Notes under the pieces: generated by a model | Databases searched by the model: none | The model's input: the letters and a program-made list of their open reading frames with translations, nothing else | Told to the model about the DNA's origin: nothing | Position numbers and translations under genes: made by a program | Part shown: positions 1 to 64,000 of the stretch, piece by piece | Numbering within the stretch: the stretch's first letter is position 1 | Layout of the letters: the number at the start of each line of letters is the position of its first letter | From: Calditrichota bacterium | Lineage (GTDB): Bacteria > Zhuqueibacterota > Zhuqueibacteria > Zhuqueibacterales > Geothermadaptataceae | Assembly (NCBI GenBank): GCA_008501765.1 | Contig: QQUE01000002.1 | Span: forward strand, 244,336-308,335 | Length of the DNA stretch: 64,000 nucleotides | Direction: 5' to 3'

Positions 1-30
1 AATATAAATATTTACTTATCATCGAATGCC

Positions 31-594
31 TCATTCTATTTTTCCTGAGCTGTCCATGCAGCGCAATAAAACTCTGTGTTTGTCCTGATCATCAAGTAGT
101 TCTGCCAGTTTTGTATAGAGGCGGTCGCCAATCCAGATTTCATAGGGTAATGTTTGGCTGAGTACAGAAACTTTAGCCCCGCGCGTCAGCGATAGCGCGT
201 GACGATAATCTTCACACGCCGCAGCCATTTTTTTCGCATCCCCATCCGCCACATCAATATTGGCGAGCGCTTTTAAAAAGAGAGCCCGGGCAGCGATCGT
301 TTTATAATTCTCCAGGGTAAATGTTTTGATCCGTTGCAATGTTTTATAAATCTCCAAAACACGAATCGTATAACCGGACAACAGTTCATCAAAAGCCTGG
401 CGTTCCTGATTGGTGATCGTGCTGCGCTCCAGTGCTTGCATTTCCTGAAAAACCTCGATAACCTTTATTTCATATTTTACCATCAGTTTTTCGAGACTGG
501 CTTCGATTTGTTGAGCACTGGCAGATGGCAGTGTAAAAATAAAAAATAACACACCAAAAAGTGTGAATCCGTTAAATCTAAATAATTTCTTCAT
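31..594 (-). CDS. Hypothetical secreted protein (N-terminal signal peptide)
   Basis: 187-aa ORF with a hydrophobic signal peptide (MKKLFRFNGFTLFGVLFFIFTLPSASAQ). No recognisable catalytic motif. Last gene of a minus-strand run of secreted/membrane proteins. Confidence 0.45.
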   Translation of the reverse strand: MKKLFRFNGFTLFGVLFFIFTLPSASAQQIEASLEKLMVKYEIKVIEVFQEMQALERSTITNQERQAFDELLSGYTIRVLEIYKTLQRIKTFTLENYKTIAARALFLKALANIDVADGDAKKMAAACEDYRHALSLTRGAKVSVLSQTLPYEIWIGDRLYTKLAELLDDQDKHRVLLRCMDSSGKIE

Positions 595-615
595 TGTCCA
601 AAATTTCCTGCGCGT

Positions 616-2055
616 TTAATATCTATTTGAGGAAATATTCATACGATTTACCAGGCATTTCCGTATTGGCCGCAGCCAATGCAACACGGTTTGCAGGCCA
701 AATCGATTGGCGATTTGCTGATAAACATCCACGAATAAAATCAGATTTGAAGCCTTATCGGCGCTGGCTTTGCTGCAGAGCTCACTTTGACTTAATTTTG
801 AGGAATGCAATGCTGCTTTCCAGGCTTTATCAATCATATCAACCGCGAAAGATTCATCGCCGGTCTCGTATCCAACATCTGCCAATCGCAGATAGAGCTC
901 TTCGTAGCCGTCCCATTTAAATTTCTGTTTCCAGCCGCCTTTGCGGTCCGGAATCAACAACTCATCTCCCACGCGCCGGGCTTTATAGTAGGCATTCAAT
1001 CGGTCGGTGGAATCTGCCAGGCTAAAATAATAATCTACCAGTCTGAAAATAGAATTGCCGTATACTTTTTTGATCTCATTTTCAAGCGTAATTGTAATAT
1101 TCGGTCGCCGTTCCACCAGCAATCCATAAGCCTGGGCGGCCTTTTCACGGGCATAAAGCAACTCCGTTTCAGCCAGCCTGTCGGTACTGTTTTTTTCCAT
1201 GTGCAGAGCAACTTTCGTCAACTCTTTCAGCATTTCGACCTGCCGTTCAATGCTCTTTGAAAAGCGTAAGGCGAGCTCCAGATTCGTGCGTGTTTTCCGG
1301 TAAGTATAATCATCCGGACTTTGGATAAACTCCTGTTCGGCTGCGAAACCACGTGCCCGCCATTCATTGCCGCGTAAATTATAATTGTCTTCTATGGCGC
1401 GTTTGCGGTAAACATCAAAAAACAGACGGTCTTCCTGCTGCAAATGTCCCTGTTCTGCGAGGTCACAAGCCTGGCGCACCATAAAGCTGGCGAATCGGCC
1501 GGTGGTCATTGCGCTATCCGCTGGTGTAACGGTCAGCTCAACGGCCTGCTTAACGAAGATTTTCAGGTTTTTTATCAGCTCGTCATCGAGTGTCCACTCC
1601 TGGTTGGCATACATGCTGAGGATGCCATCCCAGGACGAAACAAGTCCATCGAGCATGTTGCCATTTTGCAGGTTGATTGCATGCAAGGTCTGCATGTATC
1701 CAAAATTAAACGCAACATTGGGATCGCCGTAAAGTTCGTAGCTTTTTTGCAGGGAGGCAATCGCCTCTGTCAGCAAATCCAGATCCTGCTCTTCGTTAAA
1801 AAGCTTGAACTCTGACAGCCCCTTGTACAAATAAACGTTCTTCATCACATTGGTATAGCGGCATTCAGGTTCCGCATAACTTTGTTCACACTGCAAAATA
1901 ATTTGACGGCATAAATCCACGGTTTCCTTTGATTTTTGCCCCTCGTATGCTGTCTTTGTACGTTCAAAAAGATCGGCTACCTTTTGTCCTTGTGCCGACG
2001 CATCGATCGTGACAATCAAAGAAAATGCTAAAAATAGATTAAAATAGGTTTTCAT
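616..2055 (-). CDS. Hypothetical secreted protein
   Basis: 479-aa ORF with an N-terminal signal peptide (MKTYFNLFLAFSLIVTIDASAQG). Tightly spaced with neighbours (stop/start 3-22 bp apart), suggesting an operon. Confidence 0.5.
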   Translation of the reverse strand: MKTYFNLFLAFSLIVTIDASAQGQKVADLFERTKTAYEGQKSKETVDLCRQIILQCEQSYAEPECRYTNVMKNVYLYKGLSEFKLFNEEQDLDLLTEAIASLQKSYELYGDPNVAFNFGYMQTLHAINLQNGNMLDGLVSSWDGILSMYANQEWTLDDELIKNLKIFVKQAVELTVTPADSAMTTGRFASFMVRQACDLAEQGHLQQEDRLFFDVYRKRAIEDNYNLRGNEWRARGFAAEQEFIQSPDDYTYRKTRTNLELALRFSKSIERQVEMLKELTKVALHMEKNSTDRLAETELLYAREKAAQAYGLLVERRPNITITLENEIKKVYGNSIFRLVDYYFSLADSTDRLNAYYKARRVGDELLIPDRKGGWKQKFKWDGYEELYLRLADVGYETGDESFAVDMIDKAWKAALHSSKLSQSELCSKASADKASNLILFVDVYQQIANRFGLQTVLHWLRPIRKCLVNRMNISSNRY

Positions 2056-2057
2056 AC

Positions 2058-3008
2058 TTACGACCTGATTTGGTTTAGATTTAATCTGGTGAGTGCTGCA
2101 ACAGCCTGTTTAAGCTCATCAATTCGATTTCTTTTACTTTTTCCCTGAACTATAATTTTTGTAGTTCCCCGTTTCCAAATAATTTTATGGGATGTCCCGT
2201 CGGCAAATCCCAGGTCGGCAATGATCGTCCGGCCCTGTTTTTTCAATAAATCATGCAATGCACCATACCGGCCTTTGTCCCACCGGTCAAACTCAGCGTT
2301 GATTCGATTCCAAAGCGGGTATTCGTTAATATCTATATTAATATCTGAGGAGGCCAAGACTACTGAAACATCAGCCTGCAGGAAATCGGTATCTGTTTTT
2401 CCAGGATTTTTCTCCGGCCGCTTTGATTTTAAAGGCTCACTTTCGGACAGGGATACTTTTGGTGCATCCGCAAACTTGTCGCGCGTCTGCATCGTTGTTC
2501 CGACATCGAAATCCAGGTTTGACGGTCCACTGCTCAACCTGCCAACATCCAGATTGGCGCCAATGCTTTGCGATGCATCGAATCCACTGTTTCGGCCCCG
2601 TTCAGCCGAAAGCCTGGACAATTGATTCAACGCCGAATGGTTGAGCAAATTGGCAGAAACATCACTCAATTTCAGGTCAACGGACTCTACTTTTCGCCGA
2701 TTGTTCTCCGGCACGGCTTTTATCGGTGTCTCGATTTTTTCTGGTACAACAGCCGCAATATCTATTTTTTGCACTGGAGGTAAAACTTTCGTCATTGGTT
2801 TTTTTAACCGTTTAATGATTTCGACTTGCAGCGCCTCAAGCTCTGCCAATTTTATCTGCGAAAGATCACTCTTTCGCAATTCAATATGGCGCGCAAAAAA
2901 TGAAAAAGTTAGCACGATAACAAGGGAGGCCACCAAACTGCGATGCATGCGCCGCGAATGAAATTTTCTATATGTTTTGCCGGGATTATCAATGAGTTGT
3001 GTAATCAT
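2058..3008 (-). CDS. Membrane-anchored hypothetical protein (N-terminal TM anchor, Pro/charge-rich linker)
   Basis: 316-aa ORF. Short cytoplasmic N-terminus, one TM helix (LVASLVIVLTFSFF), an extended low-complexity linker and a C-terminal globular part. Architecture is TonB/anti-sigma-like, but no diagnostic motif was seen. Confidence 0.4.
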   Translation of the reverse strand: MITQLIDNPGKTYRKFHSRRMHRSLVASLVIVLTFSFFARHIELRKSDLSQIKLAELEALQVEIIKRLKKPMTKVLPPVQKIDIAAVVPEKIETPIKAVPENNRRKVESVDLKLSDVSANLLNHSALNQLSRLSAERGRNSGFDASQSIGANLDVGRLSSGPSNLDFDVGTTMQTRDKFADAPKVSLSESEPLKSKRPEKNPGKTDTDFLQADVSVVLASSDINIDINEYPLWNRINAEFDRWDKGRYGALHDLLKKQGRTIIADLGFADGTSHKIIWKRGTTKIIVQGKSKRNRIDELKQAVAALTRLNLNQIRS

Positions 3009-3204
3009 TTTATTTGCAATGAGATAGCAAGATGGCTATCAATTTCCTTTGGGATAAATGTATATGGATTTAATTGAACTTAAAATCAGGAATACAATTA
3101 TCTTCGTTTCAACTTTCCTGTTAATTTACACGTCCTCTTATGTAATGTTTTTTGTCATCCTGAATACAATTTGTGGAAATTCAACCGAGGCAATTTTAAA
3201 TATA

Positions 3205-4194
3205 TTAGAAACCACCCGGCATTGCTGCCGGTTTTCGTTTGCTAGATTTAATAAACAGGCATTGCAAAATCGTTTCCGGAGCCTGATAATTAAATTCTTC
3301 AAATTCCGTTGTTAGCCTCTGAAAATTTTTTAAATCGAGACGCAAGCCGTACAATCTTTCTTCACCAAACTTAAAAACAATAGGCCCGTGCTTGGGTGTT
3401 AAGCCCATCACAATCCCTTTTCCGAGAAAAATTGCCGGATACTTTTTCGTAGGATTAAACTCATCGATGAGATTAAATGTATCCGCAAAAGATAGCTTAC
3501 TAAGCCCCAATGGTTTCTGTACGGTTGTTGTTTTTTTACTGCGGGAAAGTAATTGGTAAATCTGATCAATTTTCCCTTTTTCAGTCAGAAGGAGCACTTC
3601 GTCCGCTTTTTCCAGCACTTTTATAAAAGCAGATTTTTCCATTGAAACCGGGATAGCCTGATAGTGGTCCTCCGGGTGCATAAATCGAGTCGCTATGCGC
3701 GTAAGTATCGTCACCGGGGATTCAATAGTCCGCCGCACTTCAATATCGAGTATTTTTACCTGATAACTGGCTACTTTAATCTGGTTATCCGCTTGCGGCA
3801 AATTTATATAAATTGTATAATCCCGCTTCAAATTATCCGGGCGTGGCGGTTTGGACTCCAAAAGCGTCAATAAATCGTCCCGCACTTCCACCTGTCTGTT
3901 ACGCAAAGACTGCAAAATCGCTCGGTGAACAGCCTGAATCGCATTCTCTTCGAGTTCGATTTCTTCATAGGCGCAGCCAAATGTTTGGATGTAGTTGTCA
4001 CGTTTCAAATCCGCTTCCAGCGGTTTGGTCATAAAATTTCGCATTATCTGCAAAGTTGTTGATGAATTATCGTCTTGCCAGCAGTTCCTTCGGGAGACAT
4101 CACCGTTTGATGATTCATTTCTTTGAAATCTATCGTGTGATTGAGCACAGGAGAGCATTAACATACAAAGTGTGAATCCAAAAATTCTTCTCAT
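3205..4194 (-). CDS. Hypothetical lipoprotein
   Basis: 329-aa ORF with a lipoprotein-type signal (…MLMLSCAQ). No recognisable domain. Confidence 0.45.
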   Translation of the reverse strand: MRRIFGFTLCMLMLSCAQSHDRFQRNESSNGDVSRRNCWQDDNSSTTLQIMRNFMTKPLEADLKRDNYIQTFGCAYEEIELEENAIQAVHRAILQSLRNRQVEVRDDLLTLLESKPPRPDNLKRDYTIYINLPQADNQIKVASYQVKILDIEVRRTIESPVTILTRIATRFMHPEDHYQAIPVSMEKSAFIKVLEKADEVLLLTEKGKIDQIYQLLSRSKKTTTVQKPLGLSKLSFADTFNLIDEFNPTKKYPAIFLGKGIVMGLTPKHGPIVFKFGEERLYGLRLDLKNFQRLTTEFEEFNYQAPETILQCLFIKSSKRKPAAMPGGF

Positions 4195-4656
4195 AAAAAT
4201 TACCTTAAATCAGCTCTGTAAAATATGTATAATAAAATAATAGCCGTTTTTGTGCAGAATCGAACGACGGCTCTGAAATGGAAAGCGGTGTTATAATGAA
4301 TACGTTCAAAGATAGCATTTTGCATAGCAGGATATTTTGTTTTAGCAATTTAATTTTACAAGGCCTTAGCACGTGAAATATAACCAGGTCAATTTGGATT
4401 TTTTGGACTTTGATTTTGGACATATTTAAAAATGTAAAATCAGGAGCGATATGGTGATAATAACACATGTTTTGGCAAAGACAGCACGTTTTAATTCCGT
4501 TATTTTGATCAAGTTGCAACCAAGTCGTGCAGATATTTTATGCTATCCTTATTCCCACTATTGATAATAGACTCGAATCTGCAAGGAGAACTCAAATCGT
4601 CCTTTCATAATTGGGTTAATTTTTCTTCAATTATTTCAGGCCGACGATATTGATTT

Positions 4657-4943
4657 ATTGATTAGGTCTTTAGCTCCGCGGCCTTTTTCTTAAACGGCCT
4701 TCGAAAAATGGCGTTAAGAACTTTTTGAGAATTTCCGTTAAGAATCATTTTTTGTTTGAGCGCAGCGAGTTTAAAATGATTTAGGAAATTCTCAAAAAGT
4801 TTAGCCGATTTTTCGTCAGCCTTGATTTTTTTGTTTCTTTTTTGATCAAGCAAAGCCAGCGGCCGGCGAAGCAAAAAGAAAATGCACAACACATTAAAAA
4901 TTTTGCAATTGAATTAAGTACAGCGGAGCTAAGGTCACAATCA
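4657..4943 (-). mobile_element. MITE-like non-autonomous element, copy A (~287 bp; imperfect TIRs; perfect 8-bp TSD AAATCAAT)
   Basis: Reverse-complement of 4657-4943 aligns almost base-for-base with 47268-47534. Ends carry imperfect inverted termini (TGATTGTGACCYTAGCTCCGC … GCGGAGCTAAAGRCCTAATCAAT). An 8-bp direct repeat AAATCAAT flanks both ends. Contains a ~20-bp internal indel relative to copy B. Confidence 0.7.
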
Positions 4944-5282
4944 ATTGATTTATTTGTGATCGATATTTTAAGAAACAATAAGTTAGGAGAATAATCTTGA
5001 CATAAGTGCGGATAATCTATATATTTCGCGATTCATTTAGGCTCAAATTTTGCAAAACTTACACTATATTTGCTGCACGGTATTTCCTCTTTATACATAG
5101 ATATCATGTAATATGCCGCGCCTTTATACGAATTTGGTAAAATTAAAACCCTGAATATAACGCAAATATCTGCCAAAGCACGTTAGTGCGCGGCGCTTTA
5201 ACATTGAGTCATGAATAATCGTACTTATAAATTTTGTTGTAAAATTTTTACTCTCATTTCGATTTAAAATACAGGATATCCC

Positions 5283-6713
5283 ATGGCAAAAGGAATTACG
5301 AAAAGATCTGTCGACTACTCGCGTTGGTATACTGATGTTATAGCTGCGGCTCAACTTGCTGACCATGCCCCGGTTAAAGGATGCATGGTGATCCGCCCCA
5401 CTGGATATGCCATTTGGGAAAAAATGCAAGCGGCGCTGGATAAACTTTTTAAGGATACCGGGCACGAAAACGCCTATTTCCCTATCTTCATTCCGGAACA
5501 TTTTATGAAAAAAGAAGCCGAGCATGTGGAAGGTTTCGCCCCGGAATGCGCTGTTGTCACCCACGGTGGCGGAAAAAAACTGGAAGAACCCCTCTTTATT
5601 CGCCCGACTTCTGAAACGATTATTTGGTCGATGTACAAAGATTGGATCCAATCCTATCGCGATCTGCCACTGCTAATAAATCAGTGGGCCAACGTGGTTC
5701 GTTGGGAAATGCGCACGCGCTTGTTCCTGCGAACGACTGAATTTTTATGGCAGGAAGGGCACACAGCTCACGCAACTTACGAAGAAGCTGAGGCCGAAAC
5801 CCGGCAGATGCTCGAAGTGTACCGGATATTTGCGGAAGATCACATGGCTGTTCCCGTACTCACCGGAGTCAAAACCGAGCGTGAAAAATTTGCCGGTGCG
5901 CTGCATACCTATTGCATCGAAGCTATGATGCAGGATACCAAAGCGCTGCAAGCAGGAACCTCCCACAATCTCGGCCAAAATTTTGCCAAAGCATTTGACG
6001 TTACTTTTCAAAATGAAGCTGGCGAGCTGGAAAGTGTCTGGGCGACGAGCTGGGGAGTTTCAACGCGTTTAATCGGGGCACTAATCATGACCCACAGCGA
6101 TGATAATGGATTGGTCTTGCCACCTAAATTGGCGACAATTCCAGTTGTGCTCATCCCGATCTGGAAAAGTGACGAAGAAAAGCAAGCTGTTTTGCGCCGG
6201 GTCGAAAATTTGACTCGGGATTGGAAGGGTAAATTTAATTTTAAAATTGATGACCGGGACAATGTCAGACCGGGCTGGAAGTTCAATGAATGGGAGAAAA
6301 AAGGCATTCCAATCCGGCTGGAAATTGGGCCGAGGGACCTGGAAGCAAACGAAATCGTCCTGGTTCGCCGTGATACTAGCCAAAAGGTTCGTGTCTCACA
6401 GGATAATTTGACAGACCGCATCATCACAATGCTGGATACAATCCAGGCCGATATGTATGATCGGGCCGTGGCATTCCGCAAGGAAAACACGCACAAAGTT
6501 GATGATTATGAAGAGTTTAAACAACGTCTTGATTCTGAGGGTGGATTTTATTTAATCCATTGGAATGGTGAAACTTCCAGCGAAGAGAAGTTGCAGAATG
6601 AGACAAAAGCAACGATTCGTTGCATTCCCTTTGATGCACCCCAGGAAGCGGGGAAATGCCTGATTACCGGGGAGCCTTCAAAACGAAGAGTTGTTGTTGC
6701 ACGAGCCTACTAA
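5283..6713 (+). CDS. proS: Proline--tRNA ligase (class II, archaeal/eukaryotic-like type-3 ProRS)
   Basis: 476-aa ORF with clear class-II aaRS motifs and a ProRS C-terminal region (…[10 protein letters not shown]…[24 protein letters not shown]…[16 protein letters not shown]…). The short form lacking an insertion domain is typical of Bacteroidota-like type-3 ProRS. Confidence 0.95.
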
Positions 6714-6720
6714 TTCTGAA

Positions 6721-6750
6721 AAGCCACACTCGATCAAGTGTGGCTTTTTA
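6721..6750 (+). terminator. Rho-independent terminator after proS
   Basis: Hairpin AAGCCACACT-cgatca-AGTGTGGCTT followed by a T-run. Confidence 0.6.
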
Positions 6751-6855
6751 CTTTATATAGCGCCCATGTATTTTGCTGTTTTTTCATTTGGATTAAATTT
6801 ATACATTGATAGTCGTCATTTAGCAGCAAAGAGACTAATTGAGAGTTATTTTCAC

Positions 6856-7521
6856 ATGAAGCAATCACTTTTTATCATCGTAATTTTTACTATTTTTTCA
6901 GGTGCGAGTTGGTCGATCTGGGAATATCGCCATGCGACAATTCCAGTTACTGATATCGACGCGATGAAAAAGGTTGAGTATAAAAAAGGCACGACATTTG
7001 AGAAAATATTCTGGATTGATAAGTACGAAGTTTCCAACGGACAATATTGGCGCTGGGATGAATCACTCCAGTTTCCCGAACACAAAGTTGACTATCCGGT
7101 GACCGGAATTACCTGGTTTCAGGCGCAAGACTATGCTGCACACGTCGGTAAACGTTTGCCGACAAAGGAAGAATGGATGCTCGCCACGAAAGTAACGCTT
7201 GGAGATGAATTTAATCCCTGGGATTCCATCGACCGAATCCCTTATGTCCCTGAACCCGGGGATACCCACATTTATCGTGTTGGTAAATTTTGGCGCGACC
7301 GCACCGCGATCGGTTTAGCCAACATGTCGAGCAATGCCTGGGAATGGACTGCCGATACCTTGCGTTTGGCTGACAGTTCCCTTGCTGCCATTGTAAAAGG
7401 CGGATTCATCTATAAAAAGAAGAAATTACACTTCAAAGGAATCGAAAAAACAGATACAGTGCGTGTAAACGAAACCCGGCCTGATTTGGGCTTCCGCTGT
7501 ATCCGGGATAAAAATAAATGA
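6856..7521 (+). CDS. FGE-sulfatase (formylglycine-generating enzyme/SUMF1-like) domain protein
   Basis: YEVSNGQYWRW…DYPVTGITWFQAQDYAAHVGKRLPTKEEW…NAWEWTAD…GGF pattern characteristic of the FGE-sulfatase (DUF323) fold. The N-terminal TM/signal anchor begins at the internal Met (MKQSLFIIVIF…). Overlaps era by 4 bp (ATGA). Confidence 0.75.
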   Translation: MKQSLFIIVIFTIFSGASWSIWEYRHATIPVTDIDAMKKVEYKKGTTFEKIFWIDKYEVSNGQYWRWDESLQFPEHKVDYPVTGITWFQAQDYAAHVGKRLPTKEEWMLATKVTLGDEFNPWDSIDRIPYVPEPGDTHIYRVGKFWRDRTAIGLANMSSNAWEWTADTLRLADSSLAAIVKGGFIYKKKKLHFKGIEKTDTVRVNETRPDLGFRCIRDKNK

Positions 7522-8423
7522 TTACCGGTCAAGACTTTTCAAAATATAAATGTGGTTATGTGGCTATTCTCGGTCGCCCCAATGTCGGAAAATCGACTTT
7601 ACTGAACACGGTACTGGCATTTAAACTCTGCATCGTTACCCCAAAACCACAAACAACGCGGCACCGCATTCTCGGCATCCACTGCGAAGATGATTTGCAG
7701 ATAATTTTTCTCGATACTCCCGGTATCATAAAACCGCGTTACAAACTGCACGAATATTTGGTAAAATCTGCAGAAGGAGCAGCCAAAAGTGCCGACCTGC
7801 ACCTTTTCCTCATCGATGCAAGCGAGAAGTTACACGACACAGAAGCAACCCTGCTTGCCGGCCTCGCAAAACAAAACAAACCGATAATTATTTGCATCAA
7901 CAAAGTGGATAAAATTGCGAAAGCAACTCTTCTGCCTTTGATCGAAAAATGCGCCGCCCTCCCGGGAATTGTCGATGTCGTCCCAGTTTCTGCACTCAAA
8001 AATGATGGTATTAATGCGCTTCTCGCGGGCATCAAAAAACGGCTCCCGCACAGTCCGCCTCTCTACCCGGTAGATCAATTGACAACAGCGCCCGAACGTT
8101 TTTTTGTTTCAGAATTAATTCGCGAAAGTATTTTTAATAATTACGGCGATGAGGTGCCTTATTCAGCGACCGTTTCTGTAGAAGAATTTAAAGAACGTGA
8201 GGGGAGAAAAGACTACATTCGCGCGACGATTTTGGTTGAGCGAAGCTCTCAAAAAGGAATTCTTATCGGAAAAAAAGGAACAGCTTTAAAAAAAGTCGGC
8301 GCGGAAGCGCGAAAAGAAATTGAGCTCATGCTCGATAGAAAAGTCTTCCTCGATCTCTTTGTCGCTGTGCGCCCGAAATGGCGCGAAAATGAGAATATGC
8401 TCAAAAACCTGGGATACAATTAA
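7518..8423 (+). CDS. era: GTPase Era
   Basis: G1 GRPNVGKST, G3 DTPG, G4 NKVD, and a C-terminal KH domain (…ILIGKKGTALKKVG…). 301 aa. Confidence 0.95.
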   Translation: MITGQDFSKYKCGYVAILGRPNVGKSTLLNTVLAFKLCIVTPKPQTTRHRILGIHCEDDLQIIFLDTPGIIKPRYKLHEYLVKSAEGAAKSADLHLFLIDASEKLHDTEATLLAGLAKQNKPIIICINKVDKIAKATLLPLIEKCAALPGIVDVVPVSALKNDGINALLAGIKKRLPHSPPLYPVDQLTTAPERFFVSELIRESIFNNYGDEVPYSATVSVEEFKEREGRKDYIRATILVERSSQKGILIGKKGTALKKVGAEARKEIELMLDRKVFLDLFVAVRPKWRENENMLKNLGYN

Positions 8424-8451
8424 ACAGGACTAACTTGTACTGGTTGCACCG

Positions 8452-8706
8452 GTGCCTACAATTCAATTACCTGGAATTATTTGGATGAAATGGATTTCAA
8501 TAGAAAAACTAGTTTTGATTGCTTCGGGGATTTTAGCCATCACTTTATTAAACCAATCCGCCCCTCCTCTGCTTGCTAAAGCTGGACTCACGGCTTTTTT
8601 CTCGGTAGCAATTTTTCAGCGCATAAAAGAAAAGGTTCCTCAACTGCTTGCCCAATCGATATTGTGGGCAGGAATGTTCGTCGCTTTTATTTATGAATTA
8701 TTCTGA
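8452..8706 (+). CDS. Small hypothetical membrane protein
   Basis: 84-aa ORF with two predicted TM helices directly downstream of era. No other support. Confidence 0.3.
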   Translation: MPTIQLPGIIWMKWISIEKLVLIASGILAITLLNQSAPPLLAKAGLTAFFSVAIFQRIKEKVPQLLAQSILWAGMFVAFIYELF

Positions 8707-8861
8707 AAAATTGTATAAAAATAAGTTTGTGAAACCGCTTCCAGCTTTTTCTTGCATTTTTATTAAAATATAATATTTTTCTTCTCATTGTTATTAATTT
8801 CTACTTACTTCTTCCGATTTTTAACAGGAAGCATTTAAATCAATTACAATAGGAAGTTTAG

Positions 8862-11414
8862 ATGAAACCAACGCCATATAGCCGTCCCAATACACACATC
8901 CCTGCCAATAATTTGCCAGCGAAACTATCAAACTTAACGAATTTAGCGTACAATTTATGGTGGACCTGGACACCTCAAATACAGGATTTATTTGCGACCA
9001 TCGATGAAACAGCCTGGAACGAACACCACAATCCGGTAAAAATAGTGCGAAAAACGTCAGCCGCCCGGTTTGATGCGCTGGTAAAAGATGCCGAATTTAT
9101 GGGCGCCTATAAAAAAGCCTGCTCCATGCTGGACAAAGAATTGTCACGCTCGACATGGCTTGACAAAAAATATAGCCAGTATTCTGATAAATTGATCGTT
9201 TATCTTTGTGCAGAATTTGGCTTGCACGAAAGCCTGCCAATTTATTCCGGTGGTCTTGGAATTCTTGCCGGAGATCACACAAAATCCGCCAGCGATATCG
9301 GCTTGCCGTTTATCGGCGTCGGCTTGTTGTATCGCAATGGCTATTTCAAGCAGGAGATTGACAAAACCGGAAAACAAATCAGTGTTTATCCAAAACACGA
9401 TTTTTCCGATCTCGCAGTGCAGGAAATTGTCGATTCCGCAGGCAAACCTATCACCGTTTCCGTTGATTTGCCAGACGGTCCGGTTAAAATTAAAGCATGG
9501 CTTTGCGACGTGGGTCGTTCCGTACTTCTTTTATTGGACACCGATTTTGAGGGAAATTCAAAAAAATCACGCACAATAACCCACCAGCTCTACGGCGGTG
9601 ACCGGGAAATGCGAATCTCGCAGGAAATCGTCCTTGGCATCGGCGGCGTTCGGCTGCTCAAAAAGCTCGGAATCGATCCTGATGCCTGGCATATGAATGA
9701 GGGGCACGTTGCATTTTCGCTGTTTGAACGCACGAAAAATATCATGATTGAACACGAGCTTGCCTTTGAGGAAGCCGCTGAAGTTGTTACTGCAGCAACG
9801 GTTTTCACAACGCATACGCCTGTCCCTGCCGGAAACGAGGCCTTCAGCTTGCCGTTGGTGGATAAATATTTTAGAACATACACAAAAGAACTAGGGATTC
9901 GTACGACCGATCTTCTTCACCTTGGCCTGCTCGAAAATGAAGATGGCGATAAATATTTCAGCATGACGATTCTTGCTCTGCGCTTATCGTGCAAAGCCAA
10001 TGGCGTGAGTAAATTGCATGGTTTGGTTTCACAGAAAATGTGGTCCCACCTGTGGGAAAACGTTCCGGCAACGGAAAACCCGATTACCAGTATTACCAAC
10101 GGCATTCATGCCCAAACGTGGATTGCACCCGAGATTTCTGAACTTTATGACAGGCAATTGAACGGAGATTGGCGCAAAAATCTCAACAATAAAAAATTTT
10201 GGCAACAGATTAAAAATATACCTGATGCCGAATTGGAAAAGACCAGTCAGGTACAAAAACAACGCTTTATTGACTTTGTACGCACACGGTTGAAACAGCA
10301 ATTTACCCGCAACAAATTAAATAAAAAATTAATCGCGTCCGTTGATAATTGGCTGGATCCCGACACATTAACCATCGGTTTTGCCCGGCGGTTTGCGACT
10401 TATAAACGGGCAACGCTCATTTTTAGCGATCTGAAACGCCTCGAAAAACTCATTTGCAATCCGAAAAAACCGGTGCAGTTTATTTTCGCCGGTAAAGCTC
10501 ATCCCGCCGATAAAGATGGCCAGGCGCTAATTAAGCGAATTTGGGAAGTATCGCAAATGCCTGTTTTTCAAGGGAAAATCGTCATTCTTGAAAATTATGA
10601 TATGGAACTTGGACGTCAGTTGGTTCAGGGCGTTGATATCTGGCTCAATAATCCACGGCGTCCACAGGAAGCCAGTGGCACGAGCGGGCAAAAAGTGCCG
10701 ATCAACGGTGGGCTCAACTTCAGCATTCTCGATGGCTGGTGGCCGGAAGCATTTGATGGCACCAATGGCTGGGAAATTGGCACCGAAGCAGAATACGAGG
10801 ATCTCAAAATGCAAGATGCCGACGATGCCGCTTCACTGTATGAGAAATTCGAAAAAGATATCGTTCCACTGTATTATGGCAATAAAAATGGGCGGACAAA
10901 ATGGTTTGCAGCCGTGAAATCATCGATCGCGACAGTGACGCCTGTTTTTAACACCGAAGCGATGGTTTGCAACTATTTCGAAAAGCTCTACAAATACGCC
11001 ATCGACAGGAACAAAAAAACCAACGAGCCCGATTTTGCCATCGCCCGCGATCTGTCGGTTTTCAAAGAAATCCTCTACGAAAACTGGCCACTGCTCCACT
11101 GCACATCTGTGGATTATGCCGTGAAAAAAAATCAACTCACTGTTAGCGCGGAACTGTATCTCGGCGAACTGGAGCCTGAGGATATTGAAGTACAACTTCT
11201 CTATTTATACACAAAAAATGGGCAGGAGCTCAAGGAGAAATTCACCCTCGAGCCGAGTAAGGGTAAGGGCAGTTTTACCAGTTCATATAAACTTGAAGAG
11301 AAAATCCCGTCTCATTTGAGAAAAGTGCAACCACAGCTCCGGGTCGTCGCAAAACACGAGGAGACCGGGCAGAAAATAGAACTCGGATTGATGTATATCA
11401 AAGATATTGGATAG
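8862..11414 (+). CDS. glgP: Alpha-glucan phosphorylase (GT35, GlgP/MalP family, DUF3417-type N-terminus)
   Basis: 850-aa ORF. YLCAEFGLHESLPIYSGGLGILAGDHTKSASDIGLPFIGVGLLYRNGYFKQ is the hallmark of the alpha-glucan phosphorylase family. An RBS-like AGGAAG lies upstream. Confidence 0.88.
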   Translation: MKPTPYSRPNTHIPANNLPAKLSNLTNLAYNLWWTWTPQIQDLFATIDETAWNEHHNPVKIVRKTSAARFDALVKDAEFMGAYKKACSMLDKELSRSTWLDKKYSQYSDKLIVYLCAEFGLHESLPIYSGGLGILAGDHTKSASDIGLPFIGVGLLYRNGYFKQEIDKTGKQISVYPKHDFSDLAVQEIVDSAGKPITVSVDLPDGPVKIKAWLCDVGRSVLLLLDTDFEGNSKKSRTITHQLYGGDREMRISQEIVLGIGGVRLLKKLGIDPDAWHMNEGHVAFSLFERTKNIMIEHELAFEEAAEVVTAATVFTTHTPVPAGNEAFSLPLVDKYFRTYTKELGIRTTDLLHLGLLENEDGDKYFSMTILALRLSCKANGVSKLHGLVSQKMWSHLWENVPATENPITSITNGIHAQTWIAPEISELYDRQLNGDWRKNLNNKKFWQQIKNIPDAELEKTSQVQKQRFIDFVRTRLKQQFTRNKLNKKLIASVDNWLDPDTLTIGFARRFATYKRATLIFSDLKRLEKLICNPKKPVQFIFAGKAHPADKDGQALIKRIWEVSQMPVFQGKIVILENYDMELGRQLVQGVDIWLNNPRRPQEASGTSGQKVPINGGLNFSILDGWWPEAFDGTNGWEIGTEAEYEDLKMQDADDAASLYEKFEKDIVPLYYGNKNGRTKWFAAVKSSIATVTPVFNTEAMVCNYFEKLYKYAIDRNKKTNEPDFAIARDLSVFKEILYENWPLLHCTSVDYAVKKNQLTVSAELYLGELEPEDIEVQLLYLYTKNGQELKEKFTLEPSKGKGSFTSSYKLEEKIPSHLRKVQPQLRVVAKHEETGQKIELGLMYIKDIG

Positions 11415-11417
11415 TCT

Positions 11418-11450
11418 AAAAAAAAGCCGGATTTACTCCGGCTTTTTTAT
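11418..11450 (+). terminator. Rho-independent terminator after glgP-like gene
   Basis: AAAAAAAGCCGGAtttaCTCCGGCTTTTTT: a perfect stem with A-tract and T-tract, which could function bidirectionally. Confidence 0.65.
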
Positions 11451-11948
11451 CGAAAATACATTTTTAACGAATGAGTAGCAATCCATCCTTCCATTTCCAG
11501 TAAAAGTAATTTATAATTTGGGTTGAGTTCTAGTTTTCCAGTAATACCACAAACTTCTACTACGCTCCCTTTTGGGATTTATGTAGTTTTTAGGTTTGTC
11601 AGTTTATAATCATGACATCTTTTCGGGATTAAATATAGTTTGCACATCAAAGTAATCCCAAAGAGGGTGCAACAATTATAACTGTAGTTAATATAATGAA
11701 TTAAAACCTGAAAGTGTGCAATAGATCATTGAAACTGGTAAAACAAACTTCCAGAGATAACTTCCACGTTAACAAACTTTTGTTTTTGTGGATCTTATAG
11801 GACAACCGAAGGATTGATTAGTTAAATAGTTGTTACAACAGGAAAATGCTGGGGATTTCATCTTGTTTTTTTGTCTATCATAATATTCGATATCCACAAT
11901 ATTTCTCGCCAAATTAATCTACTAACCAATCAAAACAGGAGGTACACT

Positions 11949-12353
11949 ATGCAGCGTTTCTGCCGTTTCTTTGTGGCAAACCGAAAATTGTTTCTCATTG
12001 GTTTGCTGATTTTTATGCTTTATGGTTTTCCGTCGTGTTGTGATGAGGATTCCGCAGTAAATGGACCCACGAACGAAAATTGTGATTATATAATTGAAGA
12101 AGATGGAATAATTTTTCAAACAGAAGTCGGAGAGGCCACGCAGTGGGGATTTTTAATTGAGAAAGAATCGGGGGATGAAGTGTTTGCTTTGTCCGATCCG
12201 CTCTTTCTCCCAAGAAACAACTTGCCATCCTTTTTACGTTCCGAAAGCTTAAAAGTACACATCGTCGGTGTAGCTGTTCCACCAGATATCGAAAATCCAA
12301 TAAATCAATGGGCAACACCACTATTAATTTTACGAATCAATACGATTGATTAA
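11949..12353 (+). CDS. Hypothetical lipoprotein
   Basis: Strong RBS (AGGAGG) 7 bp before the ATG at 11949. Signal peptide with a Cys-rich lipobox region (LLIFMLYGFPSCC). The longer annotated ORF (11871) lacks an RBS. Confidence 0.45.
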   Translation: MQRFCRFFVANRKLFLIGLLIFMLYGFPSCCDEDSAVNGPTNENCDYIIEEDGIIFQTEVGEATQWGFLIEKESGDEVFALSDPLFLPRNNLPSFLRSESLKVHIVGVAVPPDIENPINQWATPLLILRINTID

Positions 12354-12392
12354 TTTAATAACATAATGCACTTTTAAAAGGTGGGGTTGAAA

Positions 12393-14084
12393 ATGAAATA
12401 TAGAATATCAAATATTTACGTTTTACTATTGCTGCTTTTTAGTAACATCGCATTTGCTCAATTCAAGTGCGGAACAGAGAAAGGTGATCCTGCAAATACA
12501 CGAGGTAAATCCGAATTCAGTGGAATCAGCGAAAACTCGGGCAGCATTCCGGTCATATTCCATGTTATCTTTAATTCAAGCCAGGAAGGCAATATATCGA
12601 ACAGTACTATTGAAGCCCAGTTTAATGTTTTACAAAATAAGTTTTCAGGGCTGGGTTTTAGTTATTTCTTAGCTGGAATATCAAGAACGCAAAATAATAA
12701 TTGGTTTGAAATTACTGCTACAGGCGATGATGTCGATTCAATGAGAGAAAATTTGCATATTGACACAAGACGGGTATTAAATATTTACATAACAAAGTTA
12801 AGTGGTGATACTCAAGGTGTAGCGAAATATCCCTGGTTTAATGATTGGAAACAACACGGTGTTGTGATAGATTACCGGACTCTACCAGGCGGCTCACACC
12901 CAACAAAAAACCAGGGGAAAACATTAGTGCATGAAGTCGGCCATTTCTGGGGATTGATCCATCCGTGGGAGAACGAAGAATTTAAGTGTAATGAAATATA
13001 TGTACAAATGGGAGTGGACGAGTTTGTCTGGGGGGATGGTGTTTCGGATACTCCCATCCAGAAGTCGCCTACATATGGTTGTCCTTCATTTCATGATTCA
13101 TGCCAAAGTGAACCTGGAAATGATTCTGTGCATAACTATATGGATTATGCTGACGATCCTTGTATGTATGAATTCACCGACGGTCAAATCGACCGAATGA
13201 ACCTGAAACGGAGCGAATACCGCCCCAGCATCGGCGGCTCCACAATCTATATCACCGAAAATCTCGACATCGGTTCCAACCAATCCTACGAATTCCATGA
13301 AGGTACTTACAAGTTCGCTTCCGGCAAGAAAATCAACGTTGATGGTGAACTGAATGTCAATGGTTCTTCTTTCAATCCTGTTACGTTTACTTCCAGCGGC
13401 AGTTCATGGAACGGCATCTACTTTGCTTCAGGCAGCAATGGTTTAGTGGAATACACAAATATTGAAAATCTTACCGGAGGCTATTATTCCGGCGCTATCA
13501 CAATTTCCAACGCAACACCGGAATTTCAATACTGCAATATTGAAGTTACTACCGGTTCCAATGTTTTTGCTGTTTATCAATCCGGGAATTACGTCACACC
13601 AAGGTTTTACAAAAGCAAAATTAAAAGCAACTCCCAGTCGGCATTTAAAACCAGCGGTTCAAATGGCTATCTTTCTATCTATGACTGTGAAATTGTTCAA
13701 AACTCTGGTAATCCAGCGCTTGTTGCGAGCACCGGGATTATTGAATTCTGGCGGGCAGCCACTCATTACCAGGGTAAAAATAAAATCAAAGGCGGCAAGC
13801 TCTATGCTACCAATGCCGGTCTTATCCGTGCAGGCTTGTCTTCCGGGCAACGGGATATCAACCACTTTTGCGACAGCAACGCTTCAACCTTGTATGTTTC
13901 CAGTGGCGGTGTTATTTATGCAAAATACAACTACTGGTACAACGGCGCTCCACCCACACAAATCAACATGGGTGGTACTATCTACTACAGCAACAATCTT
14001 GGCTCTTCAAGCTGCTCCGGCATCTACAAAATCAAAGACAACCTAACATCAAATCCCCCCCATTTTTTAGTAAAACTGCTGTAA
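12393..14084 (+). CDS. Secreted zinc metalloprotease, M43 (pappalysin/cytophagalysin-like) family, with beta-helix-like C-terminal region
   Basis: Signal peptide MKYRISNIYVLLLLLFSNIAFAQ. Metzincin motif HEVGHFWGLIHPWE (HExxHxxGxxH). Gly/Ser/Asn-rich repetitive C-terminal part. The reading frame ends just after a C7-T6 homopolymer tract at 14055-14068. Confidence 0.8.
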   Translation: MKYRISNIYVLLLLLFSNIAFAQFKCGTEKGDPANTRGKSEFSGISENSGSIPVIFHVIFNSSQEGNISNSTIEAQFNVLQNKFSGLGFSYFLAGISRTQNNNWFEITATGDDVDSMRENLHIDTRRVLNIYITKLSGDTQGVAKYPWFNDWKQHGVVIDYRTLPGGSHPTKNQGKTLVHEVGHFWGLIHPWENEEFKCNEIYVQMGVDEFVWGDGVSDTPIQKSPTYGCPSFHDSCQSEPGNDSVHNYMDYADDPCMYEFTDGQIDRMNLKRSEYRPSIGGSTIYITENLDIGSNQSYEFHEGTYKFASGKKINVDGELNVNGSSFNPVTFTSSGSSWNGIYFASGSNGLVEYTNIENLTGGYYSGAITISNATPEFQYCNIEVTTGSNVFAVYQSGNYVTPRFYKSKIKSNSQSAFKTSGSNGYLSIYDCEIVQNSGNPALVASTGIIEFWRAATHYQGKNKIKGGKLYATNAGLIRAGLSSGQRDINHFCDSNASTLYVSSGGVIYAKYNYWYNGAPPTQINMGGTIYYSNNLGSSSCSGIYKIKDNLTSNPPHFLVKLL

Positions 14085-14926
14085 ATCAACAATTCAGTAA
14101 TATAAATAGCCAGCAATACAATTCTCCAACAGATTCAGACCTTTTCCATGCCAAAGATCTGGAGCTTTCCGGTCAAATCGAAGCTGCGGTTACGGCTTAC
14201 AAGGAAATTATTCTCAGCGGTAAAATGCCGGTGGCGCACACAGCTTTACTAGAATTGGGTGCTCTGAACGCAACGTTGAAATCAACAGAAACGATCGGGT
14301 TTTTCGAGAGCTTGATAGTGCAGAAATCGGCATTACAGCTTACGGCCATGTTGGTATCAGCGGGGCAATACAAGACTATGGGAGAAATGAAAATCGCTTT
14401 GCACTGGCTTGAGCAAATAAGTGCTACAGCGCCGGGCAGTACGGAAGATTTCAATGCGTGTATCAATCGTTTTCATATCTATTTTCTTACAGGTGATTTC
14501 TCAGCAGCGGCAAAAGAATTGGATGAAATCAAAGTAAAAGACAATGTAGAATATGTGGAATTGGCAAGTGCAGCTTCTTTGCTAGCTCTGGAACTGCCGG
14601 GCTATTCTTTGAAACAAAGAGCACCGGATTATGATGAGTTGGGATCTAAAAATATAGAATCACCTGCAGGTTTTGCTCTGCGCAACTATCCGAATCCATT
14701 TAATCCCGAAACCATCATTTCTTTCAACTCGCCCAGCAAATCCCATGTAAAGCTCAAGCTCTTCGACCTGCGTGGTCGTTTGCTGCGGATCCTGGTGGAT
14801 GAATCATTGCAAGAAGGAAATCATGAAATCTCTTTCGACGCACGGAATTTGGCCTCAGGGACCTATGTTTATACATTGGAAGCGAACGGACACAAGGAGT
14901 CGGCACGAATGACGATTCTGAAGTAA
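14051..14926 (+). CDS. C-terminal segment carrying a T9SS (Por) C-terminal sorting domain; probably the frameshifted continuation of the M43 protease gene
   Basis: Frame-2 translation after the poly-C tract is meaningful and ends with NYPNPFNPETIISFNSPSKSHVKLKLFDLRGRLLRILVDESLQEGNHEISFDARNLASGTYVYTLEANGH…, a typical T9SS CTD. It has no signal peptide or RBS of its own. The part of this ORF upstream of 14051 overlaps the protease in another frame and looks like noise. Confidence 0.6.
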   Translation, partial: KSPPFFSKTAVNQQFSNINSQQYNSPTDSDLFHAKDLELSGQIEAAVTAYKEIILSGKMPVAHTALLELGALNATLKSTETIGFFESLIVQKSALQLTAMLVSAGQYKTMGEMKIALHWLEQISATAPGSTEDFNACINRFHIYFLTGDFSAAAKELDEIKVKDNVEYVELASAASLLALELPGYSLKQRAPDYDELGSKNIESPAGFALRNYPNPFNPETIISFNSPSKSHVKLKLFDLRGRLLRILVDESLQEGNHEISFDARNLASGTYVYTLEANGHKESARMTILK

Positions 14927-15033
14927 AGGTCTGGATATAATTACATACCGGAGTAGCTCATTAGCTGTTCCGGTATGTTTTTTGAGAGTCTCGAAATATA
15001 AAAATAACAGGCAAGAAAGAGGTGAAATTGATT

Positions 15034-16107
15034 TCATCTTTCCTGCCTGTTATTTTTAACCGAATTTCCCTTTTTTAACTTCCACCAAATTAACATATCA
15101 ATATCTCCGGCGTAATTCTTTACCCCTTCTTTAATTCTATTGGCCTTCAAGTATTTATCATATGCTTTGTGGGAAAAATCTGCCACAATGCCGGCATGCT
15201 TTAACCAGTGATCCCGCACACGCTTGAAGTCAGCATTGATTTCAGGCCGGACTTGTTGCCGGTAAAAATTATAATCCCCAATTGTCGTGTACGCCCGCCG
15301 TAACAGCTTGCTCACTTGTGAAAAATGCGCGCTGTACCGCAACTGCGGATTTTCGCTCGATGTACAAACCAGATAGGCTAAAAAATTGGCTTCCGCTTCG
15401 TTGGCAATTCCCATCTGGTGGGCTTTTTCATGGGCCAGTACAATTGGATACTGAATTGGCAGTAACTCCTGGTTGACATGTACTTCATGGAAAAATGGGC
15501 TAAAAATGCCGCTGGTCATCGTTTTATTTAAAATAGCGTGAATTTGCAATTTTTTTGGCTGTCGTATTCCCTGCGGCAGCTTGATTCCCAACTGCTGCTC
15601 AACAATCATATACATTTTTTCGATTTCCGCTTCGATTCCTTCTTTGTCAAAATTCGCATAAACAAGATAGCTCTTATTGGCATTATCCAATTCGGATTGC
15701 AATGCTTGCTTAATTAACGTGGAATCAGCAACTGCCGAGGAAATCGCGAGGCGCTCGGTCATTGGCTGCCGCAGATAATTAAACCCCCAACTAAAATAAA
15801 ACCAGCTAAAAAGTGTACACAGGCTGAAAATGAGCACATACAATCCTCGCAGTGGTTTCATTCTTTTTAAAATCACCAAAATAATCAGGAAAATTAATGC
15901 CGGGATGAGAAGCACAAGCAGCAATTCAGAAATGGAAATAGGAATCCAGCCAAACAAAAATGTTATAATCCGGGTTATCCCAACATATAAAAAATCTGAG
16001 TATACCTTCTCAGTCAATTCAGGATTGGATGAAAAAACAAGCAGCCCCAGCACTGTCGGAAAAGAAATATAAAAAAGTGGCAATATTGATTTGATAAAAT
16101 TTTTCAT
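15034..16107 (-). CDS. DUF3810-like integral membrane protein with HExxH motif (putative membrane metallopeptidase)
   Basis: 357-aa ORF with several N-terminal TM helices and an LAHEKAHQ (HExxH) motif. Size and layout match the DUF3810 family common in the FCB group. Confidence 0.5.
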   Translation of the reverse strand: MKNFIKSILPLFYISFPTVLGLLVFSSNPELTEKVYSDFLYVGITRIITFLFGWIPISISELLLVLLIPALIFLIILVILKRMKPLRGLYVLIFSLCTLFSWFYFSWGFNYLRQPMTERLAISSAVADSTLIKQALQSELDNANKSYLVYANFDKEGIEAEIEKMYMIVEQQLGIKLPQGIRQPKKLQIHAILNKTMTSGIFSPFFHEVHVNQELLPIQYPIVLAHEKAHQMGIANEAEANFLAYLVCTSSENPQLRYSAHFSQVSKLLRRAYTTIGDYNFYRQQVRPEINADFKRVRDHWLKHAGIVADFSHKAYDKYLKANRIKEGVKNYAGDIDMLIWWKLKKGNSVKNNRQER

Positions 16108-16187
16108 AATTTACTTGATTAGTGTTTTTACGTTCACTATAATTAGACAGAAACGGTGGACATAATTACAACTCAACAGGAGTTAAA

Positions 16188-16427
16188 ATGAACGAACGAA
16201 TCCATGTTTTAGCACGATCCTTCGCCGGCATCGTCGAACCAATTCAATTTCTATTTAAAAGTCAATTGTATACAATCGATAATGTTCTCGATTATCAAGA
16301 AGAGACATTTAAAGGAAATATGCAATATTATCTTACGGTAAATTTAATTCCCAACGGTCATTGTGAATTGCATTTTGATTTAAAATCAGGAGAATGGACT
16401 TTATTAGAAGGCACGCTTCCATCCTAG
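16188..16427 (+). CDS. Small hypothetical protein
   Basis: 79-aa ORF in an otherwise empty interval. No motif. Confidence 0.3.
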   Translation: MNERIHVLARSFAGIVEPIQFLFKSQLYTIDNVLDYQEETFKGNMQYYLTVNLIPNGHCELHFDLKSGEWTLLEGTLPS

Positions 16428-16447
16428 CATCCTCCCATCCCTGACCA

Positions 16448-16512
16448 GGAGAGGGAAGTCCTCCCTCCTTCCCTCTCCGCTTAAATCGGATTGTACCATT
16501 TGGTACAATTTT
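16448..16512 (+). terminator. Two consecutive perfect palindromes (putative terminator/structured element)
   Basis: GGAGAGGGAAG-tcctccctc-CTTCCCTCTCC (11-bp stem) followed by ATTGTACCA-tt-TGGTACAAT and a T-run. Confidence 0.4.
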
Positions 16513-16702
16513 AAAAATTGGTTGGCCCTATCAGATCATCAATATTCTCAGCACCAATTTCAAATAATCATCCTAAATATTTGTTTTTACAAACACTAAT
16601 TTTCATTTACTACAACGAATAACTCCTTTTGGCATAGCCATTGTGATGTTCAGTGCGAAGATCAAATCAAACCAATCACACTTTTAACGAAGGAGTTACA
16701 AA

Positions 16703-17755
16703 ATGGAGTACTTCAAAAAATCACTGCTGGTTGCATTCGTTTTATCCGGATTAATTTTCATGGGTTGCGAACAAAACAATCCTGCTGAACCCGAAGACAC
16801 AGAACAGACCGAGCTCGAAAGTCTGGACAAAGTTGATGGCGGCTACACGACCGACGATGAGCTCCCCGGTTTTGGCGAAACGACGATGGTTGTCGAATAC
16901 GAAGAAACAGCGATGACCGTCAGCGATGACTATTCGGCTGCAGTGGACAGCGGACTTACTGAAAGCGCAATTCCTGCCTATTTTCTTCGATTGACCTGGG
17001 GACAACTTCTGGGCGATTCAACTGCAAGCACAACTGTTGACTGGAGTGGTTCGATCGAAATAAATAAAGGTGTTTTAGCGATTCAGAAAGCCGTCCGGTT
17101 TGAGCAAGGCGATTACATCCACTTACCACGAGAATCACGCCAGGCGCTTGAATTTACCTCGCTTACCAATGTTCATTTCGACGGAATCAGTTTAATAATT
17201 GTAGACAATGATACAACAGATTCTGATGGTTTGCTCACTGTGAATGCCGGTCCATATTCCCGGACGTTCAGTTTTGCCGAACTCGATGGAATCGAACTCA
17301 TCGATTCTGTTGACGACCTGGGTAATGAATTTTCAATCGTTGGCCACGCAAAGGAAGTTCATCCATTTGCAGGTGGTTTTTTTGCCGGGAAATGGTTACG
17401 TCGAGCAGGTGTTGGCGGTACTTTCGAAGGTCGCTGGATCAATAGCCTGGGGACATCTATTGGCTACATGAAAGGCATCTGGGGGCAGAACTTGCGTGGC
17501 ATGAATGTCATGTTCGGAAAATACATCCACCGTGACGGCACATTTGGTGGATTGCTGGCCGGTGAATGGGGCAGCGATGATATGACTGGCGAATCTGGTT
17601 GGATGAAAGGTCGTTGGATCAACCGCAGCAGAACGACGATTGGTCAGTTCAAAGGTGTCTGGCGCTCAAGTCTTGAAGTTGAGGGCAAAGGCTTCTTTCA
17701 CGGACGCTGGAACAGAAATGATGGCGCTCCCGAAGGCGAAGAAGCTACAAATTAA
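16703..17755 (+). CDS. Hypothetical lipoprotein with repeated G-x-W/GRW motifs
   Basis: Lipobox LIFMGCEQ. Acidic N-terminal linker. C-terminal repeats (GKWLRRAG…GRWINSLG…GIWGQNL…GRWINRS…GVWRSSL…GRWNRN). Confidence 0.5.
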   Translation: MEYFKKSLLVAFVLSGLIFMGCEQNNPAEPEDTEQTELESLDKVDGGYTTDDELPGFGETTMVVEYEETAMTVSDDYSAAVDSGLTESAIPAYFLRLTWGQLLGDSTASTTVDWSGSIEINKGVLAIQKAVRFEQGDYIHLPRESRQALEFTSLTNVHFDGISLIIVDNDTTDSDGLLTVNAGPYSRTFSFAELDGIELIDSVDDLGNEFSIVGHAKEVHPFAGGFFAGKWLRRAGVGGTFEGRWINSLGTSIGYMKGIWGQNLRGMNVMFGKYIHRDGTFGGLLAGEWGSDDMTGESGWMKGRWINRSRTTIGQFKGVWRSSLEVEGKGFFHGRWNRNDGAPEGEEATN

Positions 17756-17780
17756 ACTTACGACGCGCAAATAATTCATA

Positions 17781-17818
17781 AACGCCGGTTAATTAAAAAT
17801 AGCCGGCGTTTTTTTTAG
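17781..17818 (+). terminator. Terminator hairpin between convergent genes
   Basis: AACGCCGG-ttaattaaaaatag-CCGGCGTT followed by T8. Overlaps the stop codon of the minus-strand ATPase. Confidence 0.55.
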
Positions 17819-20137
17819 TGCCCGCATTCCGTTCAAAATGACCAGCAAGGAAGTTCCGACATCCGCAATTACCGCCAGCCACAAAGTTGCAATTCCCGGG
17901 ATGATCAGAAGAGTAAAAATTAGTTTGATTAAAATGGCGGCTGCAATATTTTGACGCACAATTTTCATAACCCGCCTGCTCAGCTGAACAAGACTCGGTA
18001 TTTTTCTCAGGTCATCATTCATCAGTGCAATATCCGCCGTTTCGAGAGCGATATCTGTCCCACCTTCGCCCATGGCAATGCCCAAATCAGCCGCCGCAAG
18101 CGCTGGTGCATCGTTTATTCCATCGCCAACCATGGCTGTTTTACTATTGGTTTTTTTCATTATATCAGCAAGCCGGCGCATTTTTTCATCAGGCAGCAGT
18201 TCTGCATGAAAATCATCGAGCTGCAAATTCTGAGCAATGCGCGTCGCCGCTAATTTATTATCACCTGTGAGCATAATAATCGGGGCGACACCCATTTTTT
18301 TAAGTGCAGCGACAGCCTCGGCACTTTCTTCGCGGACAGGATCAAAAATCTCCAGTTCGCCTAAAAGCTGCACTTCATCCCACAAATAAATTGCGCTACC
18401 CGAGGTGTTAAATTTGCCGTTCAGCTTAATTTGTAATAAAATTTCTTCGAAAAATCGGTGATTGCCAATAAAATACTTTTTCCCATCGACCTCACCTGTG
18501 ATCCCTTTTCCGGGAATTGATATTACGGAGCCAGCTTCGGGCAAATGCAAAGCACGTTTTTTAGCACGCTCGATTATCGGTTTTGCTAAATGATGCTCAG
18601 ATTTTTTTTCAATCGCAGCTGCGATCATCAATATTTCATCTGTGCTCAAGCCCGACAGAGATTTAACATTCTTAAGTTCGGGATTTCCTTTCGTTAAAGT
18701 CCCGGTTTTATCAAATACGACGGTTTTAATCTTCCCGGCCATTTCGAGGAAGCTGCCCCCTTTTATCAACAATCCATCCCGCGCTGCACGTGTGAGCCCG
18801 CTCACCAGTGTAACTGGTGTAGAAATTACCAGGGCGCAGGGACAGGCGATTACGAGCATAACTAACGAACGATAAAACCAGATTCCCCATTCGCCTGAAA
18901 ATAATGGCGGAATCAAGGCAATGCTTATTGCAATCAGAACTACGACGGGGGTATATATTTTTGCGAATTTATCAACGAATTTCTCAACCGGCGCTTTTTG
19001 CGATGAAGCTTTATGGACCAATTTAATAATTCGTGCAAGTGTACTTTGGTTAGATGAGTGGGTCACCCGAACTTCCAGCACTCCGGTCCCGTTTATCGAG
19101 CCGGCAAAAATTTTTTCGCCCGGATTCTTTTCAACAGGCACAGATTCGCCAGTGATTGGCGATTGGTCGAGATGGGAAATGCCCTCCATTACCTCACCAT
19201 CCATCGGCACCCGCTCCCCGGCCCGAATCAGGATTATTTCTCCGGGTTTTATATCCTTAATATTCTTCAGTATTGTCCCGTTATCCTGCTTAAGCAGTGC
19301 CATATCCGGGGAAATATTCATAAGTTTTTTGATTGCATTTCGTGCTCTTTCGACGCTGTAGGATTCCAATAGATTCGAGAGTGAAAATAAAAACACGACC
19401 ATCGCTGCTTCATTCCACTCCCCGATCCCAATAGCGCCAAGAACCGCGATGCACATGAGCACGTTCATATCCAGTTTAAACACCCGGATCGCAGCGAGTG
19501 CCTTTTTTCCCGTAAAAATACCGCCAAAGATTATAGCGAAGAAATAGAATCCAACGGAAAACTCAGATTGACCAGAATTCAACAAGCCCAGACCGATTCC
19601 TGCTGCGCAAAAAAGTCCGGAGATAACAGTCAAAACCAGTGGCCAATTCCTGGCTTTTTGCTTAATTTCGGTCGGCTTTTCCGTTAAGTTCTGTACCATA
19701 AATCCGAATTCGGTCATGAATTTTGTCAGTTCTTCCCTGGAATTGGTATGAATAACTGTGACTTGATCTTTTGATCCATTGGATGAAACGGAAAGAATTT
19801 CTGGCTGTTCAAGCAATTTTGCTGTTAAATGGCCATTCACTTCAGAAGAATTTGCTTTAGCTGCAATAAAATTACTCGACCAAAACTTGTCATCGGCAAG
19901 TTGCCCACCATGGATGCCAATAATTTTTTTAAGGTGAGGAAAATCAACCTCAACAGGTTCTATTTTCAGTTCAAGCTCCGATGACACAATATTGAATTGA
20001 GCCGTCGTTATATTATTCGATCGTTCAAGATCAGCACAGAGCGATTCGCCGCATTGCGCGCAATCTATTCCGTCAACGTGCAGAGTGATATCTTTCAAAT
20101 CAGATTCCGAGTATGATTTATCCATAATTTTTCTCAT
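17789..20137 (-). CDS. Heavy-metal translocating P1B-type ATPase (Cd/Zn/Pb-type)
   Basis: 782 aa. N-terminal HMA-like domain with a CxxC metal site (GIDCAQCGES). TM CPC motif (ACPCALVISTP). DKTGTLT phosphorylation motif. GDGINDAPAL hinge. Co-operonic with an ArsR/SmtB repressor (4-bp overlap). Confidence 0.93.
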   Translation of the reverse strand: MRKIMDKSYSESDLKDITLHVDGIDCAQCGESLCADLERSNNITTAQFNIVSSELELKIEPVEVDFPHLKKIIGIHGGQLADDKFWSSNFIAAKANSSEVNGHLTAKLLEQPEILSVSSNGSKDQVTVIHTNSREELTKFMTEFGFMVQNLTEKPTEIKQKARNWPLVLTVISGLFCAAGIGLGLLNSGQSEFSVGFYFFAIIFGGIFTGKKALAAIRVFKLDMNVLMCIAVLGAIGIGEWNEAAMVVFLFSLSNLLESYSVERARNAIKKLMNISPDMALLKQDNGTILKNIKDIKPGEIILIRAGERVPMDGEVMEGISHLDQSPITGESVPVEKNPGEKIFAGSINGTGVLEVRVTHSSNQSTLARIIKLVHKASSQKAPVEKFVDKFAKIYTPVVVLIAISIALIPPLFSGEWGIWFYRSLVMLVIACPCALVISTPVTLVSGLTRAARDGLLIKGGSFLEMAGKIKTVVFDKTGTLTKGNPELKNVKSLSGLSTDEILMIAAAIEKKSEHHLAKPIIERAKKRALHLPEAGSVISIPGKGITGEVDGKKYFIGNHRFFEEILLQIKLNGKFNTSGSAIYLWDEVQLLGELEIFDPVREESAEAVAALKKMGVAPIIMLTGDNKLAATRIAQNLQLDDFHAELLPDEKMRRLADIMKKTNSKTAMVGDGINDAPALAAADLGIAMGEGGTDIALETADIALMNDDLRKIPSLVQLSRRVMKIVRQNIAAAILIKLIFTLLIIPGIATLWLAVIADVGTSLLVILNGMRALKKTPAIFN

Positions 20138-20490
20138 TCCAGGTTGAACAGGTCCTTAATAACAGCGTTGATCGGGCCATCGGTCAATCGATAAATTATC
20201 ACCTGACCGTCCCGGCGGGAGGTTATTACTTTGCGATCGCGCAGCCTGCGTAGTTGGTGCGAAATAGCCGAGACCGTCATTCTTAAAATATCAGCAATAT
20301 CACAGACGCACAATTCTTGTGAAATAGCCAATAAATAAAGGATACGCAAGCGCGTGGGGTTGCCCATCATGGCCAACAAATCTGCCAGTTCATCAAAATT
20401 TTTCATTTTATGAATTTGCAGGTTCAATTCCTGGAGCTTTTCAATATCAACATTGTGCCGGGAACATATTTCAGCCGTCAGCGTTTCCAT
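20134..20490 (-). CDS. ArsR/SmtB-family metal-responsive transcriptional repressor (CadC/SmtB-like)
   Basis: wHTH with the alpha3 metal-binding motif ELCVCDIADIL and the conserved SHQLRRL recognition helix. The likely start is the ATG at 20490 (METLTAEI…). The longer ORF uses a TTG at 20523 that lies inside the operator palindrome. Confidence 0.85.
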   Translation of the reverse strand: METLTAEICSRHNVDIEKLQELNLQIHKMKNFDELADLLAMMGNPTRLRILYLLAISQELCVCDIADILRMTVSAISHQLRRLRDRKVITSRRDGQVIIYRLTDGPINAVIKDLFNLE

Positions 20491-20503
20491 ACGTTTTCCT
20501 TGT

Positions 20504-20531
20504 TTATTTGAACATTTACTCAAATAAACAA
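20504..20531. promoter_or_regulatory. Perfect 10-8-10 inverted repeat, candidate ArsR/SmtB operator
   Basis: GTTTATTTGA-acatttac-TCAAATAAAC, 14 bp upstream of the repressor ATG. ArsR/SmtB proteins autoregulate via such dyads. Confidence 0.5.
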
Positions 20532-20723
20532 ATTACTATAAACAAATACAAGGCATATTATTCAGGATGAAACGTAAAAATTTCAGCGTAAATTATTTAT
20601 ATGTTCTATTGAATACTGCTTGCATTAATTAAAATATTTTTTATTTTAACAGATTCCGCGCTCTGACATAGAGTGCGAACGCGGCAAAAAATTATATGAT
20701 TATATAGATTATGGAGTAGTTCG

Positions 20724-20930
20724 ATGGCTAAGAAACAAACCTTTGAATCCAAACTTCACCGGCATGCAAAGGGTGGTGGTGTGAAAGCGTTCAAGTTGGT
20801 TTATTCCTCTAAATCACCCAAAACCGGTGCATGGAAATTTACCCAACGTTTTTTGCAAGTCCCGCTCGATGAAGACGAAAAAGGGCATATCGACACAGCA
20901 ATTTCAGAGCTCGAAAAAGAGCAGGACTAA
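20724..20930 (+). CDS. Small hypothetical protein
   Basis: 68-aa ORF with a plausible RBS (GGAGTAG) upstream. Basic N-terminus and acidic C-terminus. No motif recognised. Confidence 0.35.
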   Translation: MAKKQTFESKLHRHAKGGGVKAFKLVYSSKSPKTGAWKFTQRFLQVPLDEDEKGHIDTAISELEKEQD

Positions 20931-21013
20931 AGTTATTGCTCCGTTACATGTCGTTATCGCGTTTGAAATAGCATTTCAGAAATTAAAATAAATAGTGATC
21001 CGCGGAGGATTAA

Positions 21014-21256
21014 ATGTCAAAAGTTTGTGCTTTATCCGGAAAAAAACCTCAGTTTGGGAACAATGTTTCCCACGCTCATAATAAAACCAAAAGACGTTGG
21101 ACACCAAATATTCAGAAAAAGCGGATTTGGATTCCTGAGGAATCACGCTGGGTGCGCATTCGTATGTCTGCACGAGCCCTGCGAACGATTGAGAAAAAAG
21201 GTTTGTTAAACTATTTGCGTGATGAAGGTTTAAAACTGAAAGACGTTGTAGCGTAA
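21014..21256 (+). CDS. rpmB: 50S ribosomal protein L28
   Basis: MSKVCALSGKKPQFGNNVSHAHNKTKRRWTPNIQKKRIW…RVSARALRTI matches the L28 family signature. Confidence 0.9.
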   Translation: MSKVCALSGKKPQFGNNVSHAHNKTKRRWTPNIQKKRIWIPEESRWVRIRMSARALRTIEKKGLLNYLRDEGLKLKDVVA

Positions 21257-21323
21257 AATTATTCGTTAACCAGATTAACTGACGGATCGTTTTTCGGTCC
21301 TTTTGAAATAGGAGATTCTGATC

Positions 21324-21485
21324 ATGGCAAAGAAGGGCCAGCGCGTTCAGATAAAAATGCAAAGTAGTGAAAGCTCACACTACTATTATACATCAAAAAA
21401 CAAGCAAAACCACCCTGACAGACTTGAATTGAAGAAGTACGACCCTGTCATTCGCAAGCATGTACCCTACAAAGAGACCCGGTAG
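21324..21485 (+). CDS. rpmG: 50S ribosomal protein L33 (Cys-less, zinc-independent 'C-' form)
   Basis: 53-aa ORF, too short to appear in the supplied track. [53 protein letters not shown] matches the L33 pattern (MAK…YxTxKNK…P.RLELKKY.P….H……KE). All four zinc-ribbon Cys are replaced (C>S,S,D,I). RBS GGAGAT upstream. Lies directly after rpmB, as usual. Confidence 0.8.
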
Positions 21486-21657
21486 TTCAATTTTTTTGTA
21501 ATTTTTACAATTTGGTTCTTTACATTTATTACTTTTCTGCCTAATTTCACAGGACACCAATATTCTTTATTAAAGCGTGCTTTATATTTTTAGGAAATGG
21601 GCAATCAAAATTAATCTCAAATAAAGTAACGCAAGTAATCTAAAAGGAGGAGAACTC

Positions 21658-21834
21658 ATGAAAGCAACTTTTTATGACGTTAAGCTCAGAAAAAAAGTAG
21701 ATGCAGAAGTCACAGAAAAAGTTGTATACGGAAAAGAAGGTAATAACCGCTACGCCGTCAAAGGGAAAACTGCTGATGGCCGCAACCTTACCAAATTCGT
21801 AAGCAAAGCAGATTGGGATAATATTAGCGTTTAA
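21658..21834 (+). CDS. Small (58 aa) Lys-rich protein of unknown function; very strong RBS and terminator
   Basis: AAAGGAGGAG 7 bp upstream of the ATG. MKATFYDVKLRKKVDAEVTEKVVYGKEGNNRYAVKGKTADGRNLTKFVSKADWDNISV. Followed immediately by a strong rho-independent terminator. Spacing of Lys/Gly residues is reminiscent of small SH3-like DNA-binding proteins, but this is unverified. Confidence 0.5.
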   Translation: MKATFYDVKLRKKVDAEVTEKVVYGKEGNNRYAVKGKTADGRNLTKFVSKADWDNISV

Positions 21835-21861
21835 TTTTTATTACCAATTTTAAGATTTTGA

Positions 21862-21894
21862 AAATGACCGTCTTTCAGGCGGTCATTTTTTTTC
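21862..21894 (+). terminator. Rho-independent terminator
   Basis: ATGACCG-tctttcagg-CGGTCAT followed by T8. Confidence 0.7.
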
Positions 21895-21921
21895 ATCATG
21901 CCCGCAGGACAGGATATTCGA

Positions 21922-22179
21922 ATGCCGATTAATCAATCATTCTATGCTTCTTTAGTTTGCCCCCTCACCCGTGTCAAATTACAACCTATCAATAAAGAAC
22001 TGCTACAAACTTTAAATGAAAAAATTGCCGGCGGCTCAATCGTGAATCACCGGGATGTTCGAGTAAAAGAATTGTTCTCCGAAGGTTTGATCTCCATCGA
22101 CGGAAAATACATCTATCGCATTGATAACGATATCCCAATTTTACTGCCCGACGAGGCCATTCTTTGGTCGGAACCCTGA
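21922..22179 (+). CDS. Trm112/YcaR-like (UPF0434) small zinc-finger-like protein
   Basis: …LVCPLTRVKL…GGSIVN…EGLISIDGKYIYRIDNDIPILLPDEAI matches the Trm112p-like pattern (CP…L…Y.I.DGIP.LL.DEA). Start placed at the internal Met (MPINQS…). Confidence 0.7.
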   Translation: MPINQSFYASLVCPLTRVKLQPINKELLQTLNEKIAGGSIVNHRDVRVKELFSEGLISIDGKYIYRIDNDIPILLPDEAILWSEP

Positions 22180-22250
22180 CACTGATTTTTAGAATTTCAT
22201 GACCACAATAATTTTCCCAAAATTAAAGTTAACTTTATTATAATTTCTCA

Positions 22251-23456
22251 TTGGAGCTGCGCGTGTTAAAATTTATTCTCAAAAAAAATATTATCATTTT
22301 TAAATCAGCCACGGTGCTGGTTTCTTTTTTATCGATAGCTTTGCTTTCTACAAGTTGCCAAAATGAGTCTAACACCGATCCCCCCTATTCAGCAGCCACC
22401 GATTCTCTACGCTTCAGCAATGAAGTGCATTTAAGAAATATTAAACAGCTAACATTTGGTGGGAACAATGCTGAAGCCTACTGGAGTTTTGATAATTCCA
22501 AGCTCATTTTCCAAAGTGAATGGGAAGACATCAACAAGCAGGGCTGTGATCAGATTTTTGTGATGAATGCCGATGGCTCGAAAATGCAAAACGGCGAGCA
22601 ATACAAACTGGTTTCGAGCGGCAAAGGAAGAACAACTTGCAGCTATTTTCTCCCTGATGGTCGCATTGTTTTCGCTTCCACGCACGTAGCCGCTGAAGCC
22701 TGCCCGGACCTGCCCGACATGGGTCATGGCCGTTATGTCTGGCCGCTTTTCCCTTCTTTTGATATATTTATTGCTGATAGTGATGGAACAAATGCTGAGT
22801 TATTGATCGGTGGCAATGAATACAATGCCGAGGCAACAGTTTCGCCGGATGGCAAATATATAATTTATACCTCAACAAAATCCGGTGATCTCGAATTGTG
22901 GCGTTATGAGATTTCAACTGGCACAGAATTGCAATTGACCAATACGCTCGGATATGATGGCGGCGCCTTTTTCTCTCCGGATTCGAAAAAAATCGTCTGG
23001 CGTGCCAGCCGTCCCCAGGGTGAAAAAGCACAGAAATACAAAGAATTGCTCGCTAATAATTTGGTCGAGCCAAATGCATTAAATGTGTTCGTCGCGGATA
23101 TCGACGGCAAAAATGTCGTGCAGGTGACCAATCTTTCCGGCGCAAACTGGGCCCCGTTTTTTCACCCGGATGGCAAACGCATTCTTTTTTGCTCGAACCA
23201 TCATTCTCCCAAAGGTGGCATGCCATTATTCGATATTTTCATGATTAATATTGATGGTACGGATCTGAAACAAATTACCCACAGCGGGACTTTTGATTCG
23301 TTTCCCATGTTTTCATTTGATGGCAAAAAACTGGTGTTCTGCTCGAACCGCACGACCGCAAGAAAACCGACGCGCGATACCAATGTTTTTGTCGCCGACT
23401 GGGTAGAAATCCCGCAGGAAGTGGATATGAATTTTAAGGATGTAGTAGAGAAATAA
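22251..23456 (+). CDS. Secreted WD40-like beta-propeller (PD40/TolB-like repeat) protein
   Basis: Lipoprotein-type signal (…ALLSTSCQ). Repeated PD40-like motifs (VSPDGKYIIYTS, FSPDSKKIVWRAS, FHPDGKRILFCSN, FSFDGKKLVFCSNR). Confidence 0.7.
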   Translation: MELRVLKFILKKNIIIFKSATVLVSFLSIALLSTSCQNESNTDPPYSAATDSLRFSNEVHLRNIKQLTFGGNNAEAYWSFDNSKLIFQSEWEDINKQGCDQIFVMNADGSKMQNGEQYKLVSSGKGRTTCSYFLPDGRIVFASTHVAAEACPDLPDMGHGRYVWPLFPSFDIFIADSDGTNAELLIGGNEYNAEATVSPDGKYIIYTSTKSGDLELWRYEISTGTELQLTNTLGYDGGAFFSPDSKKIVWRASRPQGEKAQKYKELLANNLVEPNALNVFVADIDGKNVVQVTNLSGANWAPFFHPDGKRILFCSNHHSPKGGMPLFDIFMINIDGTDLKQITHSGTFDSFPMFSFDGKKLVFCSNRTTARKPTRDTNVFVADWVEIPQEVDMNFKDVVEK

Positions 23457-23514
23457 TTTTAAAACTTTGTGCAAATTTGGAAGCCTCGGAAAATTATTTC
23501 TGAGGCTTTTCTTG

Positions 23515-24783
23515 TTATGCCTTTTTCAAAATGGTGGCATGTTTTTCCATCGCTGCGATTCTCTCTGACAGCGTCGGGTGCGAATAATGATAGCCTGAAT
23601 ACAACGGATGCGGCGTCAAATTACTCAGGTTATCTTTACTCAATCGCAAGAGAGCATTTTTTAGCCCATTCGCACCACCGGTTGCCTCAACCGCAAAACG
23701 ATCCGCTTCGTATTCGTGTTTTCGGGATAGCTTCGATCGCAATGGCGCAAGGTAAAATGTAAATGGCCCGGAGCAAAAACTGAACAGAATTATAGCTGCG
23801 TGATAGGAATTTTCCGAAAATCCAAAGGCCTGATAAAATGGGGCATACGGCAATAATAGGCTCAAAATCCAAAAACCGATTCCCATACTGAGCAGTGACA
23901 ATGCCATCCCTTTTTTAATATGATTCTTTTTCTCGTGGCCGATTTCGTGCGCGAGTACAGCCAGTAATTCCTCAGGTTCCGATGACTCCACCAGCGTGTC
24001 GAACAGCACAATGCGTTTTAATTTTCCTAAACCGGTAAAATAGGCGTTGCTGTGCCGCGAGCGCTTGCTACCATCCATCACGAAGATACCGTTGGTTTTG
24101 AATCCGACTTTTTCTGCCAGGGCTAAAATCTTGTCTTTTAATTCACCATCACCCAGGGGACTAAATTTATTAAAAAGTGGCGCAATAAGCGTCGGATAAA
24201 TAAGAACCATCAATAATTGAAATGCTGCGAAAAGTGAAAATGCGTATATCCACCAGTTCGGGCCAGCGGTATCCATAAACCAAAAGAGGGCATACAAAAG
24301 CGGCGTCAGGAAAAGTGCCGACAAAACCATCCCTTTAACAGCATCGATTATAAATAATTTCCACGTCATTTTGTTAAAGCCAAATTTTTCTTCGATGACA
24401 AAGGTCGAATAAATAGAAAAAGGCAGCGTCGACAAACTAAAAAACAATGCAAGTGTGTAAATAAAAAGCACACCGTGGCTGTATGTTCCCAGCCCCAAAG
24501 TGCCAAGATAATCATCGACAATCCCGAGAGCGCCGCTGAGAACGATCACCAGAAGCAGCACAGAGGAAAAAGCTGAAGAAACGAGCCCAAAGTTGGTGTT
24601 TGTTAAAGTATAATTGATTGATTTTTCATAGGTTTCTTTATCCGTTGTCGCCTGAAATGCTGCTGGGATTTCACTTTTATTTTTCTTAACATGTTTGATA
24701 TTTAAAATTTCAAGCACCATTTCCCAGCTGTATTCGATTGCAAACAAAACGAGATAGAGAAGCAATATTTGTGAAGCAGTCAT
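23515..24783 (-). CDS. M48-family zinc metalloprotease (Ste24/HtpX-like CAAX protease type)
   Basis: 422 aa. Multiple N-terminal TM helices followed by HEIGHEKKNH (HExxH), then a C-terminal domain with the conserved E/SxxxE…HP region. Typical Ste24-like architecture. Confidence 0.85.
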   Translation of the reverse strand: MTASQILLLYLVLFAIEYSWEMVLEILNIKHVKKNKSEIPAAFQATTDKETYEKSINYTLTNTNFGLVSSAFSSVLLLVIVLSGALGIVDDYLGTLGLGTYSHGVLFIYTLALFFSLSTLPFSIYSTFVIEEKFGFNKMTWKLFIIDAVKGMVLSALFLTPLLYALFWFMDTAGPNWWIYAFSLFAAFQLLMVLIYPTLIAPLFNKFSPLGDGELKDKILALAEKVGFKTNGIFVMDGSKRSRHSNAYFTGLGKLKRIVLFDTLVESSEPEELLAVLAHEIGHEKKNHIKKGMALSLLSMGIGFWILSLLLPYAPFYQAFGFSENSYHAAIILFSFCSGPFTFYLAPLRSKLSRKHEYEADRFAVEATGGANGLKNALLRLSKDNLSNLTPHPLYSGYHYSHPTLSERIAAMEKHATILKKA

Positions 24784-24862
24784 CAGTTTATTTCTCCAAT
24801 TTTAAAATTTCAAGCAGGAAAATAGAAAAAGGCATTTCCAATTCCAAGGAAAATAGAAACAA

Positions 24863-26173
24863 ATGGTTACAGAATCCTTCAACAAACGTTTTTTTAAATT
24901 AGCAATTCCAAATATTTTAGCCAATATTTCAGTGCCGCTGGTAGGATTGGTCGATACCGCCATGCTTGGCCACCTCCCCGAAATTCATTTTCTCGCAGGC
25001 GTAGCGTTGGCATCCGTTCTGTTTGATTATATTTTCTGGACTTTCGGCTTTCTGCGCATGAGCACCACGGGCTTAACCGCCCAGGCAAGTGGCAAAAAAG
25101 ATATTCACGAAATTTACGCGATCTCCTATCGTGGGTTTGCCATCGCCTTGTTTGTCGGTTTGATACTAATTCTCTTTCGCAACATTATCTCTGCAACCGG
25201 TTTTGGTTTATTATCCGCCGAATCACTGGTAAAATTATCTGGTGAAGAATATTTCGCAGCCCGGATTTTAGGCGCGCCGGTCGTTTTGTGCAACTATGTT
25301 TTTGTGGGCTGGTTTCTCGGGCGCGAGCGCAGCGATTTGGTGCTGTACATGACGCTCGTCGGCAATGTCGCCAATGTCATTCTCAATTATATTTTCCTTT
25401 TTATCCTGGGACTGGCCGCCGCAGGTGTTGGTTGGGCAACTACAATCAGTAATATTTTGGCATTTTTTCTGGCTCTGGTTTTCTATAAATATGGCGCAAA
25501 AAAAATCAGCGTTGACTGGAAATCGGTGTTTACTCGCGAAAAACTTGTGCCTTTATTTAGCCTGAACCGGGATATTCTCATTCGCACATTATTTTTAATC
25601 AGTTCTTTCGGCGTATTCACAAATATCAGCTCGATTTTGGGCGTGTCCATTCTTGCTGTCAACACGATTATTTTACGAATTCTGTCTTTCGCAGCCTACC
25701 TGATCGACGGGATTGCTTTTGCAACCGAAAGCCTCGCCGGGATTTTCAAAGGCAGCAACGATCATCAATCGTTGAAAAAACTGCTAAAAACAGCCCTTTT
25801 ATGGGGTGAAGTTTTTGCCGTAGGGTTCATTGCGATTATGTTTTTAATACCCGATTATTTTTATCCCCTGATGACGTCACACGCTGATATAATTCAGCTT
25901 TTAAAAGTATACGATTACTGGGTTTATATCGCACTAATTTTTAGCGCCATCGCCTATATTTTTGATGGTTACTTTCTCGGCATCACCAATGCAAAAATAT
26001 TACGCAACAGCATGGTTCTCTGTTTTGTGGTGTTCTTTCTGCCGCTTGCCTGGCTCAGTGTCAAGCTGCACGATAATCACATTTTGTGGCTGGCGATGGT
26101 GGTATTTATGTTCGGCCGGGCAGCAACTTTGGGCTGGGGCGCATGGCGGGAAATTAAAATACGTGCAAGCTAA
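24863..26173 (+). CDS. MATE-family multidrug/oligosaccharidyl-lipid efflux transporter
   Basis: 436 aa with 12 predicted TM helices. N-terminal FFKLAIPNILANISVPLVGLVDTAMLGHL is a classic MATE (NorM/DinF) signature. Confidence 0.88.
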   Translation: MVTESFNKRFFKLAIPNILANISVPLVGLVDTAMLGHLPEIHFLAGVALASVLFDYIFWTFGFLRMSTTGLTAQASGKKDIHEIYAISYRGFAIALFVGLILILFRNIISATGFGLLSAESLVKLSGEEYFAARILGAPVVLCNYVFVGWFLGRERSDLVLYMTLVGNVANVILNYIFLFILGLAAAGVGWATTISNILAFFLALVFYKYGAKKISVDWKSVFTREKLVPLFSLNRDILIRTLFLISSFGVFTNISSILGVSILAVNTIILRILSFAAYLIDGIAFATESLAGIFKGSNDHQSLKKLLKTALLWGEVFAVGFIAIMFLIPDYFYPLMTSHADIIQLLKVYDYWVYIALIFSAIAYIFDGYFLGITNAKILRNSMVLCFVVFFLPLAWLSVKLHDNHILWLAMVVFMFGRAATLGWGAWREIKIRAS

Positions 26174-26267
26174 TTGGATTGAGGGATAATCACATTTTGT
26201 GACTGGCAATGGTGGTATTTATGTTCGGCCGGGCAGCAACTTTGGGCTGGGGCGCGTGGCGGGAGAT
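26072..26267. repeat. Tandem direct duplication (period 113 bp, ~83 bp duplicated) of the 3' end of the MATE gene
   Basis: 26072-26154 (within the CDS, ends ~20 bp before the stop) and 26185-26267 (after the stop) are ~95% identical (GATAATCACATTTTGTGRCTGGCRATGGTGGTATTTATGTTCGGCCGGGCAGCAACTTTGGGCTGGGGCGCRTGGCGGGA…). Confidence 0.7.
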
Positions 26268-26290
26268 GAAAGTGTAGCTATATTAACAAT

Positions 26291-27463
26291 TTAAATTTCT
26301 TCCAATAATGAAATCTTGTCAACTGTATCGATTAATATTCGTTTGTTAGCAGGATAGGATTTGAATAATTTACCTTGTGCTTCACTCATATTTGAGTAAA
26401 ACTTGGCTTCAATTAGTACCTTATCATCAGTGTAGAAATCAATTTCAATTGCATTTTCATACAAATAGTAAAGTTCTTTTTTATTGCGCATATTTATATA
26501 AACATAATTCTCAAAATAGCTCCCAATATCACGATTACCAACAAAAAGATATTTTATCCCCAAATCAGAAGCATAAATTTTTTTGGCGGAGAGCAACTTT
26601 TGATTTGTTTTACCCCATCGCGGCAACAAATGAATCAGATAGGTTGATTCGAAATAGTTCAAATATCTTTTTGAGGTATCTGGTGAAATCGCCAATATTT
26701 TACCTATTTTGTTAATGCTGAATTGCTTTCCGCTTCGCTCCATTAAAAGTGTAAAATAATCGCGTAAAATCTGGTGATTTTTTAATCCATGAAATGCAGT
26801 GATATCTTTCTGAATGATATCATCCACTAAATTCATCAAATATTCTCTGCTCGGCTGCAGCACATTCTCTGGTAATCCGCCTGTTTTTATATAATCGAGA
26901 AAATAAGTTTTAAGTAGTTGAACATCTCGCCTTTTTACTTCAATCCCTTTAAAGGAAAAATACTCATTTAAATCAAGTGGTTTTATTTCAAGTGTAATGG
27001 ACCTTCCAGTCAGGCTAGCCTTCTGGTCACGGAGTTTTGAGGCAGAAGATGATGCAACAAATATTTTAGCATTTTGTGAATCGTAGAGATTTTTAAGTTG
27101 GACTTGAAACTCATCCTTTGATGTTACTTCATCAAAAAAGAGATAAATTCTTTCATCGATCGTTATTTTATGCAGTTTTCGATATTCATTGACAATCTCT
27201 ATCATGCTTTGCTTCTGAATCAAATAATCATCCAGGCTAATGTAAAAAATATGCTTTGGTTGCACTTCTTTTGAAATCAATTCATCAATTATCAATTTCA
27301 TTAAACTCGTTTTCCCAACTCGGCGCAACCCTGTTAGAATAATGATTTGTTTCTGTTGTAGATATATTCGAAGATCGGAAAGATATTGTTCGCGTGGTTT
27401 CAAGTCAGCCGCAGCACGACTTTTCTCCCACCACGGGTTATACTGGTAAAGTAAATCATTCAT
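26291..27463 (-). CDS. AAA+ ATPase of the DUF4143/AAA_14 (COG1373-like) family
   Basis: MNDLLYQYNPWW…IIILTGLRRVGKTSLMKLII (P-loop) with a C-terminal DUF4143-like region. This family is widespread and often accessory. Confidence 0.75.
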   Translation of the reverse strand: MNDLLYQYNPWWEKSRAAADLKPREQYLSDLRIYLQQKQIIILTGLRRVGKTSLMKLIIDELISKEVQPKHIFYISLDDYLIQKQSMIEIVNEYRKLHKITIDERIYLFFDEVTSKDEFQVQLKNLYDSQNAKIFVASSSASKLRDQKASLTGRSITLEIKPLDLNEYFSFKGIEVKRRDVQLLKTYFLDYIKTGGLPENVLQPSREYLMNLVDDIIQKDITAFHGLKNHQILRDYFTLLMERSGKQFSINKIGKILAISPDTSKRYLNYFESTYLIHLLPRWGKTNQKLLSAKKIYASDLGIKYLFVGNRDIGSYFENYVYINMRNKKELYYLYENAIEIDFYTDDKVLIEAKFYSNMSEAQGKLFKSYPANKRILIDTVDKISLLEEI

Positions 27464-27666
27464 AGAAAAAATATACGATTAAAAAGGATGATTTGCAATA
27501 ATATTATACGATTTAATCGTATAATATTGTTCTTCGAAAATGACACATAAACAAAGAGTTTAATAGCACCAGTCACTATTTCAAGTTCAAACAGAAGTTT
27601 CAGTTCATTGTTCGCCTATCCACGTAGAGATACGAAGGATAGAATCCTTCATATGATCCACAATAA

Positions 27667-28491
27667 TTATTTATCCCCGTACATCGTTTCGAAAATGGCG
27701 TCGCTGATTCCCATGGAGCTGAAGCCGCCGTCGTGGTAGAGATTCTGCATCGTAACCATTCTGGTGAGGTCGGATAACAGGGTCAAAACGTACTCGGCAC
27801 AGTCATCGGCCGTGGCGTTGCCGAGTGGTGAGAGTTTTTCTGCAAAATCATACATGGCGTCAAAGCCGGCAATGCCGCTGCCTGCGGTGGTCACCGTCGG
27901 GCTTTGTGAAACGGTGTTGATGCGCATTCCGAGCTTTCCAAGTCGCGATCCAAGGCTACGAGTGATACTTTCGAGCAATGCTTTGGCATCCCCCATGTCC
28001 CCATATTTCGTAAAAATCCGCTGGGCGCCAATGTAAGAAAGCGCAACGATGGAAGCGCCTTTGTTGAGCGCATCGGCTTTCAACGCCTGCGTCACAATAC
28101 GGTGCAACGAAAGAGCGGAAACGTCCAACGTTTTGTGAAACCAATCGTAGTTCAAGTCCATGTAATCTTTCTTTTTACGCACGTTCGGCGACATGCCGAT
28201 GGAATGAACGATAAAATCCAGTTTGCCAAATTTTTCTTTTAGTTGGGCAAAAGCTACATCAAGCTGCTCATTATTTGAAGCATCACAGGCAATAATCGGC
28301 GCGTCACCACATTTTTTCGACAATTCATCAATTTGTCCCATTCGCAGGGCTACTTTTATATTGGAAATCCCGAACTCCGCCCCTTCGCGATAAGCTGTTT
28401 CCGCAATTTTCCAGGCGATACTTTTATCATCCAATGGGCCGAAAATTATGCCTTTTTTTCCTTTTAATAAATTATAACCAGCTGTGCTCAT
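27667..28491 (-). CDS. fabI: Enoyl-[acyl-carrier-protein] reductase (NADH), FabI-like SDR
   Basis: N-terminal LLKGKKGIIFGPLDDKSIAWKIAETA… matches the FabI dinucleotide-binding region (LLKGKKGLI.G.AN..SIAWGIA). Y-x6-K catalytic dyad region SYIGAQRIFTKYGDMGDAKA. Start placed at MSTAGYN… (internal Met). Confidence 0.8.
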   Translation of the reverse strand: MSTAGYNLLKGKKGIIFGPLDDKSIAWKIAETAYREGAEFGISNIKVALRMGQIDELSKKCGDAPIIACDASNNEQLDVAFAQLKEKFGKLDFIVHSIGMSPNVRKKKDYMDLNYDWFHKTLDVSALSLHRIVTQALKADALNKGASIVALSYIGAQRIFTKYGDMGDAKALLESITRSLGSRLGKLGMRINTVSQSPTVTTAGSGIAGFDAMYDFAEKLSPLGNATADDCAEYVLTLLSDLTRMVTMQNLYHDGGFSSMGISDAIFETMYGDK

Positions 28492-28915
28492 CGTTCCTCC
28501 AAAAATATTATTTTCACATAATTTAAATTCCAAAAATGACTGTAAAGATAAGGCTCAGTGAAGTTTCCTGCAAGATGAATTTTATTCAATATTAGGTGTA
28601 TTTAATTATGGTATTAATATTTTTTGCTATACTCTTTAAAATAAAATTTGCCACAAAGATCACAAAGTACACGAAGAAAAAGTGAATAAAATGGTTTCGC
28701 TTTTCAATGTTGAATATGAAAATATTCCCAAACTTAATCAATTTAAACTTCCCGATCTTCATTTAATTCATGGTCTATAAAAATTTCAATTAAATTAAAT
28801 GCAACTTTTTATATTGCATTCCATCTTAAAATTGATTGCCTTGCATTTTCATATTTATTCTGTTAAATTTTGCTAAACGAATACTCTTTTTTTGAATAAA
28901 TGGTAATAAAAGCAC

Positions 28916-29872
28916 ATGCAACAAAATGGTGAGAAAAACTTTGCCGGAATCGGCACCTGTCCTGCATTTATAAATGTCGTTGAAAAAGCAAGCAAATTTG
29001 CCACAGTTCCTCGCCCGATTCTGATTCGGGGAGAACGTGGAACCGGCAAAGAAGTTTTGGCGCAATACATCCACAACCAAAGCCAGCGCTGCGATGAAAA
29101 ATTTGTTGCGATCAATTGTGCCGCGCTGCACGACGAGCTATTTATCGCTGAAATTTTTGGTCACGAGAAAGGGGCATTTACCGGTGCAACCAGCAACCGC
29201 ATCGGGAAACTGGAACTTGCCCACAAAGGCACGCTCTTTTTAGACGAAGTCGCCAACATGTCCCGCGATGCCCAGGAAAAGTTGCTGCGTGTCGTGGAAT
29301 ACCAGCAATTTGAAAGGCTCGGCGGTAGCGAAGAAATCCACGTCGATGTGCGCATTGTGGCAGCGACCAACGCCCATTTAGCGACTATGATCGCCAAAGG
29401 AGAGTTTCTCGCAGATCTTTATGACCGCATTGCGTTTGCCGAGCTTACTTTACCTCCATTGCGCAAGCGCCGCGAAGATATTCCCGCACTTATTTCCCAT
29501 TTTTTGAAAAATCTGCACCACGAAATGCCGGACATCGAGAAAAAAGTATTCACACCAGCCGCCGTTCGCGCTTTACAAGCCTACCATTGGCCAGGCAACA
29601 TGCGTGAGCTAAAAAATGTCATCGAGCGCCATTATATCTGGGATGCTGACGGAGTAATCCATGCTTCCGAGTTGCCTTTGGAAATAACCACGGTTGAACC
29701 GATTGGCGGCACATTTCACGAACAGGTTCGGGCCTTTGAAAAATCTCTCCTTCTAAATACGCTGAAGGACGTCATGGGAAACCAGCGCGAGGCCGCAAAA
29801 CGCTTGGGAATGACTTACGACCAATTCCGCCATTACTACAAAAAATTTGCTCTCGGGGAATTATTGGCGTAA
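28916..29872 (+). CDS. pspF: Sigma-54-dependent transcriptional activator lacking a regulatory domain (PspF-type architecture: AAA+ sigma-54 interaction domain + Fis-type HTH)
   Basis: GERGTGKEVLAQYIH (Walker A). Sigma-54-type ATPase domain (…FGHEKGAFTGA… GTLFLDEVANMSRDAQEKLLRVV…). C-terminal HTH (EAAKRLGMTYDQFRHYYKKF). No receiver, GAF or PAS domain. Lies directly upstream of pspA. Confidence 0.8.
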   Translation: MQQNGEKNFAGIGTCPAFINVVEKASKFATVPRPILIRGERGTGKEVLAQYIHNQSQRCDEKFVAINCAALHDELFIAEIFGHEKGAFTGATSNRIGKLELAHKGTLFLDEVANMSRDAQEKLLRVVEYQQFERLGGSEEIHVDVRIVAATNAHLATMIAKGEFLADLYDRIAFAELTLPPLRKRREDIPALISHFLKNLHHEMPDIEKKVFTPAAVRALQAYHWPGNMRELKNVIERHYIWDADGVIHASELPLEITTVEPIGGTFHEQVRAFEKSLLLNTLKDVMGNQREAAKRLGMTYDQFRHYYKKFALGELLA

Positions 29873-29941
29873 AAAACCACTCCTTGGCGTAATCCCCCAC
29901 TTTGGATCGAAACCACTCTTTAAAAAACAACAAGTTACATT

Positions 29942-29957
29942 TGGCATCATCGTTGCT
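29942..29957 (+). promoter_or_regulatory. Sigma-54 (-24/-12) promoter upstream of pspA
   Basis: TGGCAT-catcg-TTGCT with exact GG-N10-GC spacing. The core matches consensus TGGCAC-N5-TTGCW except the last -24 base (T for C). Lies 65 bp upstream of the pspA ATG. Two direct AAACCACTC repeats sit further upstream (29875, 29911). Confidence 0.7.
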
Positions 29958-30021
29958 TAAATCGCGGCATGTTTATATCAGACAAAAATTATTTTGAACA
30001 ATATTTCTATTGGAGGCTACA

Positions 30022-30723
30022 ATGAAAGTTTTTAAACGTGTAACTGAAATGGTAAAAGCGAATATCAATCATTTGCTTGATCAGGCGGAAGATCCCGAAG
30101 TTATGGTCAAGCAAATCATTCGCGATATGGAAGAAAGCATCATCGAAATGCGCCGTGAGACGGTACGAGCCGTATCCCGTGAAAAACAAGTTGAAAAGCA
30201 GTTGCAGATCGCGCAGAATTTATCAAACGATTATGCAGCCAAAGCCGGCGAGGCCGTGGAAAAAGGAAACGAGGAGTTGGCGCGGAAAATTCTGGCGAAA
30301 AAAGTAGTAACCGATCAACAAAGCACCGCTTTAGCCAGTGAACTCAAGGAAGCAAAAATCGTTTCGGAGCAGTTAAAAAACGACTTGCTCAGCCTTGAAG
30401 ATAAAGTTCAAAGCGCCCGGCGTAAAAAGGAAGAACTCATCCGTAGAAAACGCTCCGCCGATGCCAAGTTGCGAATCCAGGAATCGGCCAATAAAGCGAT
30501 AGATGGTATCAAAAACGCAGCGGGTAAAATTTCCAGCATCACCGATTCAGAATCATCGCTAAAAAGTTATGAAGATGCGATTATGGGACTTGAGGCCGAT
30601 GCCGAAGCAGCACATGAAATTGCCAAGCTCGGACAGGAAAATGATATTGATCTCGATAAATTGGAGAAAGAAAAAGCCGTTGAAGATGAGCTGGCGAAAC
30701 TGAAAAAACAACAAAAGAAATAA
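30022..30723 (+). CDS. pspA: Phage shock protein A (PspA/IM30/Vipp1 family)
   Basis: MKVFKRVTEMVKANINHLLDQAEDPEVMVKQIIRDMEESIIEMRRETVRAVSREKQ… matches the PspA N-terminal signature (…NALLDKAEDPEKM..Q.I.EME…). Long coiled coil throughout. RBS GGAGG upstream. Confidence 0.88.
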   Translation: MKVFKRVTEMVKANINHLLDQAEDPEVMVKQIIRDMEESIIEMRRETVRAVSREKQVEKQLQIAQNLSNDYAAKAGEAVEKGNEELARKILAKKVVTDQQSTALASELKEAKIVSEQLKNDLLSLEDKVQSARRKKEELIRRKRSADAKLRIQESANKAIDGIKNAAGKISSITDSESSLKSYEDAIMGLEADAEAAHEIAKLGQENDIDLDKLEKEKAVEDELAKLKKQQKK

Positions 30724-30735
30724 GAGGGTAAAGAG

Positions 30736-31299
30736 GTGATAACGCTATACCTTTGCTGTTTGGCTTTTGGGGGGATTCTTCTCATCGTTTCCCTGTTCAC
30801 TGGTTCCGATGGTGAATTGGCTGGCGATGTTGAAATCGAGGCTGATGTTGGTACGGAAGCGGAATCCGAGGGTGTTGTAAATGCATTCAGATATTTTAGT
30901 TTTCGCAATATCGTATATTTTCTCACTTTTTTCGGACTCACCGGCGTTACTGTCGCGCGCATTGAACTACCTTCCGTTGTGACCTTTGTGGCGGCGCTTG
31001 TGATGGGATTTTTCGCTGCCAGTCTGGGGCATGTCGTTATGGAATACCTCAAAAACTCCCAGGTTGGGCAAGCCGAAAATTTAGCCGATTTTGAAGGGCA
31101 ATTAGCAAAAGTTTTGCTCAATATTTCAGAGTTAAAACCTGGAAAAATAAGTATCACACTCGATGAAAACATCCATCAGGTTTTGGCCCGTGTTGCAGAT
31201 GAATCGGCAATCCAGGAATTTCGACATGGTGAGACTGTGACTGTGGTTCGCGTGCAGGATGGTTATGCCTACGTGGCTGAAAAGAATTTTATCGATTAA
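30736..31299 (+). CDS. NfeD-like membrane protein (short form, YuaF-like) with C-terminal OB-fold
   Basis: GTG start with RBS. Two or three TM helices, then a C-terminal beta-rich domain (…KPGKISITLDENIHQVLARVADESAIQEFRHGETVTVVRVQDGYAYVAEK). Directly precedes a flotillin gene, the conserved NfeD-SPFH pairing. Confidence 0.6.
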   Translation: MITLYLCCLAFGGILLIVSLFTGSDGELAGDVEIEADVGTEAESEGVVNAFRYFSFRNIVYFLTFFGLTGVTVARIELPSVVTFVAALVMGFFAASLGHVVMEYLKNSQVGQAENLADFEGQLAKVLLNISELKPGKISITLDENIHQVLARVADESAIQEFRHGETVTVVRVQDGYAYVAEKNFID

Positions 31300-31315
31300 A
31301 TAAAGGAGGGGTAAC

Positions 31316-32686
31316 ATGATATCCCAATTGGTGCTGGTCCTTGCGATTATTGCAGCGGTGATTGTATTTGTTATAATTGTAGCCATAAGCAAACTGTTGT
31401 TGATTTGCCATCCAAATGAGGTGATTATTCTTTCCGGGCGAGAGAGAAAATTATCCGACGGTTCCCGAGTTGGTTACCGGATTATCCGTGGGGGAAAAGC
31501 ATTACGCATTCCACTTATTGAAAAAGCCGCCCGCATGAGTTTACAAACGATTCCTCTTGAATTACGTGTCACAAACGCCTACTCGAAAGGCGGCATTCCA
31601 CTGAGTGTAGAGGCAATTGCCAATGTGAAAATAAATTCCAGTGAGCCGATATTTGGCAACGCCGTCGAGCGATTTCTCGATAAACCCAAGGATGAAATTT
31701 TACACATCGCCAAAGATACATTGGAAGGCAATCTGCGCGGTGTTTTAGCAATGCTAACACCGGAAGAGGTGAATGAGGACAGGCTAAAATTCGCCGGAAA
31801 TCTCATCGAAGAAGCCGACGCTGATTTGCAGCAACTTGGCCTGCAATTGGATACGCTTAAAATTCAAAATATCTCCGATGATGCAGGATATCTCGATTCC
31901 ATCGGAAGAAAGAAGACCGCCGATGTGATCTCGAAAGCACGCACAGCCGAAGCGGAACGAACCGCCGAAGCAGAACAATCGGAAGCCGAAGCGAAAATGC
32001 GAGCGGAAGTCGCACGGGCAAAAGCACGCGAAACCATCGAAACTTCCAAAATTGAAGCGGATACTATCATCAAAACCAGAGATGCTCAGGCGAAGCAAAA
32101 GGTTGAGGAAGAGGAAAACAAGCTGCGCGTGAAAAAAGCTGAGCTGGAAAAAGTTGCTGTCATTCACGAGCAGGAAGCCAGTGTTGCCGGTGAAAAAGCC
32201 AAGGCGCAGTATGAGCAAGAAATGGAGAAAGAGCGTATTATTTTGCAGCAAAAACGGCTCGAGGCTGACGTCATCGAACCTGCAAAAGCAAACATGAAAG
32301 CCGATCAATTACTCGCCAAAGGGAAAGCAGCGCACATTCTTGAAGACGGCGAGGCAAAAATCACCGTATTAACCGATATGATATCCACATATCAAAAGGC
32401 CAACGGCGAAGGCGAGAAAGTATTCATTTTACAAATGCTGCCGGAAATCATCAATCAGCTATCACAAACAGTCGGCCAATTGAATATTGATAAAATTAGT
32501 GTGATCGACAGCAGCAATGGCGGCCCCAATAGCGGCATCAGCAAATTAGTCAACCAAATGCCCGCAGCAGTTATTTCATTGGTTGATCAGATTGAAACTG
32601 CCACTGGTATCAATATTCTGAAGGGATTGCAGCCTGGAAATGGCGATGCACTTGCTGAAAAAAGCACTGAAAGTAAAGAATACTGA
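31316..32686 (+). CDS. Flotillin-like SPFH/band-7 protein (FloT/YuaG-like)
   Basis: N-terminal TM anchor. SPFH domain (…RIPLIEKAARMSLQTIPLELRVTNAYSKGGIPLSVEAIANVKI…). Long EA-rich coiled-coil (AEAERTAEAEQSEAEAKMRAEVARAKARE) typical of flotillins. Confidence 0.85.
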   Translation: MISQLVLVLAIIAAVIVFVIIVAISKLLLICHPNEVIILSGRERKLSDGSRVGYRIIRGGKALRIPLIEKAARMSLQTIPLELRVTNAYSKGGIPLSVEAIANVKINSSEPIFGNAVERFLDKPKDEILHIAKDTLEGNLRGVLAMLTPEEVNEDRLKFAGNLIEEADADLQQLGLQLDTLKIQNISDDAGYLDSIGRKKTADVISKARTAEAERTAEAEQSEAEAKMRAEVARAKARETIETSKIEADTIIKTRDAQAKQKVEEEENKLRVKKAELEKVAVIHEQEASVAGEKAKAQYEQEMEKERIILQQKRLEADVIEPAKANMKADQLLAKGKAAHILEDGEAKITVLTDMISTYQKANGEGEKVFILQMLPEIINQLSQTVGQLNIDKISVIDSSNGGPNSGISKLVNQMPAAVISLVDQIETATGINILKGLQPGNGDALAEKSTESKEY

Positions 32687-32712
32687 TTTTCCCGTAACAT
32701 ATCCTCCCTTCG

Positions 32713-32746
32713 AAGGCCCTCCAAATTTTGGGGGGCCTTTTTTTTG
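32713..32746 (+). terminator. Rho-independent terminator after flotillin gene
   Basis: AAGGCCCTCCAAA-tttt-GGGGGGCCTT plus a T-run. Confidence 0.6.
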
Positions 32747-32838
32747 AAATAACTTTTCCCATAAATTGTATTTACTTTTATTTAACAAGTTCGTACTTTT
32801 GAGTTCAAATTTTATCACCCAAAATAAAGAAAAGAATA

Positions 32839-33606
32839 ATGAGCTTACAGAATAAAGTATTTCTAATAACCGGAGCCACAAGTGGTATTGGCCGCGCAAC
32901 GGCCATTACCGCCGCACAAAAAGGTGGGCGTATTGCCCTGATTGGACGAGATGAATCCGCGCTTGCAAACCTGGCGAACGAATTGAATCATACCAACGAG
33001 ATTGCCCTGCCCCTTGTTTGCGATGTCACTGATAAAACACAACTCAAAACCACACTCGCTAAAACTATTCAGCATTTTAGCAGGCTGGACGTGCTTGTCA
33101 ACTCCGCCGGTATCATTGCCACAGGATCAATTGAGCAAACATCGACGGAAAACTGGAACACAATGATGGATGTGAACGTCACCGCCGTTTTCCATCTTAT
33201 GCAACTTGCCGTTCCGCACCTCGAAAAAACACAGGGTAATATTATTAATGTATCCAGTGTTGTCGGGACGCGATCTTTTCCCGGAATCCTTTCCTATTCG
33301 GTCAGCAAGTCAGCGCTGGACCAATTGACGCGCTGCGCAGCCATGGAATTGGCCCCGAAAAAAATACGCGTGAATGCCGTAAATCCGGGCGTCGTTGTCA
33401 CAAACCTGCACCGTCGCAGCGGTATGGACGAAAAAAGTTATGCTGCCTTTTTGGAACACAGCAAAACCACCCACCCAATCGGGCGCGTTGGGGAACCGAA
33501 TGACATAGCACATGCAATATTATATCTCGCTGCTGATGAAGCAGGCTGGGTGACAGGAGTAACACTCAATATCGATGGTGGACGCCATTTAACCTGCGCA
33601 CGATAG
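32839..33606 (+). CDS. SDR-family oxidoreductase (FabG-like 3-oxoacyl-ACP reductase type)
   Basis: ITGATSGIGRATA (TGxxxGxG). NSAG motif. YSVSK catalytic Y-x3-K. 255 aa. Confidence 0.8.
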   Translation: MSLQNKVFLITGATSGIGRATAITAAQKGGRIALIGRDESALANLANELNHTNEIALPLVCDVTDKTQLKTTLAKTIQHFSRLDVLVNSAGIIATGSIEQTSTENWNTMMDVNVTAVFHLMQLAVPHLEKTQGNIINVSSVVGTRSFPGILSYSVSKSALDQLTRCAAMELAPKKIRVNAVNPGVVVTNLHRRSGMDEKSYAAFLEHSKTTHPIGRVGEPNDIAHAILYLAADEAGWVTGVTLNIDGGRHLTCAR

Positions 33607-33674
33607 GATGGCACAGGCACAAATAATTGAGGAATCTAATTAATTTTTGCCCAGAAAGGGATTTTTAAACAATT

Positions 33675-34922
33675 ATGGCATCCACGCGATTCTATTTTTT
33701 GATTTTACTTTTTTTAGTTGCTTTGAATTATCGCAGCGCCGCTTCAACAAATACCGACTCCGATAAAGTTTATTCCGAAAATATCAGAGAGGTACGCGTT
33801 CGATTCGGTATGACTCTGGGTAATATTCTGCGTAAAAATGATATCCCAAGGCTGCAAATCCAGCCGCTTTTAAATGCTTTTTCTTCTGTCTATAATCCGC
33901 GAAAAATCCGTGCAGGTGAGAAATTACAACTCAAATTTGACGCTGACGGCCAATTCTCTGCATTGTACTATCGACCAACACCTGATAGAAAAGTGAATAT
34001 CTTCGCTGATTCTTCCGGAAATTTTATTGCACACCTCGATACTTTGCCAATTATTGTCAAAGAGAAATTGCTGGTCGGGACAATCGAAACGACGCTTTAC
34101 GAAGCTATTCTGCAGGCTGGAGAATCACCCGAATTGATAATGGCTTTTTCGGACATATTTCAGTGGGATATCGATTTTTTTATCGATCCCCGGGTCGGCG
34201 ACTCCTTCGGAATTTTGTATCAAAAAAAATCTGTAATTGATCCGGAGTCGGGCTTGCCGACGTTTCTGCAATATGGAGATATCCTCGCAGCGGCTTACGC
34301 ACAAAAAGACACAACTCTCATTGCATTTGGCAATCCGGTAGAAAATGGGCTATTGCTTTATTATGATGAAAATGGAAAAAGTTTTCAAAAAACATTTCTC
34401 AAATCACCCCTAAATTACCGCCGAATATCCAGTTACTTTTCCCGCAGCCGCTTTCACACGATTTTCAAAAGAAGACGCGCTCACACCGGCGTTGATTTTG
34501 CCGCGCGCACAGGAACCCCGGTTGTCTCATCAGCTGACGGAACAGTGATTTTTAAAGGCTGGAATGGAGGCTATGGCCGGTGTGTTAAAATTTCTCATAA
34601 AAACGGATCCTACGTCACCCTCTACGGTCATTTGTCGCGCTACGCCAACCTGCGCGTCGGGCAAAAAATCAGCCAAAATCATCTCGTTGGATATGTCGGT
34701 CAATCCGGGAACGCCACCGGGCCTCACCTGCATTATACCATGTATTACAACAAAAAAGCCATCGATCCACTCAAAATTCGACCTCTTGCGGGGAAGCCGC
34801 TGCAAGCATCTCAACTTCCTGAATTTAATTTGCTGAAAGAGACGCTTTTGCAAAAGCTCGGCCTGGGCACCCACAAAAACTTTGAAGCCATACTGATGGC
34901 GAAAGAAGTCAGCGCACGCTAA
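33675..34922 (+). CDS. M23-family peptidoglycan endopeptidase with OapA/Csd3-like N-terminal region
   Basis: HTGVDFAARTGTPVVSSADGTV…GHLSRY…GPHLHY (HxxxD…HxH zinc motifs of M23/LytM). Signal peptide. Confidence 0.8.
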   Translation: MASTRFYFLILLFLVALNYRSAASTNTDSDKVYSENIREVRVRFGMTLGNILRKNDIPRLQIQPLLNAFSSVYNPRKIRAGEKLQLKFDADGQFSALYYRPTPDRKVNIFADSSGNFIAHLDTLPIIVKEKLLVGTIETTLYEAILQAGESPELIMAFSDIFQWDIDFFIDPRVGDSFGILYQKKSVIDPESGLPTFLQYGDILAAAYAQKDTTLIAFGNPVENGLLLYYDENGKSFQKTFLKSPLNYRRISSYFSRSRFHTIFKRRRAHTGVDFAARTGTPVVSSADGTVIFKGWNGGYGRCVKISHKNGSYVTLYGHLSRYANLRVGQKISQNHLVGYVGQSGNATGPHLHYTMYYNKKAIDPLKIRPLAGKPLQASQLPEFNLLKETLLQKLGLGTHKNFEAILMAKEVSAR

Positions 34923-35029
34923 AAAAAAGCCCCGGCTTGCACCGAGGCTTTGGGATATGGGAGGAAGAGGATGGGTTTAATATTTTGTCAGGAGACGTCC
35001 TTTTCTCCCGACTTAAAACTTATTTTGTT

Positions 35030-35338
35030 TCAGGCGCGTTTCCAGTGTCCGTCGATCCAATGCCAGCCCCGCCGGTTGTGATTCCAATGACCAGGGATCC
35101 ACACAAATCCTTTTTTCGGACGCACCCAGTGACCTGCTTTCCAAACATATTTATGGCCATTCCAATGCCACCTGCCATTGATCCAGATAGCATTTTTATA
35201 AGGCCGAGCCGTTTTGACAACAACAACTTTCCGCGCCGGTGGTTTAACTTTGACATAAATTCGTGGACCAGCCTGTACCATCATCGGAAGAATAAACGCA
35301 AAGACTGCGGCTGCGATAATTGTTTTTCTCTGTTTCAC
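35030..35338 (-). CDS. Small secreted YXWGXW-repeat protein
   Basis: Signal peptide. Four-fold W-x2-G-x-W repeats (IWINGRWHW, VWKAGHWV, VWIPGHWN, HWIDGHWK) in a basic 102-aa protein. Confidence 0.55.
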   Translation of the reverse strand: MKQRKTIIAAAVFAFILPMMVQAGPRIYVKVKPPARKVVVVKTARPYKNAIWINGRWHWNGHKYVWKAGHWVRPKKGFVWIPGHWNHNRRGWHWIDGHWKRA

Positions 35339-35630
35339 AGGAACCTCCTGGCTATTAATTCAGATTGTTTGTTCGCATTTGCACTTACGACAAACAAGGT
35401 GTATGCCAGAATTTTTGTATAATTGACTAAACTATTGTTTTTATTGTGAAAAAAATGGAGTTTTTATCAGGTGGGATGTAATAACTGTCCCATTTCGTAC
35501 TATTAAAATGCACGTGTAAGTTCAGTTTTCGATAATTCTTACAGCGCTAAGGCAGCCAATTTTTTCACAATCTGTGATTGGAAATCGGGAGTCCCCTTTT
35601 GCGTACTGCGGTAAAACGATGCCCGAAATT

Positions 35631-36011
35631 TCAGCGCAACACATCTTCAAAAAGCAAGTCTTTCACCGCCGTGAGAAGTTGTATTCTTTGGAATGGTTTC
35701 GCCAATGTGCGATTGGCGCCAAACGCTTTCGCCATTCGCAAATAATTTTCAACACCAGCGTTTCCCCCTCCCGACATTGCGATTATTTTCACATCGCGGT
35801 AATGTTTCTTCAGTTCTGTGATCGTTTCAATACCTTCTTTTTCCGGCATAACGATGTCAGTAATCACCAAATCGGTGGGTTCTTTGGAGAAAAGCTCCAA
35901 ACCTTCTTTGCCGTTAGAGGAAACGATGACCTCATATTCTTCCCGCTCCAGCATTTTTTTTAACATGCCGCGAATATCAGCTTCATCATCAATAATCATA
36001 ATACGTTGCAT
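35631..36011 (-). CDS. Stand-alone response-regulator receiver (CheY-like REC) protein
   Basis: MIIDDEADIR…DLVITDIVMPEKEGIETITELKK…KIIAMSG gives Asp pocket, phospho-acceptor D and conserved K. No output domain. Confidence 0.85.
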   Translation of the reverse strand: MQRIMIIDDEADIRGMLKKMLEREEYEVIVSSNGKEGLELFSKEPTDLVITDIVMPEKEGIETITELKKHYRDVKIIAMSGGGNAGVENYLRMAKAFGANRTLAKPFQRIQLLTAVKDLLFEDVLR

Positions 36012-36259
36012 TTAATAATTTTCCGCCATCTTTGTAAGACTACAATAGTGTTAATACGCAGAAAAACCAGGCGATTTTCGGGTCGCAGTCGAGGGCAAAG
36101 CATGTTTTAGAAATGACTGTTCAGAAAATTTCGCACCAATTTATTATATCGGAATATGCGTTTATTTATTTATCATAACTCTTATAATTATTGAAAACGA
36201 AAAACACTTATCCCAAATATTTTAGTTTAAAAAACAGATTTGCAGCAGAAATTTTAGCT

Positions 36260-37021
36260 TCAAGCTGTACTTGCCGACAGCACCGAATCCGCAATTTTTT
36301 TCTCAACTTCATTCGTGAACAAAACACCCAAATAATTCCCGCTTGGTGAGACAATTGCAGCGAATTCAACGTTTTCAGCGCGCATAAGCCGCAGCACAGC
36401 AACCAAACTTTGATCACTTTTTACTTTAAGTGTAATTGTTTGTCCACGAAAAGATTCAGTTACATTTTCAGTTTCAATGGCTTCGATCAGCTGCTGTAAT
36501 TTGTCATGTTTTAAACCGGAATTGAACGGTTGTCTTCCATCCCGGAAGATTGTAATCGGGAGAAAACAAATAAATTCACCCGATTCAGTGCGAACCTCAA
36601 AATACTGAATATTGGGCAATTCGCGCACATAGGTTTCAATGCCATGGGCTGAATAATAATGTTTCTTTCCTGAGCGCAAGAGCAACCATTTTACCGCCAG
36701 TTTTTTATCTGCAGGCAGGCTGTCCAGGTAGGAGAAACTTCCTTTTTCATCACCGGGAATATCGGCAACGACATCGGATGCTGTTAGATTAAGTGAAGCC
36801 ACTGGTGCTTTTAATGTCGTTTCCAGTTCAACACCAAATCCTTTGAAGCGCGTAATAAAACCACCGGTGAACAATGCCAATATGAGCGGAGAGACCGCGA
36901 TGGCGATCCAATGCATGGGCAATTCCAGAAATTTTGCCTCGATGGCTTGCAAAACACCAAGCGCGACAAACAAAAACACAGAGACACTCATTCCAATTCC
37001 CAGAGCACGATTTTTATACAT
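36260..37021 (-). CDS. Hypothetical membrane protein with C-terminal CBS-like motif
   Basis: Two N-terminal TM helices. C-terminal …TITLKVKSDQSLVAVLRLMRAENVEFAAIVSPSGNYLGVLFTNEV resembles a CBS domain. Confidence 0.35.
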   Translation of the reverse strand: MYKNRALGIGMSVSVFLFVALGVLQAIEAKFLELPMHWIAIAVSPLILALFTGGFITRFKGFGVELETTLKAPVASLNLTASDVVADIPGDEKGSFSYLDSLPADKKLAVKWLLLRSGKKHYYSAHGIETYVRELPNIQYFEVRTESGEFICFLPITIFRDGRQPFNSGLKHDKLQQLIEAIETENVTESFRGQTITLKVKSDQSLVAVLRLMRAENVEFAAIVSPSGNYLGVLFTNEVEKKIADSVLSASTA

Positions 37022-37102
37022 TTATAAACTCCTTTATTTTTTAGTGCGACTGAGGATTTTAATTGAAGGCACGGCCATTTTCATCTTTCTTAACACACAT
37101 AT

Positions 37103-39280
37103 TTATTTTTCGATTACAACAACTGCTGAATTTACAGGAATATTTACTATGCCCGAAAATACGAGTGGCACAGGGTTTTCAGGCGTAGCCACCGTCCATT
37201 TTTTCGTTTTATCCGCGAAACCAATGCCAACCTCAACTGGCAATTCATAGCTATAATTCACCACAACAACCGCTTTTTTCCCACAATTCGGATCAATAAA
37301 CACGGAATAATTAGTGTAAATTTTGCCATCCGATAAAACGGTAGCACCGAGGGTATCCTGAAACACACCGTGCCATAGATAAGCGCTTAATTTTTCACGC
37401 AGACGATCCACTTTTTTGCCGTATTCTATCGTCTGCGGAAATTCGTCTAAACGCCCTTTAAAATTGCGTGGTTCATAGCTAATAATATAGCGATTCATCA
37501 GCGCGAGATTGATCATATTGCGGTCGTTGTAGCCTGAAACGGGGATCATCATTTCCTGATACGGTGCGACGTATCGGTGCAAAGCAACATGATTGAGATC
37601 GACGCGAAAATAAGAAAGATGGTACTCGCGGAATTGCAGGTCGTAATTTCCTTCACCGGCAAAGAGATAATCAGCTTTCTTAGGGTTGGAAATTTCGTGA
37701 AAATCGGTGGCTAATCTAGTATCACCGGCATAAATGTGCGCCGGCACGTGATGCTTGTGGGTGGCGTCAAAACAATAGCGGCTATCGCCGTGATGCTGAT
37801 TTTCATCGTACAACATACCATCAGCCCCCAACTCAATCGACTTTAAAAATTCGCCGCAAGCGACCTGCCGCCATGCGGGTGAAAGATGGCACAACGGCGA
37901 AAATCGGTGCGTATTGATTTCCGCCAATTGCGTCGGAGTCTGATAGGCATAACCGCCGTAATAATGGGGATCGCCGTAGGGATCTTTTGTTGTGTAGCGA
38001 ATTAGCTCGCTTTCGTACCACGGACTCACGCGGTCTGCCCAGGTGTATTTGTTGAAAAGAATCACTTTTACGCCCATTTTCTGAATTTGAGCGATAACCT
38101 CCGCAAAATTGGTCCGTGTTCCGAGGTGCGGATCGGTATCGTGGGAGGGGTAAGCGCCGTCCTGGCCGCCGATTGTCCAGCCGGTAATTTGCAGCGCGCC
38201 GACGTTGTGGCGGGCACAATCAGCACCGATTTTCAGCAGATCGCGGTAGGAATAACGGACGTCGTTTTCCGGATTGTTGACATGAATTTGCTGCCACGCA
38301 TGGACCTGCTGCAACCAGTCCGGTTTTGCGGGTGATTGAAACCAGCTTTGCCGCCATTTTTTATAAATATCCGCACCACGATGCCAACTCCCCTGAAATG
38401 GCACCAGCACAACTGGCTGAAGTTTTCCTGATTCCCCACCATTGAAAAACGGGAAATGCAGCACTGAAAATTCCAGGTGCACCGGCTGCCCGGCCAATGA
38501 ATCTCCCTTGGGATTTTCACCGCTGTCCCAGAATTCGTAGCCGAGATAACCCGGTTTCAGCCGCGCCATAAATTGCACCAGATGTGCGGCCGTCGTATCG
38601 TGGTATCCAACATAAAGTCCGCGAGCTGGCGCAGTGATCAGTGAAAAAGGCGTGTCCGGTGTTTGCAGCATTTGCGTCGGATAATCAACGGCAAAATACC
38701 CGGGCATATTATCAAATTTGGGAAAGAGCTGCAAACTTTTCATGCCACCATAATCCATGCCCAATTGGCTGAATAGTGCATCAGGTTGTGGCCGGGATAA
38801 ATCCCCTAAAATCGGCCAGTGCACGGTTTCCACGGTGTGAAAACTGCGGTTATCGATTTCTGCGGTAAAAATCAGACCGTCATCGGTTAATTCTGCGACA
38901 CCGGTGAAGTCAACCGCCAAGCGACCGCCATTTTTACTGCGCACATTTTTCCACTGGAATCGGAGACGTTTACCGTTTTTCTCGTGCCGAATTTGCGGTG
39001 GCGGCTGTTCCTCGCCAAAAACCGGATTAAATCGTTGATGTGACAATGGGATGTCGAGCCGAAAAGACCGGCCTAATTCGGGGCGTTTTTGCAGGTACCA
39101 ACCGTCTTTTTTACTGATCAATTGTTGCAGTGCGCCGGTGTTTTCATTAAACACCGCTTTTATGGTGCTATTTTCCAGAACAACGGAACCGCAAAATAGC
39201 GGCACCGGCAAAGCTGTTACAAAAACAATCAAAATCCATCGCATGTGTTTTCTCCGCCACATTATTGGTTTAATTAACAT
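37103..39280 (-). CDS. Secreted putative glycoside hydrolase-like protein (TIM-barrel type; family not assigned)
   Basis: 725 aa with a signal peptide. The central region (…GALQITGWTIGGQDGAYPSHDTDPHLGT…KMGVKVILFNKYTW…) resembles catalytic barrels of bacterial GH-like DUFs. I cannot place the family without a search. Confidence 0.35.
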   Translation of the reverse strand: MLIKPIMWRRKHMRWILIVFVTALPVPLFCGSVVLENSTIKAVFNENTGALQQLISKKDGWYLQKRPELGRSFRLDIPLSHQRFNPVFGEEQPPPQIRHEKNGKRLRFQWKNVRSKNGGRLAVDFTGVAELTDDGLIFTAEIDNRSFHTVETVHWPILGDLSRPQPDALFSQLGMDYGGMKSLQLFPKFDNMPGYFAVDYPTQMLQTPDTPFSLITAPARGLYVGYHDTTAAHLVQFMARLKPGYLGYEFWDSGENPKGDSLAGQPVHLEFSVLHFPFFNGGESGKLQPVVLVPFQGSWHRGADIYKKWRQSWFQSPAKPDWLQQVHAWQQIHVNNPENDVRYSYRDLLKIGADCARHNVGALQITGWTIGGQDGAYPSHDTDPHLGTRTNFAEVIAQIQKMGVKVILFNKYTWADRVSPWYESELIRYTTKDPYGDPHYYGGYAYQTPTQLAEINTHRFSPLCHLSPAWRQVACGEFLKSIELGADGMLYDENQHHGDSRYCFDATHKHHVPAHIYAGDTRLATDFHEISNPKKADYLFAGEGNYDLQFREYHLSYFRVDLNHVALHRYVAPYQEMMIPVSGYNDRNMINLALMNRYIISYEPRNFKGRLDEFPQTIEYGKKVDRLREKLSAYLWHGVFQDTLGATVLSDGKIYTNYSVFIDPNCGKKAVVVVNYSYELPVEVGIGFADKTKKWTVATPENPVPLVFSGIVNIPVNSAVVVIEK

Positions 39281-39717
39281 TTTTTCTTTCTGAAAGATTT
39301 ATTTGGCCACATTAATTTATTGAATGGAGTGTGCCCCCTTCGAGTTAAGCTCAGGCCATCATCTCTGGACATACTGCAAATAACAGGCGAGATACTTCAT
39401 TCAGTGTGTTCTGACAATTTTATAAGGCACAATCCTCCTCAATCACCCAACTCTTACAACGTAACAATTTTTATTTATTATAATCCATTGCATTTTCATT
39501 TGATTTTTTTAGATTGAGCGGTTAAGATTTAAAAAATGGTTCCCGACCTTAGCAATAGTAGTTGGGCAACAAACAAACTCAACAAATAGAGTTAGAATTT
39601 AAAATTTCGCGTTAACCGATCCCGGATTTTTGTGAAGAACAATTCTCAAAAGTCGTCCCCTCCAATGGATGGGAATTGGGTGCACCTATCGCCTTCGGTA
39701 TAGACCACTTGAAAATC

Positions 39718-40887
39718 ATGACCCATTTAATATCATTTTTTATATTCATTTTCTCTTTTTTTACCGAAGCGCATCCGATTGAACAATCCACTGTTTCGAG
39801 AAAAAATCTGGAAAAAAAGCTTATTAAAGAAATTAGAAATGTTCAAAAACGGCGCAAAATAGTTTCGCTGAGTTTTTCTTTTTTCCACGACAAAACTTAT
39901 ACCTTTAATTATGCCACAGGTTATGCAGATTTAAACAGACGCATAAAAGCAACTCCCGACCATATTTATACAATTGCCTCCGTAACGAAATCCATCACGG
40001 CAATGACTTTGTTAGATCTGGTTAATAAAAACTATCTTGCTCTCGAAGATTCGGTTCATAAAATAATTGAAGGATTTCCGCCAAACGTAACAATTTTGGA
40101 TTTGCTGAACCATACCAGTGGTTTTTTACGCGAAAAAGAAAATGAAAATTACCTGGCTGGATCGAGCTACCGGGATGTAATTGAACATCTGCCGGTGAAG
40201 TTCAACCTGAAAATCCATCGCTATGCCAATTACAACTACGCTGTCATTGGCGCACTCATCGAAAAAATCCTGGAAAAGAAGTTCAGTGAAGTCGCCAACG
40301 ATTATTACTACACGCAGACAGGCGACAGTCTTTATTTTTCAAATCATGATAACTACAAGAGTAACAGATTATTTGTGCGAAATTACGTAAAAAAGCGGAG
40401 AAAAAGAATTCTGCATGAGACTGTGGATTTTGGTCTATGGGAACCAGCGGCCTTTGCACAAACGACGGCTGCAGGTTTGGCCACATTCCTGCGCCAGCAC
40501 ATGACGCCGCACTTTATCGACTATTTGGAAGAGCACGCCGTTACCATTAAAACCCGAAAAAGAAACAAAAATAGAATTGTGAAAGATTGCTACGCTTTGG
40601 GCTTCCGTTTGCGCTATGTTAATGGCTCATTAAAATATATTTTTCATAATGGTTTTTTATACGGCGTTCTGAGCACAATGTACTACTTCCCTGAAAAAGA
40701 TGCCGGATTCGTTGCACTCGCAAATATGAGCAATTATCCCAATGAGACGCTGAGTTTAAGCGGTTTTTATAAAAATGTCGAACGAATATTGAATACAGAA
40801 ATCCGCAACACCGATTCGGTTGACAAGGTAAACTATGATTTTCCTGCTGGTTATAAATTTCAAGAGGAATTTAAATCAAAAAGGTGA
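39718..40887 (+). CDS. Serine hydrolase of the beta-lactamase/PBP (class C-like) family
   Basis: Signal/TM (MTHLISFFIFIFSFFTEA) and active-site S-x-x-K (IASVTKSITAMTLLDL). Length and YAN-type region are consistent with AmpC-like esterase/PBP4* proteins. Confidence 0.75.
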   Translation: MTHLISFFIFIFSFFTEAHPIEQSTVSRKNLEKKLIKEIRNVQKRRKIVSLSFSFFHDKTYTFNYATGYADLNRRIKATPDHIYTIASVTKSITAMTLLDLVNKNYLALEDSVHKIIEGFPPNVTILDLLNHTSGFLREKENENYLAGSSYRDVIEHLPVKFNLKIHRYANYNYAVIGALIEKILEKKFSEVANDYYYTQTGDSLYFSNHDNYKSNRLFVRNYVKKRRKRILHETVDFGLWEPAAFAQTTAAGLATFLRQHMTPHFIDYLEEHAVTIKTRKRNKNRIVKDCYALGFRLRYVNGSLKYIFHNGFLYGVLSTMYYFPEKDAGFVALANMSNYPNETLSLSGFYKNVERILNTEIRNTDSVDKVNYDFPAGYKFQEEFKSKR

Positions 40888-41019
40888 ACGCATCAGACAT
40901 TTTAGCATTGATTCTTAGCGTGCACCTCAGTAATTAGCTCCCTTTTTAAACACCATGACTTCGTCCAACCCCCTGTTTTGGTTTAGCTTGAAAACTTTGT
41001 CAATCGGTGGCGTTCATTG

Positions 41020-42243
41020 TTACCACGCCGGATCAATCATTCCAAAATGACGGCCAAACCAATAATTTCGCACCATCGCCGCTGCTATACCTTCTTCTTC
41101 AGATTCCACAATCTTAAAGCCAGCCTCTGTAGGGATTTTAAATTCTTTGGATCGGCGCTCAAAACCCCACATATTTTTGATGACCTGTTTTCGCTCGTCT
41201 GTCAGAACATTTTCCCCGGAAAGCACCTGATAAACCATAATAAACCAGATATCATCTTCGAAGCTGAAATCATGGTTTTGCCAAACATACCAGTGTCGGT
41301 TTAAATTCATTTTATATTTGATCATTAATGACCGGTCATGTTCGAGGCGCATCAGCATATAAAGAGATCGTGCTGCATGATAATCGTCGCCTTTATTTCG
41401 CCATTCTTCCGGCCAGATAATTTTCGAGCGCAGTTGATGATCATCATAGTGATAGCGGTCGATGAGCATGTGGTAGGCTGCATTATAACGCTCTTTCCCG
41501 GTAATTCGATGGGTGACTTTCAAAGCCATCAACATTTCCAACGAGTTGAGTGCCTGGTGTGGCAAGTCCGGGCAAAAATTACCCCACAATGTCATTTTCC
41601 CATCCAGGTCGGTGAGCTTGAAATTATTGTCAATGATCCGCCCTAAAAAACGATCCAGCAGGTTTGCTGCCTTCTGTTTATATTTTTCATCGGCACAGAA
41701 TTCCCAAAAGGTTCCAACTCCATAAAAAATGGAGGTAAATTTGTCTGCACTGAGATCACCCAGCCAGCGATAGCCGGGTATGGAGGTTGACCAATGCCAT
41801 TCCATCGGGTACCATAAAACTTTTTCATGCCACAACGGTTTGTCAGTCTTGTTAAAACTGCGAGCAACCAGGCCGGGAACTCCGGTTACTTTTTCCAGCT
41901 TTAATATTCCTTCAAAAATCTGATTGGCAATCTTTCGCGCATTGGGATCCTTCGTTACAAAATATTTGTGAGAATACGCAGCGAGCATTTCTGATGTTGG
42001 GTCCAAACAATCAGCCTGAGAACCCACAATAGGCCGGTCCAGCCCCGCCGGTGGGAAAATAACATGCTGCATGATTGTGCCTTCATTCCAGTGGTTTCCG
42101 CGAATCAATTTATCGTACATGTCCACTTTGATATGCAGCGGGTCTGTTTTTTGGGGAAAATCGTTGACTTTCTGAGCAAAAACAGAATCACTGAAACTCA
42201 GGATCAGGAAAACAAACAGTGAGGCAAGAATACTTTTAAACAT
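41020..42243 (-). CDS. Hypothetical secreted protein
   Basis: Signal peptide MFKSILASLFVFLILSFSDSVFAQ. 407 aa, Trp-rich. No motif recognised. Confidence 0.45.
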   Translation of the reverse strand: MFKSILASLFVFLILSFSDSVFAQKVNDFPQKTDPLHIKVDMYDKLIRGNHWNEGTIMQHVIFPPAGLDRPIVGSQADCLDPTSEMLAAYSHKYFVTKDPNARKIANQIFEGILKLEKVTGVPGLVARSFNKTDKPLWHEKVLWYPMEWHWSTSIPGYRWLGDLSADKFTSIFYGVGTFWEFCADEKYKQKAANLLDRFLGRIIDNNFKLTDLDGKMTLWGNFCPDLPHQALNSLEMLMALKVTHRITGKERYNAAYHMLIDRYHYDDHQLRSKIIWPEEWRNKGDDYHAARSLYMLMRLEHDRSLMIKYKMNLNRHWYVWQNHDFSFEDDIWFIMVYQVLSGENVLTDERKQVIKNMWGFERRSKEFKIPTEAGFKIVESEEEGIAAAMVRNYWFGRHFGMIDPAW

Positions 42244-42284
42244 TATTTCTCCGTGAAATAGTTTCTGAAAATCCGTACTGTCTA

Positions 42285-42986
42285 TTAATCAATATCTTTG
42301 ACACAGCGAAAACCAACCGGATAACGAGCGGTTGTGTGGGGCGGGACATAATACCGATGTGTTGTTCGAATAAAGGAATGGTTATTAAAATTGGATCCAC
42401 CGCGCATCACTTTATAGCGTTCCCCGTATTCTTTCATAGGAACATCATTTCCCGGATAAGGTTTGTACCAGTCCGCTGTCCATTCCCACACGCTGCCGGC
42501 CATATCAAAGCAACCGTATGGGCTTTCCGGTTTGGCGATGGCGCTTCCGCGTGGATGGCGTAAATCCCAAACGACAAAAGTCTCATCATAAGTATTGCCC
42601 CAGGGGAAAATACGACCATCGGTACCGCGAGCCGCTTTTTCCCACTCTTTTTCTGTGGGCAATCGCTTACCCGCCCACTTCGCGTAGGCGTTCGCCTGTT
42701 CCCATATGACAATCACTGGATGCTCTTCTCTTCCTTGAGGAAAATTAAAGTTAGCATCAAATTGCGCAAACTCAGAATTGCTCACTTCATATTTATCAAT
42801 AAAAAAAGCTCCTGTTCTGGCAATGTGTTGCGGCCTCTCATCGGGATCGCCATAAGTGCTCCCCATGATAAAATCGCCAGCCGGGACATAGACCATGCCT
42901 TGCGGTGGTTCAGGTTCTCCATTTACTTTTTCGTTTGCGCTTGGCGCCGTCAAACAAAGGTACATTATAAACAAGAGTGTTTTCAT
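42285..42986 (-). CDS. FGE-sulfatase (SUMF1-like) domain protein, paralog of 6856-7521
   Basis: Signal peptide. …GMVYVPAGDFIMGS…FFIDKYEVSNSEFAQF…KWAGKRLPTEKEWEKAARGTDGRIFPWGN…GSVWEWTADWY…VMRGGSNF…RYPVGFRC is the full FGE-sulfatase signature. Confidence 0.8.
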   Translation of the reverse strand: MKTLLFIMYLCLTAPSANEKVNGEPEPPQGMVYVPAGDFIMGSTYGDPDERPQHIARTGAFFIDKYEVSNSEFAQFDANFNFPQGREEHPVIVIWEQANAYAKWAGKRLPTEKEWEKAARGTDGRIFPWGNTYDETFVVWDLRHPRGSAIAKPESPYGCFDMAGSVWEWTADWYKPYPGNDVPMKEYGERYKVMRGGSNFNNHSFIRTTHRYYVPPHTTARYPVGFRCVKDID

Positions 42987-43100
42987 TTTTTTGCCATCCC
43001 ATAATTAAAAAATTTGCGCTCGGATTAGTGAACTCCGAGTCTCAGTAGTTGATTCAATTTCGCTATTGCCAGCAACTAAAATCCGGTTGTGTTTGCCTGG

Positions 43101-43478
43101 TCACTGGTCACTGGTCACTTCAATATAAACATGTTCGAGGCTTATTTCCCGCAGTGAAACCGAAGAAACCGGCACGCCATCCAGCTTTCCGATGAATTCT
43201 TTCAGCGTGAAAATTTGCGGCAAAAGCAACGCCGCGCCGATGAGAATGCCCGGCACCGTCGCATCGAATGATTTTGAGTCATTGATTCCGCCAGCGTAAA
43301 TGAGCCCGAAAAGCAGCAGCGTGGGGAAAACCACCCAGAAAACCAGGCTACGCCGCATGCGCAGCAACTCTGTCAAAATACGTTTGGTGATCGCGATTAC
43401 TTCATTGAACTGGTGTTGCATGAAAACACCTCTTTCTGCTAATGAGAGCTGAGAATTAGAGAAAATTATCCACTTCAT
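43101..43478 (-). pseudogene. Possible truncated ABC-2-type permease remnant
   Basis: The N-terminus (…ITKRILTELLRMRRSLVFWVVFPTLLLFGLIY) resembles the start of ABC-2 permeases. The ORF stops after 125 aa and has no ATPase partner nearby. Confidence 0.3.
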
Positions 43479-43711
43479 TCAGTAAATGTTCCCGTGATTT
43501 CATGACAAATCACAGACATTTTCTCTCTCAAATGCGTCACCCCGGTTTGCGCTTTTCGCAATTCTGGGGTCTCCCAAAGTTTGAGTCTGACACCGGGGGA
43601 TCCCGGTATTTCACTTTGTGAAAACCGGGATGACCGGAATACTATTTTATCGTTTCTAATTTAAACTGTGACTAATCTGTTCCACACTAAATTCCTGATC
43701 GATTAGAGCGC

Positions 43712-44846
43712 TTTGCAGGCCACAAGGGCCTGGGCTACAGGTTCAAACTAAAAAAATGGTGTTCGCCCCCTTGTGGGGCGGTACGTGGCATGGGCATTTA
43801 TTTGCCGCCTTTTATTTTATCCAACAAACTCTGTAAATTCTTCTGCACCGTTTGCGTGCCGGGATGGTCAGGTTTGCAGGCCACAAGGGCCTGGGCTACA
43901 GTATTAATATAAATAAAATTTCGTAGCCCGCCCCTTTGTGGGGCGGCGCGTGGCATGGGCATTTATTTGCCGCCTTTTATTTGTTCCAACAATCTTTGCA
44001 AATTACCCTGCACGGTTTGTGTGCCGGGATGGTCAGTTTTGCAGGCCACAAGGGCCTGGGCTACAGTATTAATATAAACAAAATTTCGTGGCCCGCCCCT
44101 TTGTGGGGCGGCGCGTGGCATGGGCATTTATTTGCCGCCTTTTATTTTATCAAACAAAATCTGCAAATTCTTTTGCACCGTTTGTGTGCCGGGATGGTCA
44201 GGTTTGCAGGCCACAAGGGCCTGGGCTACAGTATTAATATAAACAAAATTTCGTGGCCCGCCCCTTTGTGGGGCGGCGCGTGGCATGGGCATTTATTTGC
44301 CGCCTTTTATTTGTTCCAACAATCTTTGCAAATTACCCTGCACGGTTTGTGTGCCGGGATGGTCAGTTTTGCAGGCCACAGTATTAATATAAACAAAATT
44401 TCGTAGCCCGCCCCCTTGTGGGGCGGTGCGCGGCATGGGCATTTATTTGCCACCTTTTATTTGTTCCAACAATCTTTGCAAATTACCCTGCACGGTTTGT
44501 GTGCCGGGATGGTCAGTTTTGCAGGCCACAAGGGCCTGGGTTACAGGTTCAAACTAAAAAAATGGTATTCGCCCCCTTGTGGGGCGGTGCGTGGCATGGG
44601 CATTTAGTTGCCGCCTTTCATTTCATCCAATAAACTCTGTAAATTCTTTTGCACCGTTTGTGTGCCGGGATGGTCAGGTTTGCAGGCCACAAGGGCCTGG
44701 GTTACAGTATTAATATAAACAAAATTTCGTAGCCCGCCCCCTTGTGGGGCGGTGCGCGGCATGGGCATTTATTTGCCGCCTTTTATTTTACCCAACAAAC
44801 TTTGCAAATTACGCTGCACCGTTTGTGTGCTGGGATGGTCAGCGCC
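43712..44846. repeat. Tandem array of ~7 units (165/161/150 bp) each reproducing the last ~24 codons + stop + 3'-UTR hairpins of the adjacent TIR-NB-ARC-TPR gene
   Basis: Units start at 43712, 43873, 44038, 44203, 44368 (15-bp deleted variant), 44518 and 44679; the last unit is the real gene end. Two sequence types alternate (…AGTATTAATATAAACAAAATTTCGT… versus …AGGTTCAAACTAAAAAAATGGT…). On the minus strand each unit reads as a C-terminal peptide variant followed by TAA (QRNLQSLLGKIKGGK*, QGNLQRLLEQIKGGK*, QKNLQSLLDKIKGGK*, QKNLQSLLDEMKGGN*). A GC-rich hairpin (CCGCCCC-acaa-GGGGCGG) with a U-rich tail and a second hairpin (CAGGCC-cuugu-GGCCUG) follow each peptide. Confidence 0.9.
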
Positions 44847-47240
44847 CAGTTTTTCATTAACAATTTCCAGCGCCCGACGATAGAGCGGTTCCACGGTGGT
44901 CAAATCGCCTTTGTCCTGCAGCAATCCCGCCAGGTTGTTGAGATCAATTGCTACATCTGGATGATCCTGCCCCAATGCTTTTTCATCGATTTCTAGCGCC
45001 CGGCGGTAGAGCGGCTCCGCAGCGTTCAAATCGCCTTTGTCCTGCAGCAATCCCGCCAGATTGTTGAGCCTTAGAGCAACTTTCGGGTGATCCGGCCCCA
45101 ACGTTTTTTCACCTATTTCCAGCGCCCGGCGGTAGAGCGGCTCCGCGGCGGTCAATTCGCCTTTGGCCCGCAGCAATCCCGCCAGGTTGTTGAGCCTTAG
45201 AGCAATTTTCGGGTGATCCGGCCCCAATGTTTTTTCACCGATTTCCAGTGCCCGGCGGTAGAGCGGTTCCGCAGCGGTCAAATCGCCTTTGGCCCGCAGC
45301 AATCCTGCCAGGTTGTTGAGATCAATTGCTACATCGGGATGATCCTGCCCCAATGCGTTTTCATCGATTGCCAGCGCCCGGCGGTAGAGCGGCTCCGCCG
45401 CGATCAAATCGCCTTTGTCCTGCAGCAAATTCGCCAGGTTGTTGAGCCGAATGGCCACAGCCTCGTGTTCAAAGCCTCGCACTTTTTCGTCAATTTTCAG
45501 CGCCCGCCGGTAGAGCAGTTCTGCGGCGGCGTAGCGGGCCTGGCTCTGTAAAAAAAGTGCCATTTGATTTTGCAGGGTGGCGGTTTCTGTTAGCTGCAGA
45601 CCGTGGCGCGCAGCATGATCCGTCACACTCAATCCATGTGGTAAAAGCCTTTCACAATCTGGCCATGAACGGTAGTCCAGCGGATCCGTGTCTGAAGGAA
45701 AAACAGCATTTACCAATTCAACCGCTTTTTCAGCGATTGTCGCATATTTTTTCTCTGGCAAGCGATCGCGGGTCACGGCCTGCACCAGGCGGTGGCAGTT
45801 TAAATGATTGTCCTGCAAATCAATCAAAGCATAGCGCCGCAGCAAAGCCAAGGTTTCCTGCCATGCCAGCGGATCGGCCACTTTCTTTTGCAGACTGGCG
45901 GGCAGTTTGTCGCCCGCTGCGGTAAACAATTCCAGTGGAATATCTTGCGGCGCTAAAAAAGCGCATAAATTAAGCAATTCAATAGCAGCTTTATTTTCAT
46001 TTTTTAACTGCAGAAACGCCATTTCCCAGGCTGTGGCCACGGTTTCCGGGTAATCGGGTGGCTGGCCTTTTTTGAGCAATCTTTTCCGTTGGCCGGTAAA
46101 CAGTTTCAAATAAGCAGAAAAATCCAGGGCGCTGGCTTCCATGTACGCCGCTGCCTGTTCCAGCGCCAGCGGCAAATCGCCGAGGGCTTCAGCAACCTCA
46201 TGCGCCCCTTTTTCATCGTCGCAGCCGCTGCGCTGCCGCAGAAAAGCCACAGACTCGTCACGGTCGAGCACTTCCACGCTCAACGGCTGCGCCAATCCGC
46301 GCCAGTTGGGGCTGCGCGAGGTGAGAATCACGTGTCCGGCACCGCCCTGGGGCACAAACGGGCGCACGGCGTCGGCTTTTTCCACGTTGTCAAAAATCAG
46401 CAGCCAGCTCTGCGCACTGCCAAACCAGCGCAGCACAGCGTCTATTTTTGCATCCTGCTCGCGGGTGTCTTTTTCGGGCAGATCGAACCAATGTGCCAGC
46501 TCCGCTATTTCTCCGGCGAGCACCTGCGGTTCTTCAGCATTGAGCCAACAGATACAAGCGTATTCATTTTTGTGGCGGTGGGCGTATTCCAGGGCAATTT
46601 GCGTTTTGCCAATGCCGCCGAGTCCGTGTATCGCCTGCGGTTGGGTCACAGCGGCGTTTTTGCCGGCAGCCAGGGTGGTGTGCAAATCGGCTAAAATTTG
46701 TTCACGGCCGGTAAAATTGGGGTTGCGCAAAAAAGGCACTTTCCAAACCGGCGGCAGACTGCCGGGGAAACGGGGTTCGGGGCGTGATGCAGAAATTGTG
46801 GCCGGAAACGCTGGTTCCGTAGCTGGTTTGCCGCGTGCGTCAGTTAGCGCCTTGTCTATTTCATGCAGCAAAAAATCACAAGCATCTGAATTATTTTTTC
46901 CAACCAGATCGATATAAACGATGGCTTTTAGCATTCCTTTAAGTTCACATTTCTCAATGCACACAGGCAGAAGTTTTCTGTCCGTCCCGGTGGGATCATC
47001 CGCAAATGCAGCGGCCCATTCTGGCTGGGTGTAAATGGCGTTGAGAAAATGAGGTGATAAAACAGCGACCGTGCGGCGCGCTTCGGTGGCTGCCCTCTGC
47101 ATTTCGAGTACAAAATTGCTGCCTGCATGAAAATCCCATGCCTGGATAATTAATGAATAATCCGCTTTTTCAAGTTGCCAGGCAATCCATTCGGCCCACG
47201 CCTTGTCCGCGCGGGTGTAACTGATAAAAAAATCTTTCAC
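44769..47240 (-). CDS. TIR-NB-ARC-TPR STAND NTPase (bacterial NLR-like; candidate antiphage defence protein)
   Basis: N-terminal TIR_2-type domain (FISYTRADKAWAEWIAWQLEKADYSLIIQAWDF…NFVLEMQRA…TVAVLSPHFLNAIYTQPEWAAAF). NB-ARC P-loop GLGGIGKTQIALEYA, Walker B LLIFDNVE, VILTSR and GDLPLAL (GLPL) motifs. A C-terminal array of at least 7 near-identical 42-aa TPR repeats (…AAEPLYRRALEIGEKTLGPDHPKIALRLNNLAGLLRAKGELT…). Confidence 0.9.
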   Translation of the reverse strand: MKDFFISYTRADKAWAEWIAWQLEKADYSLIIQAWDFHAGSNFVLEMQRAATEARRTVAVLSPHFLNAIYTQPEWAAAFADDPTGTDRKLLPVCIEKCELKGMLKAIVYIDLVGKNNSDACDFLLHEIDKALTDARGKPATEPAFPATISASRPEPRFPGSLPPVWKVPFLRNPNFTGREQILADLHTTLAAGKNAAVTQPQAIHGLGGIGKTQIALEYAHRHKNEYACICWLNAEEPQVLAGEIAELAHWFDLPEKDTREQDAKIDAVLRWFGSAQSWLLIFDNVEKADAVRPFVPQGGAGHVILTSRSPNWRGLAQPLSVEVLDRDESVAFLRQRSGCDDEKGAHEVAEALGDLPLALEQAAAYMEASALDFSAYLKLFTGQRKRLLKKGQPPDYPETVATAWEMAFLQLKNENKAAIELLNLCAFLAPQDIPLELFTAAGDKLPASLQKKVADPLAWQETLALLRRYALIDLQDNHLNCHRLVQAVTRDRLPEKKYATIAEKAVELVNAVFPSDTDPLDYRSWPDCERLLPHGLSVTDHAARHGLQLTETATLQNQMALFLQSQARYAAAELLYRRALKIDEKVRGFEHEAVAIRLNNLANLLQDKGDLIAAEPLYRRALAIDENALGQDHPDVAIDLNNLAGLLRAKGDLTAAEPLYRRALEIGEKTLGPDHPKIALRLNNLAGLLRAKGELTAAEPLYRRALEIGEKTLGPDHPKVALRLNNLAGLLQDKGDLNAAEPLYRRALEIDEKALGQDHPDVAIDLNNLAGLLQDKGDLTTVEPLYRRALEIVNEKLGADHPSTQTVQRNLQSLLGKIKGGK
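44855..45560. repeat. Intragenic 126-bp near-identical tandem DNA repeats encoding the TPR units
   Basis: A repeating block (…CAGCGCCCGGCGGTAGAGCGGCTCCGCRGCGGTCAAWTCGCCTTTGKCCYGCAGCAATCCCGCCAGGTTGTTGAG…) is visible about 5-6 times. The same periodicity appears in the antisense ORF translations. Confidence 0.8.
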
Positions 47241-47267
47241 GTGATCTCCCCAATCAATTTAAACTAA

Positions 47268-47534
47268 TGATTGTGACCCTAGCTCCGCTGTACTTAATCT
47301 AATTGCAAAATTTTTAATGTGTTGTGCATTTTCTTTTTTGCTTGATCAAAAAAGAAACAAAAAAATCAAGGCTGACGAAAAATCGGCTAAACTTTTTGAG
47401 AATTTCCTAAATCATTTTAAACTCGCTGCGCTCGAACAAAAAATGATTCTTAACGGAAATTCTCAAAAAGTTCTTAACGCCATTTTTCGAAGGCCGTTTA
47501 AGAAAAAGACCGCGGAGCTAAAGGCCTAATCAAT
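47268..47534 (+). mobile_element. MITE-like element, copy B (~267 bp), 25 bp upstream of the STAND gene start; TSD TAAACTAA/TAAACTAT
   Basis: Near-identical to the reverse complement of 4657-4943. Imperfect TIRs. 8-bp flanking direct repeat with 7/8 match. Confidence 0.7.
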
Positions 47535-47779
47535 TAAACTATTTCATCCATTCGCTGAGCCTGTTCAGCCTGGTCACAGAGCTTGCCGAAGTGCACACCT
47601 ACAAATATTGAGCAGCAAGATATCGAAAATTTTTCCCTTCGACACTTCGACTCGGCTCAGTGCAAGCACGCTCAGGGAGCGTAATTTACGAACGCAGAGA
47701 GTGCCTTCTAAATGCTGAGAGAGGGCAAGCCCTTTGTGGATTGCATCAGCATTGCATAAAGGCAATGCACTCCTTATTC

Positions 47780-48484
47780 TCACCGCCGCGCTGTTTGCAG
47801 CATTTTGGCGGCCCACTGCTGCAGCGGCAGCATGGTTTTACAAATATTGAGGCAGAAATCGATGATATCGGGTGAATAAAGTTCGGCTGGAACGGAATTT
47901 TCCCAAAACGCCGATACGCCGTTTAAGCGTAATAATTCTTCATACTTTGAATCAGCGTCAAAACCGCGGGGCACCCGCTTGTAGTGCGGCTGCTGCAGTT
48001 GCAAGTCGCTTTTGCGCACCGCGTCCAGAATTTTCAGCAATGCGTCGCCGTTGGCCGCTTTGTTCACATAATCGCGGTAAAACGGCAGCACCTCTTTACC
48101 AAAAATGTGGGAGCCCGAGCCCAGCATCAATTTGTCTTTGGTCAAACTGAAATAAAAGCCGGAATTTTCGACGCGGGATTTGCCAGTGCCCTGCCAGAAC
48201 CAGATGGCGAGATTGGTTTTGTAAGGCGTCTTGTTGGCGCTAAAACGGGTATCGCGGTAAATGCGAAACAGCGATTTGTTGACGCGCGGATCGGCATTGA
48301 TTTCCGGAATCCAAACTTTGAGTCTTTCACCCATCGCCACAATAAACTGCCGTGCCGGTGCGAGTACAAATTCTTCGTATTCCGATTTGTGCTCATCGAA
48401 CCACGGTTTGTTGTTATTCTCCGTGAGATCTGTTAAAAATGTGACCGCTTCTTTTGGAAATCCGGCAAAGTTTTGAGCTGGCAT
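47780..48484 (-). CDS. DUF2461 (TIGR02453) family protein
   Basis: FLTDLTENNNKPWFDEHKSEYEEFVLAPARQFIVAM… RFSANKTPYKTNLAIWF matches the conserved DUF2461 pattern (F…L..NN...WF..H...Y......P…DTRFS.DK.PYK). Confidence 0.65.
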   Translation of the reverse strand: MPAQNFAGFPKEAVTFLTDLTENNNKPWFDEHKSEYEEFVLAPARQFIVAMGERLKVWIPEINADPRVNKSLFRIYRDTRFSANKTPYKTNLAIWFWQGTGKSRVENSGFYFSLTKDKLMLGSGSHIFGKEVLPFYRDYVNKAANGDALLKILDAVRKSDLQLQQPHYKRVPRGFDADSKYEELLRLNGVSAFWENSVPAELYSPDIIDFCLNICKTMLPLQQWAAKMLQTARR

Positions 48485-48728
48485 AAACGACTCCCGATAG
48501 TGGGTAAAATTATAATTATCAATCTTCTCTCGTGCTTTAACATCTACAATATTTTCAAATTACACAAGGGAAAAACTTCTCAATGTGAAATTGGGGCTTT
48601 ATCACGTATCTCCTGCATTTCACGTCACCCTGACGGATTTCATCACAACAAGTGCTGTTTTTAACAGCATTCTATCGTTTAATGTTAGAATTAAAATGAA
48701 ACCCTGGCTTAGTCTAAAAAGGATTTGT

Positions 48729-51173
48729 ATGCGCGTTTTAAAAATTATTATCCCGGCACTGCTGATTCTGATCACTGCTTCAATCTCCAGTTTTGCACAA
48801 ACAGCATCAAACGTCAACATTAAAGGGTATGTGCAGGATGAAAAAACCGGCGAGACTTTGCCGTATGCCAATGTTACCTTGCTTGGCACTGAAATCGGCA
48901 CGTCAACCAACCAGCAGGGGTATTTTGTGCTGGTCAATGTTCCTGCGGGTCCGTGCACGCTGCGGGTGCATTATATTGGCTACATAAAATCCGACATTCC
49001 TCTTGTCGCAGAGAAAAATTCTCCTGCGATAGCAGTTAAAATGAAAGCGACCGTTCTGCAAGGGGATGAAGTTGTCGTTACCGCCGAAACATACGAAACC
49101 GTGCAAATAGCCAAAGGCATCAGCGAGTTGAAAATATCTCCACGCGGGCTTTCCAAATTGCCGTCGGTTGGCGAAGTCGATATTTTTCGTTCGTTACAAC
49201 TTTTGCCCGGCATCAGTGCGGCAAACGATGGCTCCTCTGGCTTGTATATTCGCGGCGGAACCCCGGAGCAAAACCTGGTTCTCTTCGATGGCATGACAAT
49301 ATACAACGTCGATCATTTTTTTGGTTTTATCAGCGCCTTCAACGCCGATGCCGTGAAAGATGTGCGCGTCTTCAAGGGTGGATTCCCAGCCAAATATGGT
49401 GGCAGAACCTCCAGTGTTGTTGAGCTCACGGGAAAATCAGGCAGCTACGATGATGTGCACGCTGCCGGGAATATCAATTTGCTCAGTGGCAGTGGCGTGG
49501 TTCAGGTTCCTATGAAAGGAAAAGGTGCCTGGCTCACAACTTTCCGCCGGTCGTACGTCGATTTTTTAAACAGTGGCATGTATGATAAAATTTACGATGC
49601 TGTCAGCGGCAATAACAATGGCACCGATACCGATCAAACCAGCAGCAGCCAGCCAGGAGGCGGGCGCGGAATGGGTGGTCGTGGATTTGAGCAGGAAATG
49701 CTGGTGCCGGATTTTTATTACTATGATTTCAACAGCAAATTGACTTATTCGTTCACACCCAATGATATTCTCTCATTTAGCATTTATAATGGCAGAGATT
49801 TTCTCGACGAATCGCAGGATTTAGGTACGCGTACATTTGGCCCCAGCGCTGATCAGGGAGAAGATGTCAGTGCGAATATCAGCGATTTAACAGAATGGGG
49901 CAATTTGGCTGTAAGCGCAAAATATGCAAAAATTTGGAGTGACCGTTTTTACTCATCTTTTCACTCCAGCTATTCGAGTTATAACAGTTTAAGCTCAACC
50001 GGACGCAGTTTCCGAGGCGGCGACGAAAACACCTTGCGCGGCGGTTTTAGTTCAGACGAAGACAACGAAGTTGAGGACTACACATACCGCGTCGATAATG
50101 AATTTCAGCTCAGTTCCAATCACAAACTGGAATTTGGACTCGGACTCACACAAGCATCCACCTCGCTCAATTTTACCGCAAATGATACGCTTTCTATTCT
50201 CAACCGCAAAGGTACAGCCGATCAGTTCTCGTTTTATTTTCAAGATGATTTCAAGCTGACTCCCCTGTTGAATATTACCCTCGGATTGCGGGCTGTCGAT
50301 TATAGCCTGACAAACAAAAATTACTGGGAGCCGCGTGCTTCATTTAATTACAAAGTGACCGACAAAATCGATTTAAAGGGCGCCTGGGGATACTACAACC
50401 AGTTCATCAACCGTGTCGTCAATGAAAACATCCTGGAAGGCAACAGAGATTTTTGGCTCCTGGCTGATGAAGAACTCGATCCCAGCTTTGCCGAGCATTT
50501 TATCCTTGGCACAAGCTATGAGAACAGCAATTACATTTTTAGCGTGGAAGCTTATTTGAAAAACATGGACGGCGTGGCCGAATTTTCCCAGCGTTTTCGT
50601 CGTTCACCTGATATGGAACCCGAAGATTTGTTTTTTTTAGGAACCGGCGTCTCCAAAGGTTTTGAATTTTTGGCGCAAAAAAAACGTGGCCGGTTCAACG
50701 GCTGGCTGAGTTATACCTTGGCAAATGTTGAATATGAAATTGATATATTTAACGACGGTGATGCCTACCCCGCCGATCACGATCGCACCCATGAGTTTAA
50801 ATCCGTTGGAAGCTACAGTTGGGGCGATTGGACACTGGCCGCAACCTGGGTTTACGCTACGGGCGCGCCTTATACGGCACCTGAAAATCAGTACGCGATT
50901 GAACTCCTCGATGGCAATACGCGCAGTTATATTCACGTCGGTGATAAAAATACCAATCGCCTGCCCAATTACCACCGGTTGGATTTAAGCATGACAAAAG
51001 CGTTCAAAACAGAAAATTTGCGCTACGAGTTCGGGCTTTCGGTTTTCAATTTATATAATCATGACAATGTGTGGTATCGGGAATATGTGCTGGACACAAG
51101 CCCGATAATCGTTCGGGATGTGACGACCCTGGGTTTTACACCCTCTGTTAATTTTAAAATAAGTATGAAATAA
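48729..51173 (+). CDS. TonB-dependent outer-membrane receptor with N-terminal CarboxypepD_reg-like domain
   Basis: Signal peptide MRVLKIIIPALLILITASISSFAQ. CarbopepD_reg (NIKGYVQDEKTGETLPYANVTLLGTEIGTSTNQQGYFVLVNVPAGPCTLRVHYIGY). Plug domain (…DIFRSLQLLPGI…GLYIRGG…). Long beta-barrel with a C-terminal aromatic end. Confidence 0.85.
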   Translation: MRVLKIIIPALLILITASISSFAQTASNVNIKGYVQDEKTGETLPYANVTLLGTEIGTSTNQQGYFVLVNVPAGPCTLRVHYIGYIKSDIPLVAEKNSPAIAVKMKATVLQGDEVVVTAETYETVQIAKGISELKISPRGLSKLPSVGEVDIFRSLQLLPGISAANDGSSGLYIRGGTPEQNLVLFDGMTIYNVDHFFGFISAFNADAVKDVRVFKGGFPAKYGGRTSSVVELTGKSGSYDDVHAAGNINLLSGSGVVQVPMKGKGAWLTTFRRSYVDFLNSGMYDKIYDAVSGNNNGTDTDQTSSSQPGGGRGMGGRGFEQEMLVPDFYYYDFNSKLTYSFTPNDILSFSIYNGRDFLDESQDLGTRTFGPSADQGEDVSANISDLTEWGNLAVSAKYAKIWSDRFYSSFHSSYSSYNSLSSTGRSFRGGDENTLRGGFSSDEDNEVEDYTYRVDNEFQLSSNHKLEFGLGLTQASTSLNFTANDTLSILNRKGTADQFSFYFQDDFKLTPLLNITLGLRAVDYSLTNKNYWEPRASFNYKVTDKIDLKGAWGYYNQFINRVVNENILEGNRDFWLLADEELDPSFAEHFILGTSYENSNYIFSVEAYLKNMDGVAEFSQRFRRSPDMEPEDLFFLGTGVSKGFEFLAQKKRGRFNGWLSYTLANVEYEIDIFNDGDAYPADHDRTHEFKSVGSYSWGDWTLAATWVYATGAPYTAPENQYAIELLDGNTRSYIHVGDKNTNRLPNYHRLDLSMTKAFKTENLRYEFGLSVFNLYNHDNVWYREYVLDTSPIIVRDVTTLGFTPSVNFKISMK

Positions 51174-51194
51174 ATTTTTCAGGAGATAAATTCC

Positions 51195-52013
51195 ATGAAG
51201 AGATTCATTGCACTTTTATTGTCAGCAACTGCCATCATTTTTTGGAGTTGTGAAGAAGAGTCTCCGCTGCTTCCCGAGTCGGAGCTTGTGGTTGTACGGG
51301 CCTATATTTATGCCGATGAGCCGGTAACCGACGTGCAGATAGCCACAACTTATTCGATCACCTCCGAGGATACTGCTGGCCTGCCAATTAATGACGCCCT
51401 TGTATCGCTGGAAAAAAATGGCCAGATTTATACGCTGGTTCCATCTGCCGGAGACAGTGGCTTTTACCATTATCAGGGGGATGATTTGCAGGTGAATGTC
51501 GGCGATGAATTTGAAATCATCGTTGAATATGGCGGGGAGAGGATCACGGGAGAAACCATTGTGCCTTCGCCGCCGGTGAATGTCAGTATTTCCGCTGAAC
51601 AATATGTGATCGATACAAGCGTATTTGGTTTTCGTTCTGATACTTCGAGCGTGACAGTGAATTGGAATCAGGAAGATGATACCTATTATTTTATCGTTAT
51701 CGAAAACAAAGAGCCGACTCTCGTTCTGATTGACGAGAGATTCAGTGGCATGTTTAACGGGAATCGTTCTTTCAGGTCCCGACCTGTTCAGGAGGACGAA
51801 TATACAATACGCCGGCTTGATTTAACGTATCAGGGACTACACGAAGTACGGGTGTACAAAGTCAATCAGGAATATGCTGATCTTTATGAATTTGGTGTGC
51901 AAGACTCGCGCAATTTAAATGAACCCAAATCGAATATTAGTAACGGGCTGGGCGTATTTGCCGGATTTAGCAGCGCAGTGGTGCATTTTAATGTCGCGAC
52001 GAGTTCTGACTAA
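51195..52013 (+). CDS. DUF4249-like lipoprotein (typical partner of TonB-dependent receptors in FCB bacteria)
   Basis: Lipobox (IIFWSCEEES) and beta-rich 272-aa protein immediately downstream of the receptor gene. Confidence 0.5.
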   Translation: MKRFIALLLSATAIIFWSCEEESPLLPESELVVVRAYIYADEPVTDVQIATTYSITSEDTAGLPINDALVSLEKNGQIYTLVPSAGDSGFYHYQGDDLQVNVGDEFEIIVEYGGERITGETIVPSPPVNVSISAEQYVIDTSVFGFRSDTSSVTVNWNQEDDTYYFIVIENKEPTLVLIDERFSGMFNGNRSFRSRPVQEDEYTIRRLDLTYQGLHEVRVYKVNQEYADLYEFGVQDSRNLNEPKSNISNGLGVFAGFSSAVVHFNVATSSD

Positions 52014-52193
52014 TTCCAAAAAAACTATCGGTTAATTATGATCGATAAGAATTAAAAAAGTGAACTGAGAAATGAATAGATTCATGTCGGTGATAGAGAA
52101 TATTTTCAAATAAATTTTGCTGATGATGTAATTAACGCGAGTTCGATATAAAAAGAATTGGGACAAAACGAATTAATTATAGGATATAGTCCG

Positions 52194-52242
52194 AAGGCGT
52201 CCCGCCGAGGATAACGCACGAAACGCTCGGCGAGACGCCTTC
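52194..52242. other. Long GC-rich hairpin (17-bp stem, 1 mismatch) in AT-rich intergenic DNA
   Basis: GAAGGCGTCCCGCCGAG-gataacgcacgaaacg-CTCGGCGAGACGCCTTC. No flanking T-run. Possibly an sRNA or REP-like element. Confidence 0.45.
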
Positions 52243-52432
52243 GCTCTATTATAATTATGCTTGGTAAAGAATGTTACAGCTTACATCGAACTCACGTTAA
52301 TTATACTGGGAACAATAGATTTCATTGCGTCATAATCTGTTGTTTTTTATCTTGCATAAGTCTTATTCTAAAAGAATAACGTTACGGGAACGACTGGCAG
52401 CGCGCCAACAATAACTCAGATAGAAGGCCCCA

Positions 52433-53641
52433 TTGAATTCAAGTTCGCAGTCAAATGCTGAAATCAGCTCAATAAAGTCGAAATCCTTGCTCGTCTATTT
52501 GGGCATTTGGCTTGTTGTCAGCTTCATATTTTTTTTCGTGTTTCTGCCCAGCGATTTTGCCGCTGAGATGCAACGCCCACTACGCCATGTGCTGTTGCAG
52601 TTTTCCTTTTCGATAATTCTTGCCGGATTTTTGGCGCCGTTCATCATTCTGCTCAATGATTTTTTCCCATTCGAGATACACAAATTGTGGGTCATTATCG
52701 GGATGCATCTCATCGGGTTGGCCGTTTTCTCCCTGATTTATATCAACGCATTTCAGTACCTCATTGAGCATTACATTGGCTTTCCGGGACGCGGTTTTGG
52801 CGGCCGGATGCAACTCGGTCCACGGCCTTTTTTCGAGGGCAATTTTGCACAGAGTTTAATGCAAACCCGTTTATTTGTCAATGCGCTGCAACATATCTGG
52901 CAATCGGTCTTTTTTTACATTTTAATTCTCGGATTAAATTACAGTTTCAATTTTTACCGCAAATACCGCGAGCGCGAAATTCATGCGTCGCACCTGGAAT
53001 TGCAACTGATCAATTCGCAATTACGCGCCCTGAAAACTCAGTTGCAACCGCATTTTCTGTTTAATACCTTGCACACCCTCTCTTCATTAATTTACCAAGA
53101 TGTGCCAGCAGCCGACAAAATGATTCGGCAATTGAGCGATTTGCTGCGCCTGACATTAGACAGCACTGGCGATCAGGAAATACCAATTAAACGCGAGGTT
53201 GAACACCTGCAGCTCTATCTCGAAATCATGCAAATTCGTTTTCAGGACCGACTGCAGGTAAAATATGATATCGCTGCTGAGGCTGAAAACTCATTTATTC
53301 CGACACTTCTCCTGCAACCTCTTGTGGAAAATTGTATAAAACATGGATTGGAAGCATCGACACGTCAGGGGTTGGTTGAGATTTCTGTGCAAAAACAGGA
53401 AGAGAAAATTGTAATTTCGGTAATTGACAATGGCCCCGGTTTCACAGGGGATGCCAACGCTCTTTTTCAGAAAGGGGTAGGATTAGCGAATACGGCCGAC
53501 CGCCTGCAAAAACTCTACAGCAGCAACCATAAATTGGAGATCACTTCCAACGGCAATAATGGAACGAAAGTTTATATCGAATATCCATTTCACACTACAC
53601 CGTGGTTGAATAATTTAAGCTTCTATTCTTCAGGAGCTTAG
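52433..53641 (+). CDS. LytS/YehU-family sensor histidine kinase (5TM-like membrane region + His_kinase + HATPase_c)
   Basis: …QLQPHFLFNTLHTLSSLIYQD… (LytS-type H-box). C-terminal HATPase_c (…VIDNGPGF…GVGLANTADRL…). No LytTR regulator is adjacent. Confidence 0.8.
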   Translation: MNSSSQSNAEISSIKSKSLLVYLGIWLVVSFIFFFVFLPSDFAAEMQRPLRHVLLQFSFSIILAGFLAPFIILLNDFFPFEIHKLWVIIGMHLIGLAVFSLIYINAFQYLIEHYIGFPGRGFGGRMQLGPRPFFEGNFAQSLMQTRLFVNALQHIWQSVFFYILILGLNYSFNFYRKYREREIHASHLELQLINSQLRALKTQLQPHFLFNTLHTLSSLIYQDVPAADKMIRQLSDLLRLTLDSTGDQEIPIKREVEHLQLYLEIMQIRFQDRLQVKYDIAAEAENSFIPTLLLQPLVENCIKHGLEASTRQGLVEISVQKQEEKIVISVIDNGPGFTGDANALFQKGVGLANTADRLQKLYSSNHKLEITSNGNNGTKVYIEYPFHTTPWLNNLSFYSSGA

Positions 53642-53899
53642 GGCGATAATTCCTCGAGTTTTTTTTCACATTGAATAAAGAAAGTATTTTGCTTTGTCAA
53701 GCCTTAATTTGTGAGTTAACGATTATCAAATCATACCACCACGGCGGCTGAGACAGTTGAAGTCTGGCATTGTTAATGAAACAAGCCCGGACGCGTCGAC
53801 TCCGCTCAGCGTTCTTATTGCAGCACATACTAAGTCTTCACTTTTTTAGCATTGACAGTCCCCTATATCAGGTCACAACATGGGTTAATTGAGAATTTA

Positions 53900-54157
53900 T
53901 TAGCCAATAAGGAAGTGAAATACGTTCGCTATCACAGCTAAAACGCTGCAAGAAATTCCCAAATATTTTACCCCCAAAATTCTTTTCTCCAAAAATGAAA
54001 GCAGACTTGCCGCAATATACTGAAATATTCCCATCTCCAAATCATGTGCTGCAATTGAATAGCTAATTAAACATACCAAAAGAATTATTCCGAATAACGC
54101 CCATATAAAAAGTTTTACTTTCCCCCATATTGTAATGCCGCCTGCCACTGCAATCAC
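53900..54157 (-). CDS. Small hypothetical membrane protein
   Basis: 85 aa with two TM helices in an otherwise non-coding 1-kb interval. Weak support. Confidence 0.25.
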   Translation of the reverse strand: MIAVAGGITIWGKVKLFIWALFGIILLVCLISYSIAAHDLEMGIFQYIAASLLSFLEKRILGVKYLGISCSVLAVIANVFHFLIG

Positions 54158-54646
54158 CTCTCATCTCCGTGTTTTTTTACGATAGCCATTCATTTAATTC
54201 TCATAAATGTGGATCGTAATGCAAGCGGCATACCACATCATAAGTTATTGTTTTTATTAAAAAATAAATTATTTACTTTGGCTTAATACACCAGGACTTG
54301 GTGGAAAACACCATTTAATATGATGGCTATTTGAGGCAAAACTCAACAATGGACGGCAAGTCTAGCACAAATTATTTCATCTGATGAACCGGCCTTTTCA
54401 CCCCGAGGCGTTGATAGATCTCATCCGTTGTTACAGATAATCCTGCTAAATTGCGATTGTCATAAATTATGGGAATTTCCAAGATTAAGCATATTACTTG
54501 CAGATATCAATTTAAGTTAATATAATAAACAGGCTTATTCAGCCCAAAAGAGTGCGGATTATAATATGCAATTAATACAATTTCAAGCTTAACTTGAATT
54601 GTAATAGACGCATAAATTAGTATGAGCTGTCAACAAAGAGACCCAT

Positions 54647-56086
54647 TTGTCCACAGGCAAAAAAAATACCGATGTGGTAGTAAATCAAAAGTTTAGAATT
54701 CGTGTTTTGATCATTGGCGCCGGCAGCACATCCGCACCGATGATCAAATTATTAATTAACGACCAGAGTATTTCTATTTCTGCTGTCGTTGATAAAGATG
54801 CCGGAGCTCCGGGAATTGCACTCGCCGAACAACTGGGAATCTCCACCTCGAAAAACTACCACGATTTTATCGAGGATAACAACCTCGATATGATTATTAA
54901 TATGGTGGAAAACCCGGCCCTGCACCAAAAATTAGCCAAAGAAAAACCGCTGCACACAATTCTTATCGGGCAATCCAGTGCAATGCTCATCTGGACAATG
55001 CTCGGTGAACATAAAAAGAAAAAAATTTTAAAAGACACTTTTCGCTCTACCTGGACAACGACACACGGGCAAATTGCCGGCGGGTTTATCATCGGACGGG
55101 GTGATAAAATGCAAGAAGTCGGCAGGCTTATTTCCCAGGTTTCGCCGACATCAACGGCTGTGTTTATCCGGGGTGAAAGCGGCACCGGCAAGGAACTTGT
55201 CGCTCGTATGGTGCATAAAAACAGTATTTTGCATGAATCCCATCTCATTACAGTAAACTGCACCGCGCTGAGCCCAACGCTCATTGAAAGTGAACTATTT
55301 GGCCATAAAAAAGGGGCGTTTACCGGAGCCCATTCAGACCACATCGGGTTATTCGAAAGGTCGCACAACGGCACCTTGTTTCTCGACGAAATAGGCGACA
55401 TGCCCTCAGCACTGCAGGCTAAACTACTGCGTTTTTTACAGTCCGGCGAAATCCGTCCAATTGGCGGCATTGAAGTCAAAAAAGTAAATGTCAGGATTAT
55501 CGCAGCAACCAATAGAGACCTGGAAGCAGCAATGGAAAAGGATGAATTTCGCATGGATCTGTTTTACAGACTAAATGCTTTCACAATTCATCTGCCCCCT
55601 TTGCGCGAAAGAAAAGAGGATATTCCACAACTGGCATATACTTTCTTAAAAAACGTCAAAGCAAAATTGAACAAATCCATTAGTAAAATATCCCTTGAAG
55701 CCATGTCAATTTTTGTGGAACACAATTGGCCGGGCAACATTCGTGAACTGCGAAATGTTGTTGAAAGAGCGGCTGTGCTGACATCTTCATATGAAATTAA
55801 AGCACGGCATCTGCCACTTTATCTACAACCGCAACATAGCTCAGAGAGCAGCAGGGCAATACCCAAAAACTTAAATGAAGGATTCATGGCTTTGAAAGCC
55901 AAAGCGATAAACACATTCGAATACGAGGTTGTCTCGAAATATCTGTTAGAAAACGGTGGCAATGTTTCCCGCGCAGCCTCAGCTGCACGCGTACCGCGCC
56001 GCACATTTCAACGGCTGATGTCAAAGCATAAAATTAACACCGACACTTTTAAAGCCGGGGAGTCTTCACAACAGAAAAGGGAATAA
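54647..56086 (+). CDS. Sigma-54-dependent transcriptional activator with atypical N-terminal Rossmann-like domain
   Basis: N-terminal ~130 aa (RVLIIGAGSTSAPMIKLL…AVVDKDAGAPGIALAEQLGI…) looks like an NAD(P)-binding/dehydrogenase-like N-terminal fold rather than REC, GAF or PAS. Then GESGTGKELVARMVH, GAFTGA and ESELFGH motifs of the sigma-54 AAA+ domain. C-terminal HTH. Confidence 0.85.
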   Translation: MSTGKKNTDVVVNQKFRIRVLIIGAGSTSAPMIKLLINDQSISISAVVDKDAGAPGIALAEQLGISTSKNYHDFIEDNNLDMIINMVENPALHQKLAKEKPLHTILIGQSSAMLIWTMLGEHKKKKILKDTFRSTWTTTHGQIAGGFIIGRGDKMQEVGRLISQVSPTSTAVFIRGESGTGKELVARMVHKNSILHESHLITVNCTALSPTLIESELFGHKKGAFTGAHSDHIGLFERSHNGTLFLDEIGDMPSALQAKLLRFLQSGEIRPIGGIEVKKVNVRIIAATNRDLEAAMEKDEFRMDLFYRLNAFTIHLPPLRERKEDIPQLAYTFLKNVKAKLNKSISKISLEAMSIFVEHNWPGNIRELRNVVERAAVLTSSYEIKARHLPLYLQPQHSSESSRAIPKNLNEGFMALKAKAINTFEYEVVSKYLLENGGNVSRAASAARVPRRTFQRLMSKHKINTDTFKAGESSQQKRE

Positions 56087-56261
56087 CATTTTAATATATT
56101 TCATTCGCAAGCTTACTCTTCCTTTTCTCATCAAACCTGGAAAAGCAATCAACTACACATCTATAATCAACTCCGGTTAATATATTTCAAATCCCACCCC
56201 GTCGTGTTTTTCAGAATCTGCTAATAGCTTAAAATTCTACTTTTCACTTCTTTCATGTGCA

Positions 56262-56420
56262 TGCGACATTTTCATCGCACAAGTGTGTGGCAAAAATGTC
56301 GCACACTAAAAACATTTGCGTAACATTAATATAATAAGCGACTTATTTTTGCGCGTTTCCATTCCCAACCGTCCGTTTTTTGAATAAAAGCAGAATTATT
56401 ACAGCGGCAAAAATGTCGCA
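56262..56420 (+). promoter_or_regulatory. Three copies of AAAATGTCGCAC-containing motif: an inverted pair (candidate enhancer/UAS) plus a GG-N10-GC sigma-54-like element
   Basis: 56262-56280 TGCGACATTTTCATCGCAC (inverted). 56284-56306 TGTGTGGCAAAAATGTCGCACAC (TGGCA…GC with N10 spacing). 56405-56420 CGGCAAAAATGTCGCA (GG-N10-GC), ~115 bp further downstream. Confidence 0.45.
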
Positions 56421-56849
56421 CCCCGATTTAGCCTATCTAATATTAAAAATAGTAAAACAGTCAATATATTTTGTTTTTTAGTGGTTTACGATGAATCTAT
56501 TGCAACACTTTATTAAAATCGATAATAAAAATTATTGGCATAGCTTTAGCATTAGAATAAGCCCATACGATCTATGCATTGATCGACTGTGCGAAACACG
56601 ACTCGGAATTATAAACAGGTTTTACAAGACTCACCTAATCGGAGGAGAAAATTGATGTTTATATTATCCGGATTCATATAACACCCCCGAGAAAAGTCGA
56701 ATACAAGTAGCCTCACCTCGCATCGCATCCGCGGCAAACATCTTTCAATATCCGAAACTTGACTACAGCTACGATAAATTAGAAATTAAAACATGCAGAA
56801 TTCGTTTAATACGGCAAACTTAATTCTATCCTGCCTGAGGAGGAACACG

Positions 56850-58025
56850 ATGAAAAAGTTTCTGTTTTACTCTATTTTATGTGCTTTATTTTCAATAACA
56901 GCGCTGCAAGCCCAGGGGAACTATGGCATCAATTTTTCAGGATTTGTTAAATCAGACAACATGTTTGACTCCCGGCAGACGGTTGCTGCACGGGAAGGGC
57001 ATTTTGTATTGTATCCTGCTGCGGAAGATTTAGATGAAAATAATGACGATATTAATGCACAACCGCATTTCAATATGTTAGCCATTCAGACGCGTTTAAC
57101 AGGTAAAATTTCAGCACCGGATGCTTTTGGCGCCAAAGTTTCAGGTGTCATTGAAGGTGCATTTTTTGGGCATACGAACGATGATATCAACGGCTTCCGG
57201 CTCCGCCATGCAATGATGCAAATGACCTGGGACAAATCAACTCTAACTTTTGGCCAAACCTGGCACCCTCTTTTCGTGACAGCTTGTTTTCCAGGTGTTG
57301 TTTCGTTTAATACCGGTGTTCCCTTGCAGCCGTTTTCCCGAAATCCGCAAATCCGCTTGACCCAATCGTTGAACAATAAAACCAAACTTATATTAGCTGC
57401 CATGTCACAACGAGATTTCGCCAGTACAGGCGGCAGCACTTCTTTACGGAATGCAGTTATTCCTAATTTACACGCACAACTTCAGCTCAGCAATAACGGA
57501 AATGTATTTGGCGCAGGTGTAGATTATAAAATTCTCCGCCCTGTTTTGGCCGTGGATGAAACCGTCGCAGGCATGAGTTTCCTTGCCTACACAAAATTAG
57601 ATGTTTCCGGAACGACGGTAAAAGTGTACGGCATCGTAGGGCAAAACCTGACCGATCACTTAATGCTGGGTGGTTACGCATTTAAGGCGACAGCTGCCGA
57701 GTACACAACGGTTAACAATATGTCCGTATGGGGCGAACTTATCCGCGGCAAAAAACGCCAGGTTGGTCTCTTTGCTGGTTATACGAAAAATCAGGGAGCA
57801 TCCGATCCTGTCATCTCCAGCACGGTCAGCGCACGCGGAAGCAATATCGACAATGTTCTTCGCGTCTCCCCACGCATTGTTTGGAATTCAGGTAAAGCCC
57901 GATTTGCTCTTGAAGGTGAATATACCGCAGCAGCCTATGGTACAGCAGATAATGAACTTAAAGTTGAAGACACAACAACGGTATCCAATTTCCGCGTTCT
58001 TTTTGCAACTTATCTGTTCTTTTAA
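56850..58025 (+). CDS. Putative outer-membrane beta-barrel porin
   Basis: Signal peptide MKKFLFYSILCALFSITALQAQG. Alternating amphipathic beta-strand pattern. C-terminal …ATYLFF (terminal Phe typical of OMPs). First gene downstream of the sigma-54 elements. Confidence 0.5.
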   Translation: MKKFLFYSILCALFSITALQAQGNYGINFSGFVKSDNMFDSRQTVAAREGHFVLYPAAEDLDENNDDINAQPHFNMLAIQTRLTGKISAPDAFGAKVSGVIEGAFFGHTNDDINGFRLRHAMMQMTWDKSTLTFGQTWHPLFVTACFPGVVSFNTGVPLQPFSRNPQIRLTQSLNNKTKLILAAMSQRDFASTGGSTSLRNAVIPNLHAQLQLSNNGNVFGAGVDYKILRPVLAVDETVAGMSFLAYTKLDVSGTTVKVYGIVGQNLTDHLMLGGYAFKATAAEYTTVNNMSVWGELIRGKKRQVGLFAGYTKNQGASDPVISSTVSARGSNIDNVLRVSPRIVWNSGKARFALEGEYTAAAYGTADNELKVEDTTTVSNFRVLFATYLFF

Positions 58026-58090
58026 GTGAGTTCGTTATCCGGTGAGAAAATCAAATTTTTTATCTCATATTTAATTTAACGGAGGAATTT

Positions 58091-58351
58091 ATGGCGACTA
58101 AAGAGAACCTGGCGGCTTACTGGAAAACCAATCTCAAGTATTTAAGTATTTTACTGTCGATTTGGTTTATCGTAAGCTATGGGTGTGGAATTCTATTTGT
58201 GGATGCCCTCGACACTATTCCACTCTTTGGATTTAAACTGGGATTTTGGTTTGCACAACAAGGCTCAGAAATCATCTTTGTTATTTTGATATTCGTCTAT
58301 GTGAATTGGATGAATAAATTGGATCAAAAATATGGTGTAGCAGAAGATTAA
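58091..58351 (+). CDS. DUF4212 small membrane protein (putative small subunit of a sodium:solute symporter)
   Basis: 86 aa with two TM helices, immediately upstream of an SSS-family transporter. This is the conserved DUF4212-SSS pairing. Confidence 0.7.
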   Translation: MATKENLAAYWKTNLKYLSILLSIWFIVSYGCGILFVDALDTIPLFGFKLGFWFAQQGSEIIFVILIFVYVNWMNKLDQKYGVAED

Positions 58352-58392
58352 TTCTAAAAACGATTTTTTCCACTCTTAACGGAGGATATATA

Positions 58393-60087
58393 ATGAGTAT
58401 TTTAATGTGGACTTGGATCATCGTTGGTTTGACTTTTGCGCTCTACATCGGTATTGCGATCTGGTCGAGAGCGAGTTCCACGGGAGAGTTTTATGTAGCA
58501 TCAAAACAGGTTCATCCCATTGCAAACGGTATGGCCACCGGTGCAGACTGGATGTCAGCGGCATCTTTCATTTCAATGGCCGGGCTCATTTCATTTATTG
58601 GAAGGGATGGCGCCGTTTATCTTATGGGTTGGACAGGAGGCTACGTGCTTCTTGCACTTTTGCTGGCACCCTATCTACGAAAATTCGGGAAATACACAGT
58701 CCCGGAATTTGTCGGTGAGCGTTATTATTCCGATGTGGCACGAATTGTCGCTGTTATTTGTGCTATTTTTGTTTCGTTTACATACGTTGCCGGACAGATG
58801 CGTGGCGTTGGTATCGTTTTCTCGCGCTTCCTCGAAGTTGATATAACTTCGGGGGTAATAATCGGTGTCGGTATCGTTTTCTTTTATGCGGTTTTGGGTG
58901 GAATGAAAGGCATCACCTACACTCAGGTGGCGCAATACTGTGTTTTAATTGTCGCTTATCTCATTCCAGCAATTTTTATTTCGATTCTCGTTACCGGTAA
59001 TCCAATCCCGCAACTGGGTTTTGGAAGTACCGAAAGCGCGACTGGAACATATTTATTGGATAAACTGGATAATTTGCATGAAGCACTGGGTTTTGCCGCT
59101 TATACTGCAGGCACAAAATCAACGATTGATGTCTTTTTTATCACTGCAGCGTTGATGGTGGGAACAGCAGGCCTGCCGCACGTTATCATTCGATTTTTCA
59201 CGGTTCCCAAAGTAGCCGACGCTCGTAAATCAGCAGGATGGGCCTTGTTTTTCATCGCAATTCTTTATACGACTGCACCTGCCGTTGCTGCTTTTGCCCG
59301 CACAAATATGATCACAACCCTCAATGACAAACCCTATGCCAGCGCCCCAAGCTGGTTTAAAAACTGGGAAGAAACAAAACTAATCGCCTGGACCGATAAA
59401 AATGACGATGGTATTATGCAATTGCGTGGAAAAAATGCGCCAGACGGTTTGGAAAATGAATTAAAAGTTGATCGCGATATTATGGTTTTAGCGAATCCTG
59501 AAATTGCACAATTGCCAAATTGGGTCGTTGCCCTGGTGGCCGCAGGCGGATTAGCTGCTGCGCTCTCAACAGCTGCGGGACTTCTGCTGGTTATTTCGAC
59601 CTCTGTGTCGCACGATTTGTTGAAGAGTGTGATGATGCGCGATATGGATGAGAAAAAGGAGCTTGTTGCAGCGCGCATCGCAGCAGGATTTGCGGTAGCA
59701 ATCGCCGGTTATTTTGGTATTAATCCGCCCGGCTTTGTGGCGCAGGTAGTCGCCTTCGCATTTGGACTGGCAGCTTCCTCCTTCTTCCCGATTATTATTT
59801 TAGGAATCTTCTCCAAAAAAGTGAACAAAGAGGGCGCCATCGCCGGTATGTTAAGTGGAATTATTTTTACCGCAGCCTACATTATCTACTTTAAATTTGT
59901 GAATCCAGGTGCGAACAATCCATCAAATTGGTGGTTTGGCATTTCTCCAGAGGGCATTGGTACACTGGGCATGTTGTTGAATTTTATTGTGACTTTAGTC
60001 GTGACAAAATTCACACCCGCCCCACCGGAACATATTCAGCATTTGGTTGAAAATGTACGTGTACCGAAAGAATTGGAAGCATCATAA
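58393..60087 (+). CDS. Sodium:solute symporter family (SSF/SSS) transporter, acetate/monocarboxylate permease (ActP-like)
   Basis: 564 aa with ~13 TM helices and SSS signature regions (…GLPHVIIRFFTV…; AAGGLAAALSTAAGLLLV). Genomic context with DUF4212, acs and prpE. Confidence 0.88.
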   Translation: MSILMWTWIIVGLTFALYIGIAIWSRASSTGEFYVASKQVHPIANGMATGADWMSAASFISMAGLISFIGRDGAVYLMGWTGGYVLLALLLAPYLRKFGKYTVPEFVGERYYSDVARIVAVICAIFVSFTYVAGQMRGVGIVFSRFLEVDITSGVIIGVGIVFFYAVLGGMKGITYTQVAQYCVLIVAYLIPAIFISILVTGNPIPQLGFGSTESATGTYLLDKLDNLHEALGFAAYTAGTKSTIDVFFITAALMVGTAGLPHVIIRFFTVPKVADARKSAGWALFFIAILYTTAPAVAAFARTNMITTLNDKPYASAPSWFKNWEETKLIAWTDKNDDGIMQLRGKNAPDGLENELKVDRDIMVLANPEIAQLPNWVVALVAAGGLAAALSTAAGLLLVISTSVSHDLLKSVMMRDMDEKKELVAARIAAGFAVAIAGYFGINPPGFVAQVVAFAFGLAASSFFPIIILGIFSKKVNKEGAIAGMLSGIIFTAAYIIYFKFVNPGANNPSNWWFGISPEGIGTLGMLLNFIVTLVVTKFTPAPPEHIQHLVENVRVPKELEAS

Positions 60088-60103
60088 TTGTATGTAGCTG
60101 AGA

Positions 60104-60136
60104 AAACACCCTGTCAATTCGGCGGGGTGTTTTTGA
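60104..60136 (+). terminator. Putative terminator after symporter gene
   Basis: AACACCCTG-tcaattcgg-CGGGGTGTT followed by TTTTT. Confidence 0.5.
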
Positions 60137-60172
60137 GAGAAAACGGATCTATTCTCCCCTCTTGGGATCATA

Positions 60173-60377
60173 GGCGTCAAGTTAAGGAATTCAAAATGTG
60201 GACAACAGCTTTTTTTGACTCTAATCACGGACATCCCCCTCAATCCCCCTTCAAAGGGGGACTTAAAAAATCTCCCTTTGAAGGGAGACAGGTTTGTGCT
60301 CGTCCAGAGAACAAACCAGAGGGATGTTTACAGCGAACTGCGAGTTATCCACAATCTCAGTTTCTTAACTTGACGCG
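60173..60377. other. ~205-bp hairpin-rich element bounded by 13-16-bp inverted repeats (GCGTCAAGTTAAG), upstream of acs
   Basis: Left GGCGTCAAGTTAAGGAA (60173-60189) and right TTTCTTAACTTGACGCG (60361-60377) are inverted repeats. Internal hairpins: CCCCCT-tcaa-AGGGGG; TCTCCCT-ttga-AGGGAGA; GGTTTGT-…-ACAAACC. The overlapping 114-aa ORF looks non-coding. Confidence 0.4.
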
Positions 60378-60470
60378 CATGCTCTTGGGATGGGAATTCC
60401 AAGCGTTGAAACAAAGTATATGTAATTATTAAACATAGAATAATACAAAAATAAACCGCAGGAGTACAGT

Positions 60471-62408
60471 ATGAGTTCGGTTGCTCCATTCAAACCAGCC
60501 GCGAATTTTGCTAAAAAAGCGCATATCAACACGCAGGCAGAATATCAGAAATTATACGAATCATCGATAAATGAACCGGAAAACTTTTGGGCAGAGATGG
60601 CTGAGGAACTTCATTGGTTTAAAAAATGGGACAAAGTTGTTGAATACGATTTCCGAAAGGGTGAAATCAAATGGTTTATTGGTGGCAAACTCAACGTGAG
60701 CTATAATTGTCTTGATCGTCACGTTCTTGCCGGAAATGGAAATAAGACCGCATTACTTTGGGAAGGAAATGATCCGGCTGAATCAAAATCATATTCCTAC
60801 AGCGAGCTGCTTTCCGAAGTTCAAAAATGTGCTAATGTGCTCAAATCCAACGGAATAAAAAAAGGCGACCGGGTGTGCATTTACATGCAGATGATTCCCG
60901 AATTAGCCATAGCGATGTTAGCCTGCACACGTATTGGCGCTGTCCATTCCATTGTCTTCGGCGCTTTTAGCAGCGATTCGTTACGCGACCGGATTAATGA
61001 CTCTGCCTGTAAAATGCTCATCACTCAGGATTCCGGTGTGCGCGGTGTCAAACAAGACATCCCGATGAAAGTTAACGCCGATACTGCGGCTGCGGAATGT
61101 CCTTCCATCGAAAAAATTCTCACAGTAAGACGCACGGGACTTGAAGTTAACATGAAAAGTGGACGAGACATTTACTGGCACGAAGAAATGGACGCGGCTG
61201 ACGCAGAATGCCCCGTAGAAGAAATGGACGCGGAAGATCCCCTGTACATTTTATACACTTCGGGATCCACTGGCAAACCTAAGGGGGTTTTGCACACAAC
61301 CGGTGGCTATCTTGTTTACACTTCGCTCACTCATAAATATGTTTTTGATTACCACGAAGGCGATATCTATTGGTGCACCGCCGACATCGGCTGGGTAACC
61401 GGGCATTCTTACATAGTTTACGGTCCTTTAGCCAACCGCGCTATCACTATGATGTACGAAGGTGTTCCCAATTATCCCGATTATGGTAGATTTTGGAAAA
61501 TCGTTGAAAAACATAAAGTTAATATATTGTACACTGCGCCAACAGCTATTCGAGCGCTGATGAAGGAAGGAACGTCCTGGCCGGAAAAATATGATTTGTC
61601 TTCGCTGCAACTGCTTGGCACTGTGGGCGAGCCAATAAAAGAAGCGGACTGGACCTGGTACAACGAAGTGATCGGAAAAAAACGTTGCCCCATCGTGGAT
61701 ACCTGGTGGCAAACGGAAACCGGCGGCATTTTGATCACCCCGCTTCCGGGTGTGACAGCAACCAAACCAGGCTCCGCAACGATCCCCTTTTTCGGTGTAC
61801 TACCGGTTATTCTTGACGAACAAGGAAACGAACTGGAAGGTGCCGCGCAAGGATATTTGGCTATAAAGGCAGCCTGGCCAAGTTTAATGCGCACAGTTTA
61901 TGGCGATCATGACCGCTTTATCCAAACATATTTTGCGCGCTTTCCAGGTTATTATTTCACCGGAGATGGCGCACGCCGTGATGAAGATGGTTACTACTGG
62001 ATTACCGGCCGTGTCGATGATGTATTAAATATTTCCGGGCACCGCATCGGGACAGCAGAAGTAGAAGGAGCGATCGGCCGGACAGATGGCGTCGCAGAAG
62101 CGGCTGTTGTTGGTTTCCCACATGATATTAAAGGGCAGGGAATTTATGCCTTCGTAACTATGATGACAGGCGTAGATGCGGATGATACAACAATTACGGC
62201 CATTGAAAATACGGTGAGAAAACTGATTGGTCCGCACGCGAAGCCCGATAAAATTCAATTCACACCAGCCCTTCCAAAAACACGATCTGGCAAGATTATG
62301 CGCCGGATATTACGGAAAATTGCAGAAGGGAATGTGGATCAACTCGGAGATATTTCAACATTGGCTGATCCCGGCGTTGTCACAAACCTGGTTGATCAGC
62401 GGCAATAA
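60471..62408 (+). CDS. acs: Acetyl-coenzyme A synthetase (AMP-forming)
   Basis: 645 aa. …[32 protein letters not shown]…, [11 protein letters not shown] (AMP-binding motif) and …WWQTETGG… are all canonical Acs signatures. Confidence 0.95.
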
Positions 62409-62624
62409 AATCATTATTTTTGGATGAGCGCATATTGATGACTTTTTGGAACCTATCAATCCAGGTTTCAATAAATAAGGTGTAACTGTTATTCCCGGGA
62501 TTGACAACTTTGTGACTAACTATGAAATTATTATTAGACAGGATTAACGGGACGGCCCGAATAATTAAAAAAATCCAGTGAATCCCGTCTTGTCAAAATC
62601 GTGTTCCATTTGAGAGGGCAATTC

Positions 62625-64000
62625 ATGAATTACAGAGATCACTACGCACAATTTTTGGCTTCTCCAGAAAAATTTTGGGCGGATCAGGCTGACAGGATCG
62701 CCTGGTTTGAAAGCCCGCAAAAAATATTATCGCAGAACCAAAGAGGGCATTACCGCTGGTTTGAGGGAGGAAAGCTAAATACCTGCTACCTTTGTACGGA
62801 TTATCACATAGAAAATGGCCGCGGAGAACAGGTCGCCCTCATCTATGATTCTCCCGTAACCGGGAATGTAAAAAAACTCACATACACAGAACTCCGTGAC
62901 CAGACCGCATTATTTGCAGGTGTATTAGCAGGTCTCGGTGTAACGAAAGGTGATCGTGTTATTATCTACATGCCGATGGTGCCTGAGGCAGTTATCGCCA
63001 TGCTCGCCTGTGCCCGGCTCGGAGCGATTCACTCGGTGGTTTTCGGCGGTTTTGCTTCCCATGAATTAGCCATCCGCATTGATGATGCCCAACCGAAAGT
63101 TGTGGTCTCGGCAAGTTGTGGGATCGAAATCAACCGTAAAATCCCCTACAAACCGTTGCTTGATGAAGCCATTAAGCTGGCGAAATACAAACCGGAACAT
63201 TGTGTTATTTTAAACCGCCCCGAACTCGAAGTCGAAAATATGACAAACCGGGATCATGACTGGGTGCAGGCTATTCGCCATGCCACCGCGGCTGATTTTG
63301 TGCCTGTTGATGCCACAGACCCTCTCTACATTTTATATACCTCCGGAACAACTGGCCTTCCAAAAGGTATAGTCCGGGATAATGGTGGTCACGCTGTAGC
63401 GCTAAAATACAGCATGGATGCGATTTACAACACAAAACCGGGCGAAGTCTACTGGGCCGCTTCGGATGTAGGCTGGGTTGTTGGCCATTCTTACATCGTT
63501 TACGCGCCATTGCTCACCGGCTGTACGACGATTTTGTTTGAAGGAAAACCAGTTAAAACTCCGGATGCCGGAAAATTCTGGCATGTAATTGCGGAACACA
63601 AAGTGAAAACATTTTTCACTGCCCCGACGGCATTTCGCGCCATCCGCAAGGAAGATCCGCAAGGCAAATTGAAGGATGACTACGATATTTCCAGTCTACG
63701 CTGCCTGTTTTTGGCTGGTGAGCGCACCGATCCGCCAACTTTAAACTGGCTGCAGGATTTGCTTAAAATCCCGGTGATCGACCACTGGTGGCAAACGGAG
63801 ACTGGCTGGCCGATGGTGGCAAATATGATGGGCGTCGAGGAATTGCCGGTCAAAGCAGGCTCAGCATCTGTCCCTGTTTGCGGGTACGACGTGCGAGTTC
63901 TCGATCCCGGCGGCAAAGAAGTTGGCCCGGGTGAAGAAGGACAAATCGTTGTAAAATTGCCACTGCCCCCCGGGTGCCTGCCAAGCTTGTATAACGATGA
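62625..64000 (+). CDS. prpE: Propionate--CoA ligase / acyl-CoA synthetase PrpE-like (partial, runs off window end)
   Basis: ATG at 62625. Close to PrpE throughout (…RVIIYMPMVPEAVIAMLACARLGAIHSVVFGGFASHELAIRIDDAQPKVVVSAS…YTSGTTGLPKG…SDVGWVVGHSYIVYAPLLTG…HWWQTETGWP…). No stop codon within the window. Confidence 0.85.
   Translation, partial: MNYRDHYAQFLASPEKFWADQADRIAWFESPQKILSQNQRGHYRWFEGGKLNTCYLCTDYHIENGRGEQVALIYDSPVTGNVKKLTYTELRDQTALFAGVLAGLGVTKGDRVIIYMPMVPEAVIAMLACARLGAIHSVVFGGFASHELAIRIDDAQPKVVVSASCGIEINRKIPYKPLLDEAIKLAKYKPEHCVILNRPELEVENMTNRDHDWVQAIRHATAADFVPVDATDPLYILYTSGTTGLPKGIVRDNGGHAVALKYSMDAIYNTKPGEVYWAASDVGWVVGHSYIVYAPLLTGCTTILFEGKPVKTPDAGKFWHVIAEHKVKTFFTAPTAFRAIRKEDPQGKLKDDYDISSLRCLFLAGERTDPPTLNWLQDLLKIPVIDHWWQTETGWPMVANMMGVEELPVKAGSASVPVCGYDVRVLDPGGKEVGPGEEGQIVVKLPLPPGCLPSLYND

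Follow-up and report, generated by a model that had tools for sequence, protein, structure and literature searches.

We found that two inverted copies of a short repeat in the window, by which we mean the whole 64-kb stretch of DNA that was analysed, belong to a multicopy element of a Calditrichota MAG that is bounded by imperfect terminal inverted repeats and 8-bp target-site duplications, has no coding capacity, and shares its ends with IS1595-family insertion sequences (ISs) of the same phylum. Taken together, these observations make it very probable that the element is a chimeric MITE, in which two IRR-type ends of the IS1595 family surround a captured hairpin module, and that it was mobilised in trans with an 8-bp staggered insertion. 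The MITE itself adds a Calditrichota member to the IS1595-related MITEs already known. A preliminary description, made from the letters of the window, had likewise read the repeat as a MITE, and every testable element of that reading held (terminal inverted repeats, 8-bp duplications, multiple copies and IS1595-family ends); two features that it missed are that the interior is a separate structured module, not derived from an IS, and that both ends are of the IRR type.

Each copy consists of two IRR-type terminal repeats with ~240 bp of non-coding, strongly structured sequence between them. In the mechanism that we propose, a DDE transposase of the IS1595 family, acting in trans, would bind both ends, excise or copy the element, and insert it with staggered cuts 8 bp apart, and repair of these cuts would yield the 8-bp duplications. 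The core would be a separate hairpin module, found alone in other phyla and presumably captured between two IS ends. The trans-mobilisation of these particular copies, the identity of the transposase and the capture of the core are what we infer from the evidence laid out below.

Two inverted copies with sharp ends and perfect 8-bp duplications

A window-wide repeat search placed copies A and B (Table 1) in inverted orientation, 42 kb apart, and the search together with pairwise alignment matched 4643-4956 to 47255-47548, inverted; the near-identical pair reported earlier at 4657-4943 and 47268-47534 is thereby reproduced, with the coordinates from our own alignment within 1 bp. Across 267 aligned positions the two copies are 97.4% identical, with 7 substitutions; they also differ by a single indel, previously put at ~20 bp and in fact 20 nt long. 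Two AAGCAAA repeats (4848-4854 and 4869-4875) bracket the indel segment, and this suggests that a slippage-type event may have separated the two variants. The element begins with TTGATTAGGYCTTTAGCTCCGC and ends with GCGGAGCTARGGTCACAATCAW, and the imperfect terminal inverted repeats that had been described for both copies are indeed present, with TTGATTAGGTCTTTAGCTCCGC matching TTGATTGTGACCTTAGCTCCGC, the reverse complement of the right end, at 18 of 22 positions. Similarity between copies A and B breaks off sharply at TTGATTAGG... on one side and at ...CACAATCA(A/T) on the other, and by pairwise alignment the sequences directly outside the element are unrelated between the two copies.

Table 1. 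Coordinates of the repeat copies, their parts and the instances of the hairpin module (positions are those of the window unless a locus is named).
Feature	Position	Strand	Remark
MITE copy A	4658..4944	+	287 bp, long variant
MITE copy B	47267..47533	-	267 bp, short variant
Indel segment, in copy A, missing from copy B	4853..4872	+	20 nt, not a multiple of three
Left terminal repeat of copy A	4658..4679	+	TTGATTAGGTCTTTAGCTCCGC
Right terminal repeat of copy A	4923..4944	+	GCGGAGCTAAGGTCACAATCAA
Target-site duplication, copy A left	4650..4657		TTGATTTA
Target-site duplication, copy A right	4945..4952		TTGATTTA
Target-site duplication, copy B, element's left side	47534..47541		TAGTTTAA (read on - strand)
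Target-site duplication, copy B, element's right side	47259..47266		TAGTTTAA (read on - strand)
Long imperfect hairpin, core (predicted)	4702..4815	+	paired internal-loop motifs GCGTTAAGAA / TTTAGC, twice
Conserved apical loop motif, copy A	4754..4772	+	GTTTGAGCGCAGCGAGTTT
Apical loop motif, copy B	47419..47437	-	GTTCGAGCGCAGCGAGTTT, one mismatch to pattern
Second module part	4821..4883	+	CCTTGA, T-rich tract, small polypyrimidine/polypurine hairpin, ATCAAG loop
Probably spurious 76-aa ORF, DWQ05_01720	4662..4892	-	annotated as hypothetical protein
Probably spurious 70-aa ORF, DWQ05_01910	47317..47529	+	
Module instances	window 4702-4883, 47330-47489; L027 1440-1640; L028 560-740; L029 560-730		
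Module instances, continued	L031-L037, L039, L041; L043 1140-1360		

The 8-bp duplications are perfect at both of the two copies, and the duplicated sequences differ from one copy to the other. The preliminary description had recognised both duplications but scored that of copy B at 7/8, a mismatch that disappears once the register is shifted by one base. An 8-mer match at this fixed spacing occurs by chance in the window at ~1e-4 per copy (empirical estimate), and two perfect duplications at two copies are therefore not due to chance. Neither a third copy nor a partial copy lies within the 64-kb window, and tblastn with five IS1595-family transposases returned no IS1595-type transposase from it, which agrees with the earlier statement that the window has no transposase. 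With lengths of 287 and 267 bp, and ORFs of 50-76 aa as the only ones present, both copies fall within the usual bounds for a MITE (less than ~500 bp, no transposase gene).

We also considered that the two copies might delimit a composite transposon. This reading is rejected for the 42 kb between them in view of the separate duplication at each copy and of the lack of a clear step in composition; G+C is ~0.38-0.46 over most of the 42-kb interval and rises to 0.50-0.52 only at 44-48 kb, over a TIR-NB-ARC-TPR gene. For the site of copy A, the nearest relatives by ProRS (L015, GCA_024275575.1, 87% identity; and L016, 86%) keep the gene order around proS and do not have the MITE in the spacer upstream of that gene. 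Apart from the proS promoter block, these spacers cannot be aligned with the window, being too diverged at the insertion point, and they yielded no empty site at base-pair level.

The ends match those of Calditrichota IS1595-family elements

When GTDB representative genomes and JGI metagenomes were scanned for exact matches to the 20-nt left end, at least six different insertion sites emerged, in Calditrichia/Calditrichaceae MAGs and metagenomes. The Calditrichia MAG JALSTK01 (L006, JALSTK010000007) carries at 2980-4030 a complete 1.05-kb IS with a 307-aa ORF containing Pfam Zn_ribbon_IS1595 and DDE_Tnp_IS1595, imperfect terminal repeats and the 8-bp duplication TACAAGAT; the left-end sequence of the MITE is the right end of this IS, and positions 2-22 of the former are identical to the IRR of the latter (21/21). 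A second IS of the same clade, with transposase P0039 (58% identical), is found in the Calditrichota MAG GCA_008501545.1 (L011, QQUM01000103; and L012), and its IRR, GCGGAGCTAAGGTCATAATCAA, agrees with the MITE right end at 21/22. The search for an autonomous IS with matching terminal repeats, which had been proposed as a check, thus leads to two IS1595-family elements in other Calditrichota MAGs, and of the two families named as possible sources IS1595 is borne out by the ends, whereas IS256 finds no support.

The terminal 21-22 nt shared by these ISs and the MITE read TGATTAGGTCTTTAGCTCCGC and GCGGAGCTAAGGTCAYAATCAA, and both ISs and MITE have 8-bp target duplications and termini that begin TTGATT / ATGATT. 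The 8-mer TAATAAAA adjoins the left end of the IS in L011 and its right end in L012, a placement that is consistent with an 8-bp duplication around termini TTGATT...AATCAA, the same as those of the MITE, and a further IS of the clade (L017) has an 8-9-bp repeat. The MITE duplications are thus of the 8-bp length found in IS1595-family elements. The IS in L011 itself has unlike 8-mers on its two sides (2094-2101 and 3157-3164), the left one recurring to the right of the IS in L012 (1052-1059); judging by this arrangement, L011 would be either an assembly chimera of two IS copies or the product of recombination between them.

Which end of the IS the MITE carries can be read from the transposase. 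In this clade the protein ends in ..TFAEL[KRM][TAS] and the stop codon lies within the IRR; the left end of copy A, read on the - strand, likewise encodes ..AELKT and a stop, like a transposase C-terminus. Since the end of the transposase and its stop are encoded in the IRR, the MITE ORFs end in AELKT or AELKA. The IRL is TTAA(A/C)TCCG(T/A) in the three IS types that have TTAGCTCCGC in their IRR (L006, L011, L017/L018), and in a fourth type (P0019; L019-L026) it is CCTTAGTCAG, with both ends diverging further. Both MITE ends read TTAGCTCCGC, and by this sequence criterion both are therefore of the IRR type, the transposase-stop end; the four clade IS types examined, in contrast, each have a distinct IRL. 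The MITE also differs from the ~1.05-kb Calditrichota ISs in its length of 267-287 bp, without a transposase gene and without internal homology. We found no significant similarity between the MITE and the L006 and L011 ISs beyond the terminal 21-22 nt, and the MITE is therefore not a simple deletion derivative.

None of the 120 best relatives of the L006 transposase is an IS1595 transposase attributable to the source MAG. P0039 was considered as the autonomous partner in that MAG and rejected; it is the sole named Calditrichota match, but it comes from another assembly, GCA_008501545.1. The autonomous partner may be missing from the MAG, not assembled, or lost.

Three side observations concern related ends. 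In the MAG CAVZAM010000003, labelled 'delta proteobacterium' (L004, 4320-4497), a GC-rich ~178-bp element starts with CGATTAGGTCTTTAGCTCCGC and ends with GCGGAGCAAAGTGCATAATCG and does not have the hairpin-loop motif described below; by its sequence it resembles a MITE of another kind, which has an IS1595 end of the same type but belongs to a different phylum. A lone 20-nt IS end lies beside cysS in L007 (Ga0209345_10047357, 2339-2358), with no partner end on the 3-kb contig. In several metagenomes the P0019-type IS1595 element repeatedly adjoins a DDE_3 (IS630-like) transposase gene (L019-L021, L023, L024), which suggests nested or adjacent insertion of two ISs.

An IS1595-related MITE has been described in Haloquadratum walsbyi, with ISHwa6 as its putative partner (165 bp, 7 copies, IR 25, DR 8; PMC3852290, Table 4). 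It resembles the present element in being short and multicopy, with IS1595-related terminal repeats and 8-bp direct repeats, and differs in its domain of life, in its sequence, and in that no structured conserved core was reported for it (PMC3852290). Duplications of 8 bp are also made by the prokaryotic IS1016 group of the IS1595 family and by eukaryotic Merlin, which belong to the same transposase superfamily (PMC10045372); the relationship of these to our element is distant, and their ends have no similarity to those of the MITE.

The element is multicopy in the source MAG

The 76-aa ORF of copy A is identical, residue for residue, to the hypothetical protein DWQ05_01720, encoded on a 1.3-Mb contig of a Calditrichota MAG. 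Six further paralogues occur in the same MAG (a 90% cluster plus one more distant match): DWQ05_01910 (which is copy B), DWQ05_02380, DWQ05_06160, DWQ05_17415, DWQ05_22255 and DWQ05_20830, the last a divergent paralogue with 76% identity. Seven annotated ORF paralogues are thus spread over five contigs of one MAG (locus tag DWQ05), multiple dispersed copies as a MITE would have, five of the seven being known from ORF sequences alone. The ends and duplications of these other five are presumably the same, to judge from ORF sequences that end in AELK[TAD]. Classified by the N-terminus of the ORF, four copies are of the long indel variant, two of the short and one divergent; both variants are present more than once, so both have been copied since the indel arose. 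In each of the seven paralogues the ORF continues into the terminal repeat (AELK..), which therefore belongs to the unit that was amplified in this genome.

The preliminary description had held that a search returning only the two copies and no related IS would point to a segmental duplication; what was found is seven ORF paralogues and matching IS1595-family ISs. We accordingly regard segmental duplication or recombination, as opposed to transposition, as a very improbable origin of the copies. It would account for there being only two copies visible in the window, inverted and 42 kb apart, but it is at odds with flanks that are unrelated directly outside the element, with a separate perfect 8-bp duplication at each copy, with at least seven copies across five contigs, and with ends shared with transposable elements.

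Logan contigs from SRR7585904 and SRR7585905, which encode ProRS and DUF2461 neighbours identical to those in the window, stop 28-30 nt inside copy A and copy B; breaks at this depth are the behaviour expected where a repeat interrupts k-mer assembly. The exact MITE was not found in GTDB representatives, JGI metagenomes and IMG/VR (scanned with the 20-nt end and a 26-nt core word), and scans of viral contigs for the MITE end and the core word gave zero matches.

The ORFs of the element look like annotation artefacts

The small ORFs of 76 and 70 aa noted earlier exist in copies A and B (Table 1), and the view taken then that they are probably non-coding is one that we share. The length of the indel is not a multiple of three, and it alters the N-terminal part and frame of the ORF; all three substitutions in the part shared by copies A and B are non-synonymous (3/3); the ORF is read off both arms of the hairpin; and its C-terminus is the terminal repeat itself, through which one paralogue (P0002) reads. 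No ORF homologue outside the source MAG was found among 5.8 billion proteins. On these sequence features the MITE ORFs look like annotation artefacts without coding function. The opposite reading, that the element is a family of small protein-coding genes of 70-76 aa as the MAG annotation has it, agrees with the occurrence of an ORF in both copies and with the seven annotations as hypothetical proteins. It is hardly credible in view of a 20-nt indel that changes the N-terminal frame, the 3/3 non-synonymous substitutions, a C-terminus made of terminal repeat, coding by two hairpin arms, the read-through of the end in P0002, and the lack of any homologue beyond this MAG in the protein set searched.

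The core is a hairpin module that recurs in other phyla

The element is predicted to fold much more stably than shuffled sequence (+ strand, z = -5.8; - strand, z = -5.7), and the predicted fold is dominated by a ~115-nt hairpin (4702-4815). In both copies the strand that carries the apical loop motif points to a downstream gene, which is proS in the case of copy A and the TIR-NB-ARC-TPR gene in that of copy B. Rfam returned nothing at gathering thresholds in the window, the element or ten related loci, and nearly all of the sub-threshold matches were to microRNA-precursor hairpin models. Consensus scans for an outward sigma-70 promoter or a terminator in the element did no better than chance, and a strong promoter-like site for proS lies outside the element (4997-5025). 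We also considered whether the core could be attC-like, a K-turn, an sso/ssi or a terminator, and to our knowledge none of these is a close enough fit to be proposed.

By blastn against PLSDB, the core is 72-75% similar to intergenic sequences in other organisms (Aureibacter tunicatorum pAT6; Chondrinema litorale plasmids; Ilyobacter polytropus pILYOP01, in 9 places; and Persicobacter replicons), with Ralstonia megaplasmids matched through a second query. Scanning IMG/VR for the apical sequence GTYTGAGCGNAGCGAGTTT brought in 12 more loci, and this apical loop recurs in Bacteroidota, Fusobacteriota, Betaproteobacteria and viral contigs; the second module part (4821-4883) is also conserved in other phyla. 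Across the module family (Table 1) the loop, (ACT)GTYTGAGCGNAGCGAGTTT, is nearly invariant and stands in phage, plasmid and chromosomal contexts without IS1595-type ends. The neighbouring genes are unrelated between instances (phage tail, terminase, cas7d/cas5d, patatin, transporter). In the papers searched, the loop sequence gave unrelated primer or vector matches only.

Perfectly complementary base pairs, 6-11 in number, directly flank 12 of 15 motif occurrences; stems were extracted as maximal paired runs, such that the 100% pairing is partly by construction and the presence of a stem beside the motif is not. The stem sequence varies between instances: at each of the eight positions closest to the loop, every one of the four Watson-Crick pair types is found in some instance. 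Three betaproteobacterial instances (L036, L041, L043) align over ~220 nt; their inner stems show compensatory changes that come in blocks, and around these three we found neither terminal repeats nor duplications that were convincing. Of 13 instances, 12 have the more stable hairpin on the motif strand (mean difference -9.9 kcal/mol), with 3-12 G-U pairs on that strand vs. 0-4 on the antisense strand. We take this strand asymmetry, computed from predicted folds, as the signature of selection on one strand, acting on RNA or on single-stranded DNA.

These features outline a candidate module, which may comprise a ~115-150-nt hairpin with the nearly invariant loop ACU-GUYUGAGCGNAGCGAGUUU. In many copies the main hairpin is followed by CAGNCUUGA, by a tract rich in U and by a small pyrimidine/purine hairpin whose loop is UCAAG. 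The module may extend across Calditrichota, Bacteroidota, Fusobacteriota and Betaproteobacteria, where it would be intergenic in phages, plasmids and chromosomes. As a leading guess, it would be transcribed as an intergenic RNA hairpin resembling ERIC, with a conserved loop that a protein or an RNA recognises; the alternative is a single-strand DNA signal. We put forward tentatively, as a possibility and not as the expected outcome, that the core is an undescribed strand-specific structured element present across phyla, here spread by a transposase as a functional RNA or single-strand DNA signal.

ERIC/IRU, Correia (CREE), RUP and BOX elements are small multicopy intergenic repeats with long hairpins that can be co-transcribed with their neighbours. 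These families are, as far as is known, limited to a genus or family, whereas the present hairpin loop is conserved across phyla, and Correia elements duplicate TA, not 8 bp; we know of no sequence relationship between the MITE core and any of them.

The existence of the module elsewhere raises the question of whether the hairpin, and not the pair of ends, is the unit that matters here: a transcribed repeat like ERIC, or a signal in single-stranded DNA, that spreads by its own means and beside which the IS1595-like ends would be incidental. The module does lack IS1595-type ends in Aureibacter, Chondrinema, Ilyobacter, Ralstonia and viral contigs, and it is multicopy elsewhere, as on pILYOP01. 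In the window, however, the similarity between copies ends exactly at the terminal repeats and is followed by the 8-bp duplications, and the fact that seven of seven ORF paralogues reach into the terminal repeat makes that repeat part of the amplified unit. We therefore think this reading improbable for the present copies, and retain that of a chimeric MITE.

Genomic neighbourhood and significance

The TIR-NB-ARC-TPR gene (44769-47240, - strand) has its GTG start at 47240, and the right end of copy B is 26 bp upstream of it; the interval between them (47241-47266) holds a ribosome-binding site only, and on this layout the promoter of the gene would have to lie inside or beyond the MITE. Copy B may, by its position, affect the expression of this defence-type gene. 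Directly downstream of the stop of the same gene, at 43712-44888, there are ~7 tandem 165-bp units, each containing a 54-aa ORF that repeats, in its final 23 aa, the C-terminus of the large protein (…DHPGTQTVQKNLQSLLDKIKGGK), an array that by its sequence looks like 3'-end cassettes of a defence-type STAND gene. A further duplication in the window is an 87-nt direct repeat (26072-26158 and 26185-26271, 94% identity), by which the 3' end of the ORF at 24863-26173 is duplicated 113 bp downstream.

The MITE accounts for seven 'hypothetical protein' annotations as artefacts, and its copies account for short-read assembly breaks in this population. As a MITE it is ordinary; the greater interest lies in its cargo, a hairpin loop conserved from Betaproteobacteria to Fusobacteriota and in phages, with compensatory changes in its stem. 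If the module is indeed undescribed, it would be a candidate for a new class of structured element, made of RNA or single-stranded DNA and widely distributed, and this MITE would be an example of a pair of IS ends serving as its vehicle.

Follow-up and report, generated by a model that had tools for sequence, protein, structure and literature searches.

A probable recent slippage deletion separates an M43 metalloprotease from its T9SS sorting domain in a Calditrichota bacterium

The window analysed here, a 64-kb stretch of DNA from a Calditrichota bacterium, carries a secreted M43 protease gene with a T9SS sorting domain that is split in two by a one-base deficit. A preliminary description of the window had proposed such a split, with a genuine frameshift, a phase-variable tract or a sequencing error as its cause; the split is supported by our analysis, and of the three causes the genuine frameshift is favoured. 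With a probability of a little under 0.6, we interpret the break as a real and recent slippage deletion that initiates the decay of this gene.

One protease gene in two reading frames

The upstream part (ORF1; 12393-14084, forward strand) is annotated as KAA3619472.1, a 'zinc metalloprotease' of 563 aa starting at the ATG at 12393, while an alternative GTG start at 12381 would yield 567 aa. The database protein P0001 is 100% identical to ORF1. From its N-terminus, ORF1 consists of a predicted Sec signal peptide (MKYRISNIYVLLLLLFSNIAFA/Q; 12393-12461, forward strand; recognized by eye in the translation), an M43 metalloprotease domain, a right-handed β-helix and the frame-0 tail PPHFLVKLL. Residues 124-274 match the Pfam family Peptidase_M43 (PF05572) with 50.2 bits (cut-off 23; E = 3.4e-13), and translation and alignment show an intact zinc-binding motif, HEVGHFWGLIH (HExxHxxGxxH; 12930-12962, forward strand). 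H184, E185, H188, G191 and H194 of this motif, as well as M254 in the region of the Met-turn, are invariant in a six-sequence alignment. By its family profile together with the zinc motif and Met-turn, ORF1 belongs to the M43 proteases. The β-helix (13242-13985, forward strand; approximately residues 288-535 of the fused protein) appears as a strand ladder in an AlphaFold model (pLDDT about 60-85), and PF13229 is present in the homologues P0004 and P0005. Apart from the break, ORF1 is fully intact.

The downstream part (14069-14926, forward strand) lies in the -1 frame and comprises the end of a linker, a TPR-like helical domain, the T9SS sorting domain and a stop codon. The helical domain (14126-14593, forward strand; fused residues 583-738) is modelled with nine helices at a pLDDT of about 70-90; its homologues are labelled TPR proteins by JGI, and faint TPR matches to Pfam are seen in P0002. 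The type A C-terminal sorting domain (14687-14911, forward strand) matches the Por_Secre_tail profiles PF18962 (41.6 bits, cut-off 27) and TIGR04183 (36.9 bits, cut-off 23) and is modelled as a β-sandwich (pLDDT about 75-85). The match stops four residues short of the stop codon, which places the domain at the extreme C-terminus, and a hairpin resembling an intrinsic terminator (16-bp stem and T run; 14943-14978, forward strand) lies just 3' of the stop. The AlphaFold model, built from the shallow six-sequence alignment, has a mean pLDDT of 52.6 and an unusable M43 part; it served solely to delimit domains over the C-terminal two-thirds. It places the break within residues 535-585, a region of low confidence and without secondary structure between well-modelled domains.

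The letters of the window confirm the tract that had been described at the break, 14055-14068 on the forward strand: a C7 run (14055-14061), a single A (14062) and a T6 run (14063-14068). Either run is a candidate site of the deficit, by C8 to C7 or by T7 to T6. In frame 0 the codons read AAT CCC CCC CAT TTT TTA GTA AAA CTG CTG TAA, and the TAA stop of ORF1 (14082-14084, forward strand), which the -1 frame reads through as part of GTA AAT (Val-Asn), is 13 nt past the tract. The earlier statement that this stop lies five codons beyond the tract is roughly right; the exact count is four sense codons after TTA. The -1 (that is, +2) frame has no stop between 13868 and its end at 14926 and, as had been noted, leads into the sorting domain, over 285 codons from 14069 and with the two profile matches given above. 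Adding one base in the tract yields a single ORF of about 850 aa. The substitution pattern of a related genome (L003, see below) and the frame-0 stop bound the true shift point to 14028-14068 only; on mechanistic grounds, the homopolymer tract is the likely place in this interval.

Four distant full-length homologues (P0002, P0004, P0005 and P0006; 29-41% identity) are single ORFs of 790-834 aa with the same domain order, and they align to 94-99% of the protein obtained by conceptual fusion. In the comparison with related genomes proposed in the preliminary description, all four of these homologues are contiguous and encode both parts in one frame. Moreover, conserved residues (DLF.AKD..., AHTALLELG) run on in the -1 frame 5' of the ATG at 14225, the first canonical start in this frame past the ORF1 stop. 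From the single-ORF homologues and this conserved coding we conclude that the two parts derive from one split gene.

The public annotation starts the downstream product at this very ATG (KAA3619473.1, 'T9SS C-terminal target domain-containing protein'; 14225-14926, forward strand; 233 aa). The protein begins MPVAHTALL, and MPVAHTALLELG, which follows the ATG, does not resemble a signal peptide on inspection. In the model, two helices of the helical domain already precede the ATG. The downstream part, as had been claimed, has neither a signal peptide nor a credible start of its own. A Shine-Dalgarno test of this ATG was uninformative, as 19 of 45 ORFs, ORF1 included, have no such sequence. Two truly separate genes were rejected because of the conserved coding 5' of the ATG and a start inside the helical domain, and are also countered by the absence of a signal peptide on the downstream part and of a promoter or terminator between the two parts, where none was found.

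The protein resembles M43 T9SS cargo of the cytophagalysin/pappalysin type in its signal peptide, its HExxHxxGxxH motif and its C-terminal PF18962/TIGR04183 domain, and many database relatives pair PF05572 with PF18962. It differs from such cargo in that its catalytic and sorting parts stand in different frames; signal peptide and sorting domain come to lie on the same polypeptide, as in type A cargo, only after correction by one base. A further difference is that this sub-family inserts a β-helix and a TPR-like helical domain between catalytic and sorting parts. The sub-family is small, with only about seven members found, and the link to the sorting domain is lost in three of the seven; in the genome of P0003, most of the sorting domain is gone through an out-of-frame deletion. 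Protein searches returned just the two products of the window and homologues at no more than 41% identity. A genome scan for closer relatives yielded L003 only, and metagenome scans gave nothing close, the best matches being M43 domains at no more than 48% identity.

A decayed orthologue and the age of the break

L003, the sole close relative found, carries a syntenic orthologue with 76% nucleotide identity. This orthologue is interrupted by two nonsense codons, has changed frame with the loss of about 58 aa, and lacks two further segments, one of 3n+1 and one of 525 nt; the genes beside it are intact. As judged from these lesions, it is a pseudogene in advanced decay. We estimate from the two nonsense codons that the decay is recent, at about 3-4% neutral divergence. 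Between matching conserved flanks, the junction measures 14 nt in L003 and 17 nt in the window, an equal 3n-1 deficit. The C run of L003 is C5, and its equivalent of T_TTT_TTA is G_GTT_TTA, with two of seven positions changed. Over 14069-14092, read in the -1 frame, the two genomes differ by four synonymous substitutions and one non-synonymous substitution.

Compared with L003, omega is 0.14 for the upstream and 0.16 for the downstream part at a dS of 1.0-1.4, and selection on the downstream part is significant (Fisher p = 1.4e-7). Both halves were thus under purifying selection, with omega about 0.15, through most of the divergence. In a simulation, the probability that an untranslated 855-nt frame remains free of stops was 0.18 at 5% neutral divergence, 0.03 at 10% and under 0.003 at 20%. 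Taking the purifying selection on both halves together with these survival odds, a break that is not recoded must be recent. An ancient unrecoded split was rejected, as it is untenable in view of the downstream omega of 0.16 and the simulation. The window copy carries no second lesion, further lesions being found in the L003 orthologue alone, and its omega reflects earlier history; the lack of signs of relaxed selection in this copy fits an event that happened very recently.

The course of events that we favour would be as follows. The ancestral gene would have encoded a signal peptide, an M43 zinc protease, a β-helix, a Pro-rich linker, a TPR-like helical domain and a type A sorting domain, and replication slippage, from C8 to C7 or from T7 to T6, would have left the linker one base short. 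Ribosomes would now terminate at 14082-14084. The 563-aa protease product would cross the inner membrane and, lacking the sorting domain, would not be handed over to the T9SS and would probably stay in the periplasm, while the remaining 285 codons would be essentially untranslated. The lesion would be recent, real in the sampled population and the first step of a decay that is far more advanced in L003.

The gene shares with pseudogenes and split genes arising by homopolymer slippage a one-base deficit in C7/T6, an upstream part that ends at the first out-of-frame stop, a downstream part without its own start or signal peptide, intact single-ORF homologues and a decayed orthologue in a relative. 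It departs from typical cases in having a single lesion with otherwise intact halves and a catalytic part that is maybe active, and in that an equal frame deficit recurs in L003. Two observations run counter to the favoured course. The equal 3n-1 deficit in L003 requires two independent slippage events at the same C/T tract, which is plausible for a hotspot, yet a coincidence that we consider unlikely; and a canonical slippery heptamer is present in the right frame.

Phase variation, recoding and sequencing error

A distinctly unlikely alternative is a reversible switch, in which C8 would be the ON state with a full-length, T9SS-exported protease and C7 the OFF state with a truncated, non-exported one, the sampled population being OFF. 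The variable tract could be the poly-C or the poly-T run, its length changed by slipped-strand mispairing, and the C7 and T6 runs together form an in-frame repeat tract long enough for slippage. Known contingency tracts span lengths that include seven C. The gene is intact on either side of the break, the sole C/G run of at least 7 nt in the window falls exactly there, and a C-rich tract is retained at the equivalent place in L003. As in contingency loci of Neisseria, Campylobacter and Haemophilus, a poly-C run in a gene for an exported protein decides by its length whether the full product is made. These loci differ from the window gene in several respects. First, no length polymorphism was seen here: C7/T6 stands in all three assemblies, which come from at least two runs, although a consensus hides minority variants. 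Second, the tract is two-thirds along the gene, far from the 5' end. Third, the window shows no excess of such tracts, its one C/G run of at least 7 nt comparing with about 2.3 expected from base composition.

The C7/T6 tract is also statistically unremarkable, with 74 T6 runs across the window. Nor is its poly-C special: CCC makes up 21% of the Pro codons and is an ordinary Pro codon here, which led us to reject the idea of poly-C as an odd way of coding Pro, and Pro-rich linkers are also found in the homologues. Furthermore, the full-length (ON) protein is absent from a database of 5.8 billion clusters. A literature search gave no report tying T9SS cargo to homopolymer phase variation, and we know of no documented contingency loci in Calditrichota. 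The phase-variable tract proposed earlier is neither demonstrated nor refuted.

The preliminary description had overlooked that T6 and the following A form an in-frame slippery heptamer, as well as the decayed L003 orthologue with its equal frame deficit. Judging from codon phasing, T_TTT_TTA (14063-14069, forward strand) is a canonical X_XXY_YYZ -1 heptamer in the phase of ORF1, and the 0-frame stop follows 13 nt after the tract. Recoding, which we regard as improbable, would act through a -1 ribosome slip on this heptamer (or on C_CCC) or through base addition by RNA polymerase in the tract, giving truncated protease alongside a share of complete, exported enzyme from a deficit that is ancestral and common to L003. 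An ancestral deficit implies translation of the downstream half, which would agree with the equal 3n-1 junction at a dS above 1 and an omega of about 0.15 in both halves. The predicted trans-frame product would carry the junction peptide …NLTSNPPHFLSK…, …NPPPFFSK… or …NPPHFFSK….

Like the -1 frameshift sites of dnaX, IS3/IS911 transposases and phage G/GT genes, the window gene has an in-phase X_XXY_YYZ heptamer, a near 0-frame stop and its longer product in the -1 frame. In contrast to these sites, it lacks a stimulatory hairpin, pseudoknot or Shine-Dalgarno-like element: folding against shuffles revealed no stimulatory structure downstream or upstream (z = 0.22, -0.52 and 0.41), an Rfam search at the site gave no match, and no GGAGG-like element was seen 5' of the heptamer on inspection. 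The heptamer, T_TTT_TTA, is moreover not of the efficient kind represented by A_AAA_AAG, and it is not kept in L003 although the decay there is recent. In relatives, including all four of the more distant full-length homologues, the long product is encoded in one frame. To our knowledge, bacterial genes outside mobile elements very rarely use programmed frameshifting. Heptamers without stimulators are weak in E. coli, where they exceed a background of about 0.055% by a factor of only 2-10 (PMC4066793).

Precedents for low-level frameshifting do exist. Atkins et al. (2016) describe a 'savior indel' in the G7 run of HSV thymidine kinase and interrupted pilus genes of Bifidobacterium (PMC5009743). 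The window gene shares with these cases a one-base indel, a 7-nt G/C run and an otherwise intact gene, which makes a trace of full-length product conceivable; in contrast to them, it gives no sign that such a product is made or needed. That the deficit is ancestral to the two lineages at a dS above 1 and that its decoding by ribosomal or polymerase slippage sets the ratio of retained to exported enzyme is very improbable. If true, it would be a rare case of frameshift control over protein destination, periplasm versus T9SS export, in a non-mobile bacterial gene.

The remaining explanation, a sequencing or assembly error in a genome that truly has C8 or T7 and one intact gene of about 850 aa, we hold to be highly unlikely. 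Homopolymers are a classic place for indel miscalls, the rest of the gene is intact, and the three assemblies may share one sequencing project and platform; a literature search for the platform of SRR7585904/5 gave no matches. Against an error, the tract is identical, with zero mismatches, in the deposited MAG and in two Logan assemblies made from separate runs, SRR7585905 (6068 nt) and SRR7585904 (2737 nt), and an equal frame deficit at the junction is seen in L003, an independent MAG from another project. Within the window, 42 A/T runs of 7-8 nt sit in ORFs that are intact, and long overlaps or a frameshift-like look are absent from all other pairs of ORFs on one strand. The agreement of three consensus assemblies and the clean homopolymers elsewhere speak for a real lesion, and the artefact proposed earlier is now disfavoured.

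Meaning for the gene and its family

Returning to a recent slippage deletion as the preferred reading, the label 'pseudogene' is certain for the downstream part only; ORF1 is otherwise intact, and expression and activity of this catalytic part may persist. Interest beyond this gene would arise only if the frame deficit shared with L003 proved to be ancestral and decoded. For annotation, KAA3619472.1 and KAA3619473.1 are to be flagged as one frameshifted T9SS cargo gene. As a case of incipient decay, the gene would exemplify how the loss of a dispensable secreted enzyme can begin at a homopolymer tract in an interdomain linker, which acts as the first-hit site.

A single protease gene interrupted at a homopolymer tract

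The upstream part of the split gene, ORF1, begins at a GTG (12381) or at the annotated ATG (12393) and ends at a TAA (14082-14084); over the tract it encodes …NLTSNPPHFLVKLL*. It contains a Peptidase_M43 Pfam match of 50.2 bits (cut-off 23) and an intact zinc motif, HEVGHFWGLIH. The tract consists of a C7 run (CCCCCCC, 14055-14061), an A (14062) and a T6 run (TTTTTT, 14063-14068). The open stretch of the -1 (= +2) frame spans 13868-14926, and the downstream part, 285 codons from 14069, carries at its end a type A sorting domain of the T9SS (PF18962, 41.6 bits; TIGR04183, 36.9 bits; each above its cut-off). One additional base in the tract yields a single fused ORF of ~850 aa. Sequence, ORFs and profile scores thus confirm the preliminary description, according to which the M43 ORF stops after the tract, the +2 frame continues to a T9SS sorting domain and a single added base joins both parts. 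The tract itself is statistically ordinary: its C7 is the one C/G run of at least 7 nt in the window (~2.3 expected from composition), and T6 runs are common (74).

A protein search with the conceptually fused protein retrieved the window's own ORF1 product (P0001, 563 aa, NCBI 'MAG: zinc metalloprotease [Calditrichaeota bacterium]') and four single-protein homologues of 790-834 aa (P0002, P0004, P0005 and P0006; 29-41% identity, 94-99% coverage). The proposed comparison with orthologues finds one protein each time, with M43, a beta-helix (in some only), TPR-like matches and the sorting domain. When aligned, conserved blocks run in the ORF1 frame (…TIYYSNNLGSS.CS) and then, past a variable, Pro-containing linker, in the -1 frame (…DLF.A.D…, …AHTALLELG…, NYPNPFNP…). 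An AlphaFold model, built on a shallow alignment and poor overall (mean pLDDT 52.6), resolves within the C-terminal two-thirds a beta-helix (~residues 288-535), nine helices (residues 583-738) and a beta-sandwich (residues 777-846). Residues 535-585 have no structure (pLDDT <50), and the model places the break (~residue 560) inside this linker. Judging from the single-protein homologues and the blocks continuing into the -1 frame, ORF1 and the downstream part were originally one gene for a T9SS M43 protease, as first proposed.

Age of the break

A genome scan yielded one close relative, contig L003 (JAJRYV010000086.1, MAG Dive96_bin3.88), whose syntenic orthologue (L003 4037-5713) shares 76% nucleotide and 68-71% amino-acid identity. 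This copy is clearly dead: nonsense mutations have turned one TAC and one CAA into TAG, the frame changes near the N terminus with ~58 residues gone, and two deletions have occurred, one of 3n+1 length (~112 nt, window 14094-14205) and one of 525 nt (window 14315-14839). Since the neighbouring genes are intact, two other T9SS-tailed proteins among them, these lesions do not reflect assembly quality. From the two nonsense codons, we roughly estimate the decay at ~3-4% neutral divergence. Downstream of the split gene, the neighbourhood in the window is unlike that in L003.

At the junction, flanked by the conserved …AACCTAACATC[A/G] and AG[T/C]AAA…, L003 has 14 nt (CTCCCCCTGGTTTT) and the window 17 nt; both lengths are 3n-1 and run to the same TAA, a shared frame relation. 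Across 14069-14092, four of the five differences are synonymous and one is non-synonymous in the -1 frame, whereas in frame 0 all three before the stop are non-synonymous; from the tract onward the -1 frame has therefore been the protein-coding one. The 27 nt just 5' of the tract (14028-14054), which adjoin the shift site, are 89% identical to L003 against an average of 76%, an excess that is not significant (p of about 0.09, our binomial estimate), and their differences favour neither reading frame.

Nei-Gojobori estimates against L003 gave an omega of 0.14 (dS 1.4) over 401 codons upstream of the break and of 0.16 (dS 1.06) over the 64 alignable downstream codons (Fisher's test on downstream synonymous versus non-synonymous differences, p = 1.4e-7). 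These values indicate purifying selection on each half over most of the period since the window and L003 diverged. In simulations, an untranslated 855-nt frame stayed open with a probability of 0.18 at 5% neutral divergence, 0.03 at 10% and below 0.003 at 20%. The downstream omega and this simulated survival exclude an ancient undecoded split. Two scenarios remain: either the window lesion is recent and independent of that in L003, the slippage-prone tract having been hit twice, or the deficit is ancestral and decoded by some recoding.

In our view, slippage most likely (probability about 0.58) caused a genuine, recent loss of one base in the linker of this gene for a T9SS-exported M43 protease. 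The result would be a truncated, non-exportable protease, with the rest of the gene untranslated.

Alternative explanations

Mechanistically, toggling between C7 and C8 could give phase variation, but this is unlikely: tract length is constant across assemblies (consensus sequences), C/G tracts are not enriched in the window, CCC is an ordinary Pro codon (21%) and the homologues also have Pro-rich linkers. We found no literature precedent for phase variation in T9SS cargo.

Recoding at the tract is more interesting and clearly improbable; only the 3n-1 junction common to both genomes at dS >1 sustains it. The T6 run and the following A form T_TTT_TTA in the phase of ORF1 (codons TTT, TTA), a canonical X_XXY_YYZ heptamer, overlooked in the preliminary description, at which a -1 slip leads into the downstream frame. 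Against this, the flanking sequences, downstream and upstream, are no more stably folded than shuffled controls (z = 0.22, -0.52, 0.41), match no Rfam family and include no SD-like element upstream. The heptamer is changed to G_GTT_TTA in L003, though the decay there looks recent, and the more distant full-length homologues are all contiguous. The precedent in E. coli is also low-level, heptamers without a stimulator exceeding the background of about 0.055% by a factor of only 2-10 (PMC4066793). G7 runs with 'savior' indels offer a precedent for trace-level compensatory slippage (PMC5009743), which by analogy is conceivable at the window tract.

That the missing base is not real, the sequencing error initially offered beside frameshift and phase variation, appears even less probable, and a genuine frameshift is favoured. 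Logan assemblies from two different runs, SRR7585905 (L001, a 14-kb contig) and SRR7585904 (L002), agree with the window at every base of 6068 and 2737 nt, respectively, tract included. Moreover, 42 A/T runs of 7-8 nt lie inside long intact ORFs elsewhere in the window and no other same-strand ORF pair there overlaps substantially, which argues against systematic homopolymer miscalls. A full-length variant of the protein is absent from a 5.8-billion-cluster database.

Two genuine genes, as in the public annotation (second gene KAA3619473.1, P0121, 233 aa, 'T9SS C-terminal target domain-containing protein'), were rejected because the annotated start of the second, ATG 14225, comes after helices one and two of the helical domain and downstream of conserved coding sequence, the product lacks a signal peptide, as already noted for the downstream part, and no promoter-like or terminator-like site was found between the parts. 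A strong intrinsic-terminator-like hairpin (14943-14978; 16-bp stem, then a T run) sits 17 nt past the downstream stop, where it ends the transcription unit.

Neighbouring genes and losses within the family

Directly 5' of the protease gene lies a small lipoprotein-like gene (11949-12353, MQRFCRF…GFPSC…), syntenic in L003 (48% identity) and in the contig encoding P0002 (L085; 29%, domain duplicated) and doubtful in L084 (18%). It has no Pfam match on record in the relatives and possibly encodes a conserved partner for this M43 protease sub-family. Both Logan contigs begin inside it, at 12017, which suggests a shared assembly-graph branch caused, for instance, by strain variation or by a repeated k-mer. 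Two further neighbours, both on the minus strand, have DUF3810 (PF12725, 15034-16107) and P-type ATPase (PF00122/PF00702, 17789-20137) hits in the annotation precomputed for the identical Logan contig.

In L084 (GCA_037446635.1, JBBIIG010000012.1), the 715-aa homologue P0003 stops early and lacks the sorting domain. A remnant of that domain (MPSGVYLYRLEASGNVKSGKIILQK, the last ~25 residues or last strands only) persists in another frame at L084 4600-4677, overlapping the gene's end, and thus points to an out-of-frame deletion. Its endpoint resembles that of the 525-nt deletion in L003.

The event in the window is of an ordinary kind, and its practical value is an annotation correction. Because protease and sorting domain are no longer linked in three of the seven members found (window, L003 and L084), independent hits become more plausible, and these losses fit a dispensable, decay-prone cargo gene.

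Follow-up and report, generated by a model that had tools for sequence, protein, structure and literature searches.

The Calditrichota locus considered here lies in a 64-kb stretch of DNA (hereafter the window) and raises two linked questions: whether pspA has been brought, together with an NfeD-type gene and a flotillin gene, under a single σ54 promoter served by a PspF-like activator, and whether the regulatory logic of the E. coli psp system extends to such an arrangement. The evidence below identifies the locus as a genuine membrane-stress gene cluster that has been conserved in evolution. As read from its sequence, it is very probably a four-gene envelope-stress module in which the activator and the σ54 promoter drive pspA along with the NfeD-flotillin pair as one transcript.

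Gene content and organization of the locus

An ORF scan of the window shows four ORFs, all on the forward strand. The first (28916-29872, 318 aa) encodes a PspF-like σ54 enhancer-binding protein combining an AAA+ domain with a Fis-type HTH at its C-terminus (Sigma54_activat, E 2e-62, along with AAA_lid_14 and HTH_8). As the AAA+ domain begins at residue 13, there is no space for an N-terminal sensory domain. The top-scoring NCBIfam model is TIGR02974 pspF at 345.6 bits, which does not reach its cut-off of 443.55. The Walker A, GAFTGA and Walker B motifs as well as R168 and R227 are retained, leaving the catalytic and σ54-contact motifs intact.

After a gap of 149 nt follows pspA (30022-30723), which codes for a 233 aa ESCRT-III-like PspA/IM30 protein from an ATG preceded 7 nt upstream by GGAGG; the public gene call is for the identical 233 aa. 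An in-frame TTG is present at 30010, upstream of this ATG. The protein matches PspA_IM30 (PF04012; E 7.5e-35, 121 bits against a cut-off of 33.9) and, among PDB entries, PspA/Vipp1 of Synechocystis (E 1.7e-24) as well as PspA of E. coli (E 5e-15); like the activator, it scores under its NCBIfam equivalog cut-off. The third gene (ORF3, 30736-31299, 187 aa, GTG start) encodes an NfeD2-type (YuaF/YqiJ-like) membrane protein with a first TM segment, an acidic variable linker, a TM2-TM3 pair and a C-terminal OB-fold domain, both the NfeD fold and NfeD_TM being supported. The fourth (31316-32686, 456 aa) specifies an SPFH2-type flotillin with an N-terminal hydrophobic anchor, an SPFH domain and an Ala/Glu-rich coiled-coil flotillin region (Band_7, E 6.9e-21; NCBIfam FloT, 164 bits). 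Human flotillin-1 matches it at E 1.3e-40 over residues 29-435.

The last three genes are separated by gaps of just 12 and 16 nt, and an intrinsic terminator (32712-32745), comprising a 13-bp stem (32712-32740) with 7 G-C pairs, a 3-nt loop and a T run, begins 26 nt past the flotillin stop codon. Because these gaps are so short and the sole strong terminator of the operon lies after the flotillin gene, the three genes are predicted to be co-transcribed. The positions of the ORFs, the promoter motif and the terminator are those of the original prediction, made from the letters of the DNA, and the identities it gave the genes, the OB-fold NfeD call among them, and the lack of a regulatory domain in the activator agree with the family profiles and the NfeD fold, as does its single operon with the gene spacing.

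A conserved σ54 promoter and its upstream palindromes

The 149-nt gap between pspF and pspA contains, on the predicted strand, the -24/-12 element TGGCATCATCGTTGCT (29942-29957; GG at 29943-44 and GC at 29955-56), with an expected transcription start near 29968. It is the sole match to TGGCAY-N5-TTGCW on either strand of the window. A single degenerate motif of 11 positions would be expected 0.31 times per window by chance, and no terminator separates pspF from this element; accordingly, the match might be fortuitous and the genes transcribed from ordinary σ70 promoters or by read-through from pspF. Such an explanation is exceedingly improbable and is effectively refuted by the comparative data: exactly one σ54 motif is found between pspF and pspA in each of the 15 pspF-bearing loci, window included (0.71 expected), it travels with the operon where other genes intervene between pspF and the promoter, and a dedicated σ54 activator gene goes with it in every case. 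By comparison, in control loci devoid of pspA a σ54 motif precedes the ORF3 homolog in only 4 of 42 cases. This support for the predicted σ54 promoter is far stronger than that available from one sequence, and σ54 dependence of pspA and the genes behind it is thus the reading we infer. As no terminator intervenes, read-through from the pspF promoter could nevertheless add σ54-independent expression of the downstream genes. The window has no RpoN box, so rpoN is not encoded in it; the sole hint that the genome carries it elsewhere comes from the two GAFTGA activators.

Further, alignment of 17 promoters with the -24 element as anchor revealed a tandem pair of TGGCG-N6-CGCCA palindromes, constant in spacing, ahead of the σ54 motif in most of the 15 pspF-bearing loci. 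The pattern occurs 25 times in the pspF-pspA intervals against 1.4 expected, and a composite of palindrome and σ54 motif has 15 matches in 1.55 Mb, 13 of which are psp promoters. In the window the distal palindrome, TTGGCGTAAAAAACCAC (29864-29880), overlaps the pspF stop codon (29870-29872), and the proximal one, TTGGCGTAATCCCCCAC (29884-29900), lies 20 bp from it, with the -24 element 57-58 bp further downstream. The proximal palindrome keeps a fixed distance of 55-58 bp in the window as well as in L002, L003, L004, L007, L009, L010, L011, L019 and L031. Since the distal palindrome overlaps conserved C-terminal codons of pspF, its conservation in the window may partly reflect coding constraint; it also occurs in L003, L004, L007, L008, L010 and L031, in which pspF and the promoter are not contiguous. 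These palindromes are proposed to constitute the enhancer, being candidate upstream activator sites with predicted binding of PspF. Between them and the promoter is an A-rich block, AAACAACAAGTTA (29925-29937, forward strand), one mismatch away from the IHF consensus, WATCAANNNNTTR, which tentatively hints at an IHF-like bending site.

A comparable arrangement is found at 54220-54313 on the reverse strand, with palindromes at 54313-54298 and 54293-54278, an A-rich block in the same register as that of the pspA promoter, and a -24/-12 motif, TGGTATGCCGCTTGCA, at 54235-54220, the whole aligning in register with the pspA promoter. It could be a second promoter of the PspF regulon or, alternatively, be controlled by an adjacent second activator. 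Downstream of it is ORF85 (53900-54157, reverse strand; GTG start with GGAG upstream), encoding a predicted multi-pass membrane protein of 85 aa, which has no Pfam match and no homolog but itself among 5.8 billion proteins. As a possible additional orphan target it would parallel pspG of the E. coli and Yersinia psp systems.

Conservation of the module and the autonomy of the NfeD-flotillin pair

Adjacency profiling, suggested with the original prediction, covered 70 genome loci in which a homolog of ORF3 is encoded. A flotillin gene adjoins this homolog in nearly all of them, where downstream DNA is available; about 19 have a co-oriented pspA upstream, and pspF is additionally present in 14, which span Calditrichota, KSB1, Acidobacteriota and other MAG lineages. 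Three of the loci with the cassette (L017, L028 and L031) are from Acidobacteriota. Loci L025 and L056, both of Ectothiorhodospiraceae, have pspA placed divergently beside the pair, representing an independent linkage of these genes.

This distribution bears on whether σ54/PspF effectively controls pspA alone, with the NfeD-flotillin pair constitutively expressed from an internal promoter in the 3' part of pspA and the adjacency reflecting a loose functional linkage. Indeed, the pair is autonomous in most of the 70 loci, where it lacks pspA and therefore needs its own promoter, and in several relatives 270-1500 bp, even with unrelated genes inserted, separate pspA from the NfeD gene, so that their coupling is not obligatory. 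Additionally, a σ70-like match (9 of 12 positions) is present within pspA at 30620-30648. However, such matches are no better than in shuffled sequence (12 found against 8.2 ± 3.0 expected), no terminator precedes 32712 and the gaps in the window are short, and the pspA-ORF3 junction is comparably tight (at most 15 nt, or overlapping) in seven relatives from different phyla. Separate expression hence appears improbable, and a single transcript spanning all three genes is the favored reading.

The activator and the question of PspA feedback

In E. coli PspF, the variants Y51C, L52C and W56C escape inhibition by PspA (PMC3791423). The corresponding positions of the window's activator are N, Q and C, and they are unconserved across 12 aligned relatives. 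Judging from these residues, the PspA-docking surface of E. coli PspF is absent here; therefore, the classical PspA-PspF feedback is not simply to be assumed. The "PspF architecture" originally attributed to this protein thus holds for its domain layout and not for the docking surface. An alternative consistent with this is that it is a PspF look-alike free of PspA restraint, being either constitutively active and controlled only through its level, or under the control of something else, for which the NfeD-flotillin complex and the conserved tail at its own C-terminus are candidates. Its score under the PspF equivalog cut-off is in line with this, as is the failure to detect PspB/PspC-like partners by tblastn in the window or the loci, although such negatives are weak for proteins so short and divergent. 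On the other hand, pspF-pspA adjacency is kept across phyla, as expected of interacting proteins, the N-terminal region of the window's PspA is very similar to its E. coli counterpart, and a second PspA-binding site on PspF, proposed in PMC6003685, could provide a different interface. An unrestrained activator is accordingly a quite conceivable reading, if short of a probable one; were it true, the negative-feedback logic of E. coli would not apply.

Relationship to known systems

The pspF-pspABCDE systems of E. coli and Yersinia share with the window a sensor-less activator encoded beside pspA, a -24/-12 promoter behind two upstream activator sites and an induced operon opening with pspA. They differ in the divergent orientation of pspF, which is co-directional in the window, and in having pspB, pspC, pspD and pspE in place of the NfeD-flotillin pair. 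The NfeD2-SPFH2 operons yuaF-floT of B. subtilis and yqiJ-yqiK of E. coli (Hinderhofer et al. 2009, PMC2636767) likewise pair a flotillin with a preceding membrane protein that has three hydrophobic segments and an OB fold at its C-terminus, but lack pspA and are not σ54 dependent (yuaFGI is under σW). Similarity of the window's proteins to YqiJ (profile-only, E 2.3e-4) and YqiK (E 2e-8) is very low, and the window's flotillin is closer to eukaryotic flotillin-1.

The original prediction viewed the locus as merging two normally separate systems, located in separate operons in E. coli and Bacillus. This is correct for E. coli, where pspABCDE and yqiJK are separate loci. In B. subtilis, however, an envelope-stress regulator governs pspA-ydjGHI (samGHI), in which pspA is co-transcribed with membrane partners and an SPFH protein that PspA needs to form membrane foci (PMC8581546). 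The differences there are that the regulator is the ECF sigma factor σW rather than σ54/PspF, that YdjI is a soluble SPFH protein as opposed to a membrane-anchored flotillin, and that the partners are YdjG, with a zinc ribbon, and YdjH, with a TPM domain (per Ravi et al., PMC11237479), instead of an NfeD OB-fold protein. Nor is the merger itself new: Ravi et al. 2024 (PMC11237479) report PspA beside band-7/flotillin and YqiJ/YuaF or NfeD genes across bacteria, and Popp et al. 2022 (PMC9239133) find band 7_Flot adjoining 11 of the 19 pspA genes from Acidobacteriota, along with NfeD and regulators of the HTH type. These neighborhoods link the same three effector families, but the operons of Ravi et al. 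have at their core a dyad of CesT/Tir and PspA, to which an AAA+/beta-propeller protein is often added, and their Table S3 has no PspF-linked flotillin example. The cluster is thus a well-supported further example of a known gene combination. What is new is the conserved promoter/enhancer architecture, a PspF devoid of the E. coli PspA-docking patch and a candidate second promoter of identical design; the accessible portions of both papers describe neither the σ54 promoter, the tandem palindromes nor the missing patch.

Functional implications

Under the favored reading, the PspF-like activator would bind the two palindromes, whose centers lie some 76 and 96 bp ahead of the expected start, and, by means of ATP hydrolysis and its GAFTGA loop, open the σ54 closed complex at 29942-29957. 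A single transcript would then run from pspA through the NfeD2-type gene and the flotillin gene to the terminator. SPFH proteins recruiting PspA have experimental precedent (PMC8581546; preprint 10.64898/2026.02.06.704340). With B. subtilis YdjI/SamI taken as the model, recruitment or positioning of PspA at the membrane is probably a task of the flotillin-NfeD complex, which may also fill the role of enterobacterial PspB/PspC. The NfeD-flotillin pair would be an old, self-contained two-gene unit, giving an SPFH scaffold on the inner membrane, ahead of which pspA and its σ54/PspF control were placed in this lineage; therefore, an ESCRT-III-like membrane repair protein and a membrane scaffold would be produced together under membrane stress.

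Gene content of the operon

The original prediction, made from the sequence alone, described a sigma-54-driven PspF-PspA-NfeD-flotillin membrane-stress module, and its four open reading frames are indeed present at the claimed coordinates, all on the plus strand, with the public gene calls matching those made here. On the basis of its reading frame and Pfam matches, the first encodes a PspF-like activator of 318 aa (28916-29872). It is followed by pspA (30022-30723), which encodes 233 aa from an ATG with a GGAGG 7 nt upstream of it, the mechanical ORF beginning at a TTG at 30010. Downstream, and separated by gaps of only 12 and 16 nt, come ORF3 (30736-31299; 187 aa from a GTG start) and a flotillin gene of 456 aa (31316-32686). 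The terminator consists of a G+C-rich hairpin of 13 bp with a T run after it (32712-32745, plus strand) and lies 26 nt past the flotillin stop; both this element and the -24/-12 motif upstream of pspA (29942-29957) lie where they had been placed. No match was returned when the whole window was scanned against Rfam and for tRNAs, and hence there is no known leader RNA element in it. The operon is flanked by a divergent FabI-like enoyl-ACP reductase gene (27667-28533, minus strand) and, on the plus strand, by genes for a FabG-like short-chain dehydrogenase (32839-33606) and an M23 peptidase with a LysM-like domain (33675-34922), i.e., by lipid and cell-wall functions.

The pspA product matches PspA_IM30 (PF04012; E 7.5e-35, 121 bits against a gathering score of 33.9) over residues 3-232, and the structures it matches are those of Synechocystis PspA/Vipp1 and E. 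coli PspA. Further, a direct comparison with E. coli PspA shows conservation of the N-terminal amphipathic helix region (FKRVTEMVKANINHLLDQAEDPE). The flotillin combines an SPFH/Band 7 domain (Band_7 in Pfam, E 6.9e-21) with the C-terminal flotillin coiled-coil region, and is matched by human flotillin-1 over residues 29-435 (E 1.3e-40) and by flotillin-2 (E 2.3e-30), the match of E. coli YqiK being weaker (E 2e-8) than that of human flotillin-1. The activator contains a Sigma54_activat domain (E 2e-62), AAA_lid_14 and, at the C-terminus, an HTH of Fis type (HTH_8, E 3.8e-6, residues 271-304). All three proteins score below the NCBIfam equivalog cut-offs: the activator reaches 345.6 bits against 443.55 for TIGR02974 (pspF), its best model, and 284.4 against 529 for NF008622; the pspA product 118.3 against 242.95 for the proteobacterial PspA equivalog TIGR02977; and the flotillin 164 against 700 for the FloT equivalog NF058507. 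Hence, they are treated here as members of their families rather than as demonstrated orthologs.

ORF3 as an NfeD2-type protein

When ORF3 and four homologs were scanned against Pfam and NCBIfam, no NfeD match was recovered for ORF3, the NfeD C-terminal model PF01957 failing to match it even at E 10 and matching only a distant homolog (P0022); the identity of ORF3 was hence established through profile searches and fold comparison. For the public protein, the annotation precomputed by Pfam is a weak mark to PF25842 (NfeD_TM). The relatives recovered by a database search numbered only 22 and came without exception from uncultured lineages such as Calditrichota and KSB1; the exact ORF3 sequence is recorded from a Calditrichaeota MAG. 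In an alignment of 19 homologs, a hydrophobic helix at the N-terminus is followed by a linker that is variable and rich in Asp/Glu, by two further hydrophobic helices and, at the C-terminus, by a beta-rich domain of about 70 residues that is conserved. The best PDB match of the family profile is B. subtilis YuaF, the NfeD partner of the flotillin FloT, and it covers the whole soluble domain (E 0.023). Comparison with E. coli YqiJ was not significant by pairwise BLASTP, and a profile comparison gave a weak, full-length match (E 2.3e-4). In the AlphaFold model, helices at residues 2-22, 56-75 and 80-109 precede five strands within 123-182; this C-terminal five-stranded domain is modelled with a pLDDT of 84-94, and the predicted OB-fold can be superimposed on solved NfeD domains. 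NfeD2 proteins have been defined by three hydrophobic stretches and an all-beta domain, and are encoded upstream of SPFH2 flotillins (Hinderhofer et al. 2009, PMC2636767). On the strength of the model and of the profile match to YuaF, which bear out the prediction of an NfeD-like OB-fold protein, ORF3 is assigned as an NfeD2-type (YuaF/YqiJ-like) protein.

The loop between the first two transmembrane helices (residues ~22-52, 30800-30890) is of low complexity and rich in Asp, Glu and His in a DxDxD-type pattern, and is possibly cation-binding. It is highly variable among the homologs, ranging from ~20 to ~90 residues (alignment columns 30-125), and the confidence of the model is low over it.

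Gene order in relatives

A scan of one genome per species identified 70 loci with an ORF3 relative, whose neighboring genes were then detected by tblastn with the four window proteins. A flotillin gene lies directly downstream of the ORF3 homolog in essentially all loci for which downstream DNA was available, and about 19 loci have a co-directional pspA upstream. In 14 loci (L001-L005, L008, L009, L011, L016, L017, L019, L023, L028 and L031), labelled as Calditrichota, KSB1, 'Omnitrophota' OLB16, Acidobacteriota or unclassified, a PspF-like gene is found further upstream on the same strand. This gene order indicates that the NfeD-flotillin pair is the old autonomous unit, in front of which pspF and pspA were added in some lineages. 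The functional linkage receives independent support from two Ectothiorhodospiraceae MAG loci, wherein a divergently oriented pspA adjoins the NfeD-flotillin pair (L025 4996-5637 and L056 5325-5807, both minus); these pspA versions are nearer to E. coli PspA (~36% identity).

In the window and seven relatives, pspA and ORF3 overlap or are at most 15 nt apart; elsewhere the junction measures 38-380 nt, with unrelated genes inserted at it in a Calditrichaceae group. The inserts (L019 5426-6007; L021 1185-1721; L003 3606-5000) include an IS200-like Y1 transposase (a weak match), a DUF1648 membrane protein and a 464-aa protein belonging to no family. Additionally, in the Calditrichaceae-type relatives the first gene after the sigma-54 promoter encodes a PDDEXK_3 (GxxExxY-type) protein, and in several of these a gene for a two-TM DUF6141 membrane protein comes next, with pspA only thereafter (L003 2191-2661; L004 1428-2532; L007 453-1422; L008 1451-2068; L010 4743-5075; L019 3562-4552; L021 6-413). 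By their position, these genes are extra members of the predicted PspF-controlled unit. The KSB1 relative L002 (4776-5073) has a TGGTACGTCAGTTGCT promoter at 4776 followed by a small hydrophobic ORF of ~65 aa and then pspA; this ORF belongs to no Pfam family and shows no similarity to ORF85, the 85-aa predicted membrane protein of the window discussed below.

Tandem flotillin genes, two in number, follow the NfeD gene in L050, L052, L053, L057-L059, L061-L065 and L067-L069, which are labelled Myxococcota, 'Deltaproteobacteria' or Planctomycetota. Two of these, the Sandaracinaceae loci L057 and L067, have a sigma-54-like motif upstream of the NfeD gene that is identical in both (CGGAATGGCCTATGCT), and L062 has a sigma-54 activator fragment with a palindrome-like site nearby.

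The sigma-54 promoter and its tandem palindromes

The predicted promoter, TGGCATCATCGTTGCT (29942-29957, plus strand), conforms to TGGCAY-N5-TTGCW, a pattern matched nowhere else in the 64 kb of the window on either strand and for which 0.31 matches would be expected by chance. Its GG, at 29943-44, and its GC, at 29955-56, are 10 nt apart, and it lies in the 149-nt gap between pspF and pspA, 64 nt upstream of the pspA ATG. A relaxed pattern ([TC]GG[CTA]A[CT]-N6-TGC), with its background rate drawn from 1.5 Mb, occurs exactly once, in the correct orientation, between pspF and pspA in 15 out of 15 loci, the window included, against 0.71 expected. It occurs within 500 nt upstream in only four of the 42 loci that carry the NfeD-flotillin pair without pspA. 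No RpoN box is encoded in the window, and the presence in it of two GAFTGA activators implies, at the level of sequence, that this genome uses sigma-54.

When 17 promoters are aligned by their -24 elements, two imperfect palindromes emerge in tandem, 20-21 bp apart and with the consensus (T)TGGCG-N6-CGCCA(A); in most loci, the start of the proximal one lies 55-58 bp upstream of -24. In the window, the distal palindrome (29864-29880) overlaps the pspF stop codon and the proximal one lies at 29884-29900; they are centred ~96 and ~76 bp, respectively, upstream of the transcription start expected near 29968 from the position of the promoter. A C-terminal tail, YDQFRHYYKKYxLGELLA, is strongly conserved in the PspF-like clade and absent from E. 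coli PspF. The last pspF codons (TTG GCG TAA; region 29800-29872) form half of the distal palindrome, such that the end of the activator protein overlaps its own predicted binding site. This raises the alternative that the distal palindrome is a mere by-product of the codons for the ...GELLA terminus. However, both palindromes persist in promoters lying apart from pspF, or where pspF falls outside the fetched DNA (L003, L004, L007, L008, L010, L031); hence, they are not merely a shadow of the coding sequence, and this explanation was rejected as the sole cause. Further, a composite search of 1.55 Mb for a palindrome followed after 30-50 nt by the sigma-54 motif returned 15 matches, comprising 13 psp promoters, one chance-looking match and one second site within the window. 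On account of their position and conservation, we propose the tandem palindromes as a candidate enhancer of the activator.

A PspF-like activator lacking the PspA docking patch

The AAA+ domain of the activator extends from residue 13, and the ORF opens at the first possible start after the upstream stop. With no earlier start codon there is no room for a sensory domain, which agrees with the predicted absence of an N-terminal regulatory domain. Inspection of an alignment of the window activator and 12 relatives against E. coli K-12 PspF, taken from the genome record, shows conservation of the equivalents of the Walker A lysine (K42), the Walker B residues D107/E108, R168 and R227, with the equivalent of R162 not being conserved. 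The GAFTGA loop is retained, as GAYTGA in three relatives. In E. coli, PspA inhibits PspF by docking on a hydrophobic patch formed by Y51, L52 and W56, and Cys substitutions in this YLW patch allow PspF to escape the inhibition (PMC3791423). The corresponding residues are N/Q/C in the window activator and variable among the 12 relatives. As the patch is absent, the classical negative feedback by PspA cannot be assumed: judging from the alignment, such feedback may use another surface or may be absent. Searches with E. coli PspB, PspC and PspD (tblastn) found none of them in the window or the 70 loci, a weak negative in view of how short and divergent PspB, PspC and PspD are.

A second promoter with matching geometry

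The second site recovered by the composite search lies on the minus strand of the window and consists of a distal palindrome, TGGTGTTTTCCACCAA (54313-54298), a proximal palindrome, TGGTGTATTAAGCCAA (54293-54278), and a -24/-12 motif, TGGTATGCCGCTTGCA (54235-54220), preceded by an A-rich block. Its geometry is that of the pspA promoter, with 20 bp between the palindromes and 58 bp to the -24 element, and the two regions align in register. Downstream lies ORF85 (53900-54157, minus strand), encoding a hydrophobic protein of 85 aa that belongs to no Pfam family and has no homolog besides itself among 5.8 billion proteins. A gene for a LytS-type membrane sensor kinase (His_kinase PF06580 and HATPase_c; 52433-53641, plus strand) is convergent with it. 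From the shared architecture, the site could be an orphan second target of the PspF-like protein, in which case ORF85 would be comparable to pspG, which E. coli PspF also drives. Alternatively, it could represent look-alike sites of a second sigma-54 activator encoded divergently ~330 bp away (54647-56086, plus strand), whose N-terminal domain is Rossmann-like and whose HTH sequence differs.

Proposed mechanism and relation to known Psp systems

On the ground laid by the gene identities, the modelled NfeD fold, the synteny and the conservation of promoter and palindromes, the following course of events is proposed as the most likely. In response to a presumed inducing signal, the activator bound at the tandem palindromes would activate the sigma-54 holoenzyme at 29942-29957, giving rise to a single transcript across pspA and the NfeD2 and flotillin genes that would end at 32745. 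Thereby, the ESCRT-III-like PspA would be made together with an SPFH scaffold and its NfeD partner, with which it might make contact, and PspA might in turn feed back on the activator. The expectation that these genes form separate operons in E. coli and Bacillus holds for E. coli (pspABCDE and yqiJK) but not for B. subtilis. Given the B. subtilis precedent of an SPFH protein with PspA, the flotillin-NfeD complex probably positions PspA and, by analogy, may stand in for PspBC. A more far-reaching scenario, which we regard as rather doubtful, is a replacement of PspB/PspC by the NfeD2-flotillin complex in Calditrichota, KSB1, Acidobacteriota and related lineages, where this complex would be the membrane-embedded partner deciding whether PspA is seated at the membrane or on the activator. 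Control of the PspF-like activator by PspA would in that case run via an interface other than YLW, and the activator would read the tandem TGGCG-N6-CGCCA enhancer and run a small regulon, including here the orphan ORF85, much as E. coli PspF does with pspG.

The gene association itself is already in the literature, and no new class of system is claimed here. An association of PspA with band-7/flotillin and YqiJ/YuaF-type proteins has been published, mostly around the CesT/Tir-PspA dyad, and Table S3 of that study holds no PspF-linked flotillin example (Ravi et al. 2024, PMC11237479). For Acidobacteriota, band 7_Flot has been reported to adjoin pspA in 11 out of 19 cases, in operons that also contain NfeD and HTH regulators (Popp et al. 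2022, PMC9239133); since three of the pspF-pspA-NfeD-flotillin loci found here are acidobacterial, that arrangement is very probably the same cassette. The additions made here are an explicit layout of sigma-54 promoter and tandem palindromes that is conserved between phyla, the absence of the YLW patch, the structural demonstration that ORF3 belongs to NfeD, and the second promoter.

The locus provides a compact system of four genes in which to reconstitute the cooperation proposed for an ESCRT-III-like protein with an SPFH cage. Further, it offers a sequence-level enhancer prediction in the form of two palindromes at fixed spacing, and constitutes a natural test of the need for the YLW patch in PspA feedback. 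To our knowledge, the Psp mechanism is understood almost only in enterobacteria (PspF/PspA/PspBC) and Firmicutes. The window locus and its 14 relatives suggest that the PspF/sigma-54 regulatory logic reaches well outside Proteobacteria, and that in these lineages it would be wired to a flotillin-NfeD scaffold rather than to PspBC.

What the first reader, a model, noticed from the sequence alone, without database searches (positions are those of the whole stretch)
43712..44846. Array of ~7 tandem 'C-terminal cassette + terminator' units downstream of a TIR-NB-ARC-TPR STAND gene
Each ~165-bp unit is a diverged copy of the gene's last ~24 codons plus stop codon plus two 3'-UTR hairpins. In the gene's frame the units encode distinct tail variants that all end in a TAA (…QRNLQSLLGKIKGGK*, …QGNLQRLLEQIKGGK*, …QKNLQSLLDKIKGGK*, …QKNLQSLLDEMKGGN*). 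Two unit types alternate, and one unit carries a clean 15-bp deletion.

This is not CRISPR: whole units are conserved and there are no spacers. It is not a DGR either: there is no RT, and the substitutions are not adenine-restricted. The layout resembles a bank of silent 3' cassettes that could be swapped into the expressed gene by homologous recombination or gene conversion, as in pilE/pilS-style antigenic variation. It could also be the product of repeated slipped-strand duplication of the recombination-prone repetitive 3' end.

I know of no described cassette bank of this kind for a STAND/NLR-like defence gene.
Basis: seen in the sequence. Interest (0 to 1): 0.85.

Follow-up and report, generated by a model that had tools for sequence, protein, structure and literature searches.

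The report
REP-hairpin cluster that copied a gene tail
The seven-unit repeat after this bacterial immune-sensor-like gene is real, but its "terminator hairpins" belong to a known class of selfish palindromic repeats (REPs) that often multiply in tandem with neighbouring DNA, so the spare gene tails are most likely a by-product and not a purpose-built switching bank.

Summary
Window 43712-44842 is a 7.0-copy tandem array with a 165-bp period. It abuts the 3' end of an 823-aa TIR/NB-ARC/TPR gene (minus strand, 44769-47240). Each unit holds the last 23 codons plus TAA, then two hairpins. One unit has a 15-bp deletion.

The interpretation changes. The two hairpins are one GTAG-tagged REP motif in opposite orientations: H1 is GTAGCCCGCCCCCTTGTGGGGCGG and H2 is GTAGCCCAGGCCCTTGTGGCCTG. 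The exact H2 23-mer and close variants occur at least 139 times on at least 120 GC-rich metagenome contigs. There they are depleted from coding sequence, sit mostly just after stop codons, form inverted dimers and make short tandem clusters. One contig, L169, has the same dimer layout as here.

Published surveys describe REP dimers and REPINs "reiterated in tandem along with flanking DNA". This array fits that description, with the gene's last 74 nt as the flanking DNA. None of 60 testable homologous loci has such an array. The window has no RT, recombinase or Y1 transposase among its ORFs of 150 aa or more. A second, REP-free 3'-end duplication sits after a MatE gene in the same window.

The cassette idea is not excluded. 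Units are mosaic, and silent tails keep family-conserved residues (pN/pS about 0.2-0.6; weak statistics). No switching evidence exists.

The parts
44769..47240 (-). TIR / NB-ARC / TPR STAND gene (823 aa; NCBI KAA3619500.1, Calditrichota MAG). Its last 74 nt (44769-44842) form unit 0 of the array.
   Evidence: ORF list, translation, Pfam, NCBIfam NF040586 at 473.6 bits, 100% match to P0001.
43712..44842 (-). Tandem array of 7 units: u0 44678-44842, u1 44517-44677 (161 nt), u2 44367-44516 (150 nt), u3 44202-44366, u4 44037-44201, u5 43872-44036, u6 43711-43871.
   Evidence: TRF, the repeat finder, unit extraction, alignment.
43798..44677 (-). Six silent tail copies of 74 nt each, with no gene body. 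Coordinates: 44604-44677 (u1), 44443-44516 (u2), 44293-44366 (u3), 44128-44201 (u4), 43963-44036 (u5), 43798-43871 (u6). Each keeps DHPGTQTVQ.NL..L....GG. plus TAA.
   Evidence: Homologues end in the same LG.DHP.T..V..NL..L motif.
43758..44752 (+). Seven H1 REP copies (GTAGCCCGCCCCCTTGTGGGGCGG and variants with GTGG/GTAT/GTGT heads), read on the + strand: 43758-43781, 43923-43946, 44088-44111, 44253-44276, 44403-44426, 44564-44587, 44729-44752.
   Evidence: The hairpin is predicted in every unit. It lies 2 compensatory changes from the partner REP in SXG* contigs.
43716..44705 (-). Six H2 REP copies (GTAGCCCAGGCCCTTGTGGCCTG; GTAA head in u0 and u1), read on the - strand: 43716-43738, 43877-43899, 44042-44064, 44207-44229, 44522-44544, 44683-44705. 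The u2 copy is truncated by the 15-bp deletion (about 44372-44380).
   Evidence: The exact 23-mer occurs 54 times among the first 80 metagenome loci.
44863..45529 (-). In-gene TPR DNA repeats (period 126 nt, 4.7 copies, 84%) directly abutting the array. The whole 3' half of the locus is repetitive.
   Evidence: TRF, the repeat finder family D3.

Best explanation
The array is a tandemly reiterated REP-dimer cluster (BIME- or REPIN-cluster-like). When it first duplicated, it took the last 74 nt of the adjacent STAND gene along as flanking DNA.

**Layout after the stop codon.** There are 16 nt, then an inverted REP (H1), then a 23-nt AT-rich spacer, then a forward REP (H2). This is a dimer with the GTAG tags facing inward.

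**Inferred history.**
1. A first illegitimate duplication ran from codon 801 to just past H2. The two outer boundaries share the microhomology GCGCT.
2. That created direct repeats.
3. Unequal crossing-over, slippage and gene conversion then expanded and shuffled the units. The same REP family does this at other loci.

**Inferred consequences.** Only unit 0 is translated. The six downstream tails are silent by-products. The stack of stable stem-loops probably acts on the transcript as REPs do elsewhere (3' protection or attenuation). Recombination inside the array can replace the protein's last 15 residues, but as an unprogrammed side effect.

**Shown:** the anatomy, REP identity, the family's behaviour elsewhere, mosaic units, and absence of dedicated enzymes in the window. 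**Inferred:** the origin, the expansion mechanism, the RNA effect, and the lack of selection for switching.
For: 1. **Same motif in both hairpins.** H1 and H2 share a GTAG head, CCC, a 6-7-bp stem and a CTTGT loop, in opposite orientation.
2. **Dispersed family.** The first 80 loci alone contain the H2 23-mer 54 times exactly. There are none in viral contigs.
3. **REP-like distribution.** Of 139 copies, 22% lie inside crude coding predictions that cover 58% of the sequence. Where an upstream ORF is predicted, 59% lie within 150 nt downstream of its stop.
4. **Dimers.** Copies form inverted dimers with a partner that is 2 compensatory changes from H1.
5. **Tandem clusters.** 11 of 120 loci carry tandem REP clusters with periods of 28-95 nt. 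L169 repeats the same inverted-REP, short spacer, forward-REP, spacer layout 2.3 times.
[quoted passage not shown] 7. **The tail is native.** It matches the family's C-terminus, so it was copied from the gene and not brought in by the element.
8. **Not a family feature.** None of 60 testable homologous loci has tail copies or an array.
9. **Recombination among units.** u4 carries a K-class tail with an A-type spacer that is 1 nt from u3.
10. **No dedicated enzyme.** No RT, recombinase, integrase or Y1 transposase is found among the window's ORFs of 150 aa or more.
11. **Internal control.** The MatE gene at 24863-26173 has its last ~100 nt duplicated once just after its stop, with no REP, and the silent copy carries a nonsense codon.
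Against: - The REP motif occurs nowhere else in the 64-kb window. All family hits come from contigs of about 62% GC, while the window is about 43% GC. High copy number in this genome is therefore unshown.
- No RAYT was linked to this REP family. The one Y1_Tnp found, on L107, is flanked by a different palindrome.
- Divergence along the unit is uneven: tail middle 0.19 per site against 0.03-0.04 at the tail ends.
- Silent tails have no stop, no indel and no change at 7 family-conserved codons (simulated P = 0.007), and pN/pS is mostly 0.2-0.6 with pS up to 0.39. This is more order than simple neutral decay predicts. By contrast, the silent MatE copy already has a nonsense codon.
- The 165-nt period is larger than any cluster seen in the sampled family (maximum 95).
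Confidence: 0.72

Rival explanations
1. Selected cassette bank. The silent tails are a reservoir that is moved into the expressed gene by gene conversion or unequal crossover to vary the last ~15 residues of the TPR sensor. The conserved REPs and tail ends serve as homology arms (pilE/pilS-like or orphan-CT-like).
For: - Conserved blocks flank a variable block.
- There are three tail classes, and the expressed tail looks like a mosaic of the K and G classes.
- No stop, no indel and no change at family-conserved residues in six silent tails, with pN/pS below 1.
- The variable residues fall at positions that also vary among homologues.
Against: - The expressed tail differs by at least 7 nt from every silent copy, so no recent whole-tail transfer has occurred.
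- Only 3-4 distinct variants exist, covering a C-terminal capping half-repeat.
- There is no array at 60 homologous loci.
- The statistics are weak and partly post hoc: P(at least 7 synonymous) = 0.064.
- The architecture is fully accounted for by known REP-cluster behaviour.
- No population data exist to show switching.
Confidence: 0.12
2. Plain 3'-end tandem duplication in which the REPs are passengers. Duplications spanning a stop codon are neutral and simply persist. The REP dimer happened to lie in the duplicated segment and did not promote amplification.
For: - The same window has a REP-free 3'-end duplication after MatE.
- GCGCT microhomology sits at the outer boundaries.
Against: - There are seven copies with higher-order structure here, against a single extra copy at MatE.
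- The same REP family forms tandem clusters at 11 of 120 other loci.
- The literature reports that REP clusters are over-represented.
Confidence: 0.1
3. Assembly artefact. Strain variants of a single or shorter 3' end were concatenated or mis-counted in the MAG.
For: - The source is a metagenome-assembled genome.
- Logan k=31 contigs break at the array.
- u3 and u5 share a 125-nt exact stretch.
Against: - Six unit-to-unit junctions (H2-CAAA[A/C]-CTGACC) cannot come from single-copy alleles.
- No 127-mer is repeated.
- The distal unit plus flank, read on Logan contig L001, is identical to the window, and L002 from a second read set ends at the same point.
Confidence: 0.04
4. The units are expressed genes. 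Either back-to-back 54-aa ORFs (stop and start adjacent, TAAATG) are translated by termination-reinitiation, or small RNAs are made from the + strand.
For: - Five units form ATG ORFs of 54 or 49 aa that start right after the previous TAA.
- The 165-nt period and the 15-bp deletion both keep the frame.
- By my reading of the + strand, each unit also has a hairpin followed by TTTTATTTT.
Against: - B-type units break the ORF.
- By my own count on the alignment, the REP-encoded half of the ORF shows about 5 nonsynonymous changes to 1 synonymous.
- There are no family hits for the ORF, no Rfam hit, no promoter-like site inside the array, and no exact ORF on record elsewhere.
Confidence: 0.02

Closest known systems
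GTAG-tagged REP elements and their clusters (BIMEs; Di Nocera, De Gregorio & Rocco 2013, PMC3733652)
   Same: - A 23-24-nt GC-rich imperfect palindrome with a terminal GTAG (degenerate to GTAA or GTGG in some copies, as reported for some families).
- Stems of 6-9 bp.
- Inverted dimers spaced 20-100 bp apart.
- Location just downstream of a coding region.
- Clusters made of dimers reiterated in tandem with flanking DNA.
   Different: - The co-amplified flanking DNA is the coding 3' end plus stop codon of a gene.
- The host is a ~43% GC Calditrichota MAG in which no other copy is seen within 64 kb.
- The associated RAYT was not found.
REPIN clusters and tandemly repeated REP arrays of Pseudomonas fluorescens SBW25 (Bertels & Rainey 2011, PMC3116915)
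   Same: - Ordered tandem repeats of REP doublets, including flanking sequence.
- Arrays of two REP types with two alternating spacings (112 + 72 = 184 bp there; about 95 + 23 plus the REPs = 165 bp here).
- Up to 12 REPs per array there, 13 here.
   Different: - The REP sequence family and the phylum are different.
- The SBW25 arrays are extragenic, whereas this one overlaps a gene end.
- Units here are more diverged (75-94% against 'nearly identical').
Neisseria pilE/pilS silent-cassette antigenic variation (from general knowledge)
   Same: - Promoterless partial 3' copies sit near an expressed gene.
- Conserved segments flank variable segments.
- The copies are in direct orientation.
   Different: - The cassettes are only 23 codons long, with 3-4 variants.
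- No evidence of conversion into the expressed copy.
- No dedicated cis element was identified.
- The repeat scaffold is a REP family that forms such arrays without any cassette function.
Orphan CdiA-CT / Rhs-CT modules downstream of the main gene (from general knowledge)
   Same: Displaced alternative C-terminal ends accumulate downstream of a full-length gene and share a short homology region with it.
   Different: There is no toxin or immunity content. The tails are homologous variants of one capping helix and not unrelated domains. The array is regular and REP-based.

Membership tests
REP (GTAG-tagged repetitive extragenic palindrome) | Short (20-40 bp) imperfect palindrome with a conserved GTAG tetranucleotide at one end | tested here: met
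   H1 is GTAGCCCGCCCCCTTGTGGGGCGG and H2 is GTAGCCCAGGCCCTTGTGGCCTG. The hairpins are predicted in every unit. The criteria come from PMC3733652.
REP (GTAG-tagged repetitive extragenic palindrome) | Many dispersed copies of the same sequence in a genome | tested here: inconclusive
These contigs are about 62% GC and are not this organism. Within the 64-kb window the motif occurs only in the array. The rest of the 1.3-Mb contig could not be read.
REP (GTAG-tagged repetitive extragenic palindrome) | Extragenic, predominantly just downstream of coding regions | tested here: met
   22% of copies lie inside predicted coding sequence against 58% coverage. Where an upstream ORF is predicted, 59% lie within 150 nt after its stop codon. 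In the window, the first REP starts 17 nt after the stop.
REP (GTAG-tagged repetitive extragenic palindrome) | Association with a REP-associated tyrosine transposase (RAYT) | tested here: not met
   No Y1_Tnp is found among the window's ORFs of 150 aa or more. The only Y1_Tnp found on a family contig (L107) is flanked by a different palindrome. The sample is far too small to exclude a RAYT elsewhere in the genome.
REP cluster / BIME / tandem REPIN cluster | REP dimers in inverted orientation reiterated in tandem together with flanking DNA | tested here: met
   There are seven units of inverted H1, a 23-nt spacer, H2, and 95 nt of gene tail plus linker. The same family shows tandem clusters at 11 of 120 loci, including the same layout in L169. 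The definitions are in PMC3733652 and PMC3116915.
Silent-cassette gene-conversion system (pilE/pilS type) | Promoterless partial copies with variable segments flanked by conserved segments | tested here: met
   Six tails lack a gene body. The variable block is columns 23-60 (0.19 per site) and the conserved ends are at 0.03-0.04.
Silent-cassette gene-conversion system (pilE/pilS type) | Sequence from silent copies appears in the expressed copy in different cells or isolates (non-reciprocal transfer) | not testable with these tools
   No second sequence of this gene exists in the searched collections. The best relative is at most 53% identical. The array-specific H1 pattern gave 0 hits in the metagenome contigs. 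The expressed tail differs by at least 7 nt from every silent copy.
Diversity-generating retroelement | Reverse transcriptase nearby and adenine-specific differences between template and variable repeat | tested here: not met
   No RT domain is found in any scanned ORF of the window. Only 3-6 of 7-12 mismatches are at A of the silent copy.
CRISPR array | Short identical repeats separated by unique spacers of similar size | tested here: not met
   Whole 165-nt units are homologous throughout, and the 'spacers' are diverged copies of each other. No Rfam hit reached its family's gathering score anywhere in the window, and the permissive scan of 43300-45000 gave only one chance-level hit outside the array.
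FxSxx-COOH RiPP system (name PGAP would give the gene) | TPR protein encoded with a radical-SAM maturase and FxSxx-COOH precursor peptides | tested here: not met
   The gene scores 473.6 bits on NF040586, above its cut-off of 300. No radical-SAM or SPASM protein is found in the window, and the 54-aa ORFs end in IKGGK, not FxSxx.

The most novel reading that the evidence does not exclude
REP-scaffolded tail switching. The REP dimers act as portable homology or recombination sites that keep a small bank of protein-competent alternative C-terminal capping helices. Intra-array recombination exchanges these into a bacterial NLR-like TIR/NB-ARC/TPR sensor, and selection acts on every tail because each spends time in the expressed position.
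Probability: 0.1. Interest if true: 0.65.

Novelty: new member of a known kind. Interest (0 to 1): 0.3.

Why it matters
It re-files an apparently unprecedented "cassette bank" as a REP/REPIN tandem cluster. This is a practical warning: arrays of a gene tail plus hairpins next to defence genes can be made by selfish palindromic repeats.

It extends a GTAG-REP family, otherwise seen here in GC-rich metagenome contigs, to a Calditrichota MAG.

It also gives a clean example of REP-cluster growth capturing coding sequence with its stop codon. If the weak coding-like conservation of the silent tails proved real, it would show how a selfish repeat can incidentally provide raw material for C-terminal variation of an NLR-like sensor. 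That part is unproven.

Tried and rejected
- **Rfam.** A gathering-threshold scan of the whole window and a permissive scan of 43300-45000 found nothing relevant.
- **Exact-product look-ups.** The STAND protein and two of the 54-aa ORFs are not on record.
- **Orthologous arrays.**
  - GTDB representatives gave 80 loci at up to 52% identity; none of the 60 testable had tail copies or arrays.
  - Two searches of the 5.8-billion-protein database found only the protein itself at 100% and nothing else above 53% (65% for the C-terminal 101 aa).
  - The one search list oddly omitted the query's own protein, so it is not a reliable negative.
- **Array-specific pattern.** H1 with its ATGCCCATGCC flank gave 0 hits in JGI metagenomes.
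- **Viral contigs.** 0 hits for the REP pattern.
- **Intrinsic-terminator reading.** No canonical site was found in the array.
- **RiPP-precursor and FxSxx reading.** Rejected.
- **DGR, shufflon or invertase.** No RT or recombinase in the window, and substitutions are not adenine-restricted.
- **Integron attC reading.** By inspection, the unit junctions do not fit GTTRRRY.
- **RAYT search.** It found one Y1_Tnp on L107, but that gene is flanked by a different palindrome.
- **Weak resemblance set aside.** The tail's first 25 nt resemble the spacer-plus-REP-b segment of the metagenomic dimers at about 17 of 25 positions with one gap. I judged this too weak to use.
Full report

Yes. Tandem Repeats Finder reports 43712-44842 as a 165-bp period with 7.0 copies, 85% matches and score 1597. 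An ungapped repeat search gives seven copies spaced 165, 165, 165, 150, 161, 165.

The array abuts the 3' end of a minus-strand ORF at 44769-47240 (823 aa). That ORF carries TIR_2 (residues 4-121), NB-ARC plus DUF7779, and six TPR_12/TPR_10 repeats. The protein is identical to NCBI KAA3619500.1, [quoted passage not shown], on a 1.3-Mb contig.

Read on the minus strand, each unit is 74 nt of gene tail (23 codons plus TAA) followed by about 91 nt with two GC-rich hairpins.
- Unit 0 is the gene's own end, so there are six silent tails.
- All seven tails end in TAA.
- u2 has a 15-bp deletion that removes the 5' arm and loop of the second hairpin.
- The "two alternating types" are not strictly alternating. 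Spacer types run A,B,A(del),A,A,A,B.

Assembly error is unlikely.
- Six unit-to-unit junctions exist.
- The longest exact internal repeat is 125 nt, and no 127-mer recurs.
- Two Logan assemblies from other read sets carry the identical neighbouring gene and end at the same point inside the array. The L001 end, which I read, reproduces the distal unit and flank exactly. Logan contigs break there as expected for k=31.

**2. What the hairpins are**

The scan for intrinsic terminators finds none in the array. The T-run begins 7 nt after the stem.

Reading both strands shows that the two hairpins are the same motif in opposite orientation. H1 on the + strand is GTAGCCCGCCCCCTTGTGGGGCGG. H2 on the - strand is GTAGCCCAGGCCCTTGTGGCCTG. 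Each has a GTAG head, CCC, a 6-7-bp stem and a CTTGT loop.

It hit none in viral contigs. I estimate only a few chance hits for a pattern with about 20 bases of information. That figure is my estimate and not a tool output.

In the first 80 loci, the H2 23-mer occurs 54 times exactly and a GGG/CCC stem variant 36 times. Several features mark the family as REP-like.
- **Composition.** The contigs are about 62% GC.
- **Position.** Across all 120 loci, 22% of 139 copies lie inside crude coding predictions that cover 58% of the sequence. Where an upstream ORF is predicted, 59% lie within 150 nt downstream of its stop.
- **Dimers.** Copies usually sit in inverted dimers. In the SXG* contigs the partner is GTAGCCCGACCCCTTGTGGGTCGG, two compensatory changes from H1.
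- **Tandem clusters.** Eleven of 120 loci have tandem REP clusters with periods of 28-95 nt. L169 repeats inverted REP, 15 nt, forward REP, 38 nt a total of 2.3 times, which is the layout seen here.

These are the defining properties of GTAG-tagged REPs (PMC3733652).

**3. What the array is**

After the stop codon come 16 nt, inverted H1, a 23-nt AT-rich spacer, and H2. Then the next tail begins.

[quoted passage not shown] They also describe arrays of two REP types with alternating 112- and 72-bp spacings carrying up to 12 REPs.

The present array fits that description, with 13 REPs and a 165-bp period. The flanking DNA that was carried along is the last 74 nt of the gene.

The tail was copied from the gene and not contributed by the element. 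Most homologues in many phyla end in LG.DHP.T..V..NL..L....

The array is not a family trait. None of 60 homologous loci with enough downstream sequence shows tail copies or an array, and none of the 80 loci has the REP motif.

The outer boundaries share GCGCT...CTGGGCGCT|GACC in the gene and ...CAAAGCGCT|CTAAT after the last unit. This is compatible with a microhomology-mediated founding duplication. The internal junctions (CAAA[A/C]CTGACC) differ slightly from the predicted one, so this step is inference.

The window contains a control. The MatE gene (24863-26173) has its last ~100 nt duplicated once just after its stop at 94% identity, with no REP, and the silent copy carries TGG>TGA. So 3'-end-spanning duplications do arise and persist in this genome without any special function.

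**4. Evidence bearing on the cassette idea**

Units are mosaic.
- Tail classes are G (u2, u3, u5), K (u1, u4, u6) and the intermediate expressed tail.
- Spacer classes are A (u0, u2-u5) and B (u1, u6).
- u4 couples a K tail to an A spacer that is 1 nt from u3.

Recombination among units has therefore happened, as expected in any tandem array.

Diversity is uneven: 0.19 per site in the tail middle against 0.03-0.04 at the tail ends.

The silent tails are unusually well preserved.
- None has a stop, an indel or a replacement at seven family-conserved codons.
- Nei-Gojobori pN/pS between tails is mostly 0.2-0.6, with pS up to 0.39.
- In a simulation of 19 random substitutions, P(no stop) = 0.35, P(at least 7 synonymous) = 0.064 and P(no hit at conserved codons) = 0.007.

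This is suggestive of protein-level constraint, but the counts are tiny and the tests are partly post hoc. The silent MatE copy also shows mostly synonymous differences.

Such a pattern could arise in two ways. Units could rotate through the expressed position by unequal crossover over evolutionary time. Or units could descend from diverged functional alleles. It does not require a programmed system.

Several points count against active switching.
- The expressed tail differs by at least 7 nt from every silent tail.
- Only 3-4 variants exist.
- The variable part is a C-terminal capping half-repeat.

No population data exist. The only database relative above 53% identity is the protein itself. 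The H1-specific pattern gave no metagenome hit. The C-terminal query found nothing near-identical, although that list oddly omitted the query's own protein and is a weak negative.

**5. Other readings**

- **DGR** is excluded. No RT is found in any ORF of 150 aa or more in the window, and mismatches are not adenine-restricted.
- **Shufflon or invertase.** No recombinase, integrase or Y1 transposase is in the window.
- **Expressed ORFs.** Five units form back-to-back ATG ORFs of 54 or 49 aa that start right after the previous TAA.
  - B-type units break them.
  - By my count on the alignment, the REP-encoded half shows about five replacements to one silent change.
  - No family or exact match exists for the ORF.
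- **FxSxx system.** The gene exceeds the NCBIfam cut-off for "FxSxx-COOH system TPR protein". No radical-SAM partner or FxSxx peptide is present, so that name should not be read as function.

**6. Caveats on REP membership**

The motif is absent from the rest of the 64-kb window.

All other family members found are from GC-rich contigs, while the window is 42-45% GC and the STAND gene is 50-52%. Either the family is sparse in this genome, or the gene arrived with its REP dimer by horizontal transfer. The AT-rich inter-REP spacers look host-like.

No RAYT could be tied to the family. The single Y1_Tnp found, on L107, is flanked by a different palindrome. Both points can be settled by scanning the full MAG, which these tools could not read.

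**7. Verdict**

The array is real and unusual-looking. Its architecture is that of a REP-dimer tandem cluster that captured a gene's 3' end, and I file it as a new member of a known kind.

The most likely function-level statement is that REP stem-loops decorate the 3' end of the STAND transcript, and that the silent tails are by-products whose exchange into the gene is possible but unprogrammed (confidence 0.72). The selected cassette-bank reading keeps about 0.1 probability. Interest: 0.3.

Noticed in passing
window 26072-26271 (MatE gene 24863-26173): The last ~100 nt of a MatE transporter gene are duplicated once just after its stop codon (87-nt copies, 94% identical, 113 nt apart). No REP is involved, and the silent copy carries a TGG>TGA nonsense change.
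   Followed up: partly
window 47390-47472 (and 47268-47532): A perfect 18-nt inverted repeat with a 47-nt loop sits in the AT-rich region upstream of the STAND gene. Both Logan contigs from the other side (L003, L004) end at about 47505, right next to it. This suggests a repeated or mobile palindromic element, or a strain-variable boundary.
   Followed up: partly
window 44863-45529: The TPR-coding 3' half of the STAND gene is itself a DNA tandem repeat (period 126 nt, 4.7 copies, 84%). This is the high internal repeat conservation reported for NLR-like sensors, and it directly abuts the REP array.
   Followed up: no
window 44001-48000: The STAND gene region is 50-52% GC against 38-48% in the rest of the window (42-46% in the immediate flanks). 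This hints at horizontal acquisition. Its closest relatives (at most 53% identity) are scattered over Acidobacteriota, KSB1, Chlorobi, Chloroflexota and Methanothrix.
   Followed up: partly
window 44769-47240: The gene scores above the curated cut-off of NCBIfam NF040586, 'FxSxx-COOH system TPR protein' (473.6 against 300 bits). The window has no radical-SAM maturase or FxSxx precursor, so an automatic name would mislead.
   Followed up: yes
window 43798-44768 (minus strand): Five back-to-back ATG ORFs of 54 or 49 aa start immediately after the previous TAA (TAAATG). Each consists of a REP-encoded half plus the next tail. They are probably a coincidence of the 165-nt (55-codon) period, and the B-type units break them.
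   Followed up: partly
window 41020-43478 and 6691-7521, 26291-27463: Downstream of the array on the same strand lie an unannotated 125-aa ORF, an FGE-sulfatase-domain protein and an unannotated 407-aa protein. A second FGE-sulfatase-domain gene and an AAA_14/DUF4143 ATPase (weak nSTAND3 hit) lie elsewhere in the window. These are possibly conflict-system components.
   Followed up: no
L107 9832-11058: A planctomycete-like metagenome contig carries a Y1_Tnp (IS200-like) gene flanked by a different palindrome (GCAGCAGCCCGGCTGCTG...). Next to it is a 272-nt tandem repeat (2.2 copies) that contains that palindrome. This is another REP-like family forming a cluster beside its putative transposase.
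   Followed up: partly
window 44820-44842 and the start of each unit: The first ~25 nt of the tail (GACCATCCCGGCACACAAACGGTGC) can form a small hairpin. They weakly resemble the spacer-plus-REP-b segment of the metagenomic dimers (about 17 of 25 positions with one gap). A pseudo-REP in the coding sequence might have set the duplication boundary, but the match is too weak to rely on.
   Followed up: no
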